A stretch of DNA of 64,000 nucleotides from contig CAZBPC010000008.1 of the NCBI GenBank assembly GCA_964493715.1, positions 1 to 64,000 on the forward strand, given 5' to 3'. Positions 1-64,000 of this stretch are shown piece by piece. The position numbers and the translations under genes are program-made. Origin of the DNA: an uncultured archaeon (GTDB lineage Archaea > Asgardarchaeota > Lokiarchaeia > Sigyniarchaeales > SOKP01). The notes below the pieces were generated by a model, which saw nothing but the letters and a program-made list of their open reading frames with translations, was not told the origin of the DNA and did not search any database. Within the stretch, counting starts at the first letter, position 1. Every line of letters begins with the position of its first letter.

Positions 1-570
1 GTCTATGATATCGATAGTACTCAATTTGCAGAAATGCTTTCAATGATGATAGATGAAGGAACTGACTATGAAGGTAACGAAATTCTGGGTGGCAAGATAG
101 AAATGAATTTTGGATGTGTCGCAAACCCTAATAGCAACCCAAGAGAACCTGAAATTTTTAAAGTTGGCCGAAAGGTTGAACAAGGGGTAGATTTCATTCA
201 AACACAAACCGCATTTGATATTGATCAAGCAAAAGAGTTTCTCAAGGAACTAGAACAATTTAATGTACCAGTATTACTTGGGGTTTTCCCTCTAAAATCT
301 CATGGAATCGCTTGGTATTTTGATAATTATATCCCTGGAGTAAGCGTTCCAAAAGATCTACTTAAAGCACTTAAGAAAGCAGAGAAAGATAACAAGGGAA
401 ATAAACAAGGCAAATATGATGCATTGGATAAGATTAACATTGAATTTTTCGACCCATTTATCAAAGAAATCAAGAAAACAACGAAAGCTGCGGGAATACA
501 TTGCATGGCTGTTGAATATGAAAGACTTTTTGAGCCTTTATTGAAAGATTATCCGAAATACGTTAATTAA
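1..570 (+). CDS. metF: Methylenetetrahydrofolate reductase, paralog 1 (5'-truncated by the window edge)
   Basis: Frame is open from base 1 (VYDIDSTQFAEM...). Motifs VANPN, GVDFIQTQ, PVLLGVFPLKS, AGIHCMAV. Clearly paralogous to 13524-14471. Confidence 0.85.
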   Translation, partial: VYDIDSTQFAEMLSMMIDEGTDYEGNEILGGKIEMNFGCVANPNSNPREPEIFKVGRKVEQGVDFIQTQTAFDIDQAKEFLKELEQFNVPVLLGVFPLKSHGIAWYFDNYIPGVSVPKDLLKALKKAEKDNKGNKQGKYDALDKINIEFFDPFIKEIKKTTKAAGIHCMAVEYERLFEPLLKDYPKYVN

Positions 571-654
571 ACAAAAATCAAAAATGATGAATTTTTTATT
601 ATAAATTTTAAAATTTTTTTATATATTTGTAAGAAAAACGGTAGGTAGAAAAGA

Positions 655-1101
655 ATGAAAAATATGGATGAGAAAGATAAAAGAATATTAGAAATGCTTA
701 TAGAAGATTCTAGAAGACCATATCGTGAGGTTGCAGACGACGTTGGTTTGTCTGAATCAACCGTAAGAAAACGAGTTTTAAAACTTCAAGAAGAGGGAGT
801 AATCGAAAAATTTACAATAAAAATCTGCCGTGAAGAAGAAAGATGCATAATAGCTTTTCTTACCCTGATTCCGAGAAACGAATCTGAAATGAAAGAATTA
901 TTACGTGAAACACAAATTATTCCTCAGTGTGAGGAAGTATACTTTCTTGCAGGTCAATGCGGAGTATTAGTGAAGGTTCATATTCCAGAAATAACAGAAT
1001 TGGATGCTTTAATTGAAAATTTCCGGGGAAGAAGCGATGTAAAGAGCGTTGAAAGGGTATGCGTGGTATTAAAACCAATCAAAACACAATCTCAAAAATA
1101 A
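655..1101 (+). CDS. Lrp/AsnC family transcriptional regulator
   Basis: N-terminal HTH (DEKDKRILEMLIEDSRRPYREVADDVGLSESTVRKRVLKL) plus a C-terminal RAM-like domain. Confidence 0.9.
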   Translation: MKNMDEKDKRILEMLIEDSRRPYREVADDVGLSESTVRKRVLKLQEEGVIEKFTIKICREEERCIIAFLTLIPRNESEMKELLRETQIIPQCEEVYFLAGQCGVLVKVHIPEITELDALIENFRGRSDVKSVERVCVVLKPIKTQSQK

Positions 1102-1249
1102 ATTCTTCAAGATTAGGATCAAATTTTTTGAGATCTCTAATTTTAGATACTTAATACTGCTTTTATGATGAAAAGTCAAGTTTTTATGTCGATTTATATT
1201 TTATAATTCGATTTAAGATAATTATACTAACTTAATTATTAGGCTTAAA

Positions 1250-2245
1250 ATGATGGATACTGCTATTAGACTTGAAAATATTATAAAAATATTTAAAAAT
1301 AAGCAAAATAAAAAACAACCCAAGGAGAGCAGAGAAATTATTGCTTTAGGAGGGATTTCTCTTGAAGTCAAAAAAGGAGAAATTTTTGGTTTGTTAGGAC
1401 CAAACGGAGCAGGAAAAACTACAGCCATAAGATGTATTGCAGGTATCCTTCAATTAAATTCGGGTAAAATTTACATCAATAATCAAGAGTTAAATAGATC
1501 TACAGCGCATTTGGTTTGAACAAATCTTGGATTCTTGACAGAAAATCATGGTAACTATGAAAATCTGACTCTTCATGATAATCTAGAATTTTTTGGTAGT
1601 TTTTATGCATTAGATAATCTTGAAGAAAGGATTGATGATACTTTGAAACAAATGGGACTGCTTGAACGAAAAGATATGAAAGCAGGTAAACTTTCTAAAG
1701 GACAAAAACAAAGACTAGCTATCGCTCGTACTATACTTCATGACCCGGAAATTTTATTTTTTGACGAACCTACAGCAGGATTAGACCCTTCAGCTTCGGT
1801 CCACGTGAGAAATCTCATTTTAGAATTAAAACGAGAGGATAGAACGATATTCATCAATAGTCATAATTTGGAAGAGGTACAAAAAGTATGCGATCGAGTT
1901 GCGATTTTGGATTTGGGAAAGATTAAGAGAATTGGTGAACCTAGTGAATTAGGCAAGGATTTATGGGATGCTCAAGAACTGAGATGTTCATTAAAGGATC
2001 CTATATCCTCAAAAATCAATTCATCGTTATCCAAATTAGATTACATAAAAAAATATAAGATTGAAGATAAAGATATTATAATATACTCTGATAATATAGA
2101 TGAAATAACTCCAAGGATCATAAAAGAATTAGTAAGATTGGATGCCAATATATTAGAGGTTAGAAGAACCGTTCACTCCCTTGAAGAAATTTATCTTAGA
2201 CTTATGAATGAAAAACAAGGTGATCAAAATGGATTTAAAAAATAG
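1250..2245 (+). pseudogene. ABC exporter ATP-binding protein interrupted by one in-frame TGA (1517-1519)
   Basis: ORF 1250-1519 (Walker [10 protein letters not shown]) and ORF 1535-2245 (LSKGQKQR, FFDEPT) are in the same frame. The joined sequence HLV*TNLGFLTEN has normal ABC spacing. Confidence 0.75.
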
Positions 2246-3041
2246 CATTAGGATATTGAAGAAAGATTGGAAAACTTCAGTTAAGCGTAAGGAAATTCTT
2301 GCCATAATGACCATCTTTCCTGTGATATTTACAATTTTTCTTCCGATTATGATGTTAATTGGACTTTTAGTTGACCCAAATGCTTTTATGAGCGAGTTTA
2401 GTGACCCCGCTTTATTGAGATCAATCTTACAAATTCCTCCCTATTATAATGATGCGTTAGCTGGAGCTATTATGGTAATTCGAATGATTGTACTACCACT
2501 ATTTTTATTTATACCTGGAATGATGCCAATTATTATCTCATCTGACTCTTTTGCCGGAGAAAAAGAAAGAAAAACAATGGAAGGAGTACTCCTTTTACCC
2601 ATAACCAAGGCAGAATTAATACTTGGAAAGGTCTTAGCATCATTTATCCCATCAATGGTTATCTCCCTTGCATGTTTTTTCGCATTAGGGATAATCGTCA
2701 ATTTGATGTTATTATCATACTTAAATGGAATTATTCTATTTTTTTCTGATATCCCAATAATGCTCGTAGGATTACTGTTAGCTCCGTTTTGGGGCTTGTT
2801 AAATATTCAAATTAGCGTAATTATTAGCTCTCGAGCTAAGGATATGAAAAGCGCTCAAAGTATCAGTGGTGCCTTGATTACTCCCGTTTTAGGTATAATG
2901 TTAATTCAAATCTTTAACCCTGCGTTTTTAACGATTACTACAGTTTTATTATTCACTGGGTTCATAGCTTTATTATGGTTATTTTTTATTTATGTCAGTA
3001 ATAAGGTATTAGATCCTGAAAAATTAATCTTGATGCTTTAA
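2229..3041 (+). CDS. ABC-2 type permease
   Basis: About 6 TM segments and the SFAGEKERKTMEGVLLLP motif. ATG at 2229 follows a GGTGA SD-like site; overlaps the ATPase end. Confidence 0.85.
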   Translation: MDLKNSIRILKKDWKTSVKRKEILAIMTIFPVIFTIFLPIMMLIGLLVDPNAFMSEFSDPALLRSILQIPPYYNDALAGAIMVIRMIVLPLFLFIPGMMPIIISSDSFAGEKERKTMEGVLLLPITKAELILGKVLASFIPSMVISLACFFALGIIVNLMLLSYLNGIILFFSDIPIMLVGLLLAPFWGLLNIQISVIISSRAKDMKSAQSISGALITPVLGIMLIQIFNPAFLTITTVLLFTGFIALLWLFFIYVSNKVLDPEKLILML

Positions 3042-3050
3042 ACTTTTCAT

Positions 3051-4085
3051 TCAAATTTGGTGAAAATAATATTTTCCATTTTTTTCCACTTTTTCCACTT
3101 TTCCTTGATATTCTAAATAGATTAAATGACCGAGCACTTCACTCAAAGCCATGTATGAATTTATCTCATCTAATTCCGTTCCAAAATGTATTTGAGAGAT
3201 TTTAAAAGGCGTGAGTGCTTTGTTGTGTAAAATAGCTAAAATTTCAGTAATACGTTTTTCGTGATGCTCTCTAATTTCTTGAATTCGTTTATGGGCGTCA
3301 TAAATTATGTCTTGGTGAGCGGGAAATATAACTTTTGGATTTAAGTTATCTATTTTTTCCAATGATTTTAAGTAATGGTCCAGAATGTTATCAAAATGAC
3401 GATCTTCAAATTCATTTTTCAGAGCTGAACTTATAACAAAGTTGCCAATATGAGGAGTTATCCTTGATAAGATATGATCTCCCGAAAATAAATACCCATT
3501 CTTCATATTAAAAATGCAGATATGACCAAAACTATGACCAGGTGTCCATATTATTTTTAAATCATTTAATATTATATCTCCATCATGAATCAATTGATCT
3601 GGTTCTTGATATTGCAAATATTTTGGCCATAAGGTAAGAAATTGAACCACTTGTTTGCCTTGCTCTTCTGAAATCCCATACATGATCATTAATTTAGCAA
3701 TCTTAGTGGCTTCTTCACGAAATTCATCTTCATTGTTTTTATCAGTTTCCCATTTAAAAATTCGATGAGTAATATCATGCATTAAAAGTTGTAAATCTGG
3801 ATTTTTTCTTTTAAATTTCTTGACAAGTCCAATATGATCGGTATGAATGTGGGTTATGATACAATAATCAACATCGGAAAAGCTATAACCTTCCTCGTTC
3901 AACCCGGAAAAAAATAGTTTACTCCAATTTCCCATATTCAAACCAGCATCAATAAGAACTGTCTTTCCATTCACTTCAAATAAATAATTACTCACAAATT
4001 TTACTCCAAAAGGAACGTCAATTTTAATCCGTACAACGTCATTTATTTTTGAGATTTCTGAAGTGAATTTCAACATATTAACCAC
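3051..4085 (-). CDS. Metallo-beta-lactamase fold hydrolase with C-terminal winged helix
   Basis: THIHTDH, TPGHSFGH, SGDH and PAH motifs. Confidence 0.9.
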   Translation of the reverse strand: MVNMLKFTSEISKINDVVRIKIDVPFGVKFVSNYLFEVNGKTVLIDAGLNMGNWSKLFFSGLNEEGYSFSDVDYCIITHIHTDHIGLVKKFKRKNPDLQLLMHDITHRIFKWETDKNNEDEFREEATKIAKLMIMYGISEEQGKQVVQFLTLWPKYLQYQEPDQLIHDGDIILNDLKIIWTPGHSFGHICIFNMKNGYLFSGDHILSRITPHIGNFVISSALKNEFEDRHFDNILDHYLKSLEKIDNLNPKVIFPAHQDIIYDAHKRIQEIREHHEKRITEILAILHNKALTPFKISQIHFGTELDEINSYMALSEVLGHLIYLEYQGKVEKVEKNGKYYFHQI

Positions 4086-4130
4086 ATGACCATATAATAT
4101 TAATTTATATAAGAAAAAAAAGAATAAGAT

Positions 4131-4841
4131 TTAATCTTTAAGGCCATAATACATGAACCAAAAACTTGTCAGATAACCGATCCTTACGAAAATAATCATC
4201 AATCCTGGAGCTGTCAATCCCTCTAATAATCCAAAAACGCAGAAAAATATAGCACCCAACGAAAGTAGGAAGAACTTTTTCTTCAGTATTCCTGTTGATT
4301 GAAAAGCCTTGATCAGAAAACCAACTCCAAGTAAAAAGATTGTACTAAGTAGAAAGAAAGCCATAAGCATCCCTGCTATTGATAGTATAATTGTATTATA
4401 GTCAATTAAGAGCTCTCCTGGGATTGCGGGATAAACAAAGTTAAATGCTGCAAATGGGTCTATAAAGATGATAATATAAAAAAATATGCTTAATACTGTA
4501 AATATTGAGATTATAACCCATTTTAGTTTAGGTACCAACAATTTTGATCCTATATATATCGCAGTAATAATTGCTGGTGGTAACCAAATATAACTCAAGA
4601 TACCCACTAAACCATTAGTATTATCAATGTTAATATGTGAAATAGAAATAAGCACAGTCAAAAAATCTAAAAATACACCTAAAAACACAAGACCTGCAAA
4701 CAAATTGGCCAAACCTAAAGCAATTAGGATCTTAGCATTAGTTTTTCTAGATTTATAGATGAAGAAAAATCCAAAAAGGAATCCAAAAATCACGACTCCA
4801 GACGCCGTAAGACCATCTATCCAACCAATTAAAGTTAACAT
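4131..4841 (-). CDS. Multi-pass (about 7 TM) membrane protein, function unknown
   Basis: Seven hydrophobic segments in a long intact ORF. Confidence 0.75.
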   Translation of the reverse strand: MLTLIGWIDGLTASGVVIFGFLFGFFFIYKSRKTNAKILIALGLANLFAGLVFLGVFLDFLTVLISISHINIDNTNGLVGILSYIWLPPAIITAIYIGSKLLVPKLKWVIISIFTVLSIFFYIIIFIDPFAAFNFVYPAIPGELLIDYNTIILSIAGMLMAFFLLSTIFLLGVGFLIKAFQSTGILKKKFFLLSLGAIFFCVFGLLEGLTAPGLMIIFVRIGYLTSFWFMYYGLKD

Positions 4842-4952
4842 TTTTAATCATTCCCACTAAAATTTGATACTTCAGATAGATTTAACAGAAATATAGGAAA
4901 TATAAGAAATGCCATATAAAAACATTTACAAAAGTGAAAAAAAAAAAATCTG

Positions 4953-5732
4953 TTATTGTCTTGTTTTTTTCTGAAAAATAAGAATTCCAATTAATGTAAA
5001 GCCAATTGTATAAGCCAAAGTGATTAGAATTCCACCCCATAATGGAATTGAAGTTAATTCTGCTGAAACGCCAATCATTGAACTGCTATAAAGTTTTTCA
5101 AATAATCCATTACCTAAAACCGTAATTTGTAGATATATTTGCTTTGCCCAAAAAGGTGGGGTGAAAAAGACAATTGGACTTTCGAATGGAAATAATGCAC
5201 CAGAAAGGAACATCATTGGCAAGTAGTAGAATAAAGCGATTGCATTAGCTACTTCAGGAGTTTTTGAGATACTTGCAATTATTATTCCAATTCCTACTGA
5301 GGAAATACCGAACATAAGCGCAACAAAAAATCCTATTAATAATTCAATGACGCCTATGACAGGAATTTGCAGAATTATATATCCAAGTATGAAAATAATA
5401 ATGATCTGCAGTGCATTTACAATAGTTTCTGACATTAGGGCTCCAAGAAAAATGTTTTTTCTTCCTGTAGGCATTGTATCTAAACGTTCGAGCATTCCTG
5501 AAGTTTTATTTACTGAAAATGCAATAGCTGCACTTGGAGTTCCTGCGGCTGTAGTGTAAATTACCATTCCTGGAAAACTATATTTAAAAATTTCAGCTCC
5601 AAGGAAGAAATAAAATAATAATGTAAACATTATGGGAAATCCAAGAGAGAAAAAAAGATATTGCCATTGTCTTATCTTATATTTCAAATTCATAATGCAA
5701 ATTATTATGGCTTTATTTTCGGTCAGCATCAT
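4953..5732 (-). CDS. ABC-2 type permease
   Basis: Hydrophobic; GMLERLDTMP and FLSGALFP motifs; ATGA overlap with the upstream ATPase. Confidence 0.88.
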   Translation of the reverse strand: MMLTENKAIIICIMNLKYKIRQWQYLFFSLGFPIMFTLLFYFFLGAEIFKYSFPGMVIYTTAAGTPSAAIAFSVNKTSGMLERLDTMPTGRKNIFLGALMSETIVNALQIIIIFILGYIILQIPVIGVIELLIGFFVALMFGISSVGIGIIIASISKTPEVANAIALFYYLPMMFLSGALFPFESPIVFFTPPFWAKQIYLQITVLGNGLFEKLYSSSMIGVSAELTSIPLWGGILITLAYTIGFTLIGILIFQKKTRQ

Positions 5733-6700
5733 TTATCTCTTAACCTCCTGCCCGTTAAATTTAGAAAAACATCCTCTAATGAATTTTGACGGAACTTCAT
5801 ATGTTCTACTTCCTCTAAATTTTCTATTATAAGCCTTAGAATTGCCTCCAAGTTTCTCAATCCCCCTCGAAATGCAACAAAAAGCTTTCTTTTTCCAATT
5901 GCTTTACAATCTGCAATAAATGATAAATTTTTAATGTTGATCTGTTTTTGCAAGAGTTCCGTTTCCTCTTCTTTAAATGTGAGAATTTCTAAAACGTTAT
6001 CACTTCCAAATTTTTCTTTCAATTCTGTTGGTGTGCCTTGGGCAATAACTTTTCCTTGATCTATTATTGCTATATGATCACTTAATGAGTCAGCTTCCGC
6101 CATATCATGAGTCATTAAAATAATGGTAATATTTTTTTGTTTCAATTCACTTATAAAATCCCACACCAACCTACGTGCTTGAGGATCAAGCCCAGCAGTG
6201 GGTTCATCAAGAAAAAGAATTTTTGGATCATGTATTAAAGACATCGCTAAATTCAATCTTCGCTTCATGCCTCCAGAGAATTTTTTTGACCACATCTGTC
6301 TCCCTGCAATCCCAAATTTCTCTAATAATTTAATTGCTCTTAAATGTGCATCCTCTTTTGGAATTCCATTCATTCTAGCAACAAATTCAACATTTTCTTC
6401 TGCAGTTAAAACGTCATAAATTACGACATCTTGAGGACAAACACCGATTATTTTTACAATATCCTCTCTCTGTTTCTGTATATCAAAACCATCGATATTA
6501 GCAGTCCCATCTGTTGGGGTCAAAACTGTAGTTAACATTTTCACTAGGGTTGTTTTTCCCGCACCATTAGGACCTAAAATACTAAATAATTCTCCTCTCG
6601 GTATTTCTAATGATATACCATCAACTGCCTTAATATCTTTAAAATGTTTTTTTAGATTGATTATTTGAATTATGTTTGATTCTTTTAAAAGAACATTCAA
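5729..6700 (-). CDS. ABC exporter ATP-binding protein (DrrA-like)
   Basis: [23 protein letters not shown], and C-terminal SLEDVFLNLTG. Confidence 0.93.
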   Translation of the reverse strand: MNVLLKESNIIQIINLKKHFKDIKAVDGISLEIPRGELFSILGPNGAGKTTLVKMLTTVLTPTDGTANIDGFDIQKQREDIVKIIGVCPQDVVIYDVLTAEENVEFVARMNGIPKEDAHLRAIKLLEKFGIAGRQMWSKKFSGGMKRRLNLAMSLIHDPKILFLDEPTAGLDPQARRLVWDFISELKQKNITIILMTHDMAEADSLSDHIAIIDQGKVIAQGTPTELKEKFGSDNVLEILTFKEEETELLQKQINIKNLSFIADCKAIGKRKLFVAFRGGLRNLEAILRLIIENLEEVEHMKFRQNSLEDVFLNLTGRRLRDK

Positions 6701-6762
6701 TTTTATTCAACTGAATTTCTTGAAATATTAATATTAATCAGAAACGTAAAGAAATATTTAAA

Positions 6763-7065
6763 TCATCTTGAGACAGATTTTTTTTCATCTTGATTTTCAT
6801 CCTTTTCAAAAAACAAGCTTTTTTTCAAACCGAATTCCAGATCTCTCAATTTATTCTTGATCTCGATTGGATTATAATCTTTTTTTAATAAATCTATTAT
6901 AGTCTCCTTGAGGCTTTCTAAATTATCAACTGCGCATTGATAAAAAATGTTATTTTCATCCATGCTCATGCTTAAAATCTCGAATAACCCTGTTAGTGAA
7001 TCTCTAATCTTTTCCCAGTAAATCCACGCTTTTTCTATGTCCGAGGGTTCATCAAATTCTGACAT
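6763..7065 (-). CDS. Hypothetical helical protein
   Basis: 100-aa ORF with host-like composition and a TATA-like element upstream. Confidence 0.7.
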   Translation of the reverse strand: MSEFDEPSDIEKAWIYWEKIRDSLTGLFEILSMSMDENNIFYQCAVDNLESLKETIIDLLKKDYNPIEIKNKLRDLEFGLKKSLFFEKDENQDEKKSVSR

Positions 7066-7258
7066 GATTATTGTAATGCAAAATTCAAAATATAAGTTTT
7101 GATCTCACATCTTAAGTCCTAATCTATGCATTTATTTTTCTCTAACTAAATACTGACCTATCATCTCTATATTATTTTACCCAAATTTCTTAGTACCATA
7201 ATGATGTTAAAATTCTAAATTTTGGCGGATAAAAAGAAGTGAGAATTAAAAAATTATT

Positions 7259-7600
7259 TTATTCTGTTAGGAGTTTTTTCAACTCACTCGATAAATCTTT
7301 TGCATCTTGTTCTGAACTTTCTAGAAGCTTGAATGTTTCTTCAGCATTTACCCTTAAAGATCCATGAAGTAGTTTTTCAAAACCTATTCGAGTATTTAAT
7401 CTTTCAGTTTTCTGAAGATGAAATATGACTCTTCCTAACTCATCTTTCAGTTTACCTCCTGAGTCTAAACAAATATTTAGCAATGAAGGAGCCAACTCTT
7501 CGATACTATCTAAACTCATGTGGCTAGATAACGAATAAACCTCTTTCATTTGTATATCTGAAAGGCTCAGGATTTTTTCTTGAAGTTCTAATATTTCCAT
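7259..7600 (-). CDS. Hypothetical protein
   Basis: 113-aa ORF with a GTGA SD-like site upstream. Confidence 0.7.
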   Translation of the reverse strand: MEILELQEKILSLSDIQMKEVYSLSSHMSLDSIEELAPSLLNICLDSGGKLKDELGRVIFHLQKTERLNTRIGFEKLLHGSLRVNAEETFKLLESSEQDAKDLSSELKKLLTE

Positions 7601-8089
7601 TTTTCTTGATCACATCCAATATCTTGATTTTATTTAATTTTTATTTATTAATATAAGAAAGAAGAGTTTGATATTTAAAGCTAATGGGATAAAATTTTTG
7701 ATGGATTTGCCGAGTTTGGGTGAATTCTTAAGAATTCGATCAATTTGGGATTTTATAATACGGAATTCGGAATTCATATTTCTCTGGGGGATTCAATTCC
7801 CAAAAAAGGGATTCATGGAATGTTGACATGTTATAATATAATATAAAATACTCTTTTTATGACATTTTTCAATAAATTATATTCAAAATGGTGCGAAAAA
7901 AGTCAAGTATAACCTAAAAAAAGTGTGTTTTTTTTGATCAAAAATCTTCAAAATTTTTGTTTTTGTTACCTTTTTCTTAAATATTTAGAAAAAAATATTC
8001 GTTTTTGATTAAAACGGTATCTTTCATTCATTTTAACTAAGTTCTTTATTAAAAATCTTCTTCTACTATGAAAATTTTATGAATTTGAT

Positions 8090-8290
8090 CTACTTTTTAC
8101 TTCTTCTTTTTAATATCTCGAATAACTCAATGATTACCCCAAAGCTAGCAAATGTATCCATATATGCAAGATTTAATATTCCCATTATTCCAGATTGCAG
8201 AATTCCTATCCCCTTTTCTTTAAAAATCTGAACATAATTTTTCTCCATCTTTAAATACATATCACAACTGATGAATTTTAAATTTTCCAA
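8090..8290 (-). pseudogene. Probable C-terminal remnant of a VOC/glyoxalase (methylmalonyl-CoA epimerase-like) gene
   Basis: KEKGIGILQSG...AYMDT...FGVIIELFE resembles the last beta strands of VOC proteins; the N-terminal half is absent. Confidence 0.4.
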
Positions 8291-8501
8291 AATCTAATTT
8301 ACCGTTTACAGACATTTTTAAACCTTAAAATTTTGATAGATTTTATTATCTTCATCAAGCAAATATATATTCCTTTATTATTTTGATGATATAACCATCT
8401 TATCTTTCACTTTTTTCCATTTCAATAACAATTTAAACAACAAGTTCTTTAATAGATATTATATACAACTCACATTTATTAGCAAAAGGATAGAATGTAA
8501 C

Positions 8502-9989
8502 ATGGAAAAAGATTTAAAAAAAGAGCTGAATAAAGTAATCAAGAAGGAGCGCGTACAAGGTAAATTAATAAGATACATGAATAAGTGGGGTAAAATATTC
8601 TTATACGTTCTTCCATTGATTTTAGTAGTGATGGCTATTTTAACGCTATTTAATTACGCCTTGCTAGATGCAACATTAACTATTGTATTCATTATTATAC
8701 TTGTTTTGTATGGAATTAACTCAATCGTTCTAATTCTTGGAGCTATGAAAACCGAAAAGAGTTTAAAGATGAGACTTAACTTTGAACGAAGAAGAGGAAG
8801 ACCAATAGATAGTCTAGATGGATTTGATTTGTTATTTAGTGGAGTTAAGCGGGTAACTAATCTACTAAAAATAATAGGGTTGATATCCATCGTATCATTA
8901 GTATTATTCCTTCTTATGGTTCTTGAACCTGCGTTTTCCGATATAGGGTTCGCAGCCATTGGCTTTGCTTTAATTGGTTTCGGTTTGGCATTATTGGTAA
9001 GAAGTTTAAACTTAAATATCCACGATGTGAATGGTCTTCAAGACTTTTACAAGCCAACAACTCATCAAATTTTCTTGGATAATTTTTTTGGGGAGGTTTT
9101 TTCTGACCACCTCGATCCTGTAACTTACTTAAAATGGGATGAATACTTGGCAGGGATTAACAAATTATTAAATCCACGGTTCATCCAAAAAGTAAAAGAG
9201 CAAGAAGCTGATGAGCTACCTATAACATTCGCAATAGAGCGAATTTTATTTCTCTATTATCTACGCTTTCAGAATGTTATAAACAAGGAACAATTCGCTG
9301 AAGAATTAAAAGAAATATTTGATATCGATTCAATTGATTACGACATTGAAAAAGGTCTTATGATTGAAAGTTCTTGGTATTTCTCAACAAAGGATATCTA
9401 TAAACTTTTTGATTACATCAAGAAATATAATCCGGGATTTTTCAACATTATAGACCGCCTACAATTAGAACTAGCAGATAACATTACTCGTATTTCAAAT
9501 GATCCAATTTACATGGATTCAAGTGCGCAGGAGATTACATACTTGAATAGTGAACTTAATATTATGATATTTCTGTATAACAATGCAATTAACGATAAGA
9601 ATTACAAGATTAAAGTTGTAGCTCCTGGATTTGATCCCCATGAAGTAATACTGGATATTAATGTGGAGGGAAGAGGCACGTTCTTGATTCCCAGTGAACC
9701 CATTCCATTAATTTCAAAAGGATCAAATGATATCGTAGGAATACTCTCATCAATGCTGGAAAATGGAGATACAATTTGGTTAACTTTAGAACCAAGAGAA
9801 GTAGGAGAACAGACCATCCAAATTTTCTTAATGGATGAATATGGCACCATTATCGAAGGAAAAACTCGTGCAATAAAAATAACTAAAAATATAAAGGATT
9901 ATTTCAAGAAATTGACTTCAATAGGGTCCCTACTCGGAGGTCTCGCAGTCCCAATCGCAAAAATGCTCCCTTATCTATTAACCCCCTAA
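8502..9989 (+). CDS. Membrane protein: 4 N-terminal TM, large soluble domain, hydrophobic C-terminus
   Basis: 495-aa intact ORF with this hydropathy pattern. Confidence 0.75.
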   Translation: MEKDLKKELNKVIKKERVQGKLIRYMNKWGKIFLYVLPLILVVMAILTLFNYALLDATLTIVFIIILVLYGINSIVLILGAMKTEKSLKMRLNFERRRGRPIDSLDGFDLLFSGVKRVTNLLKIIGLISIVSLVLFLLMVLEPAFSDIGFAAIGFALIGFGLALLVRSLNLNIHDVNGLQDFYKPTTHQIFLDNFFGEVFSDHLDPVTYLKWDEYLAGINKLLNPRFIQKVKEQEADELPITFAIERILFLYYLRFQNVINKEQFAEELKEIFDIDSIDYDIEKGLMIESSWYFSTKDIYKLFDYIKKYNPGFFNIIDRLQLELADNITRISNDPIYMDSSAQEITYLNSELNIMIFLYNNAINDKNYKIKVVAPGFDPHEVILDINVEGRGTFLIPSEPIPLISKGSNDIVGILSSMLENGDTIWLTLEPREVGEQTIQIFLMDEYGTIIEGKTRAIKITKNIKDYFKKLTSIGSLLGGLAVPIAKMLPYLLTP

Positions 9990-10227
9990 TCTTATTTTCT
10001 TTTTTTATTAAATTTTGATTTGATAATTAATTTTATGCAATTTTAATAAACATTTATTTAATAATAATTGCTCTAGATTTTAAATATCTATAATTTGGGA
10101 GAACTCTTATAACTATTTAATCTTTAGCTTTACTTCCACGGAGATAAAAAGTAAATTATTAGACATAACAAACAAGTTTAAATGGATTCAATGATAACAT
10201 TATATGAGAAAAAAAAAATGATTTACT

Positions 10228-10530
10228 ATGCATAGAATATGGCAGAAGAGAGTACCATTTCAAAGCGATAAAAACTATGTTCCGTTATTAAAATGTTTAA
10301 CCGAATGTGATAAAGGAAAAGAACTTGAAGTTGTGAACGTGGAAGCGGGGTATCATGCAAAAAGGAGATTAACTCAACTTGGACTATTTCCTGGTACGAA
10401 AATAATAAAAAAACAATCTGCACCATGGAACGGTCCTGTGGAAATAATAGTTAGGGGTACTTCTTTAGTGATAGGTCGTGGATTAGCTGCTAAAATTATG
10501 GTTTTATGTCATGATCATTGTTCCACCTAA
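10228..10530 (+). CDS. feoA: Ferrous iron transport protein A
   Basis: RRLTQLGLFPG...GPVEIIVRGTSLVIGRGLAAKI motif; directly upstream of feoB. Confidence 0.92.
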   Translation: MHRIWQKRVPFQSDKNYVPLLKCLTECDKGKELEVVNVEAGYHAKRRLTQLGLFPGTKIIKKQSAPWNGPVEIIVRGTSLVIGRGLAAKIMVLCHDHCST

Positions 10531-10575
10531 TTTTTAGAAAGATTTTAATATTTTATAAACTCACGGTTACTAATA

Positions 10576-12600
10576 ATGAGTTGCCATGATCCAAAAAGGA
10601 ATATCTCTAATGAAAAGGGAGAAAATGTAATAAACATTGCTCTTGCTGGAAACCCAAACGTGGGAAAATCAGTCATTTTCAATCAACTAACGGGATTATC
10701 TCAAACTATAGGAAATTGGCCGGGAAAAACTGTTGAAAGAATGGAAGGACACTTAGAGTTTTTAGGATATCATTTCAACTTGGTTGATTTACCCGGAATT
10801 TACTCCCTATCAACTTACACTTTGGAAGAAATTGTCTCTCGAGAATACATTGTATCTGAGGAAGTAGATCTTATAATTAACGTAATTGATGCAACAAATT
10901 TGGAAAGGAACCTCTTCCTAACTTTTCAGTTATTAGAATTAAAAATTCCCATTATTTTAGCTTTTAATCAGATGGATATTTTACGAAAGAGAAAAAGAGA
11001 TTTAGATATAAATAAGTTGAAAGAGTTATTCAACTGTCCTGTAGTTCCTGTCGTTGCAGTTCATGGTGTTGGCGTTCATGAATTATTAGAAGAAGCAATT
11101 TTTTTAGTAACAAGTGGAAATAAATGTAACCTACCTCCTGATGTAACTTCCTTTGGAAGAGAAATAGAGGAAATAATAGATTTGTTGAATAAGGAACTAA
11201 TTTCAATATCAGGTTTTAAAGAAAAATCTCCTTATCCAGCAAGATTTCTTGCAATTAAATTATTGGAAAATGATGAAGAAATCTTAAAATTTGTAGAAAT
11301 TAATTTGGGGTTATCGATTGAAGGTATTAAATTAACTCAATTTAGAAAGGATTTAGAAGAATTACACGGGGAAGACATTAATACCATCATATCTTCTGAA
11401 ATTTATAATAATATTTTTCAGATAACTGAAAAAATCTTAATCGATCAACCTTTAGAAATAAAACGGAATAATTTTGCTGATATAATTGACCACTTGACCA
11501 CACATTCAATATGGGGGTATATTATTTTGATTTTAGTTCTCTTAGGGATATATCTCTTTACATTTACTATTGGAAACGTATTAGGAGGGTTCATTGATGA
11601 GATTTATTTAGTTTGGACGAATCAAATTTATCTAATATTTCAAGCGGATAATCTTCTAGTTCAAGTATTATGGAATGGAGGAATGGGAGGATTTATGGGT
11701 GCAATATCAGGAGTATTAGTATTTGTTATTCCATTTTTTTTTACAATCGAATTGTTACAAGATTCGGGTTACCTCCCTCGTGCAGCATTTATGATGGACA
11801 AGATAATGCATATATTGGGTGTACATGGAAAAACCGTGATTCCGATGGTTTTAGGATTTGGTTGTAATGTTCCCGCTTGTGCTGGTTGTAGGATAATGGA
11901 AACGGAACGTGAGAAGAAAATCTCTATTGCTTTAACTTCTCTTATCCCATGTGCTGCTGTAATGACTGTAGTAATGGGATTAGTTGGAAGATATGTGGGG
12001 TTAGGATGGGTATTAGTGCTATTTGGTATTAATCTTGCAACTATTTTGATTGTTGGACGGATCCTAAATAAAACAATGCCTGGAACTTGCACTGAATTGA
12101 TAATGGAAATGCATGCATATAGGACTCCAAACTATAAAGTTATCCTCAAGCAAACTTGGATCCGTTCCAAAGAATTCATCTTTAGAGCTCTTCCAATAAT
12201 TATTGTCTTTGGAATAGTTTTGGAAATCTTGTTCCTTTTTAAAATCTTGGAACCAATAAACTTAATTTTATCTCCAATTACTTCTATTTGGCTTGGTTTG
12301 CCAGTTGCAACTGGTGTTTTTCTTATTTACGGAATTTTGAGGAAAGAATTGACTTTAGTTTTATTAGGAGTATTTGCTGAAAATGTAGGATTGACAATTA
12401 CTCAACTACTCACTCCGTTTCAGATGATAACATTCAGTTTAGTAACAATGCTTTATATTCCTTGTTTCGCAACAATTATCATAATCGCTAAGCAAACTAA
12501 TTGGAAATACGCGATTCAAATTTCATTTTTAGAAATTGGTCTAGCACTAACAATTGGAGGAATTATTAATTTTATTTTTATCTTGCTTGGTGCTTCTTAA
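10576..12600 (+). CDS. feoB: Ferrous iron transport protein B
   Basis: GNPNVGKS, GNWPGKTVE, DLPGIYSL, NQMD, DSGYLPRAAF and GFGCNVP motifs. Confidence 0.97.
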   Translation: MSCHDPKRNISNEKGENVINIALAGNPNVGKSVIFNQLTGLSQTIGNWPGKTVERMEGHLEFLGYHFNLVDLPGIYSLSTYTLEEIVSREYIVSEEVDLIINVIDATNLERNLFLTFQLLELKIPIILAFNQMDILRKRKRDLDINKLKELFNCPVVPVVAVHGVGVHELLEEAIFLVTSGNKCNLPPDVTSFGREIEEIIDLLNKELISISGFKEKSPYPARFLAIKLLENDEEILKFVEINLGLSIEGIKLTQFRKDLEELHGEDINTIISSEIYNNIFQITEKILIDQPLEIKRNNFADIIDHLTTHSIWGYIILILVLLGIYLFTFTIGNVLGGFIDEIYLVWTNQIYLIFQADNLLVQVLWNGGMGGFMGAISGVLVFVIPFFFTIELLQDSGYLPRAAFMMDKIMHILGVHGKTVIPMVLGFGCNVPACAGCRIMETEREKKISIALTSLIPCAAVMTVVMGLVGRYVGLGWVLVLFGINLATILIVGRILNKTMPGTCTELIMEMHAYRTPNYKVILKQTWIRSKEFIFRALPIIIVFGIVLEILFLFKILEPINLILSPITSIWLGLPVATGVFLIYGILRKELTLVLLGVFAENVGLTITQLLTPFQMITFSLVTMLYIPCFATIIIIAKQTNWKYAIQISFLEIGLALTIGGIINFIFILLGAS

Positions 12601-12867
12601 TCATTGATTTTAATATTTTTAAATTCCGCCAAATTAGGTTCTTAAAATTATATTTTAGGTGATGTGGTATAGTAAAAATTCATCATAAATTCCAAATATG
12701 TAAAAATAATTTCTAAAAATCTACAAATAAATACCATAATTAGTCATCAAGATTAATAAAATTGTCCTTGAAATTATCAAAGTTAATAATTAACTTTTAA
12801 TGCATTTCTTAATTTCTATCCTCAACATTCTAAAATTAGTAATTAAACATATATTGAGATAAATAAT

Positions 12868-13533
12868 ATGACAATTATCACTACAAAAAAGCCGTTTGAA
12901 GAAGTATTAGCAGCAATTAAAGATATAAAAAGAATCACTATTGTTTCTTGCGCTAGTTGTGCTGCCATGTGTCAAACTGGAGGAACTGAAGGTGCTAAAG
13001 AAATGGCAGAGAAATTAGAGGCAGAAGGTTTTGAGATCTCGACAGTGATTGTACCTGAGGAAGTATGTGATAATCGAGTTATGAAGACAGATTTTCGTAA
13101 AATTGAAGAAGAGCTTCAACATACTGATGCCATCCTTACTCTAAGTTGTGGACTGGGAGTTGCAAGTATTACCGAAGTTCTTTCAAAAAAATTTCCTCTA
13201 ATCCCTGTTTTTGTTGGCACCAATACTGAATTTATGGGAATGACAGAACGAATTGGACGTTTTTTTATGCGGTGTCAAGGCTGTGGTGCTTGTCTTTTGA
13301 ATGAAACTGGAGGAATTTGTCCCATTACAACTTGCGCTAAATCTTTAATGAATGGACCATGTGGTGGAATGGTTGATGGCAAGTGTGAAGTAGGTAAGTA
13401 TGAGAAAGATTGTGGATGGGTTTTAATATATAAACGCTTGAAAGAACTTGGACGATTGGATCTATTCTCAAAACTAAGAGATTCTGTAGATTGGAGTGAA
13501 AGAGGTCATCAACGAGAAGTCGTATGGAGGTAG
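12868..13533 (+). CDS. metV: MTHFR partner subunit (Cys-rich, MetV-type)
   Basis: CASCAAMCQTGG, CQGCGACLL, GGICPITTCAKSLMNGPCGG; adjacent to metF. Confidence 0.88.
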   Translation: MTIITTKKPFEEVLAAIKDIKRITIVSCASCAAMCQTGGTEGAKEMAEKLEAEGFEISTVIVPEEVCDNRVMKTDFRKIEEELQHTDAILTLSCGLGVASITEVLSKKFPLIPVFVGTNTEFMGMTERIGRFFMRCQGCGACLLNETGGICPITTCAKSLMNGPCGGMVDGKCEVGKYEKDCGWVLIYKRLKELGRLDLFSKLRDSVDWSERGHQREVVWR

Positions 13534-14471
13534 AAAAAATGACAGAGAGAAAAATATATTCTAAATTAGGAGAAAAACTCGCAAATGGTGAATTTATTCT
13601 TACTGGGGAGTTAGAACCCGAAAAAACAACAGATTTAAGCCATACAATTCATGAAGCAAAACAAATGGCTCCATATGTTGTTGCAGCAAACGTTACAGAT
13701 AGTCCTTTAGGAATAGTGACAATTAATAGTATGGCTGCTACTCATATAATTCAGCGCGAATCAGGATTAGAATGTATTTGGCAGTTGACTGTTAGGGATG
13801 TGAATAAATTAGGCATTGCTGGGATGATGATGGGTGCATATGCTCTAGGAATCCAAAACGTTCTATCACTCACCGGAGATCACACTGCATTAGGAGATAT
13901 GCCTGAAAGTAAACCAGTTTTCGATTTGGACTCCGCAACATTAGTTAAACTTGTACGAGAGATGGTAGATAAGGGTTCAATCAATGGTTATGAAATAGAA
14001 GCTCCACCAAAATTACATGTTGGAGCTGCTGCAAATCCAAATGCGAATCCAATAGAGGCAGAAATACTTAAGATTGGACGAAAAGCCGAAGCTGGAGCTG
14101 AGTTTATCCAGACTCAAGTAGTATATGATTTAGAAAAAACTATCGAATTTTTGACAGCTATTAGAAAGTTTAATGTACCCGTTTTGCTAGGAATATTTCC
14201 AATGAAGAGCTATGGCATAGCAAAAGGTTTTGATGAGTTTGTGCCAGGCGTAAGCGTGCCTAAAGAGATATTAGCACGTTGGAAATCCATTAAAAAAGAT
14301 GTTCCCGATAAACAAATGCAAAATGAAGCTTATGATCAAGCTAATTACGAGTTTTTTAAACCATTTATAACTGAACTTAAAAAGAAGAAACTGTTAGCAG
14401 GAGTTCACTGTATGGCGGTCCATTACCCCCGAATTTTCCCCAAACTCCAAGAAGTTGTTTTTAGTAAATAA
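13524..14471 (+). CDS. metF: Methylenetetrahydrofolate reductase, paralog 2 (likely start 13539)
   Basis: TGELEP, NVTDSP, QLTVRDVN, LTGDH and FIQTQ motifs; GGAGG SD before ATG 13539. Confidence 0.9.
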   Translation: MEVEKMTERKIYSKLGEKLANGEFILTGELEPEKTTDLSHTIHEAKQMAPYVVAANVTDSPLGIVTINSMAATHIIQRESGLECIWQLTVRDVNKLGIAGMMMGAYALGIQNVLSLTGDHTALGDMPESKPVFDLDSATLVKLVREMVDKGSINGYEIEAPPKLHVGAAANPNANPIEAEILKIGRKAEAGAEFIQTQVVYDLEKTIEFLTAIRKFNVPVLLGIFPMKSYGIAKGFDEFVPGVSVPKEILARWKSIKKDVPDKQMQNEAYDQANYEFFKPFITELKKKKLLAGVHCMAVHYPRIFPKLQEVVFSK

Positions 14472-14621
14472 ACGAGAATATTTGGTATGATATCTCAGAT
14501 AATCTCATTTTATTTTTTTTAATAAAAACCTGATTTTTTTATATTTTATAAAATCCAAATTTATATTTCATCTAAAGTTCTTATAAATGACGCTTTAGTC
14601 ATAAGTTATATCTTTAAGACT

Positions 14622-15755
14622 TTGCAGATGTTAACCGAAAATATTGAAATGGAGCTGTTTAAAAAAGGATTTGAAAAGTCTCCAAATTCACGAGTTCTTG
14701 CAGAATTCCGAAACAAGAATGTAGCCATACTTCGAGTGAATAAAGCTTTTACAGATTTTTATGGGTACAATGAGGATGAAGTAATTGGGGAGAATCCAAG
14801 AATATTGAATTCAAAAAAGATGGGATTAGATTATTTCCAGAGAATGTGGGAATCAATCCTAAATCCTGAAATAGGATATTGGAAAAATGATATAATTAAT
14901 AAAAAGAAAAATGGAGATTTAATTAACGTAATTCTTACTATTAATACGATTTTTGACGAAAAGAGTGTACCGATATACTTTACGGCTTACCACGTAGATA
15001 TAACAGAACGAAAAAAAGCCGAAGAAAAATTGAAAGAAGCAGAATCAAGATCAAAGAAAGCTTATGAACAAGTCAACTTTTATAAGGACATTTTCGCTCA
15101 TGATATAAATAACATATTACAAATCATATTATCATCAGCAGAATTAATTTCTTACTATTTAGGTATGCCTGAAAAGTTACCGACTATTAAAAGATTGAAT
15201 AAATCAATTTTTGATCAAGTCACTCGAGGTAATAAACTAATTGAAAATGTTCGAAAACTATCACAAGTAGAGGAATCTAAACAGAATCTCAAAAGATTGA
15301 TTATTGCTCCCGTATTAGATGAATCAATCAGACTTGTTAAACAAGGAATTCAAAATAAGAATGTAAACATTCAAGTTGAGAATTATAAAGAAAAATTAGC
15401 TGTAAATGCTGACGATTTATTAATAGATGTATTTGAAAATTTACTTTATAATAGTGTAAGACATAATAATAACGATAATGTAGAGATATTGATTAGAATT
15501 TCTCAGATTAAGTCAAAGGATTTAATCAAAATGGAGTTTATTGATAATGGAATGGGCATTGAAGATGAAAGAAAAGAAAGTATTTTTCAAAAAAAATCAA
15601 ATATTAATAGAGGAGGACGTAGTATGGGCTTAGGTTTATCATTGGTCATGAAAATTTTGAAAAAATATAATGGAACAATACGGATTGAAAATAAAATTCC
15701 TAATGATTCTGCTAAAGGGAGTAAATTTACCTTATTACTTCCAAATGCCAAATAA
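14622..15755 (+). CDS. Cytoplasmic PAS-domain sensor histidine kinase
   Basis: PAS (VNKAF...GY...IGENPRIL...DITERKKAE), H-box AHDINN, N-box ENLLYNSVRH, DNGMGI, GLGLSL. Confidence 0.92.
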   Translation: MQMLTENIEMELFKKGFEKSPNSRVLAEFRNKNVAILRVNKAFTDFYGYNEDEVIGENPRILNSKKMGLDYFQRMWESILNPEIGYWKNDIINKKKNGDLINVILTINTIFDEKSVPIYFTAYHVDITERKKAEEKLKEAESRSKKAYEQVNFYKDIFAHDINNILQIILSSAELISYYLGMPEKLPTIKRLNKSIFDQVTRGNKLIENVRKLSQVEESKQNLKRLIIAPVLDESIRLVKQGIQNKNVNIQVENYKEKLAVNADDLLIDVFENLLYNSVRHNNNDNVEILIRISQIKSKDLIKMEFIDNGMGIEDERKESIFQKKSNINRGGRSMGLGLSLVMKILKKYNGTIRIENKIPNDSAKGSKFTLLLPNAK

Positions 15756-15788
15756 TGCTAAAATGATAAAATTCCTTTAATTTTTAAA

Positions 15789-15888
15789 TCATTACTAAAA
15801 ACTTTATATGTTATACTTATCCGTTTGAAAGTATGAAAAAAATGATTTGGTTGTAATTAGATCTGGATCTGGTTTAAATGTTCTTAAG
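15789..15888 (+). repeat. Decayed copy of the promoter and 5' end of the disulfide reductase gene at 25128
   Basis: TCATTACTAAAAACTTTA is identical at 15789-15806 and 25084-25101, each 27 nt before an ATG. It is followed by frameshifted DLVVIRSGSGLNVL here versus DLVVIGSGAGLNVL in the intact gene. Confidence 0.8.
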
Positions 15889-15943
15889 TTGTATTTAGTT
15901 AAAATAAGAGAATAACTGATATATCTTGTCAGTTTTTCTCATT

Positions 15944-16639
15944 TTATTTTCTTGAGAATGGTGTTTTTTCTCTAATTTTAATCACATAAAATAAATATCC
16001 GAATGGGTATTTAATTTGTTTTATATGAAAAGCATCAAAAGCAAACAATTCCCGAGCAGATAATAAAAATTGATAATACACATTTTTATCTAGTATAATA
16101 TCAACTATTCCATCGAGCTGGAAACTTAAAAATTTTGGTGCTAATCCAGTATAAAGTAATGACGCAAAAGGATTTTTCATCAGATTTTTAGCAGTTGTCC
16201 CTTCAAATATTTCTAGACCGCCTAATAGATATGGATCAAAATTTTCAGTATTTTTATAAAATTTTAAGGCAGTTTCCATTCTTAGAGTAATTGAATCTTC
16301 CCATGGACCGGAATCAGATGATTTTTTAGCTTTGATAAATAATTCAAGAAAATTATTAAGTTTCTCATGCAATGGTAATAATCCTAAACCTTTTGTAGTT
16401 AAATTAATGAATGGCTCGTCTTCCCCTTTTGTCGCCAATACGGGGAGATGAGCTGGTAGGGTTTTAATTGAATGCATCCCTGCTTTCTGTAATTGATCAA
16501 ACATTCCTAATCTAGCGTTCGATTGCCATTGTAAGAAAGTATATGGCAAAGGTTGAATTTGATATTTTTTAATCTCTCCATTTTGATTTTTTATGCTTAC
16601 ATTTTCATTTTCTCGAACAATCTCATATTCCAAGTTCAT
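15944..16639 (-). CDS. Hypothetical protein, possibly an FMN-binding split barrel (PNPOx-like)
   Basis: GLEIFEGTTAKNLMKNPFASLLY...SFQLDG resembles the K-x-x-N-L-x-x-N-P strand of PNPOx-like proteins. Confidence 0.55.
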   Translation of the reverse strand: MNLEYEIVRENENVSIKNQNGEIKKYQIQPLPYTFLQWQSNARLGMFDQLQKAGMHSIKTLPAHLPVLATKGEDEPFINLTTKGLGLLPLHEKLNNFLELFIKAKKSSDSGPWEDSITLRMETALKFYKNTENFDPYLLGGLEIFEGTTAKNLMKNPFASLLYTGLAPKFLSFQLDGIVDIILDKNVYYQFLLSARELFAFDAFHIKQIKYPFGYLFYVIKIREKTPFSRK

Positions 16640-16863
16640 TTCTACTTCCCTTTTATAGATTTATGATTTCGATAGATCTTTTTAAAATCATGTCCAATCA
16701 TTTTTTATCTATCCTCTTCTTTAAATGAAAGCACTTTTAATAAATTTATTCTACTGAATATGATTAAGATTGGCTCTAAATTATTTACATTCTCTTACCA
16801 ATTGTTTAGGACTAAAATTTAGTTTTAATTATAAGAGTGAATATCTTTATAAGCATCTTTAAT

Positions 16864-18078
16864 CTACTTTAGTTTACCTTCCATTCCAAATTTGTTTGCC
16901 ATATTTTCAACAAGCTCTGGCAGAATTTCTGAGATCCCTTTTTCGCAAGCAAAATCCTCTATCATTTTTCTTACCATATTTCTCACAAAAGCGGGAATTT
17001 TCTCAGTTAATTTTTCTGCTTCAGGGTTCCATTTGATTTGTTTTACATCTGAAGTTTCTATGTTTAGTTCATCTATCTTTTTATCAGAAGGATTAATAAC
17101 AAGAACATTACTTTTACTAAATATAGCACAATTAAATACATGAGAACCTATTAAAGAAATATCTTCTTTATGAAGTCCCCACCTCCCTAGAACAATTAAA
17201 TCAGAATTCTTGAGATTACTATATTCTATGATTTTTATGTATACTTTACCCGCGAGCACGTTTATATTTAACGGAATTTTTTTGGAATCTGCTATTAATC
17301 GGGCTTTTTTTAATCCGTCTAAATATAACGTTTCTAAACCCTTATCAATTATTTCATCATGAATTTTTTCTTGTGCTGTGAAATTGAACTTTTTCTGAGC
17401 TTCCATAGGTAATACGTCTGCTATTTTTCTAAAAATTGCAGTATGAAAATAAGGATCGTATACAGCAATAGCTTCAATATTAGTATTATAGATATTTGCG
17501 AAGCTAAGAGCTTTTAATAAAGCAGCATAAGAATTATTACTTCCATCAATCCCCACTACAATGGGATTATATTTAAAAAGCATTGGCTTTTTTACAATTA
17601 ATAAATCTGATTTTAAGCTATGCAATAAAATCCTTTGAGTTAAGCTTCCAAGAGCATTTACTTCCTCTTTTCCATGTCCCCATCCACCCAAGATTATTAA
17701 ATCAGGATTTATTTTATCGATAACTTCAAGAAGTTTAGAATAATTTCTACCTTCTGGAGTGATTCCTTCAACTTTCAAATCCATTTCTAAAGCCTTTTTA
17801 GCTATTGGGGCTAAATAGGCATCTGAAATTAATTGCATTCCATCTGTTATTAAATCTTCATGAGTATCTCTCAAATAATTTAATTTTTCTGCTTCTTGAT
17901 ATCTCTCTGGTAATCCCGATTCCATTTCAATAAATCTATACTTATGCATTTTTGATGCATAGACATGGCATCCATACAATGTACTTGAATTTGAATTTTC
18001 TGCAATCTTTAATGCAATTTCTTCTGCCATATCTGAATAGATTGAACCGTCTAAAGCTATAAGGATCTTATTATACAT
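16864..18078 (-). CDS. Tandem universal stress protein with C-terminal PCP_red-like domain
   Basis: Two USP units (KILIALDGS...DLIILGGWG; PIVVGIDGS...DLIVLGRWG...IGS) plus WNPEAEKLTEKIPAFVRNMVRKMIE. Confidence 0.88.
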   Translation of the reverse strand: MYNKILIALDGSIYSDMAEEIALKIAENSNSSTLYGCHVYASKMHKYRFIEMESGLPERYQEAEKLNYLRDTHEDLITDGMQLISDAYLAPIAKKALEMDLKVEGITPEGRNYSKLLEVIDKINPDLIILGGWGHGKEEVNALGSLTQRILLHSLKSDLLIVKKPMLFKYNPIVVGIDGSNNSYAALLKALSFANIYNTNIEAIAVYDPYFHTAIFRKIADVLPMEAQKKFNFTAQEKIHDEIIDKGLETLYLDGLKKARLIADSKKIPLNINVLAGKVYIKIIEYSNLKNSDLIVLGRWGLHKEDISLIGSHVFNCAIFSKSNVLVINPSDKKIDELNIETSDVKQIKWNPEAEKLTEKIPAFVRNMVRKMIEDFACEKGISEILPELVENMANKFGMEGKLK

Positions 18079-18096
18079 AATTCTTATAAAAACCGA

Positions 18097-19083
18097 TTAT
18101 TTTAATTGTTTTCTTTCTATTTTAATCTTTCTACGTTTTATTATAGCAAAAATCAACCCAATTAAGGATAGTGCAAATATTATCCCAAATGCAATGAGAA
18201 AGAAATAAAATTCAAATCCAATAAAACCACAATCATTGTCTTCAAGTATATTCTCTATACAATCATTATCAACAATATAACAATAAGTATTCTCTTTTAA
18301 GTTATTTTGAATAATATTATTATAATTTGAATTTTGAGTTAAACGGAGTCCCAGATAATTATAATTAGCTATATTTAAAGTTACATTATTATAGGTACTA
18401 TTACCTAAAAGAATTCCTATGGCAGTATTATGTAAAACGGAGTTTTTTGATAGAGTATTATTATGACTTTTAAATAGAATTACACCAAATCCACTTGTAG
18501 CGTCTTTCCCTTGGTAATTTGCGTTATTATGAAATACATAATTATTACAACTCTCGTTTAGTCCAATCCCGATGTAACTATTATTAAAAAGAATATTTTG
18601 AATAATCGAAATATTATAACTTTTAACCAAGGATATTCCGGTACCAATATTAGAAGAGATTGTATTATTTATCAAAATTCCTTTGGTAGAATTGAAAATA
18701 TTGATTTCAGCATTGTATATTGAAGCTCCAGAGCCAGCGATTTTACAATTTCTGATAATGAAATAATCCAGAGAGTTTTCTATAGTAATAGCATTATTAC
18801 CATTCTTGAGATTTTCAATTGTTATGTTTTCAATTATAAAGGGGTCATTAAAAGTGCCAGATCCTGAAATGAAATCATAAACAGCTTCACTAGCTGACCA
18901 ATTGTTATTAATATGAATTTCATTTGTGAGGTTCCAATAATTAGATATTTTAGGAGATAAAAGAATATATTCTGATTTAAAATTTGTCTGAATTGGAGAA
19001 AATACTAAAAAATTAAAGCTGATTAACCAACAAAAAAGAATGAAGGAGATAAAATTGAGTTTATATTTATCAATAAATTTCAT
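18097..19083 (-). CDS. Membrane-anchored beta-helix (NosD/CASH) surface protein
   Basis: Signal-like N-terminus, GSGTFNDPFIIEN motif, Asn-rich GI-x-L-x-x-S-x-N-N repeats, C-terminal TM with basic tail. Confidence 0.85.
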   Translation of the reverse strand: MKFIDKYKLNFISFILFCWLISFNFLVFSPIQTNFKSEYILLSPKISNYWNLTNEIHINNNWSASEAVYDFISGSGTFNDPFIIENITIENLKNGNNAITIENSLDYFIIRNCKIAGSGASIYNAEINIFNSTKGILINNTISSNIGTGISLVKSYNISIIQNILFNNSYIGIGLNESCNNYVFHNNANYQGKDATSGFGVILFKSHNNTLSKNSVLHNTAIGILLGNSTYNNVTLNIANYNYLGLRLTQNSNYNNIIQNNLKENTYCYIVDNDCIENILEDNDCGFIGFEFYFFLIAFGIIFALSLIGLIFAIIKRRKIKIERKQLK

Positions 19084-19165
19084 GTTTGACTATTCCATAA
19101 TTTTTTTATGCTTGAATTCAAATTTAGATGATTATTAACTACAACAAATTAATAATTTTTTAAAT

Positions 19166-19414
19166 TTACTCCGATACAAATGGATCCCTTATAGTCATAT
19201 ATACTAGGAAACCAATAAAGCCTGAAAAAAGTATTGCGACTAACCATGCCTTATACTTCATTTTCCTTTTCTTTGCATTTTTATAAGACCAGATTGCCAA
19301 AACAGCACCAATCAGAAAATATACTAATACAAGCATCCCAAGAATTGGAGGATTTCCAAAAATAAAAGCACCCAAACCCTCATCAAATCCGGGCTTATTA
19401 TAGAAAAATAACAA
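19166..19414 (-). CDS. Small two-TM protein (PLDc N-terminal-like)
   Basis: IWSYKNAKKR...AWLVAILFSGFIGFLVYMTIR pattern. Start is uncertain: the SD-linked ATG is out of frame by one base. Confidence 0.6.
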   Translation of the reverse strand: MLFFYNKPGFDEGLGAFIFGNPPILGMLVLVYFLIGAVLAIWSYKNAKKRKMKYKAWLVAILFSGFIGFLVYMTIRDPFVSE

Positions 19415-19486
19415 TCATAACAACTCCTTTTTATATTTATTTTTATTATTAATAATAATTATTTGTTTATTATTCATTTTTAAATT

Positions 19487-20104
19487 TTAAGCTTTAATCT
19501 TAAAATCTTTTTTTTGGCATAAAAAAAGTCCAAATCCAATAGGGAAAATTTTTTTATCAACGATGATCATTTTGGCATTTTTAATAGCTCTGTAAAATTC
19601 AAACCATTCGAACCTTGATTTTTCTGGATGTTTAATCCCCATAAATCTATCAAAAAAATCAAGTAATCGTTTATTTAGCTCATCGATTAGAAGGAAACCT
19701 CCTGGTTTTAAGATCCTATTAATCTCTTTTAACGCTTTAGGATAATCAGGAACGTGATGGAGAACAGTAAATATAAATATAACATCAAACATGTTAGAAG
19801 GAAAATCTACATTAGTAATATTTCCAATAGAGATCTTAGTATTCAAATTTCTTTTCTTAGCTTTTAAAACTTGTTCGGGTAATATATCAAAACCGTAAAG
19901 GCTTAAGGGATGAAACTTCTCATGAATTAATTGTAACCCAAATCCTGAACCACATCCCGCGTCTAAAATTATTTTATTTGTAATATGGATATCGTGAGAT
20001 TTTAAAAATTTTCTGAATACGATCATTTCAAAATACTTTAGCATAAACCTCTTCAAAAAACTATTGACAAATATCTTATCCAGAGTATCTATTACTAATA
20101 CCAC
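19487..20104 (-). CDS. Class I SAM-dependent methyltransferase
   Basis: ILDAGCGSG, FDVIF, VLHHV and RILKPGG motifs. Confidence 0.92.
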   Translation of the reverse strand: MVLVIDTLDKIFVNSFLKRFMLKYFEMIVFRKFLKSHDIHITNKIILDAGCGSGFGLQLIHEKFHPLSLYGFDILPEQVLKAKKRNLNTKISIGNITNVDFPSNMFDVIFIFTVLHHVPDYPKALKEINRILKPGGFLLIDELNKRLLDFFDRFMGIKHPEKSRFEWFEFYRAIKNAKMIIVDKKIFPIGFGLFLCQKKDFKIKA

Positions 20105-20345
20105 TTTTTATCCTTTATACTTTAATTAATAGAGATTTAGTTCCTATAGAGTTGAATTACAGAAAGTTGTTAATATAAAAAAGGTTTATGTTATAGAACA
20201 TTAATGCTATTCAATTATCAATCAAAAAATTTACTAAAAGAGAGCAATAATTAAAATAATTTTTAAATAGGGGGAATCCTATTTTCGAAAGGAAAAATTT
20301 AAATATTAAAAGAACTCGTACTTTTATTATTTAGAGGTTATTAAT

Positions 20346-22031
20346 ATGAAAATTGAACTAGAAGAACCATCAGTTAAAAAAAAAATATTCCAAAAAGTTA
20401 ATCAAAAAAAGTTATTAATCATTATCTTAAGCTTTACTATATATATCATTATTTTAGCATTGATATTTGTTCCACTTCAAGGAGGGTTTATATCGTCAAC
20501 TCAGATAATGCCACCTGTTGATAATCTTCCTAGCCAATATGAATCAAATTTACCAATTCAAGAAATGTTTGGTACTTATGGACGTTCTATAGCTATCGCT
20601 TTTGTAATGCTCTCGCATACTCTTCTTGCAAATTTACAGCTAGGAGGCTCATGGGTTGCTGTAACATCTGAAACATTGTTCATTAGAAATCATACAAGTA
20701 GATTTAATCGGTTATCTCGATCTATAACCTTATTTAATGTAATGCTATTTAGTTTAGGAACTACGCTTGCTACAGCAGGAGTCCTTTTCTTTATTATATT
20801 TGTGCCTAATCTCGTAACAAACCTCTTTCATATTTATTGGTGGCCTTTATTCTTAGAAGTTATTGCGTTTTTCTTAGAAGTGTTTTTTCTGTATACCTAT
20901 TGGTTCTCATGGGATAAAATTAAGATAAAATATCATCAAATTCTTGGATATGGTTTCGCAATTACGGTATTTTTTCAAACCTTTTTTATTAACATGGTTG
21001 CAGCAGGAATGTTAACCCCAGGAACTCCTACGGTGACATTTGGAAGTGATGGAATAATCACCATGTCAGTTAATGATTTAATGTCATGGTGGTTTAATCC
21101 TACTACTTGGTATTTAACAATTCATCGCTTTGCTGCAGCAGTTTCTGTATTTGGTTTTATATTAATCCTTCTGGCTATGTTTCACTATATGGATCGTCCA
21201 GATATTGCCTCCAAAAAGTATTGGGACTGGGTTGGATCTTGGGGTATGATGTGGGGTTTATTTGGCCTTATTTTTCAACCAATATTTGGATTACTTTATG
21301 TAAATCAATTATTTTATTCGGTTAACCCCGCTTTCCAGATGATAATGCATGGTCCTAGAGCGTGGGAAATGTTACTAGTTGTTTCTCTTATATCAGCATT
21401 GTTTCTGATCATTCTTGTATATTATATCGATAGAAAAGAAGAAATCCTCAATCGAGAGGAAAATGCTAAGTATAAGAAGCTATTTAATTGGTTTCTTATC
21501 ATAAGTGCGATCTGTGCATTTTTTTTAATCCAACCTTCGTGGTTAGGAGATACTTTTGAATTTGAGGCCAATTCGGTTTTTAATCCTCTTGGTATTATGG
21601 GTATTAAGTATATAGCTCTACTAGGATTAATGATTATTGGAATTTTGATTGTTGCAATTGATGTAAAGATGTTAAAGAAGATGAAAGAGGGAGAATGGGG
21701 AAAACTTTCAAAAATTTCTAGATATGCGGGAATTCTTGCAGGAGTTGTTGGAATGTTTATAGTTATAGTAATGGGGTACGTTCGAGAATCTACCAGAGCC
21801 CCATATACTATATTTGGAATTTTACCTGTTGAAGGATCTAGTACAAATCCTACTCCAATTGCAGTAGATCGACTTTTTATCGTTTTTGGATTGATAATGA
21901 TAACTATCATTTTAATCTTCTGGTTTACTTCAAAAGTAACTGCTCATCACCCAGAGGAAGCGGAAAAGATATACTCAGTAGGATACGACGATATGGAAGA
22001 ACCTTTAACTCAAGAAGATACAAATAATTAA
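20346..22031 (+). CDS. Cytochrome bd oxidase subunit I-like (CydA-like) membrane protein
   Basis: Many TM segments; SHTLLAN, PLFLEVIAFFLEVFFLYTYW, IHRFAAA and MGYVRESTRAPY parallel the conserved CydA His/Glu/Arg positions. No cydB nearby. Confidence 0.75.
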   Translation: MKIELEEPSVKKKIFQKVNQKKLLIIILSFTIYIIILALIFVPLQGGFISSTQIMPPVDNLPSQYESNLPIQEMFGTYGRSIAIAFVMLSHTLLANLQLGGSWVAVTSETLFIRNHTSRFNRLSRSITLFNVMLFSLGTTLATAGVLFFIIFVPNLVTNLFHIYWWPLFLEVIAFFLEVFFLYTYWFSWDKIKIKYHQILGYGFAITVFFQTFFINMVAAGMLTPGTPTVTFGSDGIITMSVNDLMSWWFNPTTWYLTIHRFAAAVSVFGFILILLAMFHYMDRPDIASKKYWDWVGSWGMMWGLFGLIFQPIFGLLYVNQLFYSVNPAFQMIMHGPRAWEMLLVVSLISALFLIILVYYIDRKEEILNREENAKYKKLFNWFLIISAICAFFLIQPSWLGDTFEFEANSVFNPLGIMGIKYIALLGLMIIGILIVAIDVKMLKKMKEGEWGKLSKISRYAGILAGVVGMFIVIVMGYVRESTRAPYTIFGILPVEGSSTNPTPIAVDRLFIVFGLIMITIILIFWFTSKVTAHHPEEAEKIYSVGYDDMEEPLTQEDTNN

Positions 22032-22054
22032 AATCGTTAATTTTTAAACTAAAT

Positions 22055-22192
22055 TTGACCGAAAAAATTCCAGAATTTGTCAGAAATATGGCAATTAAAA
22101 TGATTGAAGATTTCTCTGGAGAAATAGGATTCACTGAAGTTAAACCGGATTTAGTAGAAGAAATTAGCAACAAATTCAAATTGCACAATTAA
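22055..22192 (+). CDS. Stand-alone PCP_red-like mini-domain (45 aa) or gene remnant, paralogous to the USP C-terminus
   Basis: Translates LTEKIPEFVRNMAIKMIEDFSGEIGFTEVKPDLVEEISNKF versus LTEKIPAFVRNMVRKMIEDFACEKGISEILPELVENMANKF in 16864-18078. TTG start; below the ORF-track cutoff. Confidence 0.6.
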   Translation: MTEKIPEFVRNMAIKMIEDFSGEIGFTEVKPDLVEEISNKFKLHN

Positions 22193-22294
22193 ATTGTATA
22201 TTTTAATATTAATTTTAATGCAATTGATTTATAGAATTAGATCTAAGATTTAAAAGCAATAATCTTATTAAAAAAAACTACATAATAACTAATT

Positions 22295-22849
22295 ATGACG
22301 CAATTATTAAGATGCAAAGTATGTGGTTACATTATTAAGGATAGTAAATTGGGAGAAAAGTGTCCCGCTTGCGGAGTTCCAAAAACCGCATTTGAACCAT
22401 ATAAGGAAAAGGTTTCAGAGAAGCGTAAAAAAATCTTAGATTTAGAGATTCATCCCATACTAACACATTTTGCTGTGGGGTTTAGTGTCTTTTCTTTTAT
22501 TTTGACAATGTTAACAGTGATATTTCCAACTTTCTATAGAAATGAGATTCTTACTACTATTGTTATTCTAAATATTTCTTTGCCGATTTTTGTCGATTTA
22601 ACTCTTATGAGTGGAATTGTTGATGGAAAGATACGATTTAAAAGAATAATTACCACTCAACACATAAAGAAAATGATTATAGGGTCAGTATTACTCGCCC
22701 TTGCAATTTCATTAGGAGTAATCAGTTTCTTTTTGCCAACAGCAACAATTTTAATACCTCTCCTTTTCATAAGTTTATTCTGTGTCGTTTGTGCAGGATT
22801 GCTCGGTCTTATTGGAAGAACATTAAAATGTATAGCATTTCCAAATTAA
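22295..22849 (+). CDS. Rubredoxin-like domain fused to a 4-TM membrane domain (DUF2231-like)
   Basis: CKVCGY...CPACG, then HPILTHF and four TM helices. Confidence 0.8.
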   Translation: MTQLLRCKVCGYIIKDSKLGEKCPACGVPKTAFEPYKEKVSEKRKKILDLEIHPILTHFAVGFSVFSFILTMLTVIFPTFYRNEILTTIVILNISLPIFVDLTLMSGIVDGKIRFKRIITTQHIKKMIIGSVLLALAISLGVISFFLPTATILIPLLFISLFCVVCAGLLGLIGRTLKCIAFPN

Positions 22850-22869
22850 CTTTCTTGATCTTTTTTTTT

Positions 22870-24093
22870 TCAATTTTTTTCCTTTATTGAAGCATATTTA
22901 ATGATATTTTCTTTTTCAAACACTTTATGAAGTCTATTATAAGGAATATTTAACATTGTAAAAAATGGTGTTACTAAGCGAGATATAGGTAGATGAAGTA
23001 ATATAATTAAAATCACCGATCTTATCAGTGAGATTGAACAATTTCGAGCAGTTCCAACACGCATACCAAAATTTGCTCTTAAAGTGGCAGATTTGGCAGC
23101 ATTTTTTCGATAAAATTCATATTTATTGGCAAGAGTTTTAAGGTTGAGTTTAGGATTATTTAGATAAGATGATAGGATATCAGCTAAAAATTCGGCATCA
23201 GCAAATCCGGTATTCATCCCTTGACCTCCAATCGGAGGCATAGTATGAGCGGAATCTCCACACAGAAATACATTTTTTTTCCAATATGAGTCAGCTAAAA
23301 ATTTTTGAACACCAAATGAATTCTGAGAAATTTTATCTTTTTCATTTAAGCTGATCCCTGTGCGTTTGAGTATAACTTTTTCTAAAAATCCCTCTTTTGG
23401 GGTTTCAATAAATTTATAAGTTTGGATGATCCACCTTCTTTTCTTATTGGGTAACGGAAAAGATTCTATGCTCCCTTTATTTGTAAACCATAAAACAGCA
23501 GCTTCTTTAAAGAGAGATTTGTCAATATAATCTCCCATAATAAAAGTGGGTTTAAAATAATACCCTATAAAGGGAATTTTGACTTTTTGTCGAATAACTG
23601 ATTTCTCACCGTCACAAGCGCAAATGAGCATTGATGAGAAAGTAAATTCTTTTAAGTCTTGAATATTGAAACATTCTATTGAATATTTCTCCGAGTCTGA
23701 CTTTACATTAGAAACATTATAACCTCGTAATATAGTTACGCAAGAAAAGTTTTTTAAATTATTTTCTAGTATTTTTTCAGTTATAGCTTGTGATAAAGAA
23801 AGAACAAATGGAAATTTTGAGGGAATTTTCTCTATCTTTAATTCACCTAACCGCATTGTAGTTCCAAAAAAGATTGCTCTTCTCCCTATAATACCATTTT
23901 TGATAAATAGATGGGCAAGATTTAAATCATTTAATATTTCTAAAGAGGGAGGAGTAATCCCAATAGCCCTTGACCAAGGACTTCTGATCAATTCTTTTTC
24001 TAAAATTAATGTTTCAATATTTTTTGAACCAAGGAGATTTGCTAATAACAGTCCGACTGGCCCAGCACCTACAATTATTATTTTATAATTCAT
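22870..24093 (-). CDS. FAD-dependent monooxygenase (aromatic hydroxylase family)
   Basis: GAGPVG, CACDG and GDSAHTMPPIGGQGMNTG fingerprints. Confidence 0.92.
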   Translation of the reverse strand: MNYKIIIVGAGPVGLLLANLLGSKNIETLILEKELIRSPWSRAIGITPPSLEILNDLNLAHLFIKNGIIGRRAIFFGTTMRLGELKIEKIPSKFPFVLSLSQAITEKILENNLKNFSCVTILRGYNVSNVKSDSEKYSIECFNIQDLKEFTFSSMLICACDGEKSVIRQKVKIPFIGYYFKPTFIMGDYIDKSLFKEAAVLWFTNKGSIESFPLPNKKRRWIIQTYKFIETPKEGFLEKVILKRTGISLNEKDKISQNSFGVQKFLADSYWKKNVFLCGDSAHTMPPIGGQGMNTGFADAEFLADILSSYLNNPKLNLKTLANKYEFYRKNAAKSATLRANFGMRVGTARNCSISLIRSVILIILLHLPISRLVTPFFTMLNIPYNRLHKVFEKENIIKYASIKEKN

Positions 24094-24299
24094 AAAATTC
24101 TCTTTCAGAATTTCATTTATGTTTACACATATAAAGGAAATGTGTAATTATAACTTAATGATGTAGCTACAACATAAAACTTATTCCTTATTAGAAAATT
24201 TATAATTTATTAGAAAAAATATAAAAAATGCAACAAGATTTATGCAATTCATATTTAATTAAATCCTTTTAATAACTTAATTTATTACTTGAAAACATA

Positions 24300-25016
24300 A
24301 TGGCAACAAAAAAGCAACAAGCAATTGGATGGATTAAAGCGATTAGACCTAAATTTTTGGTTTCATACGTAGTCTTAGGGATTGGGGGAATTATAATCGG
24401 GATTAACCATCCAGGAAATACAATTGATATTGTCTTACTTATCCTATCATTTATTACTATAATAACTGCGGGGATCGGTGTACATTATCGAGATGAAGCA
24501 GCAGATTGGCTAGCTGGTTATGATTTAGAATCTGGAGGCGTAGGAGTAATCCGGGATGGCATTTTAAAAGTCAAACATCTTCAGATTGTGGGTAGAATAT
24601 TGACAATCATCTCTTTAGGTTTCGCAATTTTACAAGTTTTTATCACTTGGCAGTTAATATATATTCTTATTCCATTAGTGCCCGTAATCATATTATCAAA
24701 TTATGTTTCAGAAAGCATCACTTTAGGGCACGAAGTTGCACCTGCATTTGCTTATTCTATGTCACTGTTGTGGGTTTTTTTAGCACAAGGATGGAGTTTT
24801 ACACTTTCAACGCTTTATTTTGTAATATTCGCATTCCTATTCGTATTAGCTTTAGTACCATATCAAGATGTTGGTGATTATGAGGTTGATTTAAAAACAG
24901 GTAAGAAAACCCTTACAGTTAAATTGGGAATTGATGCAGTTGGGCAATTATCTATTATTATAGCTGTTATATCGCTTATTTTTCTTTATCTCAGTATTTT
25001 AATGTTCATTTATTAA
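24300..25016 (+). CDS. UbiA-family prenyltransferase (MenA-like)
   Basis: WIKAIRP, RDEAAD and QDVGDYEVDLKTGKKTLTVKLG Asp-rich motifs; multi-TM. Confidence 0.85.
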   Translation: MATKKQQAIGWIKAIRPKFLVSYVVLGIGGIIIGINHPGNTIDIVLLILSFITIITAGIGVHYRDEAADWLAGYDLESGGVGVIRDGILKVKHLQIVGRILTIISLGFAILQVFITWQLIYILIPLVPVIILSNYVSESITLGHEVAPAFAYSMSLLWVFLAQGWSFTLSTLYFVIFAFLFVLALVPYQDVGDYEVDLKTGKKTLTVKLGIDAVGQLSIIIAVISLIFLYLSILMFIY

Positions 25017-25083
25017 TTTTAAAATAATATAAGACTAATTATTTAATTATTCAATAACTAGTCTTTCTTTTAATCTTTTTAAT

Positions 25084-25104
25084 TCATTACTAAAAACTTT
25101 AAAT
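25084..25104 (+). promoter_or_regulatory. BRE/TATA promoter, probably giving a leaderless transcript
   Basis: AAAAAC-TTTAAA about 25-30 nt before ATG 25128; conserved in the decayed copy at 15789. Confidence 0.55.
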
Positions 25105-25127
25105 TCGATGGGAATCGAAATGAATCT

Positions 25128-26654
25128 ATGGAATCATATGATTTAGTAGTAATTGGTTCGGGTGCGGGGCTCAATGTTCTAAATTATGGACTACAGTTGG
25201 GACTTAATTGTGCCTTAGTAGAAGATACCAAGCTTGGAGCTACCTGTTTAACTCGTGGGTGTATTCCTTCAAAAGTATTGGTCCATCCTGCAGACCTAAT
25301 TAGAGAAGCAGAGCATGCAAGCAAGGTAGGAATTAAATTCAGCGTCGACAATATAGATTGGGATCTAATTGCAAGGAGGATGTGGAGTCAAATTGATGAA
25401 AGCAAGGAAATGGAAGATGGTTTATCCAATGTTCATAATTTAAAATTATATAAAGGGATTGGTGAATTCATTGGGGAGTATGAGATGAAGGTAAAATCAG
25501 TATCATCTGGTGAAATTATTGGTCATTTTAAGGGAGAGAAATTTGTCTTAGTCTCTGGTGCTAGATCGTTTATTCCTCCAATTCAAGGATTAGATCAAGT
25601 GGAGTTTATTACTAATGAGAATTTCTTTGGAGATAAGTTCCCAGATAAACCTTGGGAAAGTTTAATTATAATAGGTGGGGGTGTAATTGCAGCAGAATTT
25701 GCCCATATTTTTTCTGCGTTTGGAACAAAGGTAACTATTGTAGAGATGTTGCCACGTTTAGTAATAACAGAAGAACCCGAAATTAGCGAGTTTTTGGAGA
25801 GGAATTTTAAAGAACATATGACTGTTCTTGTTAATCATAAAGCAATTAAAGTCACTGAAAAAAAAAAAGAGAAAATTGTTACAGTTCAAAATGTTAAAAC
25901 GGGCGAGGAAGTTGAATTAAAAGCGGAAGAAATTCTGGTGGCTACTGGTCGTAGTTCGAATGCAGACTTACTCAAGGTTAAAAATACAGGAGTAGAAACT
26001 GATGAGAGAGGATGGATCAAAACTAATAAATATTTAGAGACTGCTAAGGCAAATATTTGGAGTTTTGGGGATGCTAATGGGCTTTACCAATTTAGACATA
26101 AAGCAAATTACGAATCTGATGTATGTGCGAATAACATTTTTGGTCCTGAGAGCGAAAAACAGAGTGTTGATTATTCAGTAGTACCGTGGGCAATCTTTAC
26201 TTCACCTCAAATTGGACATGTGGGCATGACTCAAGAAGAAGCGATCGAAAAAGGTCATGAGATATTTGTTGCTATCAAAAATTATTCTTCAGTAGCGAAA
26301 GGATTTGCGATGGGTTATAATACTGATGATATTGATGATGGTTTTGTTAAATTAGTGATTGATAAATCTTATAAATTGTTAGGTGCGCATGTGGTTGGTC
26401 CTTATGCCGCTCTTCTTGTTCAACCGTTTGTATATTTAATGAATGCAGGCTATACTTGTGATTCTCCTGAATTTCCAGCAAGAACAGGACCTAATAAATT
26501 GGGAAGAGCTTGTCCTGAAGCGGGATCATTTATGCCTGTATATAAATCAATGGTGATACATCCTTCCCTCAATGAAGTTGCAGGTTGGGCTATAGGTAAT
26601 ATGAAGCCTATTAATATCAAAATGGAACATCATGAACATCATCATGAGGAATAA
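25128..26654 (+). CDS. Pyridine nucleotide-disulfide oxidoreductase (dihydrolipoyl dehydrogenase / mycothione reductase-like)
   Basis: GSGAG, TCLTRGCIPSK, GGGVIAAE, FGDAN, IHPSLNE; His-rich tail. Confidence 0.9.
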   Translation: MESYDLVVIGSGAGLNVLNYGLQLGLNCALVEDTKLGATCLTRGCIPSKVLVHPADLIREAEHASKVGIKFSVDNIDWDLIARRMWSQIDESKEMEDGLSNVHNLKLYKGIGEFIGEYEMKVKSVSSGEIIGHFKGEKFVLVSGARSFIPPIQGLDQVEFITNENFFGDKFPDKPWESLIIIGGGVIAAEFAHIFSAFGTKVTIVEMLPRLVITEEPEISEFLERNFKEHMTVLVNHKAIKVTEKKKEKIVTVQNVKTGEEVELKAEEILVATGRSSNADLLKVKNTGVETDERGWIKTNKYLETAKANIWSFGDANGLYQFRHKANYESDVCANNIFGPESEKQSVDYSVVPWAIFTSPQIGHVGMTQEEAIEKGHEIFVAIKNYSSVAKGFAMGYNTDDIDDGFVKLVIDKSYKLLGAHVVGPYAALLVQPFVYLMNAGYTCDSPEFPARTGPNKLGRACPEAGSFMPVYKSMVIHPSLNEVAGWAIGNMKPINIKMEHHEHHHEE

Positions 26655-26736
26655 CTTCTTTCTGTATTTATTTTCTTTTATTTTTAATAAATGAAAACTT
26701 CAAATATTTAGCTTCTTTCAACAATACTAATATATA

Positions 26737-28662
26737 ATGGATTTGAAGAACAATTCAATAGGACAGGTTTATACTCCTGATTATATAGCGGATTTTATGG
26801 TACAAAATGTGAAAAATCAATACTTATCTATACATGATAACCTTGATCACGTTAAGATCCTTGAACCTAGTGCGGGAAAAGGGGTTTTCCTTAAATCCCT
26901 CTTAAATTGGGGATTTAACAATATAACTGCTTATGAATTAGATCCAAACCTTCATAAAACTTTATTAGAGAATTATCCAAATGTAATATTTAAATTTACG
27001 AATTTTTTAGGATCGAATCTTAACGATAACTTCGATATTATTATTGGAAATCCCCCTTATTTAGGACAAAATTATAACCCTCAAATTTTTCAGGAACTTA
27101 TACATGAATATCCAAATTGTCGGAAATATTTTGTTGGAAATATGGATTTATTTTATTATTTTATTCATTTTGCCATATTAAAATTAAAACCCGGGGGACT
27201 TCTATCTTATATTACCACTAATTATTGGTTAACTAAATCCAAGAAAACGGGAATAAAGTATCTTAAACCCCATATTGCTAATGATTGCTATATATTACAA
27301 TACATTGATTTAACAAGATTAAAGATATTTAAAGATGCTTTGGGGCAACATAACTGCATCTTTATACTCCAGAAAAAGAGTGATACTGAAAAAGATAAAA
27401 AGATCAATAAACCAATTCAAGTCATTCAAGTAAAAAAAAATGATAATGTTAACTACTCAAACCATCAATATACTAATCTTATTTTGTCTGAAATGCTGGA
27501 GAATCATAAATCTAAATTTATTAAAAAATATACTTCTGCTTTAAAGAATAATGATCTAGATGAATTTGGAAATTGGAATTTAATCTATCCAAGAGAAGTC
27601 GAAGAAATAATCACTCAGATAGGACTATTTTGCATAGAAGAAGGAAAAATAGCATCTTTAGGAGATTATTTCAGTATTCGGAATGGACTGATATTAATAA
27701 AAGATGATATTTTTATTCTAAAAGAAAAAGATCAGATTTCAATTGAGGAAGATGAGATTTTAATAAATATCAATAAGGAATTTACCAAACTTAACCCACT
27801 TGAGAAAAAAAGATTAAAGAAAATCTATAAAAGTCGATCTATTGTGCCCTACGGATATCTTCCTCAAGAACTTGAAGGTTATGTAATATATTTTGATAAA
27901 TTTGAATTTAGCGAACTTGAAAATGAGGATCGAGAGGATCAATTAATAAAAATCTACCCTACCCTAGCTAAATATTTGAAACAATATGAGCAAGATCTAA
28001 TAAAAATATTAATAAATGCAAACGAGAATCCAAGAAATATCTATTACCCACGTCGAGGAAGCCATATTAGACAAGAAAAGCGTAATGGTTTAATCAGTTT
28101 GGAAGGTTTATATGATAATAGCCCAAAAATCTTTTTTAAATTTATTTCTCGGGATAATGTCTTTGGATATGCTATGGATCAATACTATGCGACATCAGAT
28201 ACATATTTCCTGTGGCCCAAAAAATCTTCTGAATTGACTCCCATATTTTTACTTGCTTATTTAAATTCCAGCATCGTGAGATTCATCTATAAATCAAGAG
28301 GTTTAGCAATGAAAAGAAGCAAGACCAAAATTGAAGATGGAATCCCACTACCAATCCTTAATCAATTTAAAACCAAGGAAAAGAATTCAATCATTGAATT
28401 AATTCAACTAATGACTAAATTTCGAATACATTTAATAAATCCAATTAATGATTATGATGTTAATGATTTTATAGATGAATTAAAATCAATCTCTCATATA
28501 ATTAATCCTGAGACGAACTCATCTAAAGAAATGATTATCAATGCAATAAATGATAAGAGAGAAGAAGATATCCAAATGATCATTGATAATCTATTTTACC
28601 AACTCTTTGATTTAGACGGAAAAAGAATAGATTATTTAATGAGGGAATACTACTATGATTAA
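26737..28662 (+). CDS. N6-adenine DNA methyltransferase with target-recognition domain (Eco57I/TaqI-like), orphan
   Basis: GQVYTP, ILEPSAGKGVF, IIGNPPY, DLFYYF, LAYLNS. No endonuclease adjacent. Confidence 0.9.
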   Translation: MDLKNNSIGQVYTPDYIADFMVQNVKNQYLSIHDNLDHVKILEPSAGKGVFLKSLLNWGFNNITAYELDPNLHKTLLENYPNVIFKFTNFLGSNLNDNFDIIIGNPPYLGQNYNPQIFQELIHEYPNCRKYFVGNMDLFYYFIHFAILKLKPGGLLSYITTNYWLTKSKKTGIKYLKPHIANDCYILQYIDLTRLKIFKDALGQHNCIFILQKKSDTEKDKKINKPIQVIQVKKNDNVNYSNHQYTNLILSEMLENHKSKFIKKYTSALKNNDLDEFGNWNLIYPREVEEIITQIGLFCIEEGKIASLGDYFSIRNGLILIKDDIFILKEKDQISIEEDEILININKEFTKLNPLEKKRLKKIYKSRSIVPYGYLPQELEGYVIYFDKFEFSELENEDREDQLIKIYPTLAKYLKQYEQDLIKILINANENPRNIYYPRRGSHIRQEKRNGLISLEGLYDNSPKIFFKFISRDNVFGYAMDQYYATSDTYFLWPKKSSELTPIFLLAYLNSSIVRFIYKSRGLAMKRSKTKIEDGIPLPILNQFKTKEKNSIIELIQLMTKFRIHLINPINDYDVNDFIDELKSISHIINPETNSSKEMIINAINDKREEDIQMIIDNLFYQLFDLDGKRIDYLMREYYYD

Positions 28663-28697
28663 TTAGAAAAACCAAAATTTTATAAACTCATAGTTAA

Positions 28698-29750
28698 ATG
28701 ATAGAGTTTCCAAAATTCGATGATGTTGGGAGTTTTCCTTTACCAGATTATATCGATATTGACAAGTTCAAGCAATTTTATTGGGCTGGATACAAAGGAA
28801 TTGTAAATAACGCGGATATATTTGAGAATAGGGGAATATATAATTATTTCATTCATCCTTTTCTACAATCTTTTCAGTTAAAATTAAATGCAGGAGTTGA
28901 GATCATAAATTATCCCCAACTTATGGATATGTATAATCAATTCCTAAAACCTATTGAAGATTATGAAACAGAACCTTCTCTAATAGACCCCCGAAAAGCA
29001 ATTATTCCAGAACTATTTATCTTAGATTCCTTTTCAAAAGACTATTATGAAAGAACTGGAAATAGTCTGGAAATTAAAGTATGCATTACTGGACCTATAG
29101 AGTTGTACATTAAAAAGCAAGGTTTTACAGTATATCCTGATATTGTAATGAATATAGCAAAATCGCTTAATACAATTCTCAAAAAATCGATCAATAATAC
29201 CAAATATTTGCATTGTTCCATAATCTCCATTGATGAACCATCATTTGGTTATGTGGATATGTTTAATATCGAAGAAGATGCCTTGATTAAGGCTTTTGAT
29301 AAAACTGTAGATGGTATCGATTCGATTATTCAAATTCATCTCCATACATTAAAAAAATTTCACACTCCAATTCAAGCAAAAAATATTGACGTGTTAACTT
29401 GTGAATATGCTTCTGATCATTCAAATGTTATCCCCAAAAAGGATTTAGATTTGTATGATAAATTCATTCGAGTTGGTATCACAAGAACTAATATAAATAG
29501 TATAATGGCTGAAAAACTGGATGCGGGGACACCATATGATGAATTAAAAACATATGAAGGTATCATGAGTCTAATTGATTCAAAAGAATTCATCAAAGAG
29601 AATCTACTTCTCGCCTTAAAGCATTATGGAGATCGCTTAAAATTTATTGGTCCCGATTGTGGACTTAAAGGATGGAATCCTCCACAGGTTGCGTATGAAT
29701 TATTAAGAAGAACCTATCAAGTCATTAAGGAGGTTAAAAATAATCTATAA
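28698..29750 (+). CDS. Core (folate-independent) methionine synthase, MesC-like
   Basis: DDVGSFPLP, KVCITGP, SIDEPS, IHLH and GPDCGL; catalytic barrel only. Confidence 0.75.
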   Translation: MIEFPKFDDVGSFPLPDYIDIDKFKQFYWAGYKGIVNNADIFENRGIYNYFIHPFLQSFQLKLNAGVEIINYPQLMDMYNQFLKPIEDYETEPSLIDPRKAIIPELFILDSFSKDYYERTGNSLEIKVCITGPIELYIKKQGFTVYPDIVMNIAKSLNTILKKSINNTKYLHCSIISIDEPSFGYVDMFNIEEDALIKAFDKTVDGIDSIIQIHLHTLKKFHTPIQAKNIDVLTCEYASDHSNVIPKKDLDLYDKFIRVGITRTNINSIMAEKLDAGTPYDELKTYEGIMSLIDSKEFIKENLLLALKHYGDRLKFIGPDCGLKGWNPPQVAYELLRRTYQVIKEVKNNL

Positions 29751-29817
29751 ATTATTTTTAATTTTAAAATGATTGTTAATACATATTTTGTTGATGGAGT
29801 AGTTTAAATAAAAATTT

Positions 29818-30603
29818 CTATTGTTTATAGAATTCTGGATGTCGATCTTCAAAGATGTTATTGAAGAGGTTTAATTGTTTATCTCTGGCTTTTTCATTAT
29901 CAATTTCTACAACCGCAATATCAGTTTCATTATCTTGAGAAGAGGAGAGTATATCTCCATTATATGATGTGATTTGGCTTCTTCCAGTGAAAGTAAAATC
30001 ATCATCTCCCCTTTCTTCTCTTCCAATTCTATTCGATGTTATTGCATATACTCTATTAACTAAACAGTGAGTTTGCATAGCTTTTTGACAATATGGGAGT
30101 ACTAAATTACTAGGATGAGCGATAATTTCTGCCCCTTGCAAAGCTAATGTACGTATAATTTCAGGAAAAAACCAGTCAAAACAAATCATCATCCCAATAT
30201 TTACATTATTCACTTTAAATACTTCTGGAGCGTTTTCTCCCGGTGAAAACCATATCTTTTCCTTATAATATAGATGAATTTTTCGATAAATGCCTAAAAA
30301 TTTATTTTTATAAACGCTCATCGCGGAATTATAAATTTTATCACCATTCTTTTCAGCAAATCCTCCAATTAATACAGCTCCTGTTTTTTGAGATTGTTCT
30401 TTTAAAAATTGAAATGTCGGACCGTCAAGCGCTTCAGCTAAAGATTGTACTTCTCTCTTAGAAATAAAAGCATATCCAGTTGCAAATAACTCAGGAAGTA
30501 CAAGTAAATCTGCTTTTACACCTTGTAATAATCCATTTACTTGTTCAAAATTTGCATCCTTTTCACCAAATAAAGGATGGATTTGCACATAACCAATTTT
30601 CAT
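29818..30603 (-). CDS. Carbon-nitrogen hydrolase (nitrilase superfamily)
   Basis: Catalytic triad contexts LPELF, YRKIHL and ICFDW. Confidence 0.92.
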   Translation of the reverse strand: MKIGYVQIHPLFGEKDANFEQVNGLLQGVKADLLVLPELFATGYAFISKREVQSLAEALDGPTFQFLKEQSQKTGAVLIGGFAEKNGDKIYNSAMSVYKNKFLGIYRKIHLYYKEKIWFSPGENAPEVFKVNNVNIGMMICFDWFFPEIIRTLALQGAEIIAHPSNLVLPYCQKAMQTHCLVNRVYAITSNRIGREERGDDDFTFTGRSQITSYNGDILSSSQDNETDIAVVEIDNEKARDKQLNLFNNIFEDRHPEFYKQ

Positions 30604-30909
30604 TTGTAAAATACCTAATTCTTTAAGATCTATGTTTATAGAGTTAAACCGAACTTATTACTAATTACTTATAAAAAACAATTATATTAATTTAAAAGTA
30701 TTTTTAAAATTACTAATTGATCATTTTATAATAATTAAATTTTTAAATTACTTCAATTGACTATACTTATCAATTTTTTGTACAACAAATTTAGCGTGGA
30801 GTATCAACTAATAATTGTTGAGTAAGATTTTCATAAACCAAACAATATTATTCGAGTTTCTTTGCCTTATTGATTAAAATCGATACATTTTTATAGGTGA
30901 ATATATATT

Positions 30910-30928
30910 TATCAAGTAGACGTTGACA
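30910..30928 (+). promoter_or_regulatory. Candidate operator TATCAA-N7-TTGACA just downstream of the hsp20 TATA box
   Basis: Imperfect inverted repeat about 15-30 nt downstream of TTTTATA (about 30889-30895). Confidence 0.4.
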
Positions 30929-30947
30929 AAAAAACAATTACAAAGTA

Positions 30948-31592
30948 GTGATAGATATGAATGATGATCATGACGATTATGATGATTTTTATGCGGATAT
31001 TTTAAAAAAATTTAAGAAATATTTTAAAATAAATCCCGATTTATCTGATGATGTGGATTTCTTGTTTATACCGGAACCTATCAAAAATTTTGATATAGAC
31101 TCCCAAAACCCAAATATAAAAGGATTCAAAGTCTCCTATCATTTTGAACCTGGAATGGATAAACCTGAAATTCGAATTGAAGGTGATATTGACCAAAAAA
31201 AGATGCTTGAGTATTTAAAAGGAATAAATATGCAGCAAAATCCTCGATTTAAACTCATGAGAAAAGATCAAAATCAAGGTAAAGAGATAGATGCAAGCAT
31301 GTTTTCGTTAGAACCCTGTAAAGAGGAGGAGGAAAACTGTTCTCTTGAGCCTTATTCAGAAATTCACGATCTTGAGGATGGAGTGGAAATCATTCTCGAA
31401 GTTCCAGGAGTTGAAAAAGGACATGTAATTTTAAGTTTAAGCAATGATGGACGTAAATTAAAGATAATTGCAAAAAATTCGAATCGTAATTTTGAAAAAG
31501 AAATCAAATTGCCCTTTAAATCATCTTTAGATGGTCATATAATGGATATTAACAATGGGATAGCCTCAATCATCATTAAAAAGAAGATTTAA
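30948..31592 (+). CDS. Small heat shock protein (Hsp20)
   Basis: C-terminal alpha-crystallin domain (EPYSEI...LEVPGVEK...EIKLP...NNGIASI). Confidence 0.85.
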   Translation: MIDMNDDHDDYDDFYADILKKFKKYFKINPDLSDDVDFLFIPEPIKNFDIDSQNPNIKGFKVSYHFEPGMDKPEIRIEGDIDQKKMLEYLKGINMQQNPRFKLMRKDQNQGKEIDASMFSLEPCKEEEENCSLEPYSEIHDLEDGVEIILEVPGVEKGHVILSLSNDGRKLKIIAKNSNRNFEKEIKLPFKSSLDGHIMDINNGIASIIIKKKI

Positions 31593-31670
31593 CAAACCAA
31601 TTACCCTTTTTAATTGATTTTTTATATATTTAAAAGAATATTATGATTATAGTAAAGAGTGAGAAAATAG

Positions 31671-34013
31671 ATGAGTGGTATAATAGAAGGATATAGAGGT
31701 AAAAAGAACCAGTTAAAAGTTAAGGACGCATTTAAAGAAGATGCAGGCCGAGGTATAGTGAGAATGGATCCGGATGTAGTGCAAACATTAAATCTTAAAA
31801 CTGGAGATGTCATAGAAATATCACATCCTTTAACAGAAAAAAAAACAGCTGCGTTAATCTATCCAGGAAGAAATGAAGATAGAGGAAGCGGGACAATTCG
31901 AATAGATCCTTCGTTGAGACGCAATTTGAGTGCTTCTTTAGATGATATTGTTGAAATACGTAAAATTGATGCGGCATTAGCTGATAAGATCACTTTTGCT
32001 GGATTAAAAGAGGCAATTTTTACAAGAAAATCTCAACAACTAACCAGAATTTTAGAAAATCGGGTTGTAACTAAAGGAGATATTCTGAGTTTCTATGCAA
32101 GTGCAAATAAGAGAGTAGATCTAGTAGTTATAGATTATATTCCTAGAACTGAGGCCGTAAGAATCCATTTAGATACAGAAATTATAATTAGTGAAAAAAG
32201 CCATAGAGAAATCATTGAATCAGAAAAATCTCGCGTTTCATACGAGGATATCGGTGGTTTAGGAGAAGAAATTCAAAAAATCAGGGAAATGATTGAACTT
32301 CCCATTCGCCATCCAGAAATATTTAAAAGAATTGGAATAGAACCACCTAAGGGAGTATTATTACACGGTCCACCTGGGACTGGTAAAACTCTATTAGCAC
32401 GCGCTGTAGCATATGAGACTGAAGCACACTTCATTACAATTAGTGGACCAGAAATAATGAGTAAATTTTATGGTCAAAGTGAGCAAAATTTAAGGAAAAT
32501 TTTTGATGAGGCAAGCGAACAAGCACCTTCCATAATATTTATTGACGAATTGGATTCAATTGCACCAAAAAGAGGAGAAGTTACAGGTGAAGTTGAAAGG
32601 AGAGTTGTAGCTCAGTTATTATCATTAATGGATGGATTGGAAGGAAGAGGAGAGGTTATTGTCATTGGGGCAACTAATCGAGTTAATGATATAGATCCTG
32701 CATTGCGTCGACCTGGACGTTTTGATCGAGAAATTGAAATCGGTGTCCCTGATACTGATGGTCGATATGAGATACTTCAAATTCATTCTCGTGGTATGCC
32801 AATCGATGAAGACGTCGACTTACATGTAATCGCTGAAAGAACTCATGGATTTGTTGGTGCTGATGTAGAAGCCTTAGCTAAAGAAGCAGCGATGCTAGCG
32901 ATAAGAAAAATTCTGCCAAAAATCAATTTAGATAAACCCATTCCAAACGAGATTTTATCTGAAATCCAAATTAGCATGGATAATTTTCTAGACTCATTAA
33001 ATAGTATCGAACCTTCAGCATTAAGAGAAGTTCTCATTCAACAACCAACAGAAAGCTGGGATGATGTGGGAGGTCTTGAAGATGCAAAATTACAATTACG
33101 AGAAGTAATAGAATGGCCCTTAAAATATCCTGAATTATATTCACATTTAGATTCAAAGCCACCAAATGGTATCTTACTATATGGTCCACCCGGGACTGGT
33201 AAAACATTACTAGCAAAAGCGTTAGCTCACGAGACCGATATAAATTTTATCTCAGTGAAAGGACCTGAATTTCTTTCTAAATGGGTTGGAGAAAGCGAAA
33301 AGGCTGTACGAGAAACGTTTAGAAAAGCGCGCTCTGCAGCACCTTGCATCATATTTTTTGATGAAATTGATGCGATTGCTGGACTGAGGGGAAGGTTTGC
33401 AGGTTCAGAAGTAACTGAACAAGTTGTTTCACAATTACTTACTGAGATGGATGGTTTAGAAGGATTAAAAGATGTCATTTTACTTGCCGCTACAAATAGA
33501 CCCGATATGTTAGATCCTGCTTTACTGAGATCAGGACGATTTGGAAGACATATTGAGATTACCATGCCAGATCTAGTCACGAGAAAAGAAATCTTTAAGA
33601 TTCATTTGAAGAATAAACCTTTGGATGAGAATGTTGACCTAAATCAATTATCAGAAAATTTAGATGGTTATACAGGAGCTGACATTCAAGCTATTTGTGA
33701 GGAAGCTACGTTATTAACAATACGAAAAGCCATTATTCAAGTTGATCTAAAAAAGAGAGAAATTATTGAATTTAACAGCCAAATTGAATCATTAAAAAAT
33801 AAAAAAATCGGAATGCCTAAATCAAATGAAGAAGCAGAAACAATATCTGTACAAATTCAAGAATTAGAGCAAAAGATCGCTGAACTCAATGAAGAAATGG
33901 TCAAGAATATAAAAATCTCTAAAACAGAATTCACAGAAGCAATTGAAAAAGTACTAAAAGGTGCAGATATAGCTAAGAAGGCTGAAAAAGGTCTAGAAGA
34001 AATGTATAGATAA
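31671..34013 (+). CDS. cdc48: Cdc48/VCP AAA+ ATPase
   Basis: N-domain plus two AAA modules (GPPGTGKT x2, FIDELD and FFDEID, RRPGRFD). Confidence 0.96.
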
Positions 34014-34034
34014 TTTTAGGAGGTTTAAAATAAT

Positions 34035-34856
34035 ATGGAAGTAGAAGATGAGAGATCAGATCAACAGTTAATTGGATTAGATTCATTATTAGAAATATTA
34101 GGTAATCCAACACGAAGAAGTATATTATCAAAATTATCAAAAGTTCCCCGTACTGGACCAGAAATAGCAGATGATTTAGGAATTTCGAGACAAGCGATTC
34201 ATAGCCAGCTCAAGTTACTTACTGATTCAGGACTTGTTGAAGGACCACCTGAAGGATCAAGGGGCGGTACCTTTCGCATAAAAAGTAATATTTCAGTTAG
34301 AATTGATATCACCCCTCAATACTATAACATTAAATTCAACACTAAACCTGCACTTAATAATTCAAATGCAATTGAATTTCAAAATATGAATTGTTCAATT
34401 GATTATTCTAAATTTAAAACCGTGGATGATAAAATCAAGTTTTTGGGAGATCAAATCCTAAAAGTTGAACAAGAGATTTCTCACTTGGATCAAGAGAGAA
34501 AGGATTTTTTAATTCAAAAACAATGTATCCTTCAAGAGATTAGGAAATTGATGCATGGTCAGTTTAAAAAAAACCTTGAAAAAAGATTAAAGGTTCGATA
34601 TAATCAAATTAAGGATAAGAGTTTAAATGACTTATTCAATCTCTCAGAAGAAATTGTTTTTACCATGTTTTATAATCCTCAACGTTACAAAAATCGAGTT
34701 GACATAAATAAACTCTTGGATGACTTATTTTTCTCAGATATGGATTCTTATCAGCGAGATCAACGATTTGGTTCGATTAGATCTCTACTGACGGATATGT
34801 CGAGTCTGATGGGTTTTCTACGAGAAGATGATGAAGATTGGTTTTTTGAATTCTAA
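34035..34856 (+). CDS. ArsR-family HTH regulator with coiled coil (Phr/HSR1-like heat-shock regulator)
   Basis: ILGNPTRRSIL...GISRQAIHSQLKLL; lies in an operon with hsp20 and cdc48. Confidence 0.8.
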   Translation: MEVEDERSDQQLIGLDSLLEILGNPTRRSILSKLSKVPRTGPEIADDLGISRQAIHSQLKLLTDSGLVEGPPEGSRGGTFRIKSNISVRIDITPQYYNIKFNTKPALNNSNAIEFQNMNCSIDYSKFKTVDDKIKFLGDQILKVEQEISHLDQERKDFLIQKQCILQEIRKLMHGQFKKNLEKRLKVRYNQIKDKSLNDLFNLSEEIVFTMFYNPQRYKNRVDINKLLDDLFFSDMDSYQRDQRFGSIRSLLTDMSSLMGFLREDDEDWFFEF

Positions 34857-34880
34857 TTAAATATAAGAAAGAGGAGTGAT

Positions 34881-35381
34881 ATGGATTTATACGATTTAAA
34901 AAAAGAAATGCCCGATATCTTTGCACGTGTTAAAGAGGATGTAAAAAAAGTGTTTGGTAGACATAGAGCTGGACTTAGCTTAGGTTTGGCAGAAATGGGA
35001 ATGGTACAAGGTGGATTTATTGGTGGTATGCATTTTGCTCCAGGTACTGATATAATAATGAATACAGCACCTCTTAAAATTATTTTAGAGACCCAACCAT
35101 ATGAAATCGTGTGGGCATATACTTATCATATCCTTCTCCATGAATACATCCACTCGTTAGGAATCATTGATGAGCAGCAATGTAGAATTCTAACTCTTAA
35201 ACTTACTAAAGAAATTTTTAGTGAATCAGATCATCCTGCAATCACTTTGGCTGAAAGTGGCATAGGAGCGTTTATACCAAATTTGCAATTGAGGTACATT
35301 CCCCCAAATCAAAAACCAGATGGAATTTCTATTGAATATATCTCTGAGTTTGAAAAGGAAAGTTTTGACTATTATTCTTGA
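34881..35381 (+). CDS. Putative zincin-like metallopeptidase
   Basis: LLHEYIHSLG (HExxH) motif. Confidence 0.65.
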   Translation: MDLYDLKKEMPDIFARVKEDVKKVFGRHRAGLSLGLAEMGMVQGGFIGGMHFAPGTDIIMNTAPLKIILETQPYEIVWAYTYHILLHEYIHSLGIIDEQQCRILTLKLTKEIFSESDHPAITLAESGIGAFIPNLQLRYIPPNQKPDGISIEYISEFEKESFDYYS

Positions 35382-35445
35382 GATAAGAATTATTTTTTTA
35401 TTTTTTTGATATTAATATTAATTACACAAGATAATTTAATATCTA

Positions 35446-36549
35446 GTGGAAAGAAAACTAAACGAGTGGTTGATGAATATATCTAAAATTTCAAAGCAAG
35501 ATATTAATAAGGATGATCCGAACCTAGGAATAGAAAAAAGTTTTGATGCTGTTAAGGATCAATTGATTCTAAAATGGAACTATAAAGATATAAATAAAAA
35601 ACTTGTTTATGATATAAAAAAATGCATCGGATGTAGTTTATGCAAAATTGTTTGTCCGGTTGATGCAATTGAGCTAGGACCAATTCCTGAAATTGCTCAG
35701 AACACATTAAACGACTCAAATCCTAAACTCTTAATTGATCATGATAAATGTTGTTATTGCATGCTCTGTGCGATAGTATGCCCCAACGATGCTTTCCATG
35801 AAAATATTGAGCCAGAAGGAGAAATTGATCTGGATCAATATCCTTCAATTGATAGCTTTTTTAGGATTGACGAGAAAGATTGTATAGAAGATATTAAAAA
35901 TGAAACCTGCAAACTTTGCTTGAGTGTTAGGGATAGAAATCATATAAAAGATTATTATATGATAGAAAAGAATTGTCCAACTAATTGTTTTCATATCGAT
36001 AGTCCAATCGAAGGAGAAGTAATTATTAAAAAGAACATGTTGCATAAATGTAGTCCAGAGAACTGTAAAGCGTGCATTAACATCTGCCCTGTTCAATCCT
36101 TCTTTATCCCAGAATCTGCAGAGGATGTTGTGAAATATGGAAAAATTGCGTGTAATGAGGATCAATGTTTTTACTGTGGCGCGTGTGAAAATAGCTGTCC
36201 CGATGATCTAATAGTTGTTAATCGAAAAAATATCAAAATTGTTGATCCTAAAAAAAGCGGAAATTACCCTTGGAAGGAAGGTTGGATTAAAAATATTAAA
36301 GAAATATTGAAATTACATTTCACCAAAGGAAAAGACCAAATTGATATCCCTATCATCGCGCAAAAGATTAAAAAAACCACAGAAAAAATAATGGAAAACA
36401 TACCCCAGCTCAGTAAAGAAGACAAGGACCAACTATCTGAATTAAATGATAAGATCCAAAAATTCTTGAAATCCTCAAAAATCCGTTATTGGATGAAAGA
36501 TAAAAAAACTGAAAAAATAGGTAAAGAATTGGATAAATACTTAAGGTAA
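35446..36549 (+). CDS. Polyferredoxin (FwdF-like 4Fe-4S protein)
   Basis: Several CxxCxxCxxxCP motifs. Confidence 0.85.
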   Translation: MERKLNEWLMNISKISKQDINKDDPNLGIEKSFDAVKDQLILKWNYKDINKKLVYDIKKCIGCSLCKIVCPVDAIELGPIPEIAQNTLNDSNPKLLIDHDKCCYCMLCAIVCPNDAFHENIEPEGEIDLDQYPSIDSFFRIDEKDCIEDIKNETCKLCLSVRDRNHIKDYYMIEKNCPTNCFHIDSPIEGEVIIKKNMLHKCSPENCKACINICPVQSFFIPESAEDVVKYGKIACNEDQCFYCGACENSCPDDLIVVNRKNIKIVDPKKSGNYPWKEGWIKNIKEILKLHFTKGKDQIDIPIIAQKIKKTTEKIMENIPQLSKEDKDQLSELNDKIQKFLKSSKIRYWMKDKKTEKIGKELDKYLR

Positions 36550-36644
36550 TAAATTTGTCCTAAATTCTACTTTTTCGCATAAAATATCTTAGTTTTTATA
36601 TTTTAAATTAAAAGGATATATAAATTCAATTCTTAGTCAGGAAA

Positions 36645-36932
36645 ATGATTATAAAGCTAAAGATAAAGGTGGAAAAAAGTATTAAAAAGAAACAGATAGT
36701 AGTTTGGATTCAAAGACAAGAAGATATCGAGAACGATATCCAACAATTATTTCAATTCTTCAAGGATCAGATAAAAATTTCGAAAATTAAAAGAATTTTA
36801 TCATATTATAGAGTTTCCTCAGAAAATCCTGCCATTATGTTGTCTTTTTTTACCGCTCTTCAAGAAATTATTCCAGATATTTATTTTAATAATGATGATT
36901 CTGTAGAATTTGAGGAATCATTCAATTCGTAA
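36645..36932 (+). CDS. Hypothetical protein
   Basis: 95-aa ORF with an upstream TATA-like element. Confidence 0.6.
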   Translation: MIIKLKIKVEKSIKKKQIVVWIQRQEDIENDIQQLFQFFKDQIKISKIKRILSYYRVSSENPAIMLSFFTALQEIIPDIYFNNDDSVEFEESFNS

Positions 36933-36986
36933 TTTAAAAACATTTATTAGTTCATAATCTGATACTCAAATTTAAATTTTGTAAGA

Positions 36987-37060
36987 TGGGAGGAGAGGGA
37001 TTCGAACCCTCGACCACCTGGTCCCAAACCAGGAATCATACCAAGCTAGACCACCCTCCC
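36987..37060 (-). tRNA. tRNA-Pro (anticodon UGG), no intron, CCA not encoded
   Basis: Reverse complement GGGAGGGTGGTCTAGCTTGGTATGATTCCTGGTTTGGGACCAGGTGGTCGAGGGTTCGAATCCCTCTCCTCCCA folds as a cloverleaf; anticodon arm CCTGG-TTTGGGA-CCAGG. Confidence 0.95.
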
Positions 37061-37205
37061 ATCGTTTGTAGGTATTTCCTAGCCCTTATGTTAAAATATT
37101 AATGAGAATGGGTTTATTTAAATTACCTTACTACACATTAAAATTAATTTTCAATTTTTAATTTTATTGTTACACAGAATCTTAAAATAAAATTAAATTA
37201 GTAAT

Positions 37206-37790
37206 TTGTTGATGAAACACAAAATCTATCTTCAAAAAATTGGTTTAGTAGATAAATCTATTTTGGTTAAATTGAAGAAAAATTTAGAGTGGAGTTTTAA
37301 GAGATTTGGAATAGAATTTAAAATTTGCTCTAATGATCTCGGTTTATATAAATTTGAATACGTTTCAGGAAAGAAGCAATTTGATGCGCCATTAATTTTA
37401 AAAAGATTATTGAAGCAAGCTGAACGCAAAAATTACTTCAGAATATTAGGAATCATAGATCAAGATATTTTTTCTGGATTTTTTGAATATAATTTTGGAA
37501 TTGCTAAGCTTCCTAAGGAATTTAAAACAAGCATTCCAAGGGTTGCCTTAATTTCAATTTTTAGACTCAAAGAATCCAATTATGATAGGGAGGAAAACTC
37601 CGCTTTATTAGAGAAAAGAATTTTAACGGAATCGATACATGAACTCGGGCACACTTTTGGATTAGATCATTGTGAAAATGATTGTGTCATGCAGTTTTCT
37701 GAATCATTAATGCTAGTTGATAAAAAAACTCCAAATTTTTGCGTTAAATGTATGGGAATATTGGAGGAAGCTTTTTTAAATCTTGATTAG
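37206..37790 (+). CDS. Archaemetzincin-type zinc metalloprotease
   Basis: HELGHTFGLDHC...CVM.FS...FCVKC motif. Confidence 0.9.
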   Translation: MLMKHKIYLQKIGLVDKSILVKLKKNLEWSFKRFGIEFKICSNDLGLYKFEYVSGKKQFDAPLILKRLLKQAERKNYFRILGIIDQDIFSGFFEYNFGIAKLPKEFKTSIPRVALISIFRLKESNYDREENSALLEKRILTESIHELGHTFGLDHCENDCVMQFSESLMLVDKKTPNFCVKCMGILEEAFLNLD

Positions 37791-38803
37791 TGATTGTGAT
37801 TTGTTTCCTTAAATTTTTGATATAATTTTTCACTAATATTAAAGAAAAGCCTTTTATTTTTTAACAAATCAATTAAATCTATTGGAATGTTTTTCCTTCC
37901 AAAATATGCTCCTGCCAAGCTCCCGCCAATCGCTCCTACTGTATCGCTATCACCCCCAGCGCTCGCAAGTTCATAAATACAATCTTCAAAAGAGCTTAGT
38001 CTATTAATAAAGATAAAAATTGCGCAAGCAACGGTACTAATGGCATAAGGATGAACAAAAGCTTTTCCAAAATATTCTTCAATGAAAAATGGTGACTTTA
38101 CACCAATTTGTGAGAATTTTATTAATCCTGAATTAATTGGTGTCCCTAAATTTTCTCGTACTTTTTTTAAAATAGATATGAACTCATTCCAAATTGGTTC
38201 GTGTGAGTTTGCAATAGAATCTATTATTGTATCGAAGAATTCATCAATTGAAAATCCATTTTCAGGATTTTTACTAACTAAATAGGATATTGCACACGCT
38301 ATAACAATAGCACTTGCAGAGGCCGCTGGGTGAGAATGAGTGATTATACTTGATTGATAGGCAACTCTCTTTAAATCCTCCGGTTTATTGATATAAAAAA
38401 GACCAACTGGAGAAATCCTCATTGCGGCGCCATTACCACCCGAATTTGAAGCCGCTTCTCTCCACGGAATTCCATATTTTAATTTCTTGATAGAAATTAA
38501 GCATCCATAACCCGGACCTATGGGTGGGTCGTCTAACCAATTGACATATGCCTTAACAAAATTATCGATGTCAAAACCGGAACCTTCAATCAATGCTCGG
38601 GCTGTGTGAATTGTGAGTTGAGTATCGTCAGTATAAGTATTAAATAATTTTTTATTTTTCTTTATGAATTCCTGAAAGTTATTGACTTTAGATTGGATTT
38701 GTTCTTTTAACAATCCTTCAAAAGGTTTTCCTAAAGTATCTCCAATAGCGACTCCTAATAAAGTACCAGAAAATTTATCGAGATAATCTAATTTTGTTAT
38801 CAT
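37787..38803 (-). CDS. ADP-ribosylglycohydrolase family protein
   Basis: GVAIGDTLG, YTDDTQ, GNGAAMR, THSH and GGDSDT motifs. Confidence 0.93.
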   Translation of the reverse strand: MITKLDYLDKFSGTLLGVAIGDTLGKPFEGLLKEQIQSKVNNFQEFIKKNKKLFNTYTDDTQLTIHTARALIEGSGFDIDNFVKAYVNWLDDPPIGPGYGCLISIKKLKYGIPWREAASNSGGNGAAMRISPVGLFYINKPEDLKRVAYQSSIITHSHPAASASAIVIACAISYLVSKNPENGFSIDEFFDTIIDSIANSHEPIWNEFISILKKVRENLGTPINSGLIKFSQIGVKSPFFIEEYFGKAFVHPYAISTVACAIFIFINRLSSFEDCIYELASAGGDSDTVGAIGGSLAGAYFGRKNIPIDLIDLLKNKRLFFNISEKLYQKFKETNHNH

Positions 38804-38883
38804 AATTACTTATTGCAATATCAATAAGCCTTATATATCTTTTTTACCCTATTATATGTTAATTACAGAGGAATATAAGAATT

Positions 38884-39783
38884 TTGCTGAAATTAGATAA
38901 TATTAAAAATGTAATTACTGCAATGATCACTCCTTTCAAAGAGGATTTATCAATTGATGAGGAAAAATATCGAGAATTCATCAGGTTTCAAATAGATAAT
39001 GGTTGTCACATCTTAACCATGGGAACAACTGGTGAAAGCCCAACCTTATCTCATGAGGAACATCATCAAGCAATGGAGATTACTATAAATGAAGCGAGGA
39101 ATTATAAGAAAGATACTTTAGTAATGGTAGGAACGGGTAGTAATTCTACAAGAGAAGCCATCTCCCTTTCTAAATATGCAGTAAATGCAGGTGCAGACGT
39201 CATTTTGGTAGTCGTCCCTTATTATAATAAACCTGCCCAACACTCCCTTATTGACCATTTTTCTGCCATCGCAGACTCTGTTTCAGTGCCTATTATTTTA
39301 TATAATGTCCCAAGTCGCACAGGCAGGAATTTAGAGCCAGAAACTATCGTAGAGCTAGCCAGGAAAAAAGAAAACATTGTTGGAATTAAATGTGCGAGTG
39401 GTGATATTGACCAATTCACGAGAATTATCAAGATGACACGTGAAGATTTTATTGTATTAAGTGGAGATGATGGATTTACGTATCATATAATGGCATTGGG
39501 AGGAGTAGGGGTTATTAGTGTGGCTTCAAACATAATTCCTTCAAAAATAGTAGAATTTACAAAAGCAATGAATGCAGGAGAATGGGAAAAAGCCAGAAAA
39601 ATGCAGTTTGAACTGTATGATCTCTTTAAAATTCTCTTTGTGGAACCAAATCCTGGACCTGTAAAATACGCTGCTGAGCAAATGGGTATAATGAATAAAA
39701 GAATGAGATTACCACTAACTCCCCCTTTAAATGAAAATCAAGCAAAAATCAATCAAGTATTACAAAAATTAAATTTAATCTAA
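38884..39783 (+). CDS. dapA: 4-hydroxy-tetrahydrodipicolinate synthase
   Basis: GTTGES, PYYNKP, YNVPSRTG, GIK, SGDD and NPGPVK motifs. Confidence 0.95.
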   Translation: MLKLDNIKNVITAMITPFKEDLSIDEEKYREFIRFQIDNGCHILTMGTTGESPTLSHEEHHQAMEITINEARNYKKDTLVMVGTGSNSTREAISLSKYAVNAGADVILVVVPYYNKPAQHSLIDHFSAIADSVSVPIILYNVPSRTGRNLEPETIVELARKKENIVGIKCASGDIDQFTRIIKMTREDFIVLSGDDGFTYHIMALGGVGVISVASNIIPSKIVEFTKAMNAGEWEKARKMQFELYDLFKILFVEPNPGPVKYAAEQMGIMNKRMRLPLTPPLNENQAKINQVLQKLNLI

Positions 39784-39815
39784 CTAAAATTTCAAATAAA
39801 TAAAATGAGAAAATA

Positions 39816-40637
39816 ATGATAAAACTGTTAATTTTAGGTCCATCTGGCGTAATGGGGAAATTAATCAGCCAACTTGCATTACAGGATGAAAATATTGATG
39901 TAGTAGCTGCTTGCGATAAATTAAATGTTGGGGAATCTCTTGGTTTTCTTGCGGGTACATTGGATAAAAGAAGCATTGTAATTACAGATGTAAACCAACT
40001 TGAAGATATTATAGATAAAACAAAACCCGATGTTGTTGTTGATTTTACAATTGCATATGCTACGGAAAAAAATTGCATGATTTGCGTAAAAAAGGGAGTA
40101 AGATGTGTAATTGGGACAACTGCGATGTCGAAAGAATTTTTGAAGGATTTTGAAGAACTTGTAAAGAAACACAATATTCCCTCAATTATATCACCAAACA
40201 TGGCAACTGGAGTAAATCTTATATATAAAATTGCTGGAATTTTAACAAACTATTTAAATGAATGGGATATAGAAATCATTGAGAGTCATCATAATCGCAA
40301 GGTAGATGCACCTTCAGGAACTGCTTTAACAATTGCTAAAACAATCTGTGATACTCTTGGATGCGATCCAGAAGACACCTTAAAATTTGGACGTTCTAAG
40401 GGACCTAATAAAAGAAAAGAAGGTGCTAAAAATGAAATTGGGATTCATTCAATTAGGGGTGGAGATATTGTTGGGGATCATACTATTTTGTTTGCAGGAC
40501 CGGGGGAAAGAATTGAGTTAAAGCATCAAGCCCATAGCAGAACAAGTTTTGCAGCAGGAGCTATTAAGGCGATCAAATTTATAGCAAATCAAAAAGAAGG
40601 TAAAATATTCGAAATGAAAGATGTTCTTAATCTTTAA
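39816..40637 (+). CDS. dapB: 4-hydroxy-tetrahydrodipicolinate reductase
   Basis: VDFT, IGTT, ESHHNRKVDAPSGTA and RGGDIVGDH motifs. Confidence 0.96.
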   Translation: MIKLLILGPSGVMGKLISQLALQDENIDVVAACDKLNVGESLGFLAGTLDKRSIVITDVNQLEDIIDKTKPDVVVDFTIAYATEKNCMICVKKGVRCVIGTTAMSKEFLKDFEELVKKHNIPSIISPNMATGVNLIYKIAGILTNYLNEWDIEIIESHHNRKVDAPSGTALTIAKTICDTLGCDPEDTLKFGRSKGPNKRKEGAKNEIGIHSIRGGDIVGDHTILFAGPGERIELKHQAHSRTSFAAGAIKAIKFIANQKEGKIFEMKDVLNL

Positions 40638-40919
40638 TTTTTTCTAAACTAACCCAATTTCTTCTCATAAACAATAAAAAAAAATCTTTTTATATATTTT
40701 AACACCAGAAAAGTAAGATAAAATTATAAAAATCATCAGTGCAGATCAGTATTATCATTAATCCATACTAAGTAGAGATTTCATAATGTCAACACGTCAT
40801 CGAGAATATTAAAGGGTATCCAAGCCTTAATAAACTCACGTTTTTATAATTCTATCTCAATAATTATTAGTATTTCAAAAATTAATTAATTTTGGTAATA
40901 TAATATGATTATCAGAATT

Positions 40920-42248
40920 TCATTTTAAATGATCTGGTATAATTTGGTGCGCAATTAAATTACTGAATTTTTCTGCTTCCCTAATAATATGAATACATCC
41001 TCTATTTATCAAAATTTCAGCTGAACGTGTGCGTGAATTATAATTTGAGCTCATAGTAAAACCATATGCACCCGTATCAAGGATAGCAAGATATTCATCC
41101 TCTTTTAATTTAGAAAATTCGCGATCTTTCCCAAGAACGTCACCAGACTCACAAATTGGACCAACTATATCATATGTCAATATCTCATTTTCATTTCGAT
41201 TATCACACTTTATAATATGATGATATGAACCATATAGCATCGGTCTAATTAGAGTGTTAAATCCTGCATTCAATCCTGCAAACCTTTTATAACCATTATT
41301 CTTAATAGTATTAATCTGTGCTAAGATAATACTCGCTTCTGCTATTAAATACCGGCCAGGTTCCATCTTAAATTGTGGGTCACCCAAATTCCCATTTCTA
41401 ACAAACTTTTTAAACTTTCTTACAACAATCTTGACATAAACCTCTAGATTTAACGGATCATCTTTCGGGTTATAAGGTATTCCTAAACCCCCACCAAAAT
41501 CGATAAATTCGAACCTTATGTTTATTGTGTTTGTGATATTCTCAATAATTGCAAAAAATTTCTCAATAGCTGGTTCAAAATCAAGAGGATTAATTATTCC
41601 AGAACCAATATGAATATGAATTCCAAATTTCATGAAACCAAGATTCTTAGCTTTCAAATAAGCTTCGATAACTTGGTTGTCTAAAATTCCAAATTTGATG
41701 TTGTTTCCTGCCGTGATCGTATGAGGATGGTGTCCTGCTCCAAATTCTGGATTAATTCTAAATGATATAATTTTTTTTTCCTTTCCGAAATCATCAATTA
41801 TTTTCGCTAAGCGATCTAGTTGACTAATACTGTCTAAATTTACTAAAATATCGTGTTCAACAGCAAATTTAAAATCCTCGTCAGTAAACATGTTACCCGT
41901 AAACAATATTTTATCAGGAGATATTCCAGCTTTTAAACAAGTTCTTATTTCTCCTAAGGAAGTGCAATCAAAACTAGCTCCTTCAGATTTAAAAATTCTC
42001 AATATAGCCATATTTGAATTTGCTTTTACCGCAAAATGAATTTCATTATTCTTATATTCAAGATTAATGGCATTTTTTAATTTCTTATACCTATTTCGTA
42101 TCATTTGTTCATTATAGACATAAAGCGGAGTTCCATATTGGTTTACTAAGTCTAAAGCATTAACATCAGCAAAATATAAAATTCCTTTGCGATTTTCTAA
42201 ATCTTTATTTTTTAACCACGCTTCGTAATTCAATTTATTTACCTTCAT
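40920..42248 (-). CDS. lysA: Diaminopimelate decarboxylase
   Basis: FAVKAN, HIHIGS, DFGGG, EPGRY, GPICESGD, GAYG and MSSNYN motifs. Confidence 0.96.
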   Translation of the reverse strand: MKVNKLNYEAWLKNKDLENRKGILYFADVNALDLVNQYGTPLYVYNEQMIRNRYKKLKNAINLEYKNNEIHFAVKANSNMAILRIFKSEGASFDCTSLGEIRTCLKAGISPDKILFTGNMFTDEDFKFAVEHDILVNLDSISQLDRLAKIIDDFGKEKKIISFRINPEFGAGHHPHTITAGNNIKFGILDNQVIEAYLKAKNLGFMKFGIHIHIGSGIINPLDFEPAIEKFFAIIENITNTINIRFEFIDFGGGLGIPYNPKDDPLNLEVYVKIVVRKFKKFVRNGNLGDPQFKMEPGRYLIAEASIILAQINTIKNNGYKRFAGLNAGFNTLIRPMLYGSYHHIIKCDNRNENEILTYDIVGPICESGDVLGKDREFSKLKEDEYLAILDTGAYGFTMSSNYNSRTRSAEILINRGCIHIIREAEKFSNLIAHQIIPDHLK

Positions 42249-42259
42249 ATATTTGAATA

Positions 42260-43132
42260 TTAAAATTCAATTCGAGGGATTATCCCTTCAAAGACTTTCT
42301 CGGCTGGGCCTTCCATGAAGACGTTTTTTCCATCATAAGTAATAATCAAATCGCCTCCATCATTATGAACGGTCACGGGATTATTCTTTTTAAAAATCCC
42401 TAAAACCGTTCCTGCTACGACAGCAGCACAAGTACCTGTTCCGCAAGAATTCGTTATCCCGGCTCCTCTTTCAAAGACCCTTAAATTGGCTTCAGTTTCA
42501 GAAATTACTTTTACAAATTCCACATTGGTCTTTCTAGGAAAGCGCTCATTAGATTCAATCAAAGCCCCATATGTATTCAATTGCTCATTACTCAATAAAT
42601 TATCGATAAAAATGATAGCATGTGGGTTTCCCATTGAAACTGCGGTGAATTCAAAAATTTTATCTAATACAACTAACGATTCATTCACACACCGATTATT
42701 TAAACCACTTGCGATTACCGGAATGCTATCGCAATCTAAAATGGGAGGTCCCATGTTAATTTTCACAAACCTTACTTCCTCTCCTACAATAGTGAGTTTT
42801 GCTGTAATTATGCCTTTTAACGTCTCTATTTCCAAATAATCTTTTTTTATTATATTATGTTCATAAACATATTTTGCAAAACATCTAATTCCGTTACCAC
42901 ACATTTCGGCTTCTGAACCATCGGGATTAAACATTTTCATGCGAATATCTGCTTTTTTTGGATGACATACAAATAAAATACCATCTGCACCAATTGAAAA
43001 ATGAGGAGTACATAAAATTTGAGCCAGATCCTTTTTTTTCTCATCATTAATATCCCAATGTAGATTGTTAATGATAATGTAATCATTCCCTAATCCGTGG
43101 TGTTTTTCAAAATCGAGTTTTTCTAATTTCAT
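42260..43132 (-). CDS. dapF: Diaminopimelate epimerase
   Basis: HGLGNDY, EMCGNG, GNPH, ERGAG and SCGTG motifs. Confidence 0.96.
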   Translation of the reverse strand: MKLEKLDFEKHHGLGNDYIIINNLHWDINDEKKKDLAQILCTPHFSIGADGILFVCHPKKADIRMKMFNPDGSEAEMCGNGIRCFAKYVYEHNIIKKDYLEIETLKGIITAKLTIVGEEVRFVKINMGPPILDCDSIPVIASGLNNRCVNESLVVLDKIFEFTAVSMGNPHAIIFIDNLLSNEQLNTYGALIESNERFPRKTNVEFVKVISETEANLRVFERGAGITNSCGTGTCAAVVAGTVLGIFKKNNPVTVHNDGGDLIITYDGKNVFMEGPAEKVFEGIIPRIEF

Positions 43133-43225
43133 GATATGATTTAAATTAAATTTATCTTATTGAAAGATTAAATAGTCTATAACCATTATAATAATTTATA
43201 TTTCATTAAAATTTGTTATTCGATT

Positions 43226-43735
43226 ATGATGAAAAGGAAATTACTACTCTTATTAATGTTGGTTTTATTTGTCTTCATTCCGACAAGAACCTATGCATTT
43301 GATCATATCGATGAAATCAATAATGGAATCTCTGTTTTTTTTCTCATCGATCTAAATGCTTCTGAAACCATTGAAATTAATGTAACTCATACAGGAAGCG
43401 GAAATTTCGAGTTATTTTTATTTGATACTCGTCCTGTAGATTCCTATATCTATTATGATAATACTCTTAATCCTGAAATTTATAATCACGCAATAAATTA
43501 TAGCATCGGTGATAATCCATATATTAATTATACTGTAAGTTCACTTCGAATTTACTACATCCAATTGGTCTTATTAGAGAATGGACCAGACACCTTCATC
43601 CTATATTGTAATAAGGATTTAGTCAGATATTATCTTCCAACAATACCCGGCTATAATGTGGAATTGATTTTGTTAACACTTGTAGCATCCTTATCGATAA
43701 TCTTGATCTTTAGAAAGAAAAAGTTTAAGATCTAA
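43226..43735 (+). CDS. Secreted or surface protein with a Loki-CTERM-like sorting tail
   Basis: Signal peptide; C-terminal IPGY motif, TM helix and RKKKFK. Confidence 0.75.
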   Translation: MMKRKLLLLLMLVLFVFIPTRTYAFDHIDEINNGISVFFLIDLNASETIEINVTHTGSGNFELFLFDTRPVDSYIYYDNTLNPEIYNHAINYSIGDNPYINYTVSSLRIYYIQLVLLENGPDTFILYCNKDLVRYYLPTIPGYNVELILLTLVASLSIILIFRKKKFKI

Positions 43736-43875
43736 TTTCCAAGAAATTAAAAAATAATTTTTTTAATTCATAAACATAATTATTACGATATTGCTATTTT
43801 ATGAATCAGCAATGTATATATACTTATCCAACTAATTTTAATTGCAATTCATTTAATTAAAAAAGTGAAACATCC

Positions 43876-44496
43876 ATGAAATTGTATGATAAAATAAACG
43901 CTAGTTATTTTTCATTTATTGGATTGGTTATTTTTGTAATTGGTTTGGTTCCCGCGATAATAGTTCATACAGATTTTAGTTTCTTTGTCACTCATATAAG
44001 CCATCTTGGAACACCATCCAATGGATTATATATTTTCTTTAATACTTGCTGGTTCATAACTGGAATATTCATGATCTTCTTTCTATTAGGGTTCACCTAT
44101 TATTTAAAAGAAAAAGGAGCAAGTGGAAAAAGTGCTTGGATCTCTTTTATTTTCAGCTTTCTTTCAGCTGTTGGTATATTGGGATTATCAATTTTCAATA
44201 GCGAAGAAGCACCAGATATGCATCTTTTAGCCGAATATTTATTCTTCTTTACTGGTATATTATACTTATTTTTATATGCGGCAATCGAGAGAAAATTATC
44301 AGATTTTTCTAAGGTTCAAGTATTTTTTAACATCATCATATCATTGTTCTTCATTCTCTATTTGGTCATGATTATATTGGATAAAATAAATCCTGGATTT
44401 GCACCTGAATTTCAAGCCTTTTCCGAATGGTTATTCTTGTTTTCAAATCTGTTTTGGTTTCTCGAAAATGGATTTTACATGTTGAAACACAAATAA
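43876..44496 (+). CDS. DUF998/Frag1-like membrane protein
   Basis: About 6 TM segments; ISHLG, a conserved His and a late EW motif. Confidence 0.7.
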   Translation: MKLYDKINASYFSFIGLVIFVIGLVPAIIVHTDFSFFVTHISHLGTPSNGLYIFFNTCWFITGIFMIFFLLGFTYYLKEKGASGKSAWISFIFSFLSAVGILGLSIFNSEEAPDMHLLAEYLFFFTGILYLFLYAAIERKLSDFSKVQVFFNIIISLFFILYLVMIILDKINPGFAPEFQAFSEWLFLFSNLFWFLENGFYMLKHK

Positions 44497-44774
44497 TACT
44501 TTTCTTTTTATTTTAATTTTTAATGTATTATTAAATCGTTTTAAAATCTCGACAAAAAATAAGGTCATCTTGATCGTTTTCTAACATAAATAAATCCAAA
44601 TGATCAATTTGAATATTACCCTTTCAAAAAACCAATTTAAATGATTACTCAATTCGAAAAATCTTGTTGGGAATGTTTATATTTTTTTCAATAATTCCCT
44701 TATTATTAAAAATAATTTAACATCAAAAGTGATTTAATATTTCATTTGAAGATATTAGCAAAAAACTTGCTAAA

Positions 44775-45961
44775 TTGATGAAAGATACAGAAGAAATTGA
44801 GCTTAAAGATGTCGATTTGTTTGCTGAATACCTTGAGTTTCAAATGTTACCCCAGATGGTAGTCTCTGCCGCTCAAGCTACGTTACCAGGCATCGGAAAG
44901 GCTGAATGGAAAGATGTGAAGTTTAAACTTGACTTGAATTTTCCGGGTAAAATTGAAACTATTGAATTTGTTCGCTCTAAAGGCAAGAAAGTTACTATTG
45001 GAGGTGAAGTTGTGCCTCCTTTCTATAATTTTCTCGGACTTGATAAACGTAATCCCAATCCTCCACTTGTTACGTATGACGTATTCGATATGGGTTCTAA
45101 AATGATGCTTCCAAAACCCATTAAGCAAGAGTATGGAGAAGTATTACAACATCCTGCTGAATGGGCTAAATTCGCAGTTGATAAATTCGGTGCTCAATGC
45201 ATTACTTTTCACTCTCTTGAAATTGATCCTGCCATGGGTGATGCACCAGTAAGTCAATCCGTGAAATACTTAGAAGATATTTTACAAGCTGTAGATGTAC
45301 CCGTCATTATTGGATGTTCGGGTAATAAAAAGAAAGATAAAGAATTATTCGAAGCCACAGCTCCGATAACAGAAAGTGAAGTATTGATGTTATCTGCAGC
45401 AGATAAAGCCACCTGGGAGGATGTAATCCCCCTAGCAGTTAAATATGACCATAATTGCTTGTTATGGACGAGTTTGGACCTCAACAATCAAATTAAGATG
45501 AATAAAGATGCCCTTGAACTAGGACTCCCACGTAATAGGATTGTAATGGATCCTACCTGCGCAACAGCGTAATTTAAATCTCTTAAATTGCTGCGATTTT
45601 AGGCTACGGGATGGAGTATAGTTTTAGCATCTACCAAAGAATGCGAGTTGCTGGTCTTTTAGGTGAGGAAGATTTAGCTTACCCAATTAGTGGGGGAACA
45701 ACTAATGCTTGGGGAGCTCGTGAAGCATGGATGAGTGAAAAGAAAGTTCCTGAATGGGGTTTACGACAATATAGAGGTCCAATTTGGGAGATTATTAATG
45801 CTCTTTCATTAAGCCTGGTGGGTTTAGATTTAGCCATGATGTTCCATCCAGTTTCAGCTAAATATGTGAAAGAAATCACGAGTCAATTTTTTGCCGAAAT
45901 ACCTAAAGTAATGGACAATTTGGGATATTACGACTGGGTTTCTGCTCGTTTGAAAAAATAA
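44775..45961 (+). CDS. cdhD: CODH/acetyl-CoA synthase delta subunit (corrinoid Fe-S protein small subunit); join(44775..45565,45598..45961), about 384 aa after splicing
   Basis: VTIGGE, YDVFD, PAEWAK, VDVPVIIGCSG, IVMDPT in exon 1; LGYGMEYS, NAWGAREAW, RGPIWE, MFHP in exon 2. Removing 32 nt restores the frame. Confidence 0.9.
45566..45597 (+). other. Candidate bulge-helix-bulge (tRNA-endonuclease-type) intron in a protein-coding gene
   Basis: AGCGTAATTTAAATCTCTTAAATTGCTGCGAT. The 4-bp helix CGCA/TGCG is flanked by 3-nt bulges ACA and ATT; internal hairpin; contains an in-frame TAA. Confidence 0.85.
45917..45961 (+). repeat. 45-bp direct repeat, copy 1 (3' end of cdhD)
   Basis: Matches 47183-47227 at 42 of 45 positions. 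Confidence 0.92.
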
Positions 45962-46087
45962 TTTTTTTTCCAATTTTATTATATTATTAATTTAATCTTC
46001 TATTTTTATACCATTTATTCTACGTCATCTCTATGGTAAATTCATCCTATTAAAGCTATCATTTCTAAGATAATTTTTTCTGGATCA

Positions 46088-47059
46088 TCAGGACATAACA
46101 TTGGAATCCGGTCCTGAGTGAGAAAATGATTTTAAGGTTTCAAGTAATTGTCGTCCTTGTTCTCCTTCTTTCAATCTTATTTCGACCTTACAGGGGCATT
46201 TTTTTTTCCTTGCAAATAGTTCATCCGAATTCACTTTATAGTTAATCTTTTTGCCATCTCTTGATCCCCTTAAGTTTAACAAGTCTATTATAGGAAATGG
46301 ATAACCATAGGAATCTTCTGAGCATGAGCTATAGATATTTCTTGCTTTTTTTATGCTCACATTTGGCCCAATATCTAATAAAATTCTCCCAACAGATTCA
46401 TAAGGTATAATTTTTAACTTACCATGAGCGATGATTCTATGGGTGGTAACCAAAATGTATCCCGATCGTACCTTAAGAGAATAATTTTTAGGAATTTCTT
46501 GCATAATAGTTGCATCAAAATAATATATAATCTTCTCTCCGTTATTGAAACAATACTTTTCGAGGATATATGTATCCATCATCTTGATTCCTTCATTACC
46601 AAAAATCTTTATCAAATTATTTCGTAATTCGGAATAAAGGGCTATTTTAAAAAACTTGGGATTCAATTGAAAAACTTCTCCAACTATATCAAAAAATTCA
46701 TTATCAGAAAGAGAAGAATTGATTTTTAGATTGTATAATTGTTTGAGGATAACTTTTTTTGATGGTTTTGCTCGGCTTAGCTCATTTTTAATCATATCTA
46801 TTATCTGATTTTCATCCATTTTGCTAAGTGTATCAGTCCTATACTTCGGGAAACTAGGACTCTTTCGATATCTATTGAATAAGCACAAACCAATTACACC
46901 AATAAAAACTGAAGAAGGAATCATGACTCTTATTATAGGACTTCTAATGAAATCATAAGGATCCATAGATATTTTCGTGAAACCATAAACAATAATCGCA
47001 ATTGCTATAAAGAATAATATGGCCCCAATTTTAGCCTGTATTTTCAAACTATAATTCAC
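46088..47059 (-). CDS. Hypothetical protein with two N-terminal TM helices and a possible PH-like C-terminal domain
   Basis: 323-aa ORF; the EKII...GYILVTTHRII pattern recalls PH/GRAM strands. Lies between the direct repeats. Confidence 0.65.
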   Translation of the reverse strand: MNYSLKIQAKIGAILFFIAIAIIVYGFTKISMDPYDFIRSPIIRVMIPSSVFIGVIGLCLFNRYRKSPSFPKYRTDTLSKMDENQIIDMIKNELSRAKPSKKVILKQLYNLKINSSLSDNEFFDIVGEVFQLNPKFFKIALYSELRNNLIKIFGNEGIKMMDTYILEKYCFNNGEKIIYYFDATIMQEIPKNYSLKVRSGYILVTTHRIIAHGKLKIIPYESVGRILLDIGPNVSIKKARNIYSSCSEDSYGYPFPIIDLLNLRGSRDGKKINYKVNSDELFARKKKCPCKVEIRLKEGEQGRQLLETLKSFSHSGPDSNVMS

Positions 47060-47182
47060 TTAATGATTTTTTAAGAAAAAAGAGTATTTAAGGATTTCAC
47101 TCCGTTTTACCACTAAAAAAATCTTTTTACCGGGTAAATAAGAAATTTTAGTTGTAACTTTATGATTTTTTATCGAATTATG

Positions 47183-47227
47183 AATTTGGGTTATTACGAC
47201 TGGGTTTCCGCTCGTTTGAAGAAATAA
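47183..47227 (+). repeat. 45-bp direct repeat, copy 2 (orphan cdhD 3' end, NLGYYDWVSARLKK*)
   Basis: Three differences from copy 1, all synonymous third-position changes (GGA/GGT, TCT/TCC, AAA/AAG). Confidence 0.92.
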
Positions 47228-47365
47228 GAATTTATTTATTTTTTTTTTATCATTAGAATTCCAAGTTCTGAATTGTAGAATTTCAAATTTCGTTTATCTT
47301 CAGATAAATTTTTATCTTAACTTTACTTATTTCGTAATTAACATCAAACACTTTAGTGAAAATCA

Positions 47366-47830
47366 ATGGTAGAATTATCTCTAAAAAGCCCAACTTTTAA
47401 ACATATGGGTGAAATCCCGAGTAAATATACTTGTGAAGGAGAAAATATAAATCCTCCATTAGAAATATCTGGTGTGCCACAAAATGTAAAAAGTTTGGTT
47501 TTGATAATGGAAGATATTGATCCTCCAATTGGAGGAACAATAACTCATTGGGTTATTTGCCACCTAGATCCGAAAACTAATAAGATACTCGAAGGGGATT
47601 CATTAGAGAATGCAATTGTTGGAAAAAGAATGTTAGGGAAACATATGTATATGGGTCCTTGTCCTCCAAAAGGTCAGCACAGGTATGTCTTCAAATTGTT
47701 TTGTTTAGACGAAAAATTACCCTTAGATCCGAATAGTAATAAAAAGAAGGTATTGCAAGAAATTGAAGGTCATATTATTGAACAAACAAAACTAATAGGT
47801 GTTTATCAAAAAAAGAAAAAAACAAAATAA
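47366..47830 (+). CDS. YbhB/YbcL (PEBP/RKIP-like) protein
   Basis: KYTCEGENINPPL, DIDPP, THWV and YMGPCPP.G.HRY motifs. Confidence 0.92.
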   Translation: MVELSLKSPTFKHMGEIPSKYTCEGENINPPLEISGVPQNVKSLVLIMEDIDPPIGGTITHWVICHLDPKTNKILEGDSLENAIVGKRMLGKHMYMGPCPPKGQHRYVFKLFCLDEKLPLDPNSNKKKVLQEIEGHIIEQTKLIGVYQKKKKTK

Positions 47831-47927
47831 TAATCTCAAATATTCTCACATGGATGCAATCACAAGTTTTAAATATTCTATTTTATAGAGAAGATTGGTT
47901 AGATTTGTTTTGAGGGGGTTAAATAAT

Positions 47928-48035
47928 ATGAGAGCAATAAATCTTTATACTTATATTCTTACAATAATAGGATTTGCCGCTTTGTTTACTTTAGGCTATT
48001 TAGTCCTATTCTTTGCTAGTTTACTTTTTCATTAA
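47928..48035 (+). CDS. Small single-TM protein (35 aa)
   Basis: MRAINLYTYILTIIGFAALFTLGYLVLFFASLLFH*; strong SD-like GAGGGGG upstream. Confidence 0.5.
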   Translation: MRAINLYTYILTIIGFAALFTLGYLVLFFASLLFH

Positions 48036-48105
48036 AAATTGTGTTATTTAATGATCGCTCCTGCTCTTTAATCACTATTTAGACACTAAAATGTGAAAGG
48101 AAATT

Positions 48106-48732
48106 TCACGAGTTAATGTATTTCATTAATCTTTCCTTACCAAAAAATCGAACTTCTAAGAGGATTTTAAGAAAGAGATCCTGAGCTAAATCGTATTCAA
48201 TAAATTTCTTTTCATAATATCGATATTCTTTGGAGTGATTTAAATATTTTATATGTAAAATTTCATGATATAACAAATATTTGATTAAAAATTTTGGAGT
48301 ATTCTTAAAACTACTAGAAATTAGTATCTCATTTCGTAATTCCTGCTTTTTATTGGTTCTAAAATACTTCCCACCGATATGATACGTGATTCGAGAATTC
48401 CATTTAACTCTAACGGTATCCAATAATGACTTTTGCTCATTAGAAAATGTATCGAATATATAAGAATAATCTTTCTTGAGTTCTTTGATGAGTAAACGGA
48501 GATCTTCATTTGTATCATAGGATGTTCGGATAAAGTAGGGGAATGGAGTATTAATTTCTTCATTTTTAAATAAGATGCTGTATGAAACTCTGTACCTTTT
48601 ATTATTAACCAGTACCAAAGCTGTCTTTGGATTTTTTTTTAAAACAATGGCTTTGGTTAATTTTCCATTGGAATGGAAAAATACTACATCATTTACTTGT
48701 AAATTTTTTCTTTCAATCATGAAAATTCTCAA
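48106..48732 (-). CDS. SprT/YgjP-like zinc metallopeptidase
   Basis: YLLYHEILH...NHSKEY motif; KOW/SH3-like N-terminus. Confidence 0.7.
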   Translation of the reverse strand: MRIFMIERKNLQVNDVVFFHSNGKLTKAIVLKKNPKTALVLVNNKRYRVSYSILFKNEEINTPFPYFIRTSYDTNEDLRLLIKELKKDYSYIFDTFSNEQKSLLDTVRVKWNSRITYHIGGKYFRTNKKQELRNEILISSSFKNTPKFLIKYLLYHEILHIKYLNHSKEYRYYEKKFIEYDLAQDLFLKILLEVRFFGKERLMKYINS

Positions 48733-48821
48733 TAATTCATATTTTTACATACTTTTAATCTACACTCTTACTCATTTTAAAATTAGAAAAAGCTTTTAAA
48801 TTCTTTGAGTCAAAAAGTTTC

Positions 48822-49616
48822 TTATGGAAAGGACCTGAACAGGAGATCTTGAATTTTATTGCTAAGTTCTTTTGCCAAATCATAAACCATCTCATCGGGA
48901 GCATTTTCCAAGTATTCAGTCAGTTCATTTTGGATTACTGGTTGAATTTCCTTCATGACACTTTCAATAACTCCATGCTTTCTTAAATAATCACTTTTAT
49001 AGCATTGAATATAACTATTATTGAATTTTTTTAACCACTTCTTTCCTTTTAACTCAAGGCTCCTGAAAAGCTCTCTACTACATGTAGCATTGAAATTCTG
49101 AAACTCATAATCATGTGTAGTTAAATGTTCTTTTATATAAGAAATAACTTGAGTTTTTTCATTTGAATTTAAATTAGTATGAGAATTAAGCAAAACAATT
49201 ACCATGTATTTTTCAAATAAGAAGTATATCTGTACTTTAATATTTGAGCCATAAACTTCGAAATGTGATAAATTTTGGATGTTTATTTGACCAGCAATAG
49301 TTTTAATTGAACTAAAATACATTGAAATTAATTCTAAAAGATTCTCATCATCTTTAGAAAGATAAGATTTGATTGGACCATAATTTGAACCCTCTTCAGA
49401 ATTGTATTCAAAAACCATTAATGCATAACCATCAAAATTTGAGACAATTAGTCCAATTATAGGAGGTGTATCATTAAAATTACAACTACGATATGCTATT
49501 TCAATCAATGTTTTATCTATGATGCTATTGGTTTCTTGATAATTTTCCTTCAATTTTACATTAGATATTGGTTTACTCATTTGAAAAACCTGACTCACTA
49601 AAAATCCTTTAAACAT
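48822..49616 (-). CDS. Hypothetical protein with a possible Roadblock/longin-like domain
   Basis: IIGLIVSNFDGYALM...LISMYFSSI...beta-strand meander pattern. Confidence 0.55.
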   Translation of the reverse strand: MFKGFLVSQVFQMSKPISNVKLKENYQETNSIIDKTLIEIAYRSCNFNDTPPIIGLIVSNFDGYALMVFEYNSEEGSNYGPIKSYLSKDDENLLELISMYFSSIKTIAGQINIQNLSHFEVYGSNIKVQIYFLFEKYMVIVLLNSHTNLNSNEKTQVISYIKEHLTTHDYEFQNFNATCSRELFRSLELKGKKWLKKFNNSYIQCYKSDYLRKHGVIESVMKEIQPVIQNELTEYLENAPDEMVYDLAKELSNKIQDLLFRSFP

Positions 49617-49792
49617 TGTGATTTACATTTAATTCCATTAATAAGGAAGGACGGTATTTGTTTTGTGAGTTTAGTATTGTGTAGGTGATATGGATATAAT
49701 TTGATAAAAAGAATTTAAAAAGAAATCATAATTTTTGAATTAAGAGGCTAGAAAACTATCTTCTAAAAAAAATTAAATAAAAAAGTAGAAAT

Positions 49793-51211
49793 TTATTTTA
49801 CAATCATTCCTTCCTTATCAAAGTTCAGAAAATAACTAATCTTTTCTTTAATTGGATAAAGACCTTCCTTGAACAGAGTATAAAGAAACAATCCTATAAA
49901 GACAATAGAACCAAGACCTGGTGCAAAATTAGTGACTACATCGACCGCTGTGGATGAAGGATCGACCGAAAAGAGAGTATATATTAGCGAACCACCTGCA
50001 ATAAGAATGGATATGAAGGAAATAATCATGGCAGTCTTCTTACTTACATCTAAATGGAATGGACCTACATCAACATGAAAAGTTTTAGGTTGAACAATAA
50101 TCGAAAGAATCGAATGATTTATTGTTTTCTCTTCAAATTCAACGTAGACGTGAAGATGTCTTCTTTCGCTTTCTTTCTTTTCCTTTCTCGTCCGTTTTTC
50201 CTTCTTATTTAATGGTAACACCGAGAAAATCATGACAGGGGGATTTATAGCATCTTTCTTGACTTCTACTCTTCCAAATAATGGATGGACTTCAAATCCC
50301 TCTCCTTCTACCTTTATGTTTAGGACAGGTGGTTCTTTTTTAGTTGTTTTGATAGTAAAAGAGGTTTCAAATATAGTTTTACCTTCTTCATCCATTATTT
50401 TTAATTCTTTATGCGATAAGTAAATGTAAAATAAATAACTTGTCTTTTCCATCATTACGGAGTAATACTGAAGTCCCATATTAATTTCATATACTGAAGG
50501 TTTAGCTTCTTCGCTTTTCACATCTTTCTCGAATAATTCTGGTTCTGATATGCTTGAAAGAGTGGCCTCAGCAGCACGTTTTGGTGATGGAGGGAGTGTT
50601 GCGGGTGCTGCTTTTGGAGGGGCTCCTCCAGGAGCTGGTGGAGCCATGCTTGGTGCGGGAGGTGGCATGAAGTCCTTAGATTTTGCTCTTTCCATTTCAC
50701 CCTCTGCATCTCGAATATCAAAATCGTCTACTTCTTCATAACTTATTTCTTTTTCATATAACTCTTCTTCTTCATATTTCATTGGTTCTTCGTCAAATAC
50801 TTCTTTCTTCGCTTTTCTTTTAGCACTTTTTCCAGGAGCACTAGATTTTTTCTTTTCTCTTGCAATCTCAGAAGATAACTCGTCTCTTTTTCCACCAAGA
50901 TCTATTTGCTTTTTTTCATCCGGCTTTTTAGCTTCTCTTTTGGATATTAAAGCTAATTTATTTATTTTAGTCTTTTCGGCTATTGGTGTGAGAGTAACAA
51001 ATTCTACAAAAAATAGATTCTCTCTTTTCAACGAAGTGTGACCAAAAGAGTCATAAATATCGTTGAGTATTTTTGAAAGGTTAGTATTTTTTTTATAATT
51101 ACCAATGAATACAAAATCCATTATATAAACAGATAGAACTTCAGTCTTCTTATTGTAAAACAATTTATTGGTTGGAATTTTTAATTCTTGAATGGTTTGT
51201 AATGATTCCAT
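49793..51211 (-). CDS. Membrane-anchored protein with charged and Pro/Ala-rich linker
   Basis: Low-complexity K/E and PPPAP tracts, a beta-rich domain and two C-terminal TM helices. Confidence 0.7.
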   Translation of the reverse strand: MESLQTIQELKIPTNKLFYNKKTEVLSVYIMDFVFIGNYKKNTNLSKILNDIYDSFGHTSLKRENLFFVEFVTLTPIAEKTKINKLALISKREAKKPDEKKQIDLGGKRDELSSEIAREKKKSSAPGKSAKRKAKKEVFDEEPMKYEEEELYEKEISYEEVDDFDIRDAEGEMERAKSKDFMPPPAPSMAPPAPGGAPPKAAPATLPPSPKRAAEATLSSISEPELFEKDVKSEEAKPSVYEINMGLQYYSVMMEKTSYLFYIYLSHKELKIMDEEGKTIFETSFTIKTTKKEPPVLNIKVEGEGFEVHPLFGRVEVKKDAINPPVMIFSVLPLNKKEKRTRKEKKESERRHLHVYVEFEEKTINHSILSIIVQPKTFHVDVGPFHLDVSKKTAMIISFISILIAGGSLIYTLFSVDPSSTAVDVVTNFAPGLGSIVFIGLFLYTLFKEGLYPIKEKISYFLNFDKEGMIVK

Positions 51212-51336
51212 GGGATTTTCCTAATTGTGATTCTTAATATTGATAATAGAATTAAAAATTATTATTTTTTTTATAACTTAAAGTTTTAGAGGACTCTCAA
51301 TAAAATTACTATAAAAATAAAAAAGGATCAGGATAT

Positions 51337-52377
51337 CTATACAATTAAATCTCTGAAATAAGCTTTAATTTCAAAGAGATGCCCACTCAGATCTTTTAAT
51401 TTCTTTATCTTGACATCTGGACCAATGATTCTTTCTATCACTTCATTGACGATTTGAATATCTTTATATGATTTAAAATCCAAGTACTCTTGAGTCTCAT
51501 ACTTACTCATCCATGGTTTTAATTTGGGAATTTCTTGGATTGGCTGCAAATCCCAATTTAATGTTCGTTTATAATTATCAATTAATGGTTTTAAATTCTG
51601 GTGATCCCATCGATGTAGAACCCATGGAGCATAATCATTGAGTTTATCAAAGTCCAATTCCAGATCCTCACGCCATTCAAATTGATGATCCCAATTTGCT
51701 GTTGCTAGATAATTGTCATTGTTAGATTTTTCAATTGAAAAAAATTTCCATGTGTTTCTGTTAATTTCTTCACTTCTAAAAGGAATACCTTCACCGTATT
51801 GAAAGAAATAACCCAAAGAGATGAACTTTTTAGGTTCAATACTTAATACTTTTAAATAAACTTCCACTTGAGTGATATCCAACTTATTTTTAATTAACTC
51901 ATCTTGATATAATTTATATACTATGTTCTTTGCTTTATTTGGCAAGCACTTACCACTAAAAACGGGATAATATGAAAAACAGAAATGAGTTGTAGAATCA
52001 TCTGATTGATATTTATATATTTCGAACCAACATTCAATTAATTTAATGTTTACGTTGGAATGTATGAAATTATATAATAAAATCCCTGAGATGATTCCAG
52101 ATACCAATAATATAGGATAGAAAATAAAAGAATTAAAATATATTGGTGATAACATGATGGAGATGGCAACGTATATAAATGTGAAGCCAACGATGAATAT
52201 GAGAGCTATTAATGATTTAAACGCTTCATGTTCTTTATCCTTTTTAGAATGCATTATAATTGGGGCATTCTCAACAACGACACGATTTTCGTATTGATTG
52301 ATAAAATCTTGAAATTCTACCTTTTTCCATTCAGAATTAATCATGATATGTAAAGGGGTTGTTTGGTTTACAATCAA
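51337..52377 (-). CDS. Hypothetical two-TM membrane protein
   Basis: 346-aa intact ORF. Confidence 0.7.
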   Translation of the reverse strand: MIVNQTTPLHIMINSEWKKVEFQDFINQYENRVVVENAPIIMHSKKDKEHEAFKSLIALIFIVGFTFIYVAISIMLSPIYFNSFIFYPILLVSGIISGILLYNFIHSNVNIKLIECWFEIYKYQSDDSTTHFCFSYYPVFSGKCLPNKAKNIVYKLYQDELIKNKLDITQVEVYLKVLSIEPKKFISLGYFFQYGEGIPFRSEEINRNTWKFFSIEKSNNDNYLATANWDHQFEWREDLELDFDKLNDYAPWVLHRWDHQNLKPLIDNYKRTLNWDLQPIQEIPKLKPWMSKYETQEYLDFKSYKDIQIVNEVIERIIGPDVKIKKLKDLSGHLFEIKAYFRDLIV

Positions 52378-52514
52378 AAAAATTATATGGTTGAATTATA
52401 ATAAAACTTGTCTATAAATTTATTTGAATTCACAATTTTCCAAAACAAATAATTAAATCATTTCTCCATGCTATTTTTAATTTTGATCCATCATTTCACT
52501 TTATGATATAAACA

Positions 52515-54842
52515 ATGATTGATTTCGAAGACTTTTTGAAATTTATCAAATCTCAAGATTACTATACTGGACAAATAGCACATATTGAAACTTTTCCTGA
52601 ATTGAGAGCTCGATATAATGATTTGGAAAAACCATTACGGAAGAGACTTCAAAGATGGTTAGACAACAATAACATCAAGCTATGGCGTCATCAAGCAGAG
52701 GCAATAAATAACATTCGTAATGGTAAAAATACAGTAACAGTAACTTCTACATCTTCAGGAAAATCTCTCATTTATAATTTATCCGTTATCAATTCACTCT
52801 TTGAAGATCCCGAGGCGACAGCATTATATTTATTTCCCACAAAAGCATTAGCACGGGATCAATTTGCAATATTATCAAAATTGTTTGAAGAAACTAATAT
52901 AAAACAAGATAGAATTGGAGTGTATGATGGAGATGTTGAACCAAATGAAAAAAGATTGATCTTAGCAAATGCTAACATAATTCTCTCTAATCCATTTGGT
53001 TTACATTTTTACTTACCATGGTTCAAGCAAAAGTGGAGGAGATTTTGCTCTCATTTAAAATATATTGTAATAGATGAAATCCATATCTATCGAGGAATCT
53101 TTGGATCAAATTTTGCTCTTCTGTTGAGACGTCTAAAACGGATTCTTGAAACATTTGGAGTTAAACCAATTTGGATTTTATCTAGCGCTACAATACATAA
53201 TCCGAAGATTTTTTGCGAGAAATTGGTTGGTGAAGAATTTGTAATTGTAGATAAAGATGATTCCCCTTCAGGAGCAAAAAAAGTAATTTTATGGGATTTA
53301 CCTTATGATGATTCAAGTGGAAAATATCGATCTGCTCATCAAGAAACAAAAAACCTTTTTATCAGTCATTTAGTATATAAAAATGGAATACAAACTCTGG
53401 TATTTACACTCTCTCGCAAGATGGCTGAACTACAAGCAATTTGGACAAGAAAGGCATTACCTGTGATGAAAAGTAAGATACAGAGCTATCGAGCGGGGAT
53501 CACGAAATCAAAAAGACGCGAAATTGAACAAAAGTTCAAAGAAAGAAAAATTCTTGGAATTTCTTCTACTAACGCCCTTGAATTAGGTATAGATATTGGT
53601 TCTCTGGATGCTACAATTAGTTCGGGATTCCCAGGGACTATTGCTAGCTTTAAACAACAAATTGGCAGGTCTGGAAGAGGGACTGACCTCTCAATATCAA
53701 CTTTTATTCCAATGCAAAATCCTCTTGATTTGTTTTATATTCATAATCCAGAAAAATTATTTGGCCCAATAAAAGAAGAAGTTTTAATCACCTTGAAAAA
53801 TAAATATATCCTCAAAAATCACCTTTGTTGCGCTTCTAAAGAATTACCCCTTAAAATTGATGAATATCTTAAATTTGGAATCGAGGATCAGAAGTTATAT
53901 GAAGAAAGTATTAATGAATTAGTCGATGAATCGCTTCTCATGAAGAGAGGCTCTCAATTTTATTGGAAAGGAGTTTTCTTCCCTAATGAGCATTATAGTT
54001 TGAATGATTTATCGAATAATAGCTATAAAGTAATTCTTAGAAACAAATCTAGCAATGAAATTCTCACTATTGAGGATGAGAGTTTTGTATTTCGAGACTT
54101 ACATCCTGGAGCAGTATATCTCTTTGAAGCCGAGATTTATACGGTTCAAGAGCTTGATATTCAAGAAAAACTCGTTTATATAAAAAAATCTGACGTAGAT
54201 TATTATACGCAATCTTTAAAACATACAGAAATTACTCCTTTAGAAGTTGTATATAATAAAAATATTGGCCCAATGAATAATATAGAAACTTCATATGGAA
54301 AAGTTAGAGTTGAACATAATTATTATGGTTATAAAGTCTTAGATACATATACTCAAGAAATTCGCTCACGACACCCTCTTGAAGATATTCCTATTGTCAA
54401 TTTTGAATCATATGCATTATGGTTCAATATTCCCTTTGAATATCAAAAAGAATTAGAACTCAAAGGTTTTGATTTAGGAGGAACAATTCATGCTATCGAA
54501 CATGCATTAATCGCAATTGCTCCAACTTTAGCTCAAATATCAAGATGGGATCTGGGCGGAGTATCCATTGATTTTGATCCGATTAAACAACAACCCGTGA
54601 TCTATATTTATGATGCTTTTAGGGGTGGTATTGGAATTTCTGAGCAACTATATATGGAACTAATAAATTTAATGAAATTAGCCCTTGATTTAATAACATC
54701 TTGTAGTTGTAAAACAGATAATGGTTGTCCAGGATGTATTATGTCGAGTCGTTGCGGAAATCTAAATGATCCCCTAGACAAAGAAGGGGCACTTTTTCTT
54801 CTAAGGAAGTTACTTTCCTTAGATCCAAATAATAAAAACTAG
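52515..54842 (+). CDS. SF2 DEAD/DEAH helicase with DUF1998 Zn domain (Hrq1/SftH-like)
   Basis: TSSGKSL, PTKAL, DEIH, SAT, TNALELGIDIG, QQIGRSGR; C-terminal CSC..GCPGC..C. Confidence 0.93.
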   Translation: MIDFEDFLKFIKSQDYYTGQIAHIETFPELRARYNDLEKPLRKRLQRWLDNNNIKLWRHQAEAINNIRNGKNTVTVTSTSSGKSLIYNLSVINSLFEDPEATALYLFPTKALARDQFAILSKLFEETNIKQDRIGVYDGDVEPNEKRLILANANIILSNPFGLHFYLPWFKQKWRRFCSHLKYIVIDEIHIYRGIFGSNFALLLRRLKRILETFGVKPIWILSSATIHNPKIFCEKLVGEEFVIVDKDDSPSGAKKVILWDLPYDDSSGKYRSAHQETKNLFISHLVYKNGIQTLVFTLSRKMAELQAIWTRKALPVMKSKIQSYRAGITKSKRREIEQKFKERKILGISSTNALELGIDIGSLDATISSGFPGTIASFKQQIGRSGRGTDLSISTFIPMQNPLDLFYIHNPEKLFGPIKEEVLITLKNKYILKNHLCCASKELPLKIDEYLKFGIEDQKLYEESINELVDESLLMKRGSQFYWKGVFFPNEHYSLNDLSNNSYKVILRNKSSNEILTIEDESFVFRDLHPGAVYLFEAEIYTVQELDIQEKLVYIKKSDVDYYTQSLKHTEITPLEVVYNKNIGPMNNIETSYGKVRVEHNYYGYKVLDTYTQEIRSRHPLEDIPIVNFESYALWFNIPFEYQKELELKGFDLGGTIHAIEHALIAIAPTLAQISRWDLGGVSIDFDPIKQQPVIYIYDAFRGGIGISEQLYMELINLMKLALDLITSCSCKTDNGCPGCIMSSRCGNLNDPLDKEGALFLLRKLLSLDPNNKN

Positions 54843-54853
54843 TTAAATCGTCG

Positions 54854-56692
54854 TTATAATTTATCTAAACCTAAGAACTTTAACTTAGCTTCACTTGGTC
54901 TTCCCGTATTTTTATCCCAATCCCGATATTTATAAAAATATTCTTTCATTTTAACGAAATCGGGAGTTTTTCCCGCAGAACCACCAGTACTAAAAGGTCT
55001 AGTTAAAATTCGAGGTAATCGATCATCCATTGATGTTAAACCCATTTTAATATTGAAAAGACGTTTTAAATTTAGAATTCTTTCTCCGAATAATTTGATT
55101 TCCTCAAGACCAAAATTGATTCCTACAGCATGTTTTATTAGTTCGGCATTTTGAGATGGTAAAGGATTACAAAAGGAGCACATTATCATTGAACTATATA
55201 ACGCTCGATAATCCATATCAAGACTGCAATATTTAGCCATATCCTCTCCATCACTATATTTATCAACGAGCTCCATACCTATTTCTTCTAAAGCAACACC
55301 TAATAAGCTATAATAAGGATCACAAGCATTATGAGAAGGTCCTCTATAGGCTCCACCCATTCCGTAGGCTATTGACATGCCATAATTCGAGCGAAGATCA
55401 TGGTAAGTAACCTCTAAACCTACTACCGTAGCTATTTCTTCTCTTGATATCTTAAACTTATCGGCGAATGTATTAGACCCTTCAGCAAGGATATTCCCGA
55501 TACCTTTCCTATGTACAATATTTTCTAAAATCTTTTCTACAAAAGCGATATCTCCCCATTTTGGGGTCATCCCATCAATATCATCAGCAGTTATAGCCCC
55601 TTTCTCGTAATGATGAATTAAACAAGCAATTACTCCTCCAGAACTTATAGTATCTATTCCATAATCAAAACATTTACTGTTCAAATGAGTAATTGCTTCA
55701 AGATTATCATTTAGAATTAAACTACCAAAACTCACGATCGTTTCATACTCAGGACCTTCGACTTCTTCTGTTTGGTATTTCCCCTTCTTTATTTTAACCC
55801 TTCGACCACATCCAATAACACATGAATGGCAGAATCTTCTATTAACTAAGATGGTTTCTGCCATAGTTGCACCCGATATTTTATAAGCTCTCTCCCATTG
55901 TGGTTTAGAAAAATACTTAATGCATAATTCTCCAGTCGCGTTATACATGTCTAATGCTCCGGAAGTTCCTAACTCGCCTAGAACTTGAGTTCCAAAAGAG
56001 GCTTTGACGTAATTTCTCGCATTATCTATTGCCTCTCTTAATTTATCTTGATCATGGACTTCGAGATTGATATTACTACCTTTAATGATGATAGCTTTTA
56101 ACTTTTTTGAACCTAAAATTGCACCCATCCCCGTCCTACCTGCCGCCCTCTCTTCTGACACAATATTGGCATACTTTACTAAATTTTCACCAGCTGGTCC
56201 TATACAAGCAACCATTGATTTTTGCTCACCAAATACTTCTTTTAGCTTTTTAGTAACATATATAGTCCCCTTTCCCCATAAAAATGTTGCATCTTTTAAT
56301 TCAACCCGTTCATCTTTTATTTCTAGATATACAGGAGTTTTCGAAGCTCCCTTAATTATAATGCCATCATATCCTGCCTTCTTCACTTCTGCTCCAAACC
56401 AACTTCCACAATTTGATTCCCCCCAGATACCTGTATAAGGAGACTTCGAACATACGACCCATCTTCCTGTATTAGGTGCAAATGTTCCGTTCAAGGGTCC
56501 CGTCATTATCATTAAAATGTTATCTGGGGAAAGAGGATCAGTCTCTTTACTTAAACGTTGATATAAATAACGACACGCGTACCCAGCACCTCCCAAAAAA
56601 TCTTTAGCAATTGTTTCATCCAATTTTTCTGTAGAAATTTCACGATTTGATAAGTCTACATGAAGCAATTTACCTCGAAATGCTTTTAACAT
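54854..56692 (-). CDS. Tungsten/molybdopterin aldehyde:ferredoxin oxidoreductase
   Basis: KSPYTG, IGPAGEN, GRTGMGAILGSKKLKA, CHSCVIGC, GPEYET and GIDTIS motifs. Confidence 0.94.
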   Translation of the reverse strand: MLKAFRGKLLHVDLSNREISTEKLDETIAKDFLGGAGYACRYLYQRLSKETDPLSPDNILMIMTGPLNGTFAPNTGRWVVCSKSPYTGIWGESNCGSWFGAEVKKAGYDGIIIKGASKTPVYLEIKDERVELKDATFLWGKGTIYVTKKLKEVFGEQKSMVACIGPAGENLVKYANIVSEERAAGRTGMGAILGSKKLKAIIIKGSNINLEVHDQDKLREAIDNARNYVKASFGTQVLGELGTSGALDMYNATGELCIKYFSKPQWERAYKISGATMAETILVNRRFCHSCVIGCGRRVKIKKGKYQTEEVEGPEYETIVSFGSLILNDNLEAITHLNSKCFDYGIDTISSGGVIACLIHHYEKGAITADDIDGMTPKWGDIAFVEKILENIVHRKGIGNILAEGSNTFADKFKISREEIATVVGLEVTYHDLRSNYGMSIAYGMGGAYRGPSHNACDPYYSLLGVALEEIGMELVDKYSDGEDMAKYCSLDMDYRALYSSMIMCSFCNPLPSQNAELIKHAVGINFGLEEIKLFGERILNLKRLFNIKMGLTSMDDRLPRILTRPFSTGGSAGKTPDFVKMKEYFYKYRDWDKNTGRPSEAKLKFLGLDKL

Positions 56693-56847
56693 GTTTCCAT
56701 CAATTATTCATAATTCTTTTTAATTGGAAGTAAAAAATCATTTTTTCTATAATATTCTTACCCTTTGAATATATTAGTGAAATTTTTTTTCAAATTTTAT
56801 GATTCATTAAAACAATTTTTATAACCAGTTCGTCTCTTTTTATTATT

Positions 56848-57348
56848 ATGACTGCAAAATTCGATTTAAAATGGGATGATCTTGTGTCACCTACCATGAA
56901 TCCAGATGACTATTTAGAGCAATTTAAAGATACAATTGAATCAAATTATAACACTTATGAACCAAAATCCGAAGTGTTAGAAAAAATCAAGAACTTGCTT
57001 TCCAAAAATAAAGCGAAGTTAAAAATTGTTGCTTTGGGCGCCGATTGGTGTCCAGATTGCAACAGGAACGTACCAAGGATGATTAAAATTGTTAAAATAA
57101 TCAATAGTAAGGATATTGAATTTCGGATTTTATATGGAATTATGGTTAATGCCCTCCATAAACCAGGAGAAACCATTTGGCATGAAAAACGTTCACCTCC
57201 CGAAGCTGTTGATCCGAGATTTGAGTTAAAAAAAATTCCAACCTTCTATTTTTTCAATAAACATAAAGAATTTATTGGTCTTATCAAAGAAAATCCAATA
57301 GACACTATTGAAGAGGATATGCTCGAAATTTTAGAAACTAGTCAATAA
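56848..57348 (+). CDS. Thioredoxin-family protein
   Basis: GADWCPDC and cis-Pro IPTF motifs. Confidence 0.88.
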   Translation: MTAKFDLKWDDLVSPTMNPDDYLEQFKDTIESNYNTYEPKSEVLEKIKNLLSKNKAKLKIVALGADWCPDCNRNVPRMIKIVKIINSKDIEFRILYGIMVNALHKPGETIWHEKRSPPEAVDPRFELKKIPTFYFFNKHKEFIGLIKENPIDTIEEDMLEILETSQ

Positions 57349-57431
57349 TTTGTGTGATTTTTATCCTTTTCTTATTTCTCTCCTAAATCAAAGCATCAAA
57401 ATTTATATTAGTAAATCTCCATAATAATTCT

Positions 57432-59477
57432 ATGTCTAAATTAAAAGTAAAAAAAGTCATAATTTTCAAGCATGGTGTTTCATATTATATTCTACAAGCC
57501 CCAATTAAAGGGTCTGGAAAATATGAATTAGAATTTAAAATTAGTGAGATGGACGATGTTCTAAAATCTCTATTTGTAATAGATACCAGTGAGAAAGGCT
57601 ACATAAGTTCAATTTCATATGATACGGCTCTAGAGACAAGTGAATTATTAAAATCGATCATGCTAAATATTCCTGATATGGACTCTTTTTCTTCATTGAT
57701 AACTCAAATTAAAGGTGCACCGGTTAGTCTGTTGATTGCGGGAGGAAAAAGCCTTAAAGGCATTATTATGGGAATAGAATTAAACGAAAGATTTATTAAA
57801 GACCAAAAATCTACTGAGAAAATATTAATCTTACTGCAAGATGATGATACGATATCTAAAATTCCCTTTTCTGATATAAAATCACTTGAAATTCTGAATG
57901 ATGATATTAAAAAAGATCTGAAATTCTTCTTAGATACGGTCATCGCAGGCAAAAAAAAGGATTCAAAAAATATTCTGATCCATTGTGAATCAGGAGGGGA
58001 TGATGAGATTGAACGTGAAATTTTCGTTTCATATATCTTAGAAAGTCCTATATGGAAGACCTCTTATAGATTAATAATAAGCAAGGAGTTAGAACAAAAA
58101 CAACAGTGTTTACTTTCTGGATGGTGCATGGTAGAAAATACTACCAATCAAGACTGGGAGAATATTGAATTATCACTAGTGGCTGGAATGCCTGTTTCGT
58201 TCCGTTATGATTTTTATAAACCCATCTTTATTCAACGCCCTATAGTTAAACCTCCAACAACTTTAAGTGCTAAACCAACTGATATTGAGGAAGGATTAGA
58301 ATTAGAGACATTCAAAGATTATGCCATGGCAGAAGAGGCAAGACCAGCAATGAAGATGAGTAAAAAATTGAGAGGAGCATTACCACCAGCACCTGCAGGA
58401 GCAGCTTCAGGAAGGAGATATTTGGGTGTTATGGGAGCCTCTTTAGATGATGAAACTTTAATGGAAAAGGTCAAATCTCAAACCAAGACGCAAACAAAAG
58501 ATTTAGGAGAGCTATTTGAGTATAATATCTCAAATCCCGTAACAATTAAAAGAAAACATTCAGCTTTAGTACCTATCTTAACTGAAGCCATAAAAGCAAG
58601 GCGTATATTGCTATTTAACATAAATGAACATGATAAAAACCCGAACGCCTGTCTAGAAATAACGAATAATACAACTTTAACACTTGAAAGAGGTCCAGCA
58701 ACCATTATCTATGATGATAATTTGGCGGGTGAGGCAATCGTTCCTTTTTTAAATAAAGATGATACGAGACTATTGAATTATGCAATCGAACAAGCTGTTA
58801 TCATAATCCACGAGCAAAAGAGTGAGAATTTAAGTGTACATAAAGTAAATTTTGGAAGTGGATATTCATATGAATATTACTTCACTGATTCAATGACAAC
58901 TTATAAAATTAAGAACAAAACCAGTGAAGAGAAGGAATTATATCTCGATCATCCAAAATCACCCGGATTTAAATTTATTGAACCACCGATCCAACCTGAA
59001 GAAACACCGAATTATTGGCGTTTTAAAATTACACTAAAACCGAATGATGCAATAAATTTCTCGCTTAAGGAACGTAAAGAAAATTATACATCTAACTATT
59101 TATGGAACTGGTCGAAAGATAAAATTTTAGAACGTGTTGGATTCTATATTAAACATAAGTTTATCGATGACAAAATTGAAAATCAACTGAAAGAAATCGC
59201 GGAACTAATCCAAAAATCAAATGAACTAAAAACAAAAAGAGATAAGTTAGTAAATGAACGAGACATTATGAATGACGAGCAAGCTAGATTACGTGAAAAT
59301 ATAACGGTTTTAGGTAATGATACCCAATCAGTCTCCTTAAAAGAACGATATGTTAAAAAACTCAATGATCAAGAAAATAGATTTGAATCAATATCTGGTG
59401 ATCTAAATAGACTTGATAAGGAAATAACTGAATTGAATAAAGATATTGATGGGAGAATAAACGGTCTAAAAGTTTAA
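57432..59477 (+). CDS. DUF4139-like protein with C-terminal coiled coil
   Basis: FKHGVSY, DDVLKSL, PIWKTSYRL, VENTTNQDW and GELFEY motifs. Confidence 0.75.
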   Translation: MSKLKVKKVIIFKHGVSYYILQAPIKGSGKYELEFKISEMDDVLKSLFVIDTSEKGYISSISYDTALETSELLKSIMLNIPDMDSFSSLITQIKGAPVSLLIAGGKSLKGIIMGIELNERFIKDQKSTEKILILLQDDDTISKIPFSDIKSLEILNDDIKKDLKFFLDTVIAGKKKDSKNILIHCESGGDDEIEREIFVSYILESPIWKTSYRLIISKELEQKQQCLLSGWCMVENTTNQDWENIELSLVAGMPVSFRYDFYKPIFIQRPIVKPPTTLSAKPTDIEEGLELETFKDYAMAEEARPAMKMSKKLRGALPPAPAGAASGRRYLGVMGASLDDETLMEKVKSQTKTQTKDLGELFEYNISNPVTIKRKHSALVPILTEAIKARRILLFNINEHDKNPNACLEITNNTTLTLERGPATIIYDDNLAGEAIVPFLNKDDTRLLNYAIEQAVIIIHEQKSENLSVHKVNFGSGYSYEYYFTDSMTTYKIKNKTSEEKELYLDHPKSPGFKFIEPPIQPEETPNYWRFKITLKPNDAINFSLKERKENYTSNYLWNWSKDKILERVGFYIKHKFIDDKIENQLKEIAELIQKSNELKTKRDKLVNERDIMNDEQARLRENITVLGNDTQSVSLKERYVKKLNDQENRFESISGDLNRLDKEITELNKDIDGRINGLKV

Positions 59478-59611
59478 ATTTTTTATTTTTTTTATTAAAT
59501 ATATTTATTAATCTTGCGAAGTAAAATTCTTAAAGCTCAATATTATGTAATATATAGACCCAATAATTATTAAAAATAAATCATAAATAATGAATTAACC
59601 TATCCTAAAAG

Positions 59612-59833
59612 GTGAAAATTATGAGTATTGAAGAATTAGAAGAGCAAGTCGAAAAACTATTAGATGAAAGAGACAAGTTAGAGGAAATTTGCGACACTTT
59701 GCCACAATGTGCAGAAGACGATGGTTGTGATACTTGCAAGACTTATAATAAAATTGCTGCAATTGATGATAAAATAGAAGCCTTGGAAGATAAAATCGAG
59801 AGTTTAATGGGAGACGACGAGGACGACGAATAA
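59612..59833 (+). CDS. Small acidic coiled-coil protein with four Cys
   Basis: Helix, then C-x5-C-x5-C-x2-C, then helix; GGTGA SD before the internal ATG. Confidence 0.7.
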   Translation: MKIMSIEELEEQVEKLLDERDKLEEICDTLPQCAEDDGCDTCKTYNKIAAIDDKIEALEDKIESLMGDDEDDE

Positions 59834-60115
59834 ACTAATAGAATTATGTATTTTTTTTATATCTCTTTTTTTTGTATATTTTTTGAAATTTTAAGTGAAT
59901 TTAATAGCTGATTCTCGGATATAAAAAAGTCTAAATAATTATTTCTATATTCAATGAATAAAACCGTTTTTCTTAATTTATCCATTGCTCGAAATCTCTA
60001 AATTGATACCATTGAAATTAATTCTGCAAAAAAAATTAAAATATTACTTCACATTTTCCAATTTATATTATATTCAACTTTTTATAATAACATTAAAAGG
60101 AAGTGCGAAAAAAGA

Positions 60116-61411
60116 ATGCCTGGTAAAAAATTTGAAGTACAAGCAATAAATGATGATATTCTTGAAAAATTTAGCCTTAAGAATCGATATGCCTTCTTGA
60201 ATAATAATCTAACAGCAGTTTTATCTCAGAAAGAATTTAATTTCTTGAGAGAAGTTCAAAGATTTTGTTTACGCTTTGAAAAGAAAAACGAAATCACTCA
60301 TGGACCCAATGAAGATATCTATGATTGGGTTCCTGAATTTGGAGAGAAGGGATATATTACCCGTCAACATTCATTTGATGTATGTGATGTGCACTATGAT
60401 GAATGGGGTCTAGCCGCTGATTTTATGAGAAATATTGCCCTTGACTTATTTGATCCACAATTTGCAATGGGAGGTGGAGCAACGGTATTAGCTATTAATC
60501 CCATTTATGAGCACCATGAAAACGTTCCAGTCAGGTTGGACGCTTTAAATGACTTAGTTACTGGTAAAAGTCCCGGTGCTATCCTCATCACGGAGCCAGA
60601 ACGTGGGTCTGATGCCGTGCACCAACTAACAACTTGCAACGAGCAATCGGATGGAAGTTTCCTCTTAAACGGCCAAAAGATATATAATACTAACGCGCCA
60701 AGAGCCAAGTGGTTAGTGACTTATGCAACTGCGGAACAAAACAACGGTAACACGATGGCACAGTTTCTCGTTAATTCCAATTGGGAAGGTCTTAAGGTGG
60801 AACGTGTAAATATACCATGGGTACCGAAATTATATTTAGGAAAAGAGACATTTACTGATGTTAGTGTACCTAAGGATTATATTCTTGGACCTGTAGGCAA
60901 GGGTCGCGAGCACTTGTTTGAGGGATTGGTACCGGAACGAATATCAATTGCCATAATGGGCGTAAGCCAATGTTGGGGGGCCCTTGCACATACTGTTATA
61001 TATTCTAACCTGAGAAAGCAGTTTGACCAAGAAATTCTCAAGTTCCAAGGGGTTGGATTCTTGCTATCTGATCTCTGGGCAAGAACCACAAATCTCACGC
61101 TGGGATTGCTCAAATTCTGCGAATCTTATGATGAGAAATTCGAAAAGTTCGGTGGAGAGATTCCGAATAACATATCTCAAGCAATGGTGGCTTCCGCAAG
61201 CCAACTAAAATATCATGCCGCAAAAATGTCAAGGAAGGTATGTTATGAATGTGCGAATCTCATGGGAGGTGCTGGCTTGTGTGATAATACCTTAATGCAC
61301 GATTATTTGAATATTTCTCGGATTCAAGAAATTGTAGGTGGAAGTCGCCAGATCCAACAATATATTATGTCACTTTCGCTCAGAACGCTTTTTAAAATGT
61401 CTGTAAACTAA
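60116..61411 (+). CDS. Acyl-CoA dehydrogenase family, paralog 1
   Basis: ITEPERGSDA, LNGQKIYNTN, RKQFD, MGGAG and EIVGGS motifs. Confidence 0.92.
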   Translation: MPGKKFEVQAINDDILEKFSLKNRYAFLNNNLTAVLSQKEFNFLREVQRFCLRFEKKNEITHGPNEDIYDWVPEFGEKGYITRQHSFDVCDVHYDEWGLAADFMRNIALDLFDPQFAMGGGATVLAINPIYEHHENVPVRLDALNDLVTGKSPGAILITEPERGSDAVHQLTTCNEQSDGSFLLNGQKIYNTNAPRAKWLVTYATAEQNNGNTMAQFLVNSNWEGLKVERVNIPWVPKLYLGKETFTDVSVPKDYILGPVGKGREHLFEGLVPERISIAIMGVSQCWGALAHTVIYSNLRKQFDQEILKFQGVGFLLSDLWARTTNLTLGLLKFCESYDEKFEKFGGEIPNNISQAMVASASQLKYHAAKMSRKVCYECANLMGGAGLCDNTLMHDYLNISRIQEIVGGSRQIQQYIMSLSLRTLFKMSVN

Positions 61412-61638
61412 TTCTTGTTAATCTAAATCAAATTTTTTTTTCTTTTTTTAAAAAAACCTTCCTATTTTTTAAAAATTCATAAATCAAGTGATTAAAAGAA
61501 TTATATAAAATTTCATATTTCTTGCATGCAATTGATCCAAATTCATTAATATACTAACAAAATTAAAAAGTAAATGTACCTTTTTCCAAGTATACCAATT
61601 AGTATAAAAACACACTAAATTAATTTAGGAATAAGAAA

Positions 61639-62940
61639 ATGGAAGATAAAAAGACTAAATTTATGGACCAAGCCATTAATGATGAAATTCTCGAGAAATT
61701 AAGCTTGAAGAATCGCTATGCATTCCTAAACACGAACTTGATGACGGTGCTTGAACCTAAACACTTCAATTTCTTAAAAAGTGCTGAGAAATTTTGCATG
61801 AGGTTTGAAAAGAAAAATAACATAACTCACGCTTCAGATGAGGAATTTTATCACTGGATACCAGATTTTGGCAAAGAAGGTTTAATCTCAAGAGCGCATG
61901 CTTATGAAGAAATAGATTTGAACTTCGAGGATCACGGACTCGCTATAGAATTGATGAGATGTTTAGCTCTAAGCTTTTTTGATCCCCAATTTGGAATGGC
62001 TGGAGGTGCTACGATCCTTGCAATCAATCCTGTCTTCTATCATCACGAAAATGTTCCAATACGATTGGAAATCTTGAAGAAATTTGTCACGGGCGTGACG
62101 CCCGGAGCAATCCTCATCACCGAACCGGAGCGAGGTTCAGATGCAGTCCATCAACTAACCACCTTAACAGAAGAATCGGATGGAAGCTATGTTTTACAAG
62201 GTGAAAAAATTTACAATACTAACGCCCCTAAAGCAGGTTACGTGGTTGCATATGCAACAGCAGAAAAAAACAACGGAAACATGATGGCACAAGTTTTAAT
62301 CGACACCACATGGGAGGGATGGAATTGCAATAGAGTCTTCATACCTTGGGTACCAAAAGTACACATAGGTCACGAACACTTGACAAATCTTAGGGTTCCT
62401 AAAGAATACATTTTAGGACCAATAGGTAAAGGTAGAGAACACATGTTTGAAGGATTGGTACCGGAACGAATAGGAATAGCTCTTGATGCTCTTTCTCAAT
62501 CATGGAATGCACTTGCTCATTGTTCGATTTACGTGAATAACAGGAAACAATTCGATCAGGAGATTCTCAAGTTCCAGGGTGTTGGATTTACTTTAACCGA
62601 TATGTGGGCCAGAGTGATGAACGTAACCCAAGGACTTTTAAGATTCTGTGAAAAATATGATGAAACGGAAGAGAAATTCGGGGGAGAAATACCGAAAAAC
62701 ATTTCTCAAGCCATGGTTGCTGCGGCATCCCAATTCAAGTATCATACGACTTCACTTTCAAAAGAAGTGTGTTACGAGTGCGCGAACTTGATGGGTGGAG
62801 CTGGATTGTCTGACAACACTTTAATGCATGATCTATTGAATATTTCTCGTATTCAAGAAATCGTGGGTGGTTCAAGACAAATCCAACTTTATATCCTGAG
62901 TATGGCAATGCGTAGTTTATACAAAATCGCTGGAATCTAA
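61639..62940 (+). CDS. Acyl-CoA dehydrogenase family, paralog 2
   Basis: Same motifs; highly similar to 60116-61411. Confidence 0.92.
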   Translation: MEDKKTKFMDQAINDEILEKLSLKNRYAFLNTNLMTVLEPKHFNFLKSAEKFCMRFEKKNNITHASDEEFYHWIPDFGKEGLISRAHAYEEIDLNFEDHGLAIELMRCLALSFFDPQFGMAGGATILAINPVFYHHENVPIRLEILKKFVTGVTPGAILITEPERGSDAVHQLTTLTEESDGSYVLQGEKIYNTNAPKAGYVVAYATAEKNNGNMMAQVLIDTTWEGWNCNRVFIPWVPKVHIGHEHLTNLRVPKEYILGPIGKGREHMFEGLVPERIGIALDALSQSWNALAHCSIYVNNRKQFDQEILKFQGVGFTLTDMWARVMNVTQGLLRFCEKYDETEEKFGGEIPKNISQAMVAAASQFKYHTTSLSKEVCYECANLMGGAGLSDNTLMHDLLNISRIQEIVGGSRQIQLYILSMAMRSLYKIAGI

Positions 62941-63016
62941 GGTTAATTCAATATCCTTTATTTTTTTATTTTTTTTTAAATTTCGGTCTAAATCTTGATT
63001 AATTTTCAAAAAGAGG

Positions 63017-63142
63017 ATGAACAAATCAAATGGTTCTAATAAAGAACACTATGACCCTAAATGGTTGAAATCCCACATCTTAAAATTCTATTTCATAATA
63101 TTACTTAAAATTGTATCCTTTGTCATATTTTTTATTACTTAA
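63017..63142 (+). CDS. Possible small tail-anchored protein or gene remnant (41 aa)
   Basis: MNKSNGSNKEHYDPKWLKSHILKFYFIILLKIVSFVIFFIT*; below the ORF-track cutoff. Confidence 0.25.
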   Translation: MNKSNGSNKEHYDPKWLKSHILKFYFIILLKIVSFVIFFIT

Positions 63143-63281
63143 TCCTTTTCTCAGTTTAGGAGAATTAGATTATTAATATTAAGGAACAATAAAATTTGAG
63201 TAAATTATATGATATACTCAATATTATAATCAGAACATATGAATTTAAAATAAAAAAAAGAAAGGGTTAAGTGCATTGAGC

Positions 63282-64000
63282 TTAAATTCCACTCATCTTG
63301 TAAAGTTGTCTCATTGCCATTGAAAGAATATAAGTTTGAATCTGTCTCGAGCCTCCGACTATTTCAGCGATTCTAGACATGTTTAAGAGGTCTTGCATCA
63401 ATGTATTATCGCACAAGCCCGCACCTCCCATGAGGTTCGCACATTCATAGCCAATTTCAGCCGCGAGTTTAGCTGCGTGATATTTGAATTGGCTTGCGGA
63501 GGCCACCATGGCTTGAGATATGTTTTGAGGAAGTGTTCCTCCGAATTTTTCAACTTTATCATCATAGCTCTTGCAAAACATTAGTAATCCAAGCGTGACA
63601 TTGGTTAATCTTGCCCAAAGATCAGTCAAGAGAAAGCCTACCCCTTGGAACTTTAGGATTTCTTGATCGAATTGTTTCCTGTTATTCACGTATATCGAAG
63701 TATGTGAAACGGCGTTCCAACTTGAAGATATGCAATCGATTGCTATTCCTATTCGTTCCGGTACCAATCCTTCAAACAAGTGCTCACGACCTTTTCCCAC
63801 TCCTCCAAGAACGTAATCTTTTGGAACTTTAAGATTATCAAATCTCTCCTTACCTAACCAAACTTTCGGAACATAAGGAATGAAGACTCTATCACAATGC
63901 CATCCCTCCCATGTGGTGTCTATTAGAAACTGAGCCATCGTATTACCGTTATTTTGTTCAGCGGTAGCATAGGCAACCACGTATCCTGCTTTAGGAGCGT
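63282..64000 (-). CDS. Acyl-CoA dehydrogenase family, paralog 3 (5'-truncated by the window edge)
   Basis: Same C-terminal motifs; frame is open to the window end. Confidence 0.9.
   Translation of the reverse strand, partial: APKAGYVVAYATAEQNNGNTMAQFLIDTTWEGWHCDRVFIPYVPKVWLGKERFDNLKVPKDYVLGGVGKGREHLFEGLVPERIGIAIDCISSSWNAVSHTSIYVNNRKQFDQEILKFQGVGFLLTDLWARLTNVTLGLLMFCKSYDDKVEKFGGTLPQNISQAMVASASQFKYHAAKLAAEIGYECANLMGGAGLCDNTLMQDLLNMSRIAEIVGGSRQIQTYILSMAMRQLYKMSGI

What the first reader, a model, noticed from the sequence alone, without database searches (positions are those of the whole stretch)
45556..45603. Bulge-helix-bulge intron in the mRNA of the Wood-Ljungdahl gene cdhD/acsD
Seen in sequence: cdhD is broken at ...DPTCAT | LGYGMEYS by 32 extra nt. 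The RNA can fold into an exon stem (CCUG 45556-45559 with U-AGG 45599-45603), a central 4-bp helix (CGCA 45560-45563 / UGCG 45592-45595), two 3-nt bulges on opposite strands (ACA 45564-45566 and AUU 45596-45598) and an intron hairpin (GC/GC plus AAUUUAA/UUAAAUU, 5-nt loop). Established: archaeal EndA cuts after the second nucleotide of each bulge and RtcB ligates. Applying that rule removes exactly 45566-45597 and gives TGC GCA AC|T TTA GGC TAC GGG = CATLGYG, restoring the frame and the family DPT-x3-LGYG spacing. A single indel or ribosomal frameshift cannot explain the break, because the upstream frame stops at 45570-45572 and the downstream frame is closed by TAA at 45584-45586. The archaeal mRNA introns of this type that I know well are in crenarchaeal cbf5. 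Inference: pre-mRNA splicing of a central carbon-metabolism gene in a probable Asgard archaeon, which standard pipelines would annotate as a split gene or pseudogene.
Basis: partly seen in the sequence, partly recalled or inferred. Interest (0 to 1): 0.95.

Follow-up and report, generated by a model that had tools for sequence, protein, structure and literature searches.

The report
Protein-gene mini-intron in Asgard archaeon
A key carbon-fixation gene of a Loki-type Asgard archaeon is interrupted by a 32-base insert shaped like the introns that archaea cut out of tRNAs, and similar inserts in other essential genes suggest such mini-introns also spread among protein genes here.

Summary
cdhD (44775-45961, +) is broken by a 32-nt insert (45566-45597). 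The two halves abut exactly on the Pfam CdhD profile (positions 180|181).

The BHB-intron reading is well supported by comparison, but no RNA covering the junction was available.
- Of 91 distinct cdhD alleles, 7 carry a 32- or 36-nt insert at this codon and 84 have none. Ten metagenome contigs also carry it.
- Removing the insert by the BHB rule gives a full-length frame in 6 of 7; the seventh is cut by its contig end.
- Both exons have dN/dS of 0.02-0.07, as in uninterrupted alleles.
- The helices hold in 99.5% of cells, with 5 compensatory pairs.
- The exon bases that build the helices are fixed only in insert-bearing alleles.
- The genome encodes two EndA paralogues and RtcB.

The same genome has similar 29-31-nt inserts in rtcB itself, ribosomal protein uS8 and a thiolase-like gene. 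Each has a BHB in the register that reproduces the ortholog's protein.

The inserts are patchily distributed and carry short mosaic exon flanks (about -41 to +39 nt for cdhD), which suggests lateral spread.

Verdict: a new member of the rare class of archaeal mRNA BHB introns, previously known in coding sequence only from crenarchaeal cbf5. I found no Asgard case in print. Confidence 0.85.

The parts
44775..45565 (+). cdhD exon 1. TTG 44775 is the first start codon of the open frame; the true start was not determined. It ends with the first two bases (AC) of the Thr codon.
   Evidence: ORF list. Pfam CdhD profile 7-180. dN/dS 0.02-0.07 among intron-bearing alleles where dS is finite.
45556..45559 (+). 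Outer (exon) helix h, 5' strand, CCUG.
   Evidence: Pairs with 45600-45603 in the MFE fold. Paired in 12 of 12 sequences. ACC and TGC codons are fixed in 7 of 7 intron alleles, against 7 and 21 of 67 intronless alleles.
45560..45563 (+). Central 4-bp helix H, 5' strand, CGCA (exon).
   Evidence: Pairs with 45592-45595. 47 of 48 cells paired. No covariation.
45564..45566 (+). 5' bulge ACA. The predicted cut is between 45565 and 45566.
   Evidence: Layout. Invariant in 12 of 12 sequences. The cut position is recalled, and corroborated by two cases with a single possible register.
45566..45597 (+). 32-nt intron.
   Evidence: Removing it joins Pfam profile positions 180|181 and gives a 398-aa open frame. 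A same-site insert of 32 or 36 nt is in 7 of 91 distinct alleles and in 10 metagenome contigs.
45567..45591 (+). Intron-internal structure. Inner helix h' is 45567-69 with 45589-91 in one register. The hairpin is 45571-77 with 45583-89, loop 45578-82.
   Evidence: I5: 7 nt, 100% complementary. 5 pairs with compensatory changes across 12 sequences, reached by 0 of 500 shuffles.
45592..45595 (+). Central helix H, 3' strand, UGCG (intron).
   Evidence: One variant (UACG: G056 and two metagenome contigs) has a C.A mismatch.
45596..45599 (+). 3' bulge AUU, or AUUU if the outer helix pairs cleanly. The predicted cut is between 45597 and 45598.
   Evidence: The bulge letters vary (AUU, AUA, AAA, AGA) while the flanking helices hold.
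45600..45603 (+). Outer helix h, 3' strand, UAGG (exon 2).
   Evidence: The one change, A to G, keeps a U.G pair.
45598..45961 (+). cdhD exon 2. Its first base completes the Thr codon, then it reads LGYGMEYS... to the stop at 45959-45961.
   Evidence: Pfam profile 181-227. dN/dS 0.04-0.06 where dS is finite. The LGYG codons show only synonymous changes in 12 sequences, although they lie upstream of the first ATG.
45525..45637 (+). Approximate stretch corresponding to the mosaic (co-conversion) tract seen around the intron in other alleles.
   Evidence: In five alleles, 15-20 of the informative sites inside -41..+39 match other intron-bearers against 1-3 that match the nearest relative (Fisher p 3e-15 to 1e-5). 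For G000 itself the test is weak (9 against 4, p 0.046).

Best explanation
The 32 nt at 45566-45597 are a bulge-helix-bulge (BHB) intron in the cdhD mRNA.

Proposed mechanism. In the transcript, exon bases CCUG-CGCA pair with intron UGCG and exon UAGG. This leaves ACA and AUU(U) bulged on opposite strands of a 4-bp helix, above an intron hairpin. The archaeal splicing endonuclease EndA cuts 2 nt 3' of the central helix on each strand; here it is probably a two-subunit alpha-beta enzyme. RtcB then joins the exons, giving a full-length CdhD that reads ...DPTCAT|LGYG.... The unspliced message can yield only a 265-aa fragment, so the amount of CdhD made depends on splicing.

Wider setting. The intron belongs to a small set of 29-36-nt introns in protein genes of this Promethearchaeota genus: cdhD, rtcB, uS8 and a thiolase-like gene. 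These introns are present or absent between close relatives and appear to move between alleles by recombination that carries a few tens of nucleotides of exon on each side.

Shown: the motif, its register, its conservation and covariation, selection on both exons, presence of the enzyme genes, and the mosaic flanks. Inferred: cleavage, ligation, any regulatory role, and the mode of transfer.
For: 1. Exact fit. The Pfam CdhD profile runs to position 180 in exon 1 and from 181 in exon 2. Of the two registers that reproduce the ortholog peptide, one carries a BHB scoring 15 on my scale (H 4, inner 3, outer 4). About 1e-4 of 60,000 random genomic sites of the same spacing reach that score.

2. Recurrence. 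7 of 91 distinct alleles carry a 32- or 36-nt insert at the same codon and 84 carry none. 10 of 29 metagenome pattern hits are further intron-bearing cdhD genes. The 36-nt form is a multiple of three but contains an in-frame TAA.

3. Structure. Over 12 distinct sequences, 99.5% of 195 cells pair, against 21-45% when partners are slid. 5 pairs have changes on both sides, and 0 of 500 shuffles reach this.

4. Exon bases in the helices. ACC-TGC-GCA...TTR is found in 7 of 7 intron alleles. Among 67 intronless alleles the counts are 7, 21, 21 and 30. Neighbouring unpaired third positions vary in both groups.

5. Selection. Wherever dS is finite, dN/dS is 0.02-0.07 on exon 1 and 0.04-0.06 on exon 2 among intron-bearers; for G000 against G001, exon 2 has dN 0.029, dS 0.52. 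Intronless medians are 0.042 and 0.048. 6 of 7 alleles give 398-409-aa frames when spliced, and the seventh is cut by a contig end. The LGYG codons, which lie upstream of the first ATG of the second piece, change only synonymously.

6. Machinery. The genome has two EndA-domain genes and RtcB. ARAGORN finds 27 tRNA genes, 12 of them with introns of 11-39 nt. On the same scale these tRNA introns score 7-16, and one also has its outer helix offset by one nucleotide. Passages in PMC5829648 assign Asgard archaea the (alpha-beta)2 EndA with the L1 loop, the broad-specificity type.

7. Independent replicates in this genome. All have a BHB in an ortholog-reproducing register.
- rtcB: 29 nt, score 14.
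- Thiolase-like gene: 31 nt, score 13. Only one register is possible, and an Ile codon is assembled across the junction.
- uS8: 29 nt, score 12. In G023 only one register is possible.
- uS8 in G003: a different 29-nt intron 6 nt upstream.

8. Only one cdhD copy was found in G000.
Against: - No RNA evidence. Of three metatranscriptome runs laid, two gave nothing and one gave a single contig at 44955-45190 with 16 differences, far from the junction.
- The central and outer helices show no covariation. They are invariant, and in 5 of the 12 rows their 5' strands were fixed by the search pattern.
- RNAalifold's own consensus prefers a competing helix (CAGCU/AGCUG) that uses the 5' bulge and half of the central helix.
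- The single-sequence fold has z of only -1.45.
- The 3' bulge is irregular: 4 nt, or a skipped U.
- One natural variant has a C.A mismatch in the central helix.
- Genome-wide, BHB-like motifs that fuse open frames are no commoner than decoys (5614 against 5131, and 143 against 138). The motif alone therefore predicts nothing.
- rtcB, the presumed ligase, is itself interrupted. That poses a bootstrap problem.
- A fifth short insert, in the aldolase-like gene on C65, has no BHB in a usable register, so something else may also be at work.
- The exact cut position within the bulges is recalled, not read in a paper here.
Confidence: 0.85

Rival explanations
1. Split gene. The two pieces are translated separately, as 265 aa plus a 116-aa piece starting at ATG 45611, and assemble into a working CdhD without any RNA splicing.
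For: An ATG lies four codons into exon 2. Both pieces are under purifying selection, which a split gene would also show. No spliced RNA has been seen.
Against: - The four codons LGYG upstream of that ATG show only synonymous variation across 12 sequences, so they are translated. Yet their frame is closed by TAA 45584-86, with no ATG, GTG or TTG in between.
- This reading does not explain the conserved BHB core, the compensatory changes in the insert, or the freezing of exon synonymous sites that pair.
- In rtcB, uS8 and the thiolase-like gene the break falls inside tightly conserved motifs.
Confidence: 0.05
2. The insert is removed from the RNA, but not by EndA and RtcB. Some other nuclease and ligase pair, or an unknown self-processing activity, recognises the hairpin.
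For: The aldolase-like gene has a conserved 32-nt hairpin insert without a usable BHB. The central helix lacks covariation. rtcB is itself interrupted.
Against: Five independent introns have a 4-bp (or 3 of 4) helix with bulges in precisely the register that restores the protein. Per-case chance is 1e-4 to 2e-2. No Rfam family matches the region at E up to 1. 29-36 nt is far below the size of known self-splicing introns (established knowledge).
Confidence: 0.05
3. Translational recoding. Ribosomes hop over the 32 nt, as over the 50-nt gap of phage T4 gene 60.
For: A stop codon follows two codons after the break, and a hairpin lies in the gap. Both are features of the gene 60 gap as I recall it.
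Against: Take-off and landing codons do not match. They are ACA against AUU, AUA, AAA or AGA in cdhD, and there is no consistent pair at the rtcB, uS8 or thiolase-like junctions. In the thiolase-like gene the Ile codon must be assembled from bases on both sides of the gap, which hopping cannot do.
Confidence: 0.03
4. Pseudogene. cdhD was inactivated by a small insertion and is decaying.
For: Standard annotation would call it so. The gene stands apart from cdhC, which is on another contig.
Against: dS between most intron-bearing alleles is above 1.3 or saturated, while dN/dS stays at 0.02-0.07 on both exons wherever dS is finite. None of the 7 alleles has a further stop or frameshift within the sequence held. 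The insert itself is conserved with compensatory changes. The essential genes rtcB and uS8 (single locus) carry the same kind of insert.
Confidence: 0.02

Closest known systems
BHB intron in the cbf5 (pseudouridine synthase) mRNA of Crenarchaeota (Watanabe 2002; Yoshinari 2006; Yokobori 2009, PMC2738675)
   Same: It is a short intron inside a protein-coding sequence, bounded by a BHB-type motif. It is removed by the tRNA splicing endonuclease and is linked to hetero-oligomeric EndA. It is present in some lineages and absent in others. Passages in PMC2738675 discuss secondary loss, possibly through reverse-transcribed spliced mRNA.
   Different: - The host is an Asgard archaeon, not a crenarchaeon.
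- The genes differ: cdhD, and also rtcB, uS8 and a thiolase-like gene.
- Several genes are affected in one genome.
- Presence differs between near-identical alleles (94.6% DNA identity between G016 and G005 outside the flanks).
- Short mosaic exon tracts point to lateral gain.
- Splicing of cbf5 was shown experimentally; here it is not.
BHB intron in the 5' UTR of Haloferax volcanii HVO_1309 (PMC7714728)
   Same: It is an EndA substrate in an mRNA, and its removal affects expression of the gene (passages read).
   Different: It lies in the untranslated leader and does not interrupt the reading frame. The host is a euryarchaeon with a homodimeric enzyme.
Non-canonical tRNA introns of Asgard archaea and Thermoproteales (PMC11291895; bioRxiv 10.64898/2026.10.13.758758)
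   Same: The motif, the size range (tRNA introns in this genome are 11-39 nt), the presumed enzyme and the pattern of repeated gains are the same. The preprint reports many independent gains and does not know how introns arrive.
   Different: The host RNA is a message, so a reading frame has to be restored to the nucleotide. Neither paper mentions protein-gene introns in the passages I read. Their supplements could not be opened.
IRE1/RtcB splicing of XBP1 and HAC1 mRNA in eukaryotes
   Same: It is spliceosome-independent removal of a short intron from an mRNA by an endonuclease and a tRNA ligase, and it changes the reading frame (PMC4090602, passages).
   Different: The endonuclease is IRE1 rather than EndA/TSEN. 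The recognition motif is a pair of stem-loops. It is a stress switch in one mRNA.

Membership tests
Archaeal BHB (EndA-dependent) intron | 4-bp central helix flanked by two 3-nt bulges on opposite strands (definition read in PMC4090602 and PMC5829648). | tested here: met
   CGCA/UGCG with ACA and AUU. The 3' bulge is effectively 4 nt if the outer helix pairs cleanly. One tRNA intron of the same genome shows the same offset.
Archaeal BHB (EndA-dependent) intron | Flanking helices: exon-exon (h) and intron-intron (h'). | tested here: met
   Outer helix 4 bp, inner helix 3 bp plus a 6-7-bp hairpin. Both are paired in 100% of cells in 12 sequences.
Archaeal BHB (EndA-dependent) intron | Cutting inside both bulges and joining the exons yields the functional product. 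| tested here: met
   In silico only. Pfam profile positions 180|181 abut. The result is a 398-aa frame identical in layout to 84 intronless alleles. The same holds for rtcB, uS8 and the thiolase-like gene.
Archaeal BHB (EndA-dependent) intron | The structure is maintained in evolution (covariation). | tested here: inconclusive
   5 compensatory pairs, but all lie in intron-internal helices. The central and outer helices never covary. Their exon bases are, however, frozen only in intron-bearing alleles.
Archaeal BHB (EndA-dependent) intron | The host encodes the splicing endonuclease and the RtcB ligase. | tested here: met
   Two PF01974 genes (102 and 68 bits; 207 and 205 aa). RtcB is present at 484 bits but is split by its own 29-nt insert.
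Archaeal BHB (EndA-dependent) intron | Spliced RNA and an excised (circular) intron are observed; EndA cleaves the substrate. | not testable with these tools
   One read-laying run. None of the RNA contigs laid reaches the junction.
cbf5-type mRNA intron lineage | Located in cbf5 of Crenarchaeota. | tested here: not met
   The gene is CdhD-family and the organism is Promethearchaeota. It works like the cbf5 intron but is not a member of that lineage.
Group I, group II or other curated RNA families | Match to a curated covariance model. | tested here: not met
   No Rfam match at E up to 1 in 44500-46500. The insert is only 32 nt.
Transposon-like insertion (MITE or IS remnant) | Terminal inverted repeats with a target-site duplication bracketing the insert. 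| tested here: not met
   No direct repeat brackets 45566-45597. The host gene stays under selection.
Translational bypass (T4 gene 60 type) | Matching take-off and landing codons around the gap (recalled). | tested here: not met
   ACA against AUU, AUA, AAA or AGA. In the thiolase-like gene the junction codon is assembled from both sides.

The most novel reading that the evidence does not exclude
These are mobile mini-introns. A family of ORF-less 29-36-nt BHB introns is actively invading and leaving protein-coding genes of a Loki-type Asgard genus. They move between alleles together with a few tens of nucleotides of exon on each side, and hit the same gene more than once (uS8 at two sites 6 nt apart). 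They sit even in the RNA ligase that must splice them, so that RtcB synthesis depends on RtcB. That would make an Asgard lineage a living example of intron gain in messages handled by a protein-only splicing system.
Probability: 0.5. Interest if true: 0.92.

Novelty: new member of a known kind. Interest (0 to 1): 0.8.

Why it matters
**How rare the class is.** Introns inside archaeal protein-coding sequences have been reported for a single gene, cbf5, in Crenarchaeota; a further mRNA intron in Haloferax lies in a 5' leader, not in coding sequence. A 2020 paper still says so in the passages I read (PMC7714728). Seven literature searches here found nothing on Asgard mRNA introns.

**What would be new.** If the splicing is confirmed:
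- Asgard archaea, the closest known relatives of eukaryotes, tolerate and process introns in messages for central metabolism (cdhD), translation (uS8) and RNA repair (rtcB).
- These introns are gained and lost on short evolutionary time scales.
- Questions about how introns arrive and how a cell copes with them become testable. A 2026 preprint on Asgard tRNA introns calls the arrival route the central open problem.

**Practical consequences.**
- Annotation pipelines will call these genes pseudogenes or split genes, and so understate the metabolic capacity and completeness of such genomes.
- The rtcB case would be a self-referential circuit: a ligase whose own message needs ligation.

Tried and rejected
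**RNA evidence.** The look-up of sequencing runs listed 3 RNA runs with small shares of the stretch. Read laying put nothing from X18 or X19 on it, and one contig from X20 at 44955-45190. There is no cover of the junction, so nothing can be said about splicing either way.

**Genome-wide motif scans.**
- The first script timed out.
- A loose BHB plus frame-fusion scan gave 5614 real against 5131 decoy hits.
- A strict scan gave 143 against 138. cdhD passed the strict scan. rtcB was not in the list shown; with a 2-bp outer helix it cannot meet the scan's 3-bp rule.
- I rejected motif scanning as a way to catalogue introns in this AT-rich genome.

**Homology scan**.
- It used ORFs of at least 90 aa from 2.54 of 3.34 Mb of one relative (G057). 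It can only find inserts that G057 lacks, so the catalogue is incomplete. cdhD and rtcB lie in the part not fetched.
- Of 9 candidate places, 6 were rejected. C110, C7, C74 and C96 are 204-246-nt differences at low identity between domains. C21 and C83 look like neighbouring genes that are fused or differently spaced in G057.
- The reverse scan gave 2 places, neither credible.

**Aldolase-like insert (C65).** No BHB in any of the 3 usable registers (score 9, not significant). It is left unexplained.

**Tree.** Only the quick IQ-TREE was obtained; the careful search did not finish in 288 s. Seven outgroup or long-branch rows were dropped before the codon analyses.

**Not done or not available.**
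- The careful EndA alpha/beta assignment (L1 loop, catalytic residues) was not done. The Tyr-His-Lys pattern I mention is recalled.
- Supplements of papers were closed. Those of PMC11291895 and of the 2026 preprint might list protein-gene introns that I could not see.
Full report
**1. The observation**

The window reads ...GAT CCT ACC TGC GCA ACA GCG TAA at 45549-45572 and ...TAA ATT GCT GCG ATT TTA GGC TAC GGG ATG from 45584. The ORF list gives 44775-45572 (265 aa) and 45611-45961 (116 aa) on the + strand.

Pfam CdhD (PF03599) covers residues 69-264 of the first piece as profile positions 7-180. It covers residues 1-45 of the frame starting at 45599 as profile positions 181-227. The two pieces are therefore consecutive parts of one protein with nothing missing, and 32 nt (or 32+3n) are extra.

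Two caveats apply.
- The outer helix CCUG/UAGG needs a 4-nt 3' bulge or a skipped U.
- The fold energy of the single sequence is unremarkable: z -1.45, and 18 of 200 shuffles fold as well.

G000 holds only this one cdhD. It lies beside dapA, dapB, lysA and dapF, while cdhC is on another contig.

**2. Who carries it**

Relatives found by protein are named Promethearchaeota or Promethearchaeia, with some other Asgard labels.

After removal of identical coding sequences from 128 parsed loci, 91 distinct cdhD alleles remain:
- 84 read ...DPTCAT|LGYG... without interruption;
- 2 carry a 32-nt insert (G000, G001);
- 5 carry a 36-nt insert (G016, G056 and three named MAGs). All seven inserts are at exactly the same codon.

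Contigs of two further genomes (G023, G019) end within a few bases of the site.

A metagenome scan used an anchor on the 5' side only. Of its 29 stretches, 10 are cdhD with the insert (8 of 36 nt, 2 of 32 nt) and 19 are unrelated chance matches. These add 5 new junction sequences.

A 5,444-nt contig of DNA run X1 crosses the insert with 2 differences and no gap, though X1 may be the source sample. The 36-nt form keeps the frame but holds an in-frame TAA, so a frame shift is not the point: the insert must go.

**3. Is it a structured RNA with the BHB layout?**

I counted the pairs of the layout outer helix / central helix / 3-nt bulge / inner helix / hairpin.
- On 7 sequences, 99.1% of cells pair and 3 pairs have changes on both sides.
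- On 12 distinct sequences, 99.5% of 195 cells pair and 5 pairs have such changes. 0 of 500 shuffles reach the observed values, and slid controls pair at 21-45%.

The compensatory changes all lie in the intron-internal helices. The central and outer helices are invariant except for one U-A to U-G change and one C.A mismatch variant, which recurs in two metagenome contigs. In 5 rows the 5' strands of these helices were fixed by the search pattern. RNAalifold's own consensus chooses a competing extension of the inner helix instead of the central helix. Covariation therefore shows a conserved hairpin. It does not by itself show the BHB core.

The core is supported in another way. The exon codons that supply the helices are ACC-TGC-GCA...TTR in 7 of 7 intron alleles. 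Among 67 intronless alleles these choices occur 7, 21, 21 and 30 times. The unpaired third positions next to them vary in both groups.

On my score (twice the central-helix pairs, plus up to 4 inner and up to 4 outer pairs) the motif reaches 15. About 1e-4 of 60,000 random sites of the same spacing reach that. ARAGORN-called tRNA introns of this genome score 7-16 on the same scale, with the register optimised over +-4 nt. One of them, tRNA-Thr on C4, has the same one-base offset of the outer helix.

**4. Is the gene alive?**

Spliced by the rule, 6 of the 7 alleles give open frames of 398-409 aa, like the intronless ones; the seventh is cut by its contig end.

Among intron-bearers, wherever dS is finite, dN/dS is 0.02-0.07 on exon 1 and 0.04-0.06 on exon 2. 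In most pairs dS is above 1.3 or saturated. For G000 against G001, which share the 32-nt form, exon 2 has dN 0.029, dS 0.52 and ratio 0.055. Intronless pairs have medians of 0.042 and 0.048.

The four codons LGYG lie between the closing TAA of their frame and the first ATG. They change only synonymously in 12 sequences. They are therefore translated, which a separately initiated second polypeptide would not explain.

**5. Machinery**

G000 has two genes with the EndA catalytic domain (102 and 68 bits; 207 and 205 aa). One carries a Tyr...His-Ser...Lys pattern that I recall as the catalytic residues, and the other lacks the His. This would fit an alpha-beta pair but was not tested further. Passages in PMC5829648 state that Asgard archaea have the (alpha-beta)2 type with the L1 loop, which is associated with broad substrate range.

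ARAGORN finds only 27 tRNA genes in a genome scored 100% complete, 12 of them with introns of 11-39 nt. This fits reports of heavily interrupted Asgard tRNA genes (PMC11291895 and the 2026 preprint, passages read).

**6. The same thing elsewhere in the genome**

The Pfam search for RtcB returned two adjacent pieces, profile 1-47 and 48-426. They are separated by 29 nt that break ...GGVGY|DINCG.... The top-scoring BHB there is UUGG/CCAA with bulges AUA and AGA and a 6-bp inner helix. It restores exactly that reading. G001 shares the insert, with one change in the 3' bulge, and 28 of 30 loci in the genus have no insert.

I used ORFs from 76% of a closed relative (G057) as tblastn queries against G000. 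Three more short inserts appeared.
- **Thiolase-like gene on C120, 31 nt.** The layout is canonical: UGCU-UUAC-AAA ... GUAA-UUU-AGCA. Only one register reproduces the ortholog, it is the BHB register, and the Ile codon is assembled across the junction.
- **Ribosomal protein uS8 on C26, 29 nt.** The layout is GGCG-AAA ... CGCA-AGU, with 3 of 4 central pairs.
- **DeoC/LacD-type aldolase gene on C65, 32 nt.** It has a hairpin, but no BHB in any usable register (score 9, not significant).

The family names come from the intact G057 orthologs. The reverse scan found no credible insert in G057.

In the genus, among 30 loci, the uS8 insert is shared by G000, G023 and G004, with compensatory changes in its inner helix. 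The Gly codon GGC that feeds the helix occurs only in those three, and 26 loci are intronless. G003 has a different 29-nt insert 6 nt upstream, with its own 4-bp helix (GCCU/GGGU), bulges ACA and AAA, and a long inner helix. G001 lacks the uS8 insert.

For the thiolase-like gene, 30 genomes match the 321-nt query over 290 nt, so they lack the 31-nt insert; I saw it only in G000. The aldolase-like insert appears, by match length only, in four other genomes.

**7. Patchiness and mosaic flanks**

On a quick maximum-likelihood tree of 81 CdhD rows, the 7 intron-bearers need 6 changes of state. At least 4 of these are forced by well-supported branches, and the label is not clustered (71 of 500 shuffles are as low).

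At the DNA level, G016 is 94.6% identical to intronless G005 outside the junction region but 72% identical within +-12 codons of the junction. There it is 92% identical to another intron-bearer that is 75.7% identical elsewhere. The alleles of ABR03 and G056 behave the same way.

Informative sites switch sharply at about -41 and at +24 to +39 nt. Inside that window 15-20 sites follow other intron-bearers and 1-3 follow the nearest relative. Outside it the proportions reverse (Fisher p from 3e-15 to 1e-5 for five alleles; 0.046 for G000 itself, whose nearest intronless relative is distant). uS8 of G000 shows the same picture against G001, G022 and G006.

This is many more sites than the few that pair in the motif. 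I therefore read it as recombination that carried the intron with short exon flanks, not as convergent selection. How the transfer happens is not known.

**8. Rivals**

- **Pseudogene:** contradicted by selection on both exons.
- **Split gene:** contradicted by the constrained LGYG codons and left without an explanation for the conserved motif.
- **Ribosomal hopping:** take-off and landing codons do not match, and one junction codon is composite.
- **Known RNA families and transposon marks:** absent.
- **A different RNA-level excision system:** cannot be excluded, and the aldolase-like insert keeps that door open.

**9. What is known**

Passages in PMC7714728 (2020) state that, beyond tRNA and rRNA, BHB introns were known in one mRNA, cbf5 of Crenarchaeota, and add a 5'-UTR case in Haloferax. 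PMC2738675 describes gain and loss of the cbf5 intron. PMC5829648 cites pre-mRNA splicing as linked to hetero-oligomeric EndA.

The 2024 and 2026 Asgard papers mention only tRNA introns in the passages I read. For the other papers in the seven searches I saw only listings and abstract openings, and none reports BHB introns in Asgard protein genes. Subscription journals and supplements were not searchable.

**10. Verdict**

It works like the cbf5 intron and meets the structural definition of a BHB intron. The biochemical criterion is untested.

It is a new member of a known but very small kind, in a lineage and in genes where it was not known. It comes with signs of lateral spread and a self-referential case in rtcB that deserve experiments.

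Noticed in passing
G000 contig C2, minus strand, about 12134-12164 (outside the window): The rtcB gene is itself interrupted by a 29-nt insert between ...GGVGY and DINCG.... The insert has a canonical BHB: UUGG/CCAA, bulges AUA and AGA, 6-bp inner helix. It is shared only with G001, so 2 of 30 loci carry it. The ligase message would need the ligase.
   Followed up: yes
G000 contig C26, about 4049-4077 (+): Ribosomal protein uS8, a single locus in G000, carries a 29-nt insert with a BHB-like motif (3 of 4 central pairs). G023 and G004 share it, with compensatory changes. G001 lacks it. The exon flanks are mosaic, as in cdhD.
   Followed up: yes
L310 (G003), uS8 gene: A different 29-nt insert lies 6 nt upstream of the G000-type site in the same gene. 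It has its own 4-bp helix (GCCU/GGGU), bulges ACA and AAA, and a long inner helix. This is an independent second hit on uS8.
   Followed up: partly
G000 contig C120, about 4198-4228 (+): A thiolase-like gene carries a 31-nt insert with a canonical hBHBh' motif. Only one register reproduces the ortholog, and the Ile codon is assembled across the junction. 30 genomes of the genus lack the insert by match length. G001's contig ends before the site.
   Followed up: partly
G000 contig C65, about 15893-15924 (+): A DeoC/LacD-type aldolase gene is broken between ...GAVGVD and MGRNIFQ... by a 32-nt hairpin insert that has no BHB in any frame-restoring register. By match length the insert is also present in G051, G042, G021 and G018. 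Unexplained.
   Followed up: partly
G000 contig C84, 3628-3744 (+): A stand-alone copy of the last 44 or so codons of that aldolase gene begins at the same D|MGRNIFQ junction and is preceded by unrelated AT-rich sequence.
   Followed up: no
L003 (G023) and L012 (G019): Two contigs end within a few bases of the cdhD intron site. G019 also has a second fragment crossing the site without an insert. This is what a mixture of intron-bearing and intronless strains in one sample would produce.
   Followed up: no
G000, whole genome: ARAGORN finds only 27 tRNA genes in a genome scored 100% complete, 12 of them with introns of 11-39 nt. Many tRNA genes are probably missed because of multiple or non-canonical introns.
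   Followed up: partly
window 45588-45603 and 45648-45663: The 3' end of the intron plus the start of exon 2 (16 nt) resembles a stretch 60 nt downstream in exon 2 at 81% identity. This may be chance.
   Followed up: no
G000 contig C134, 4605-4691: A second, 98% identical copy of 87 nt of the thiolase-like gene lies on another contig. It may be a strain variant or a contig-end duplicate.
   Followed up: no
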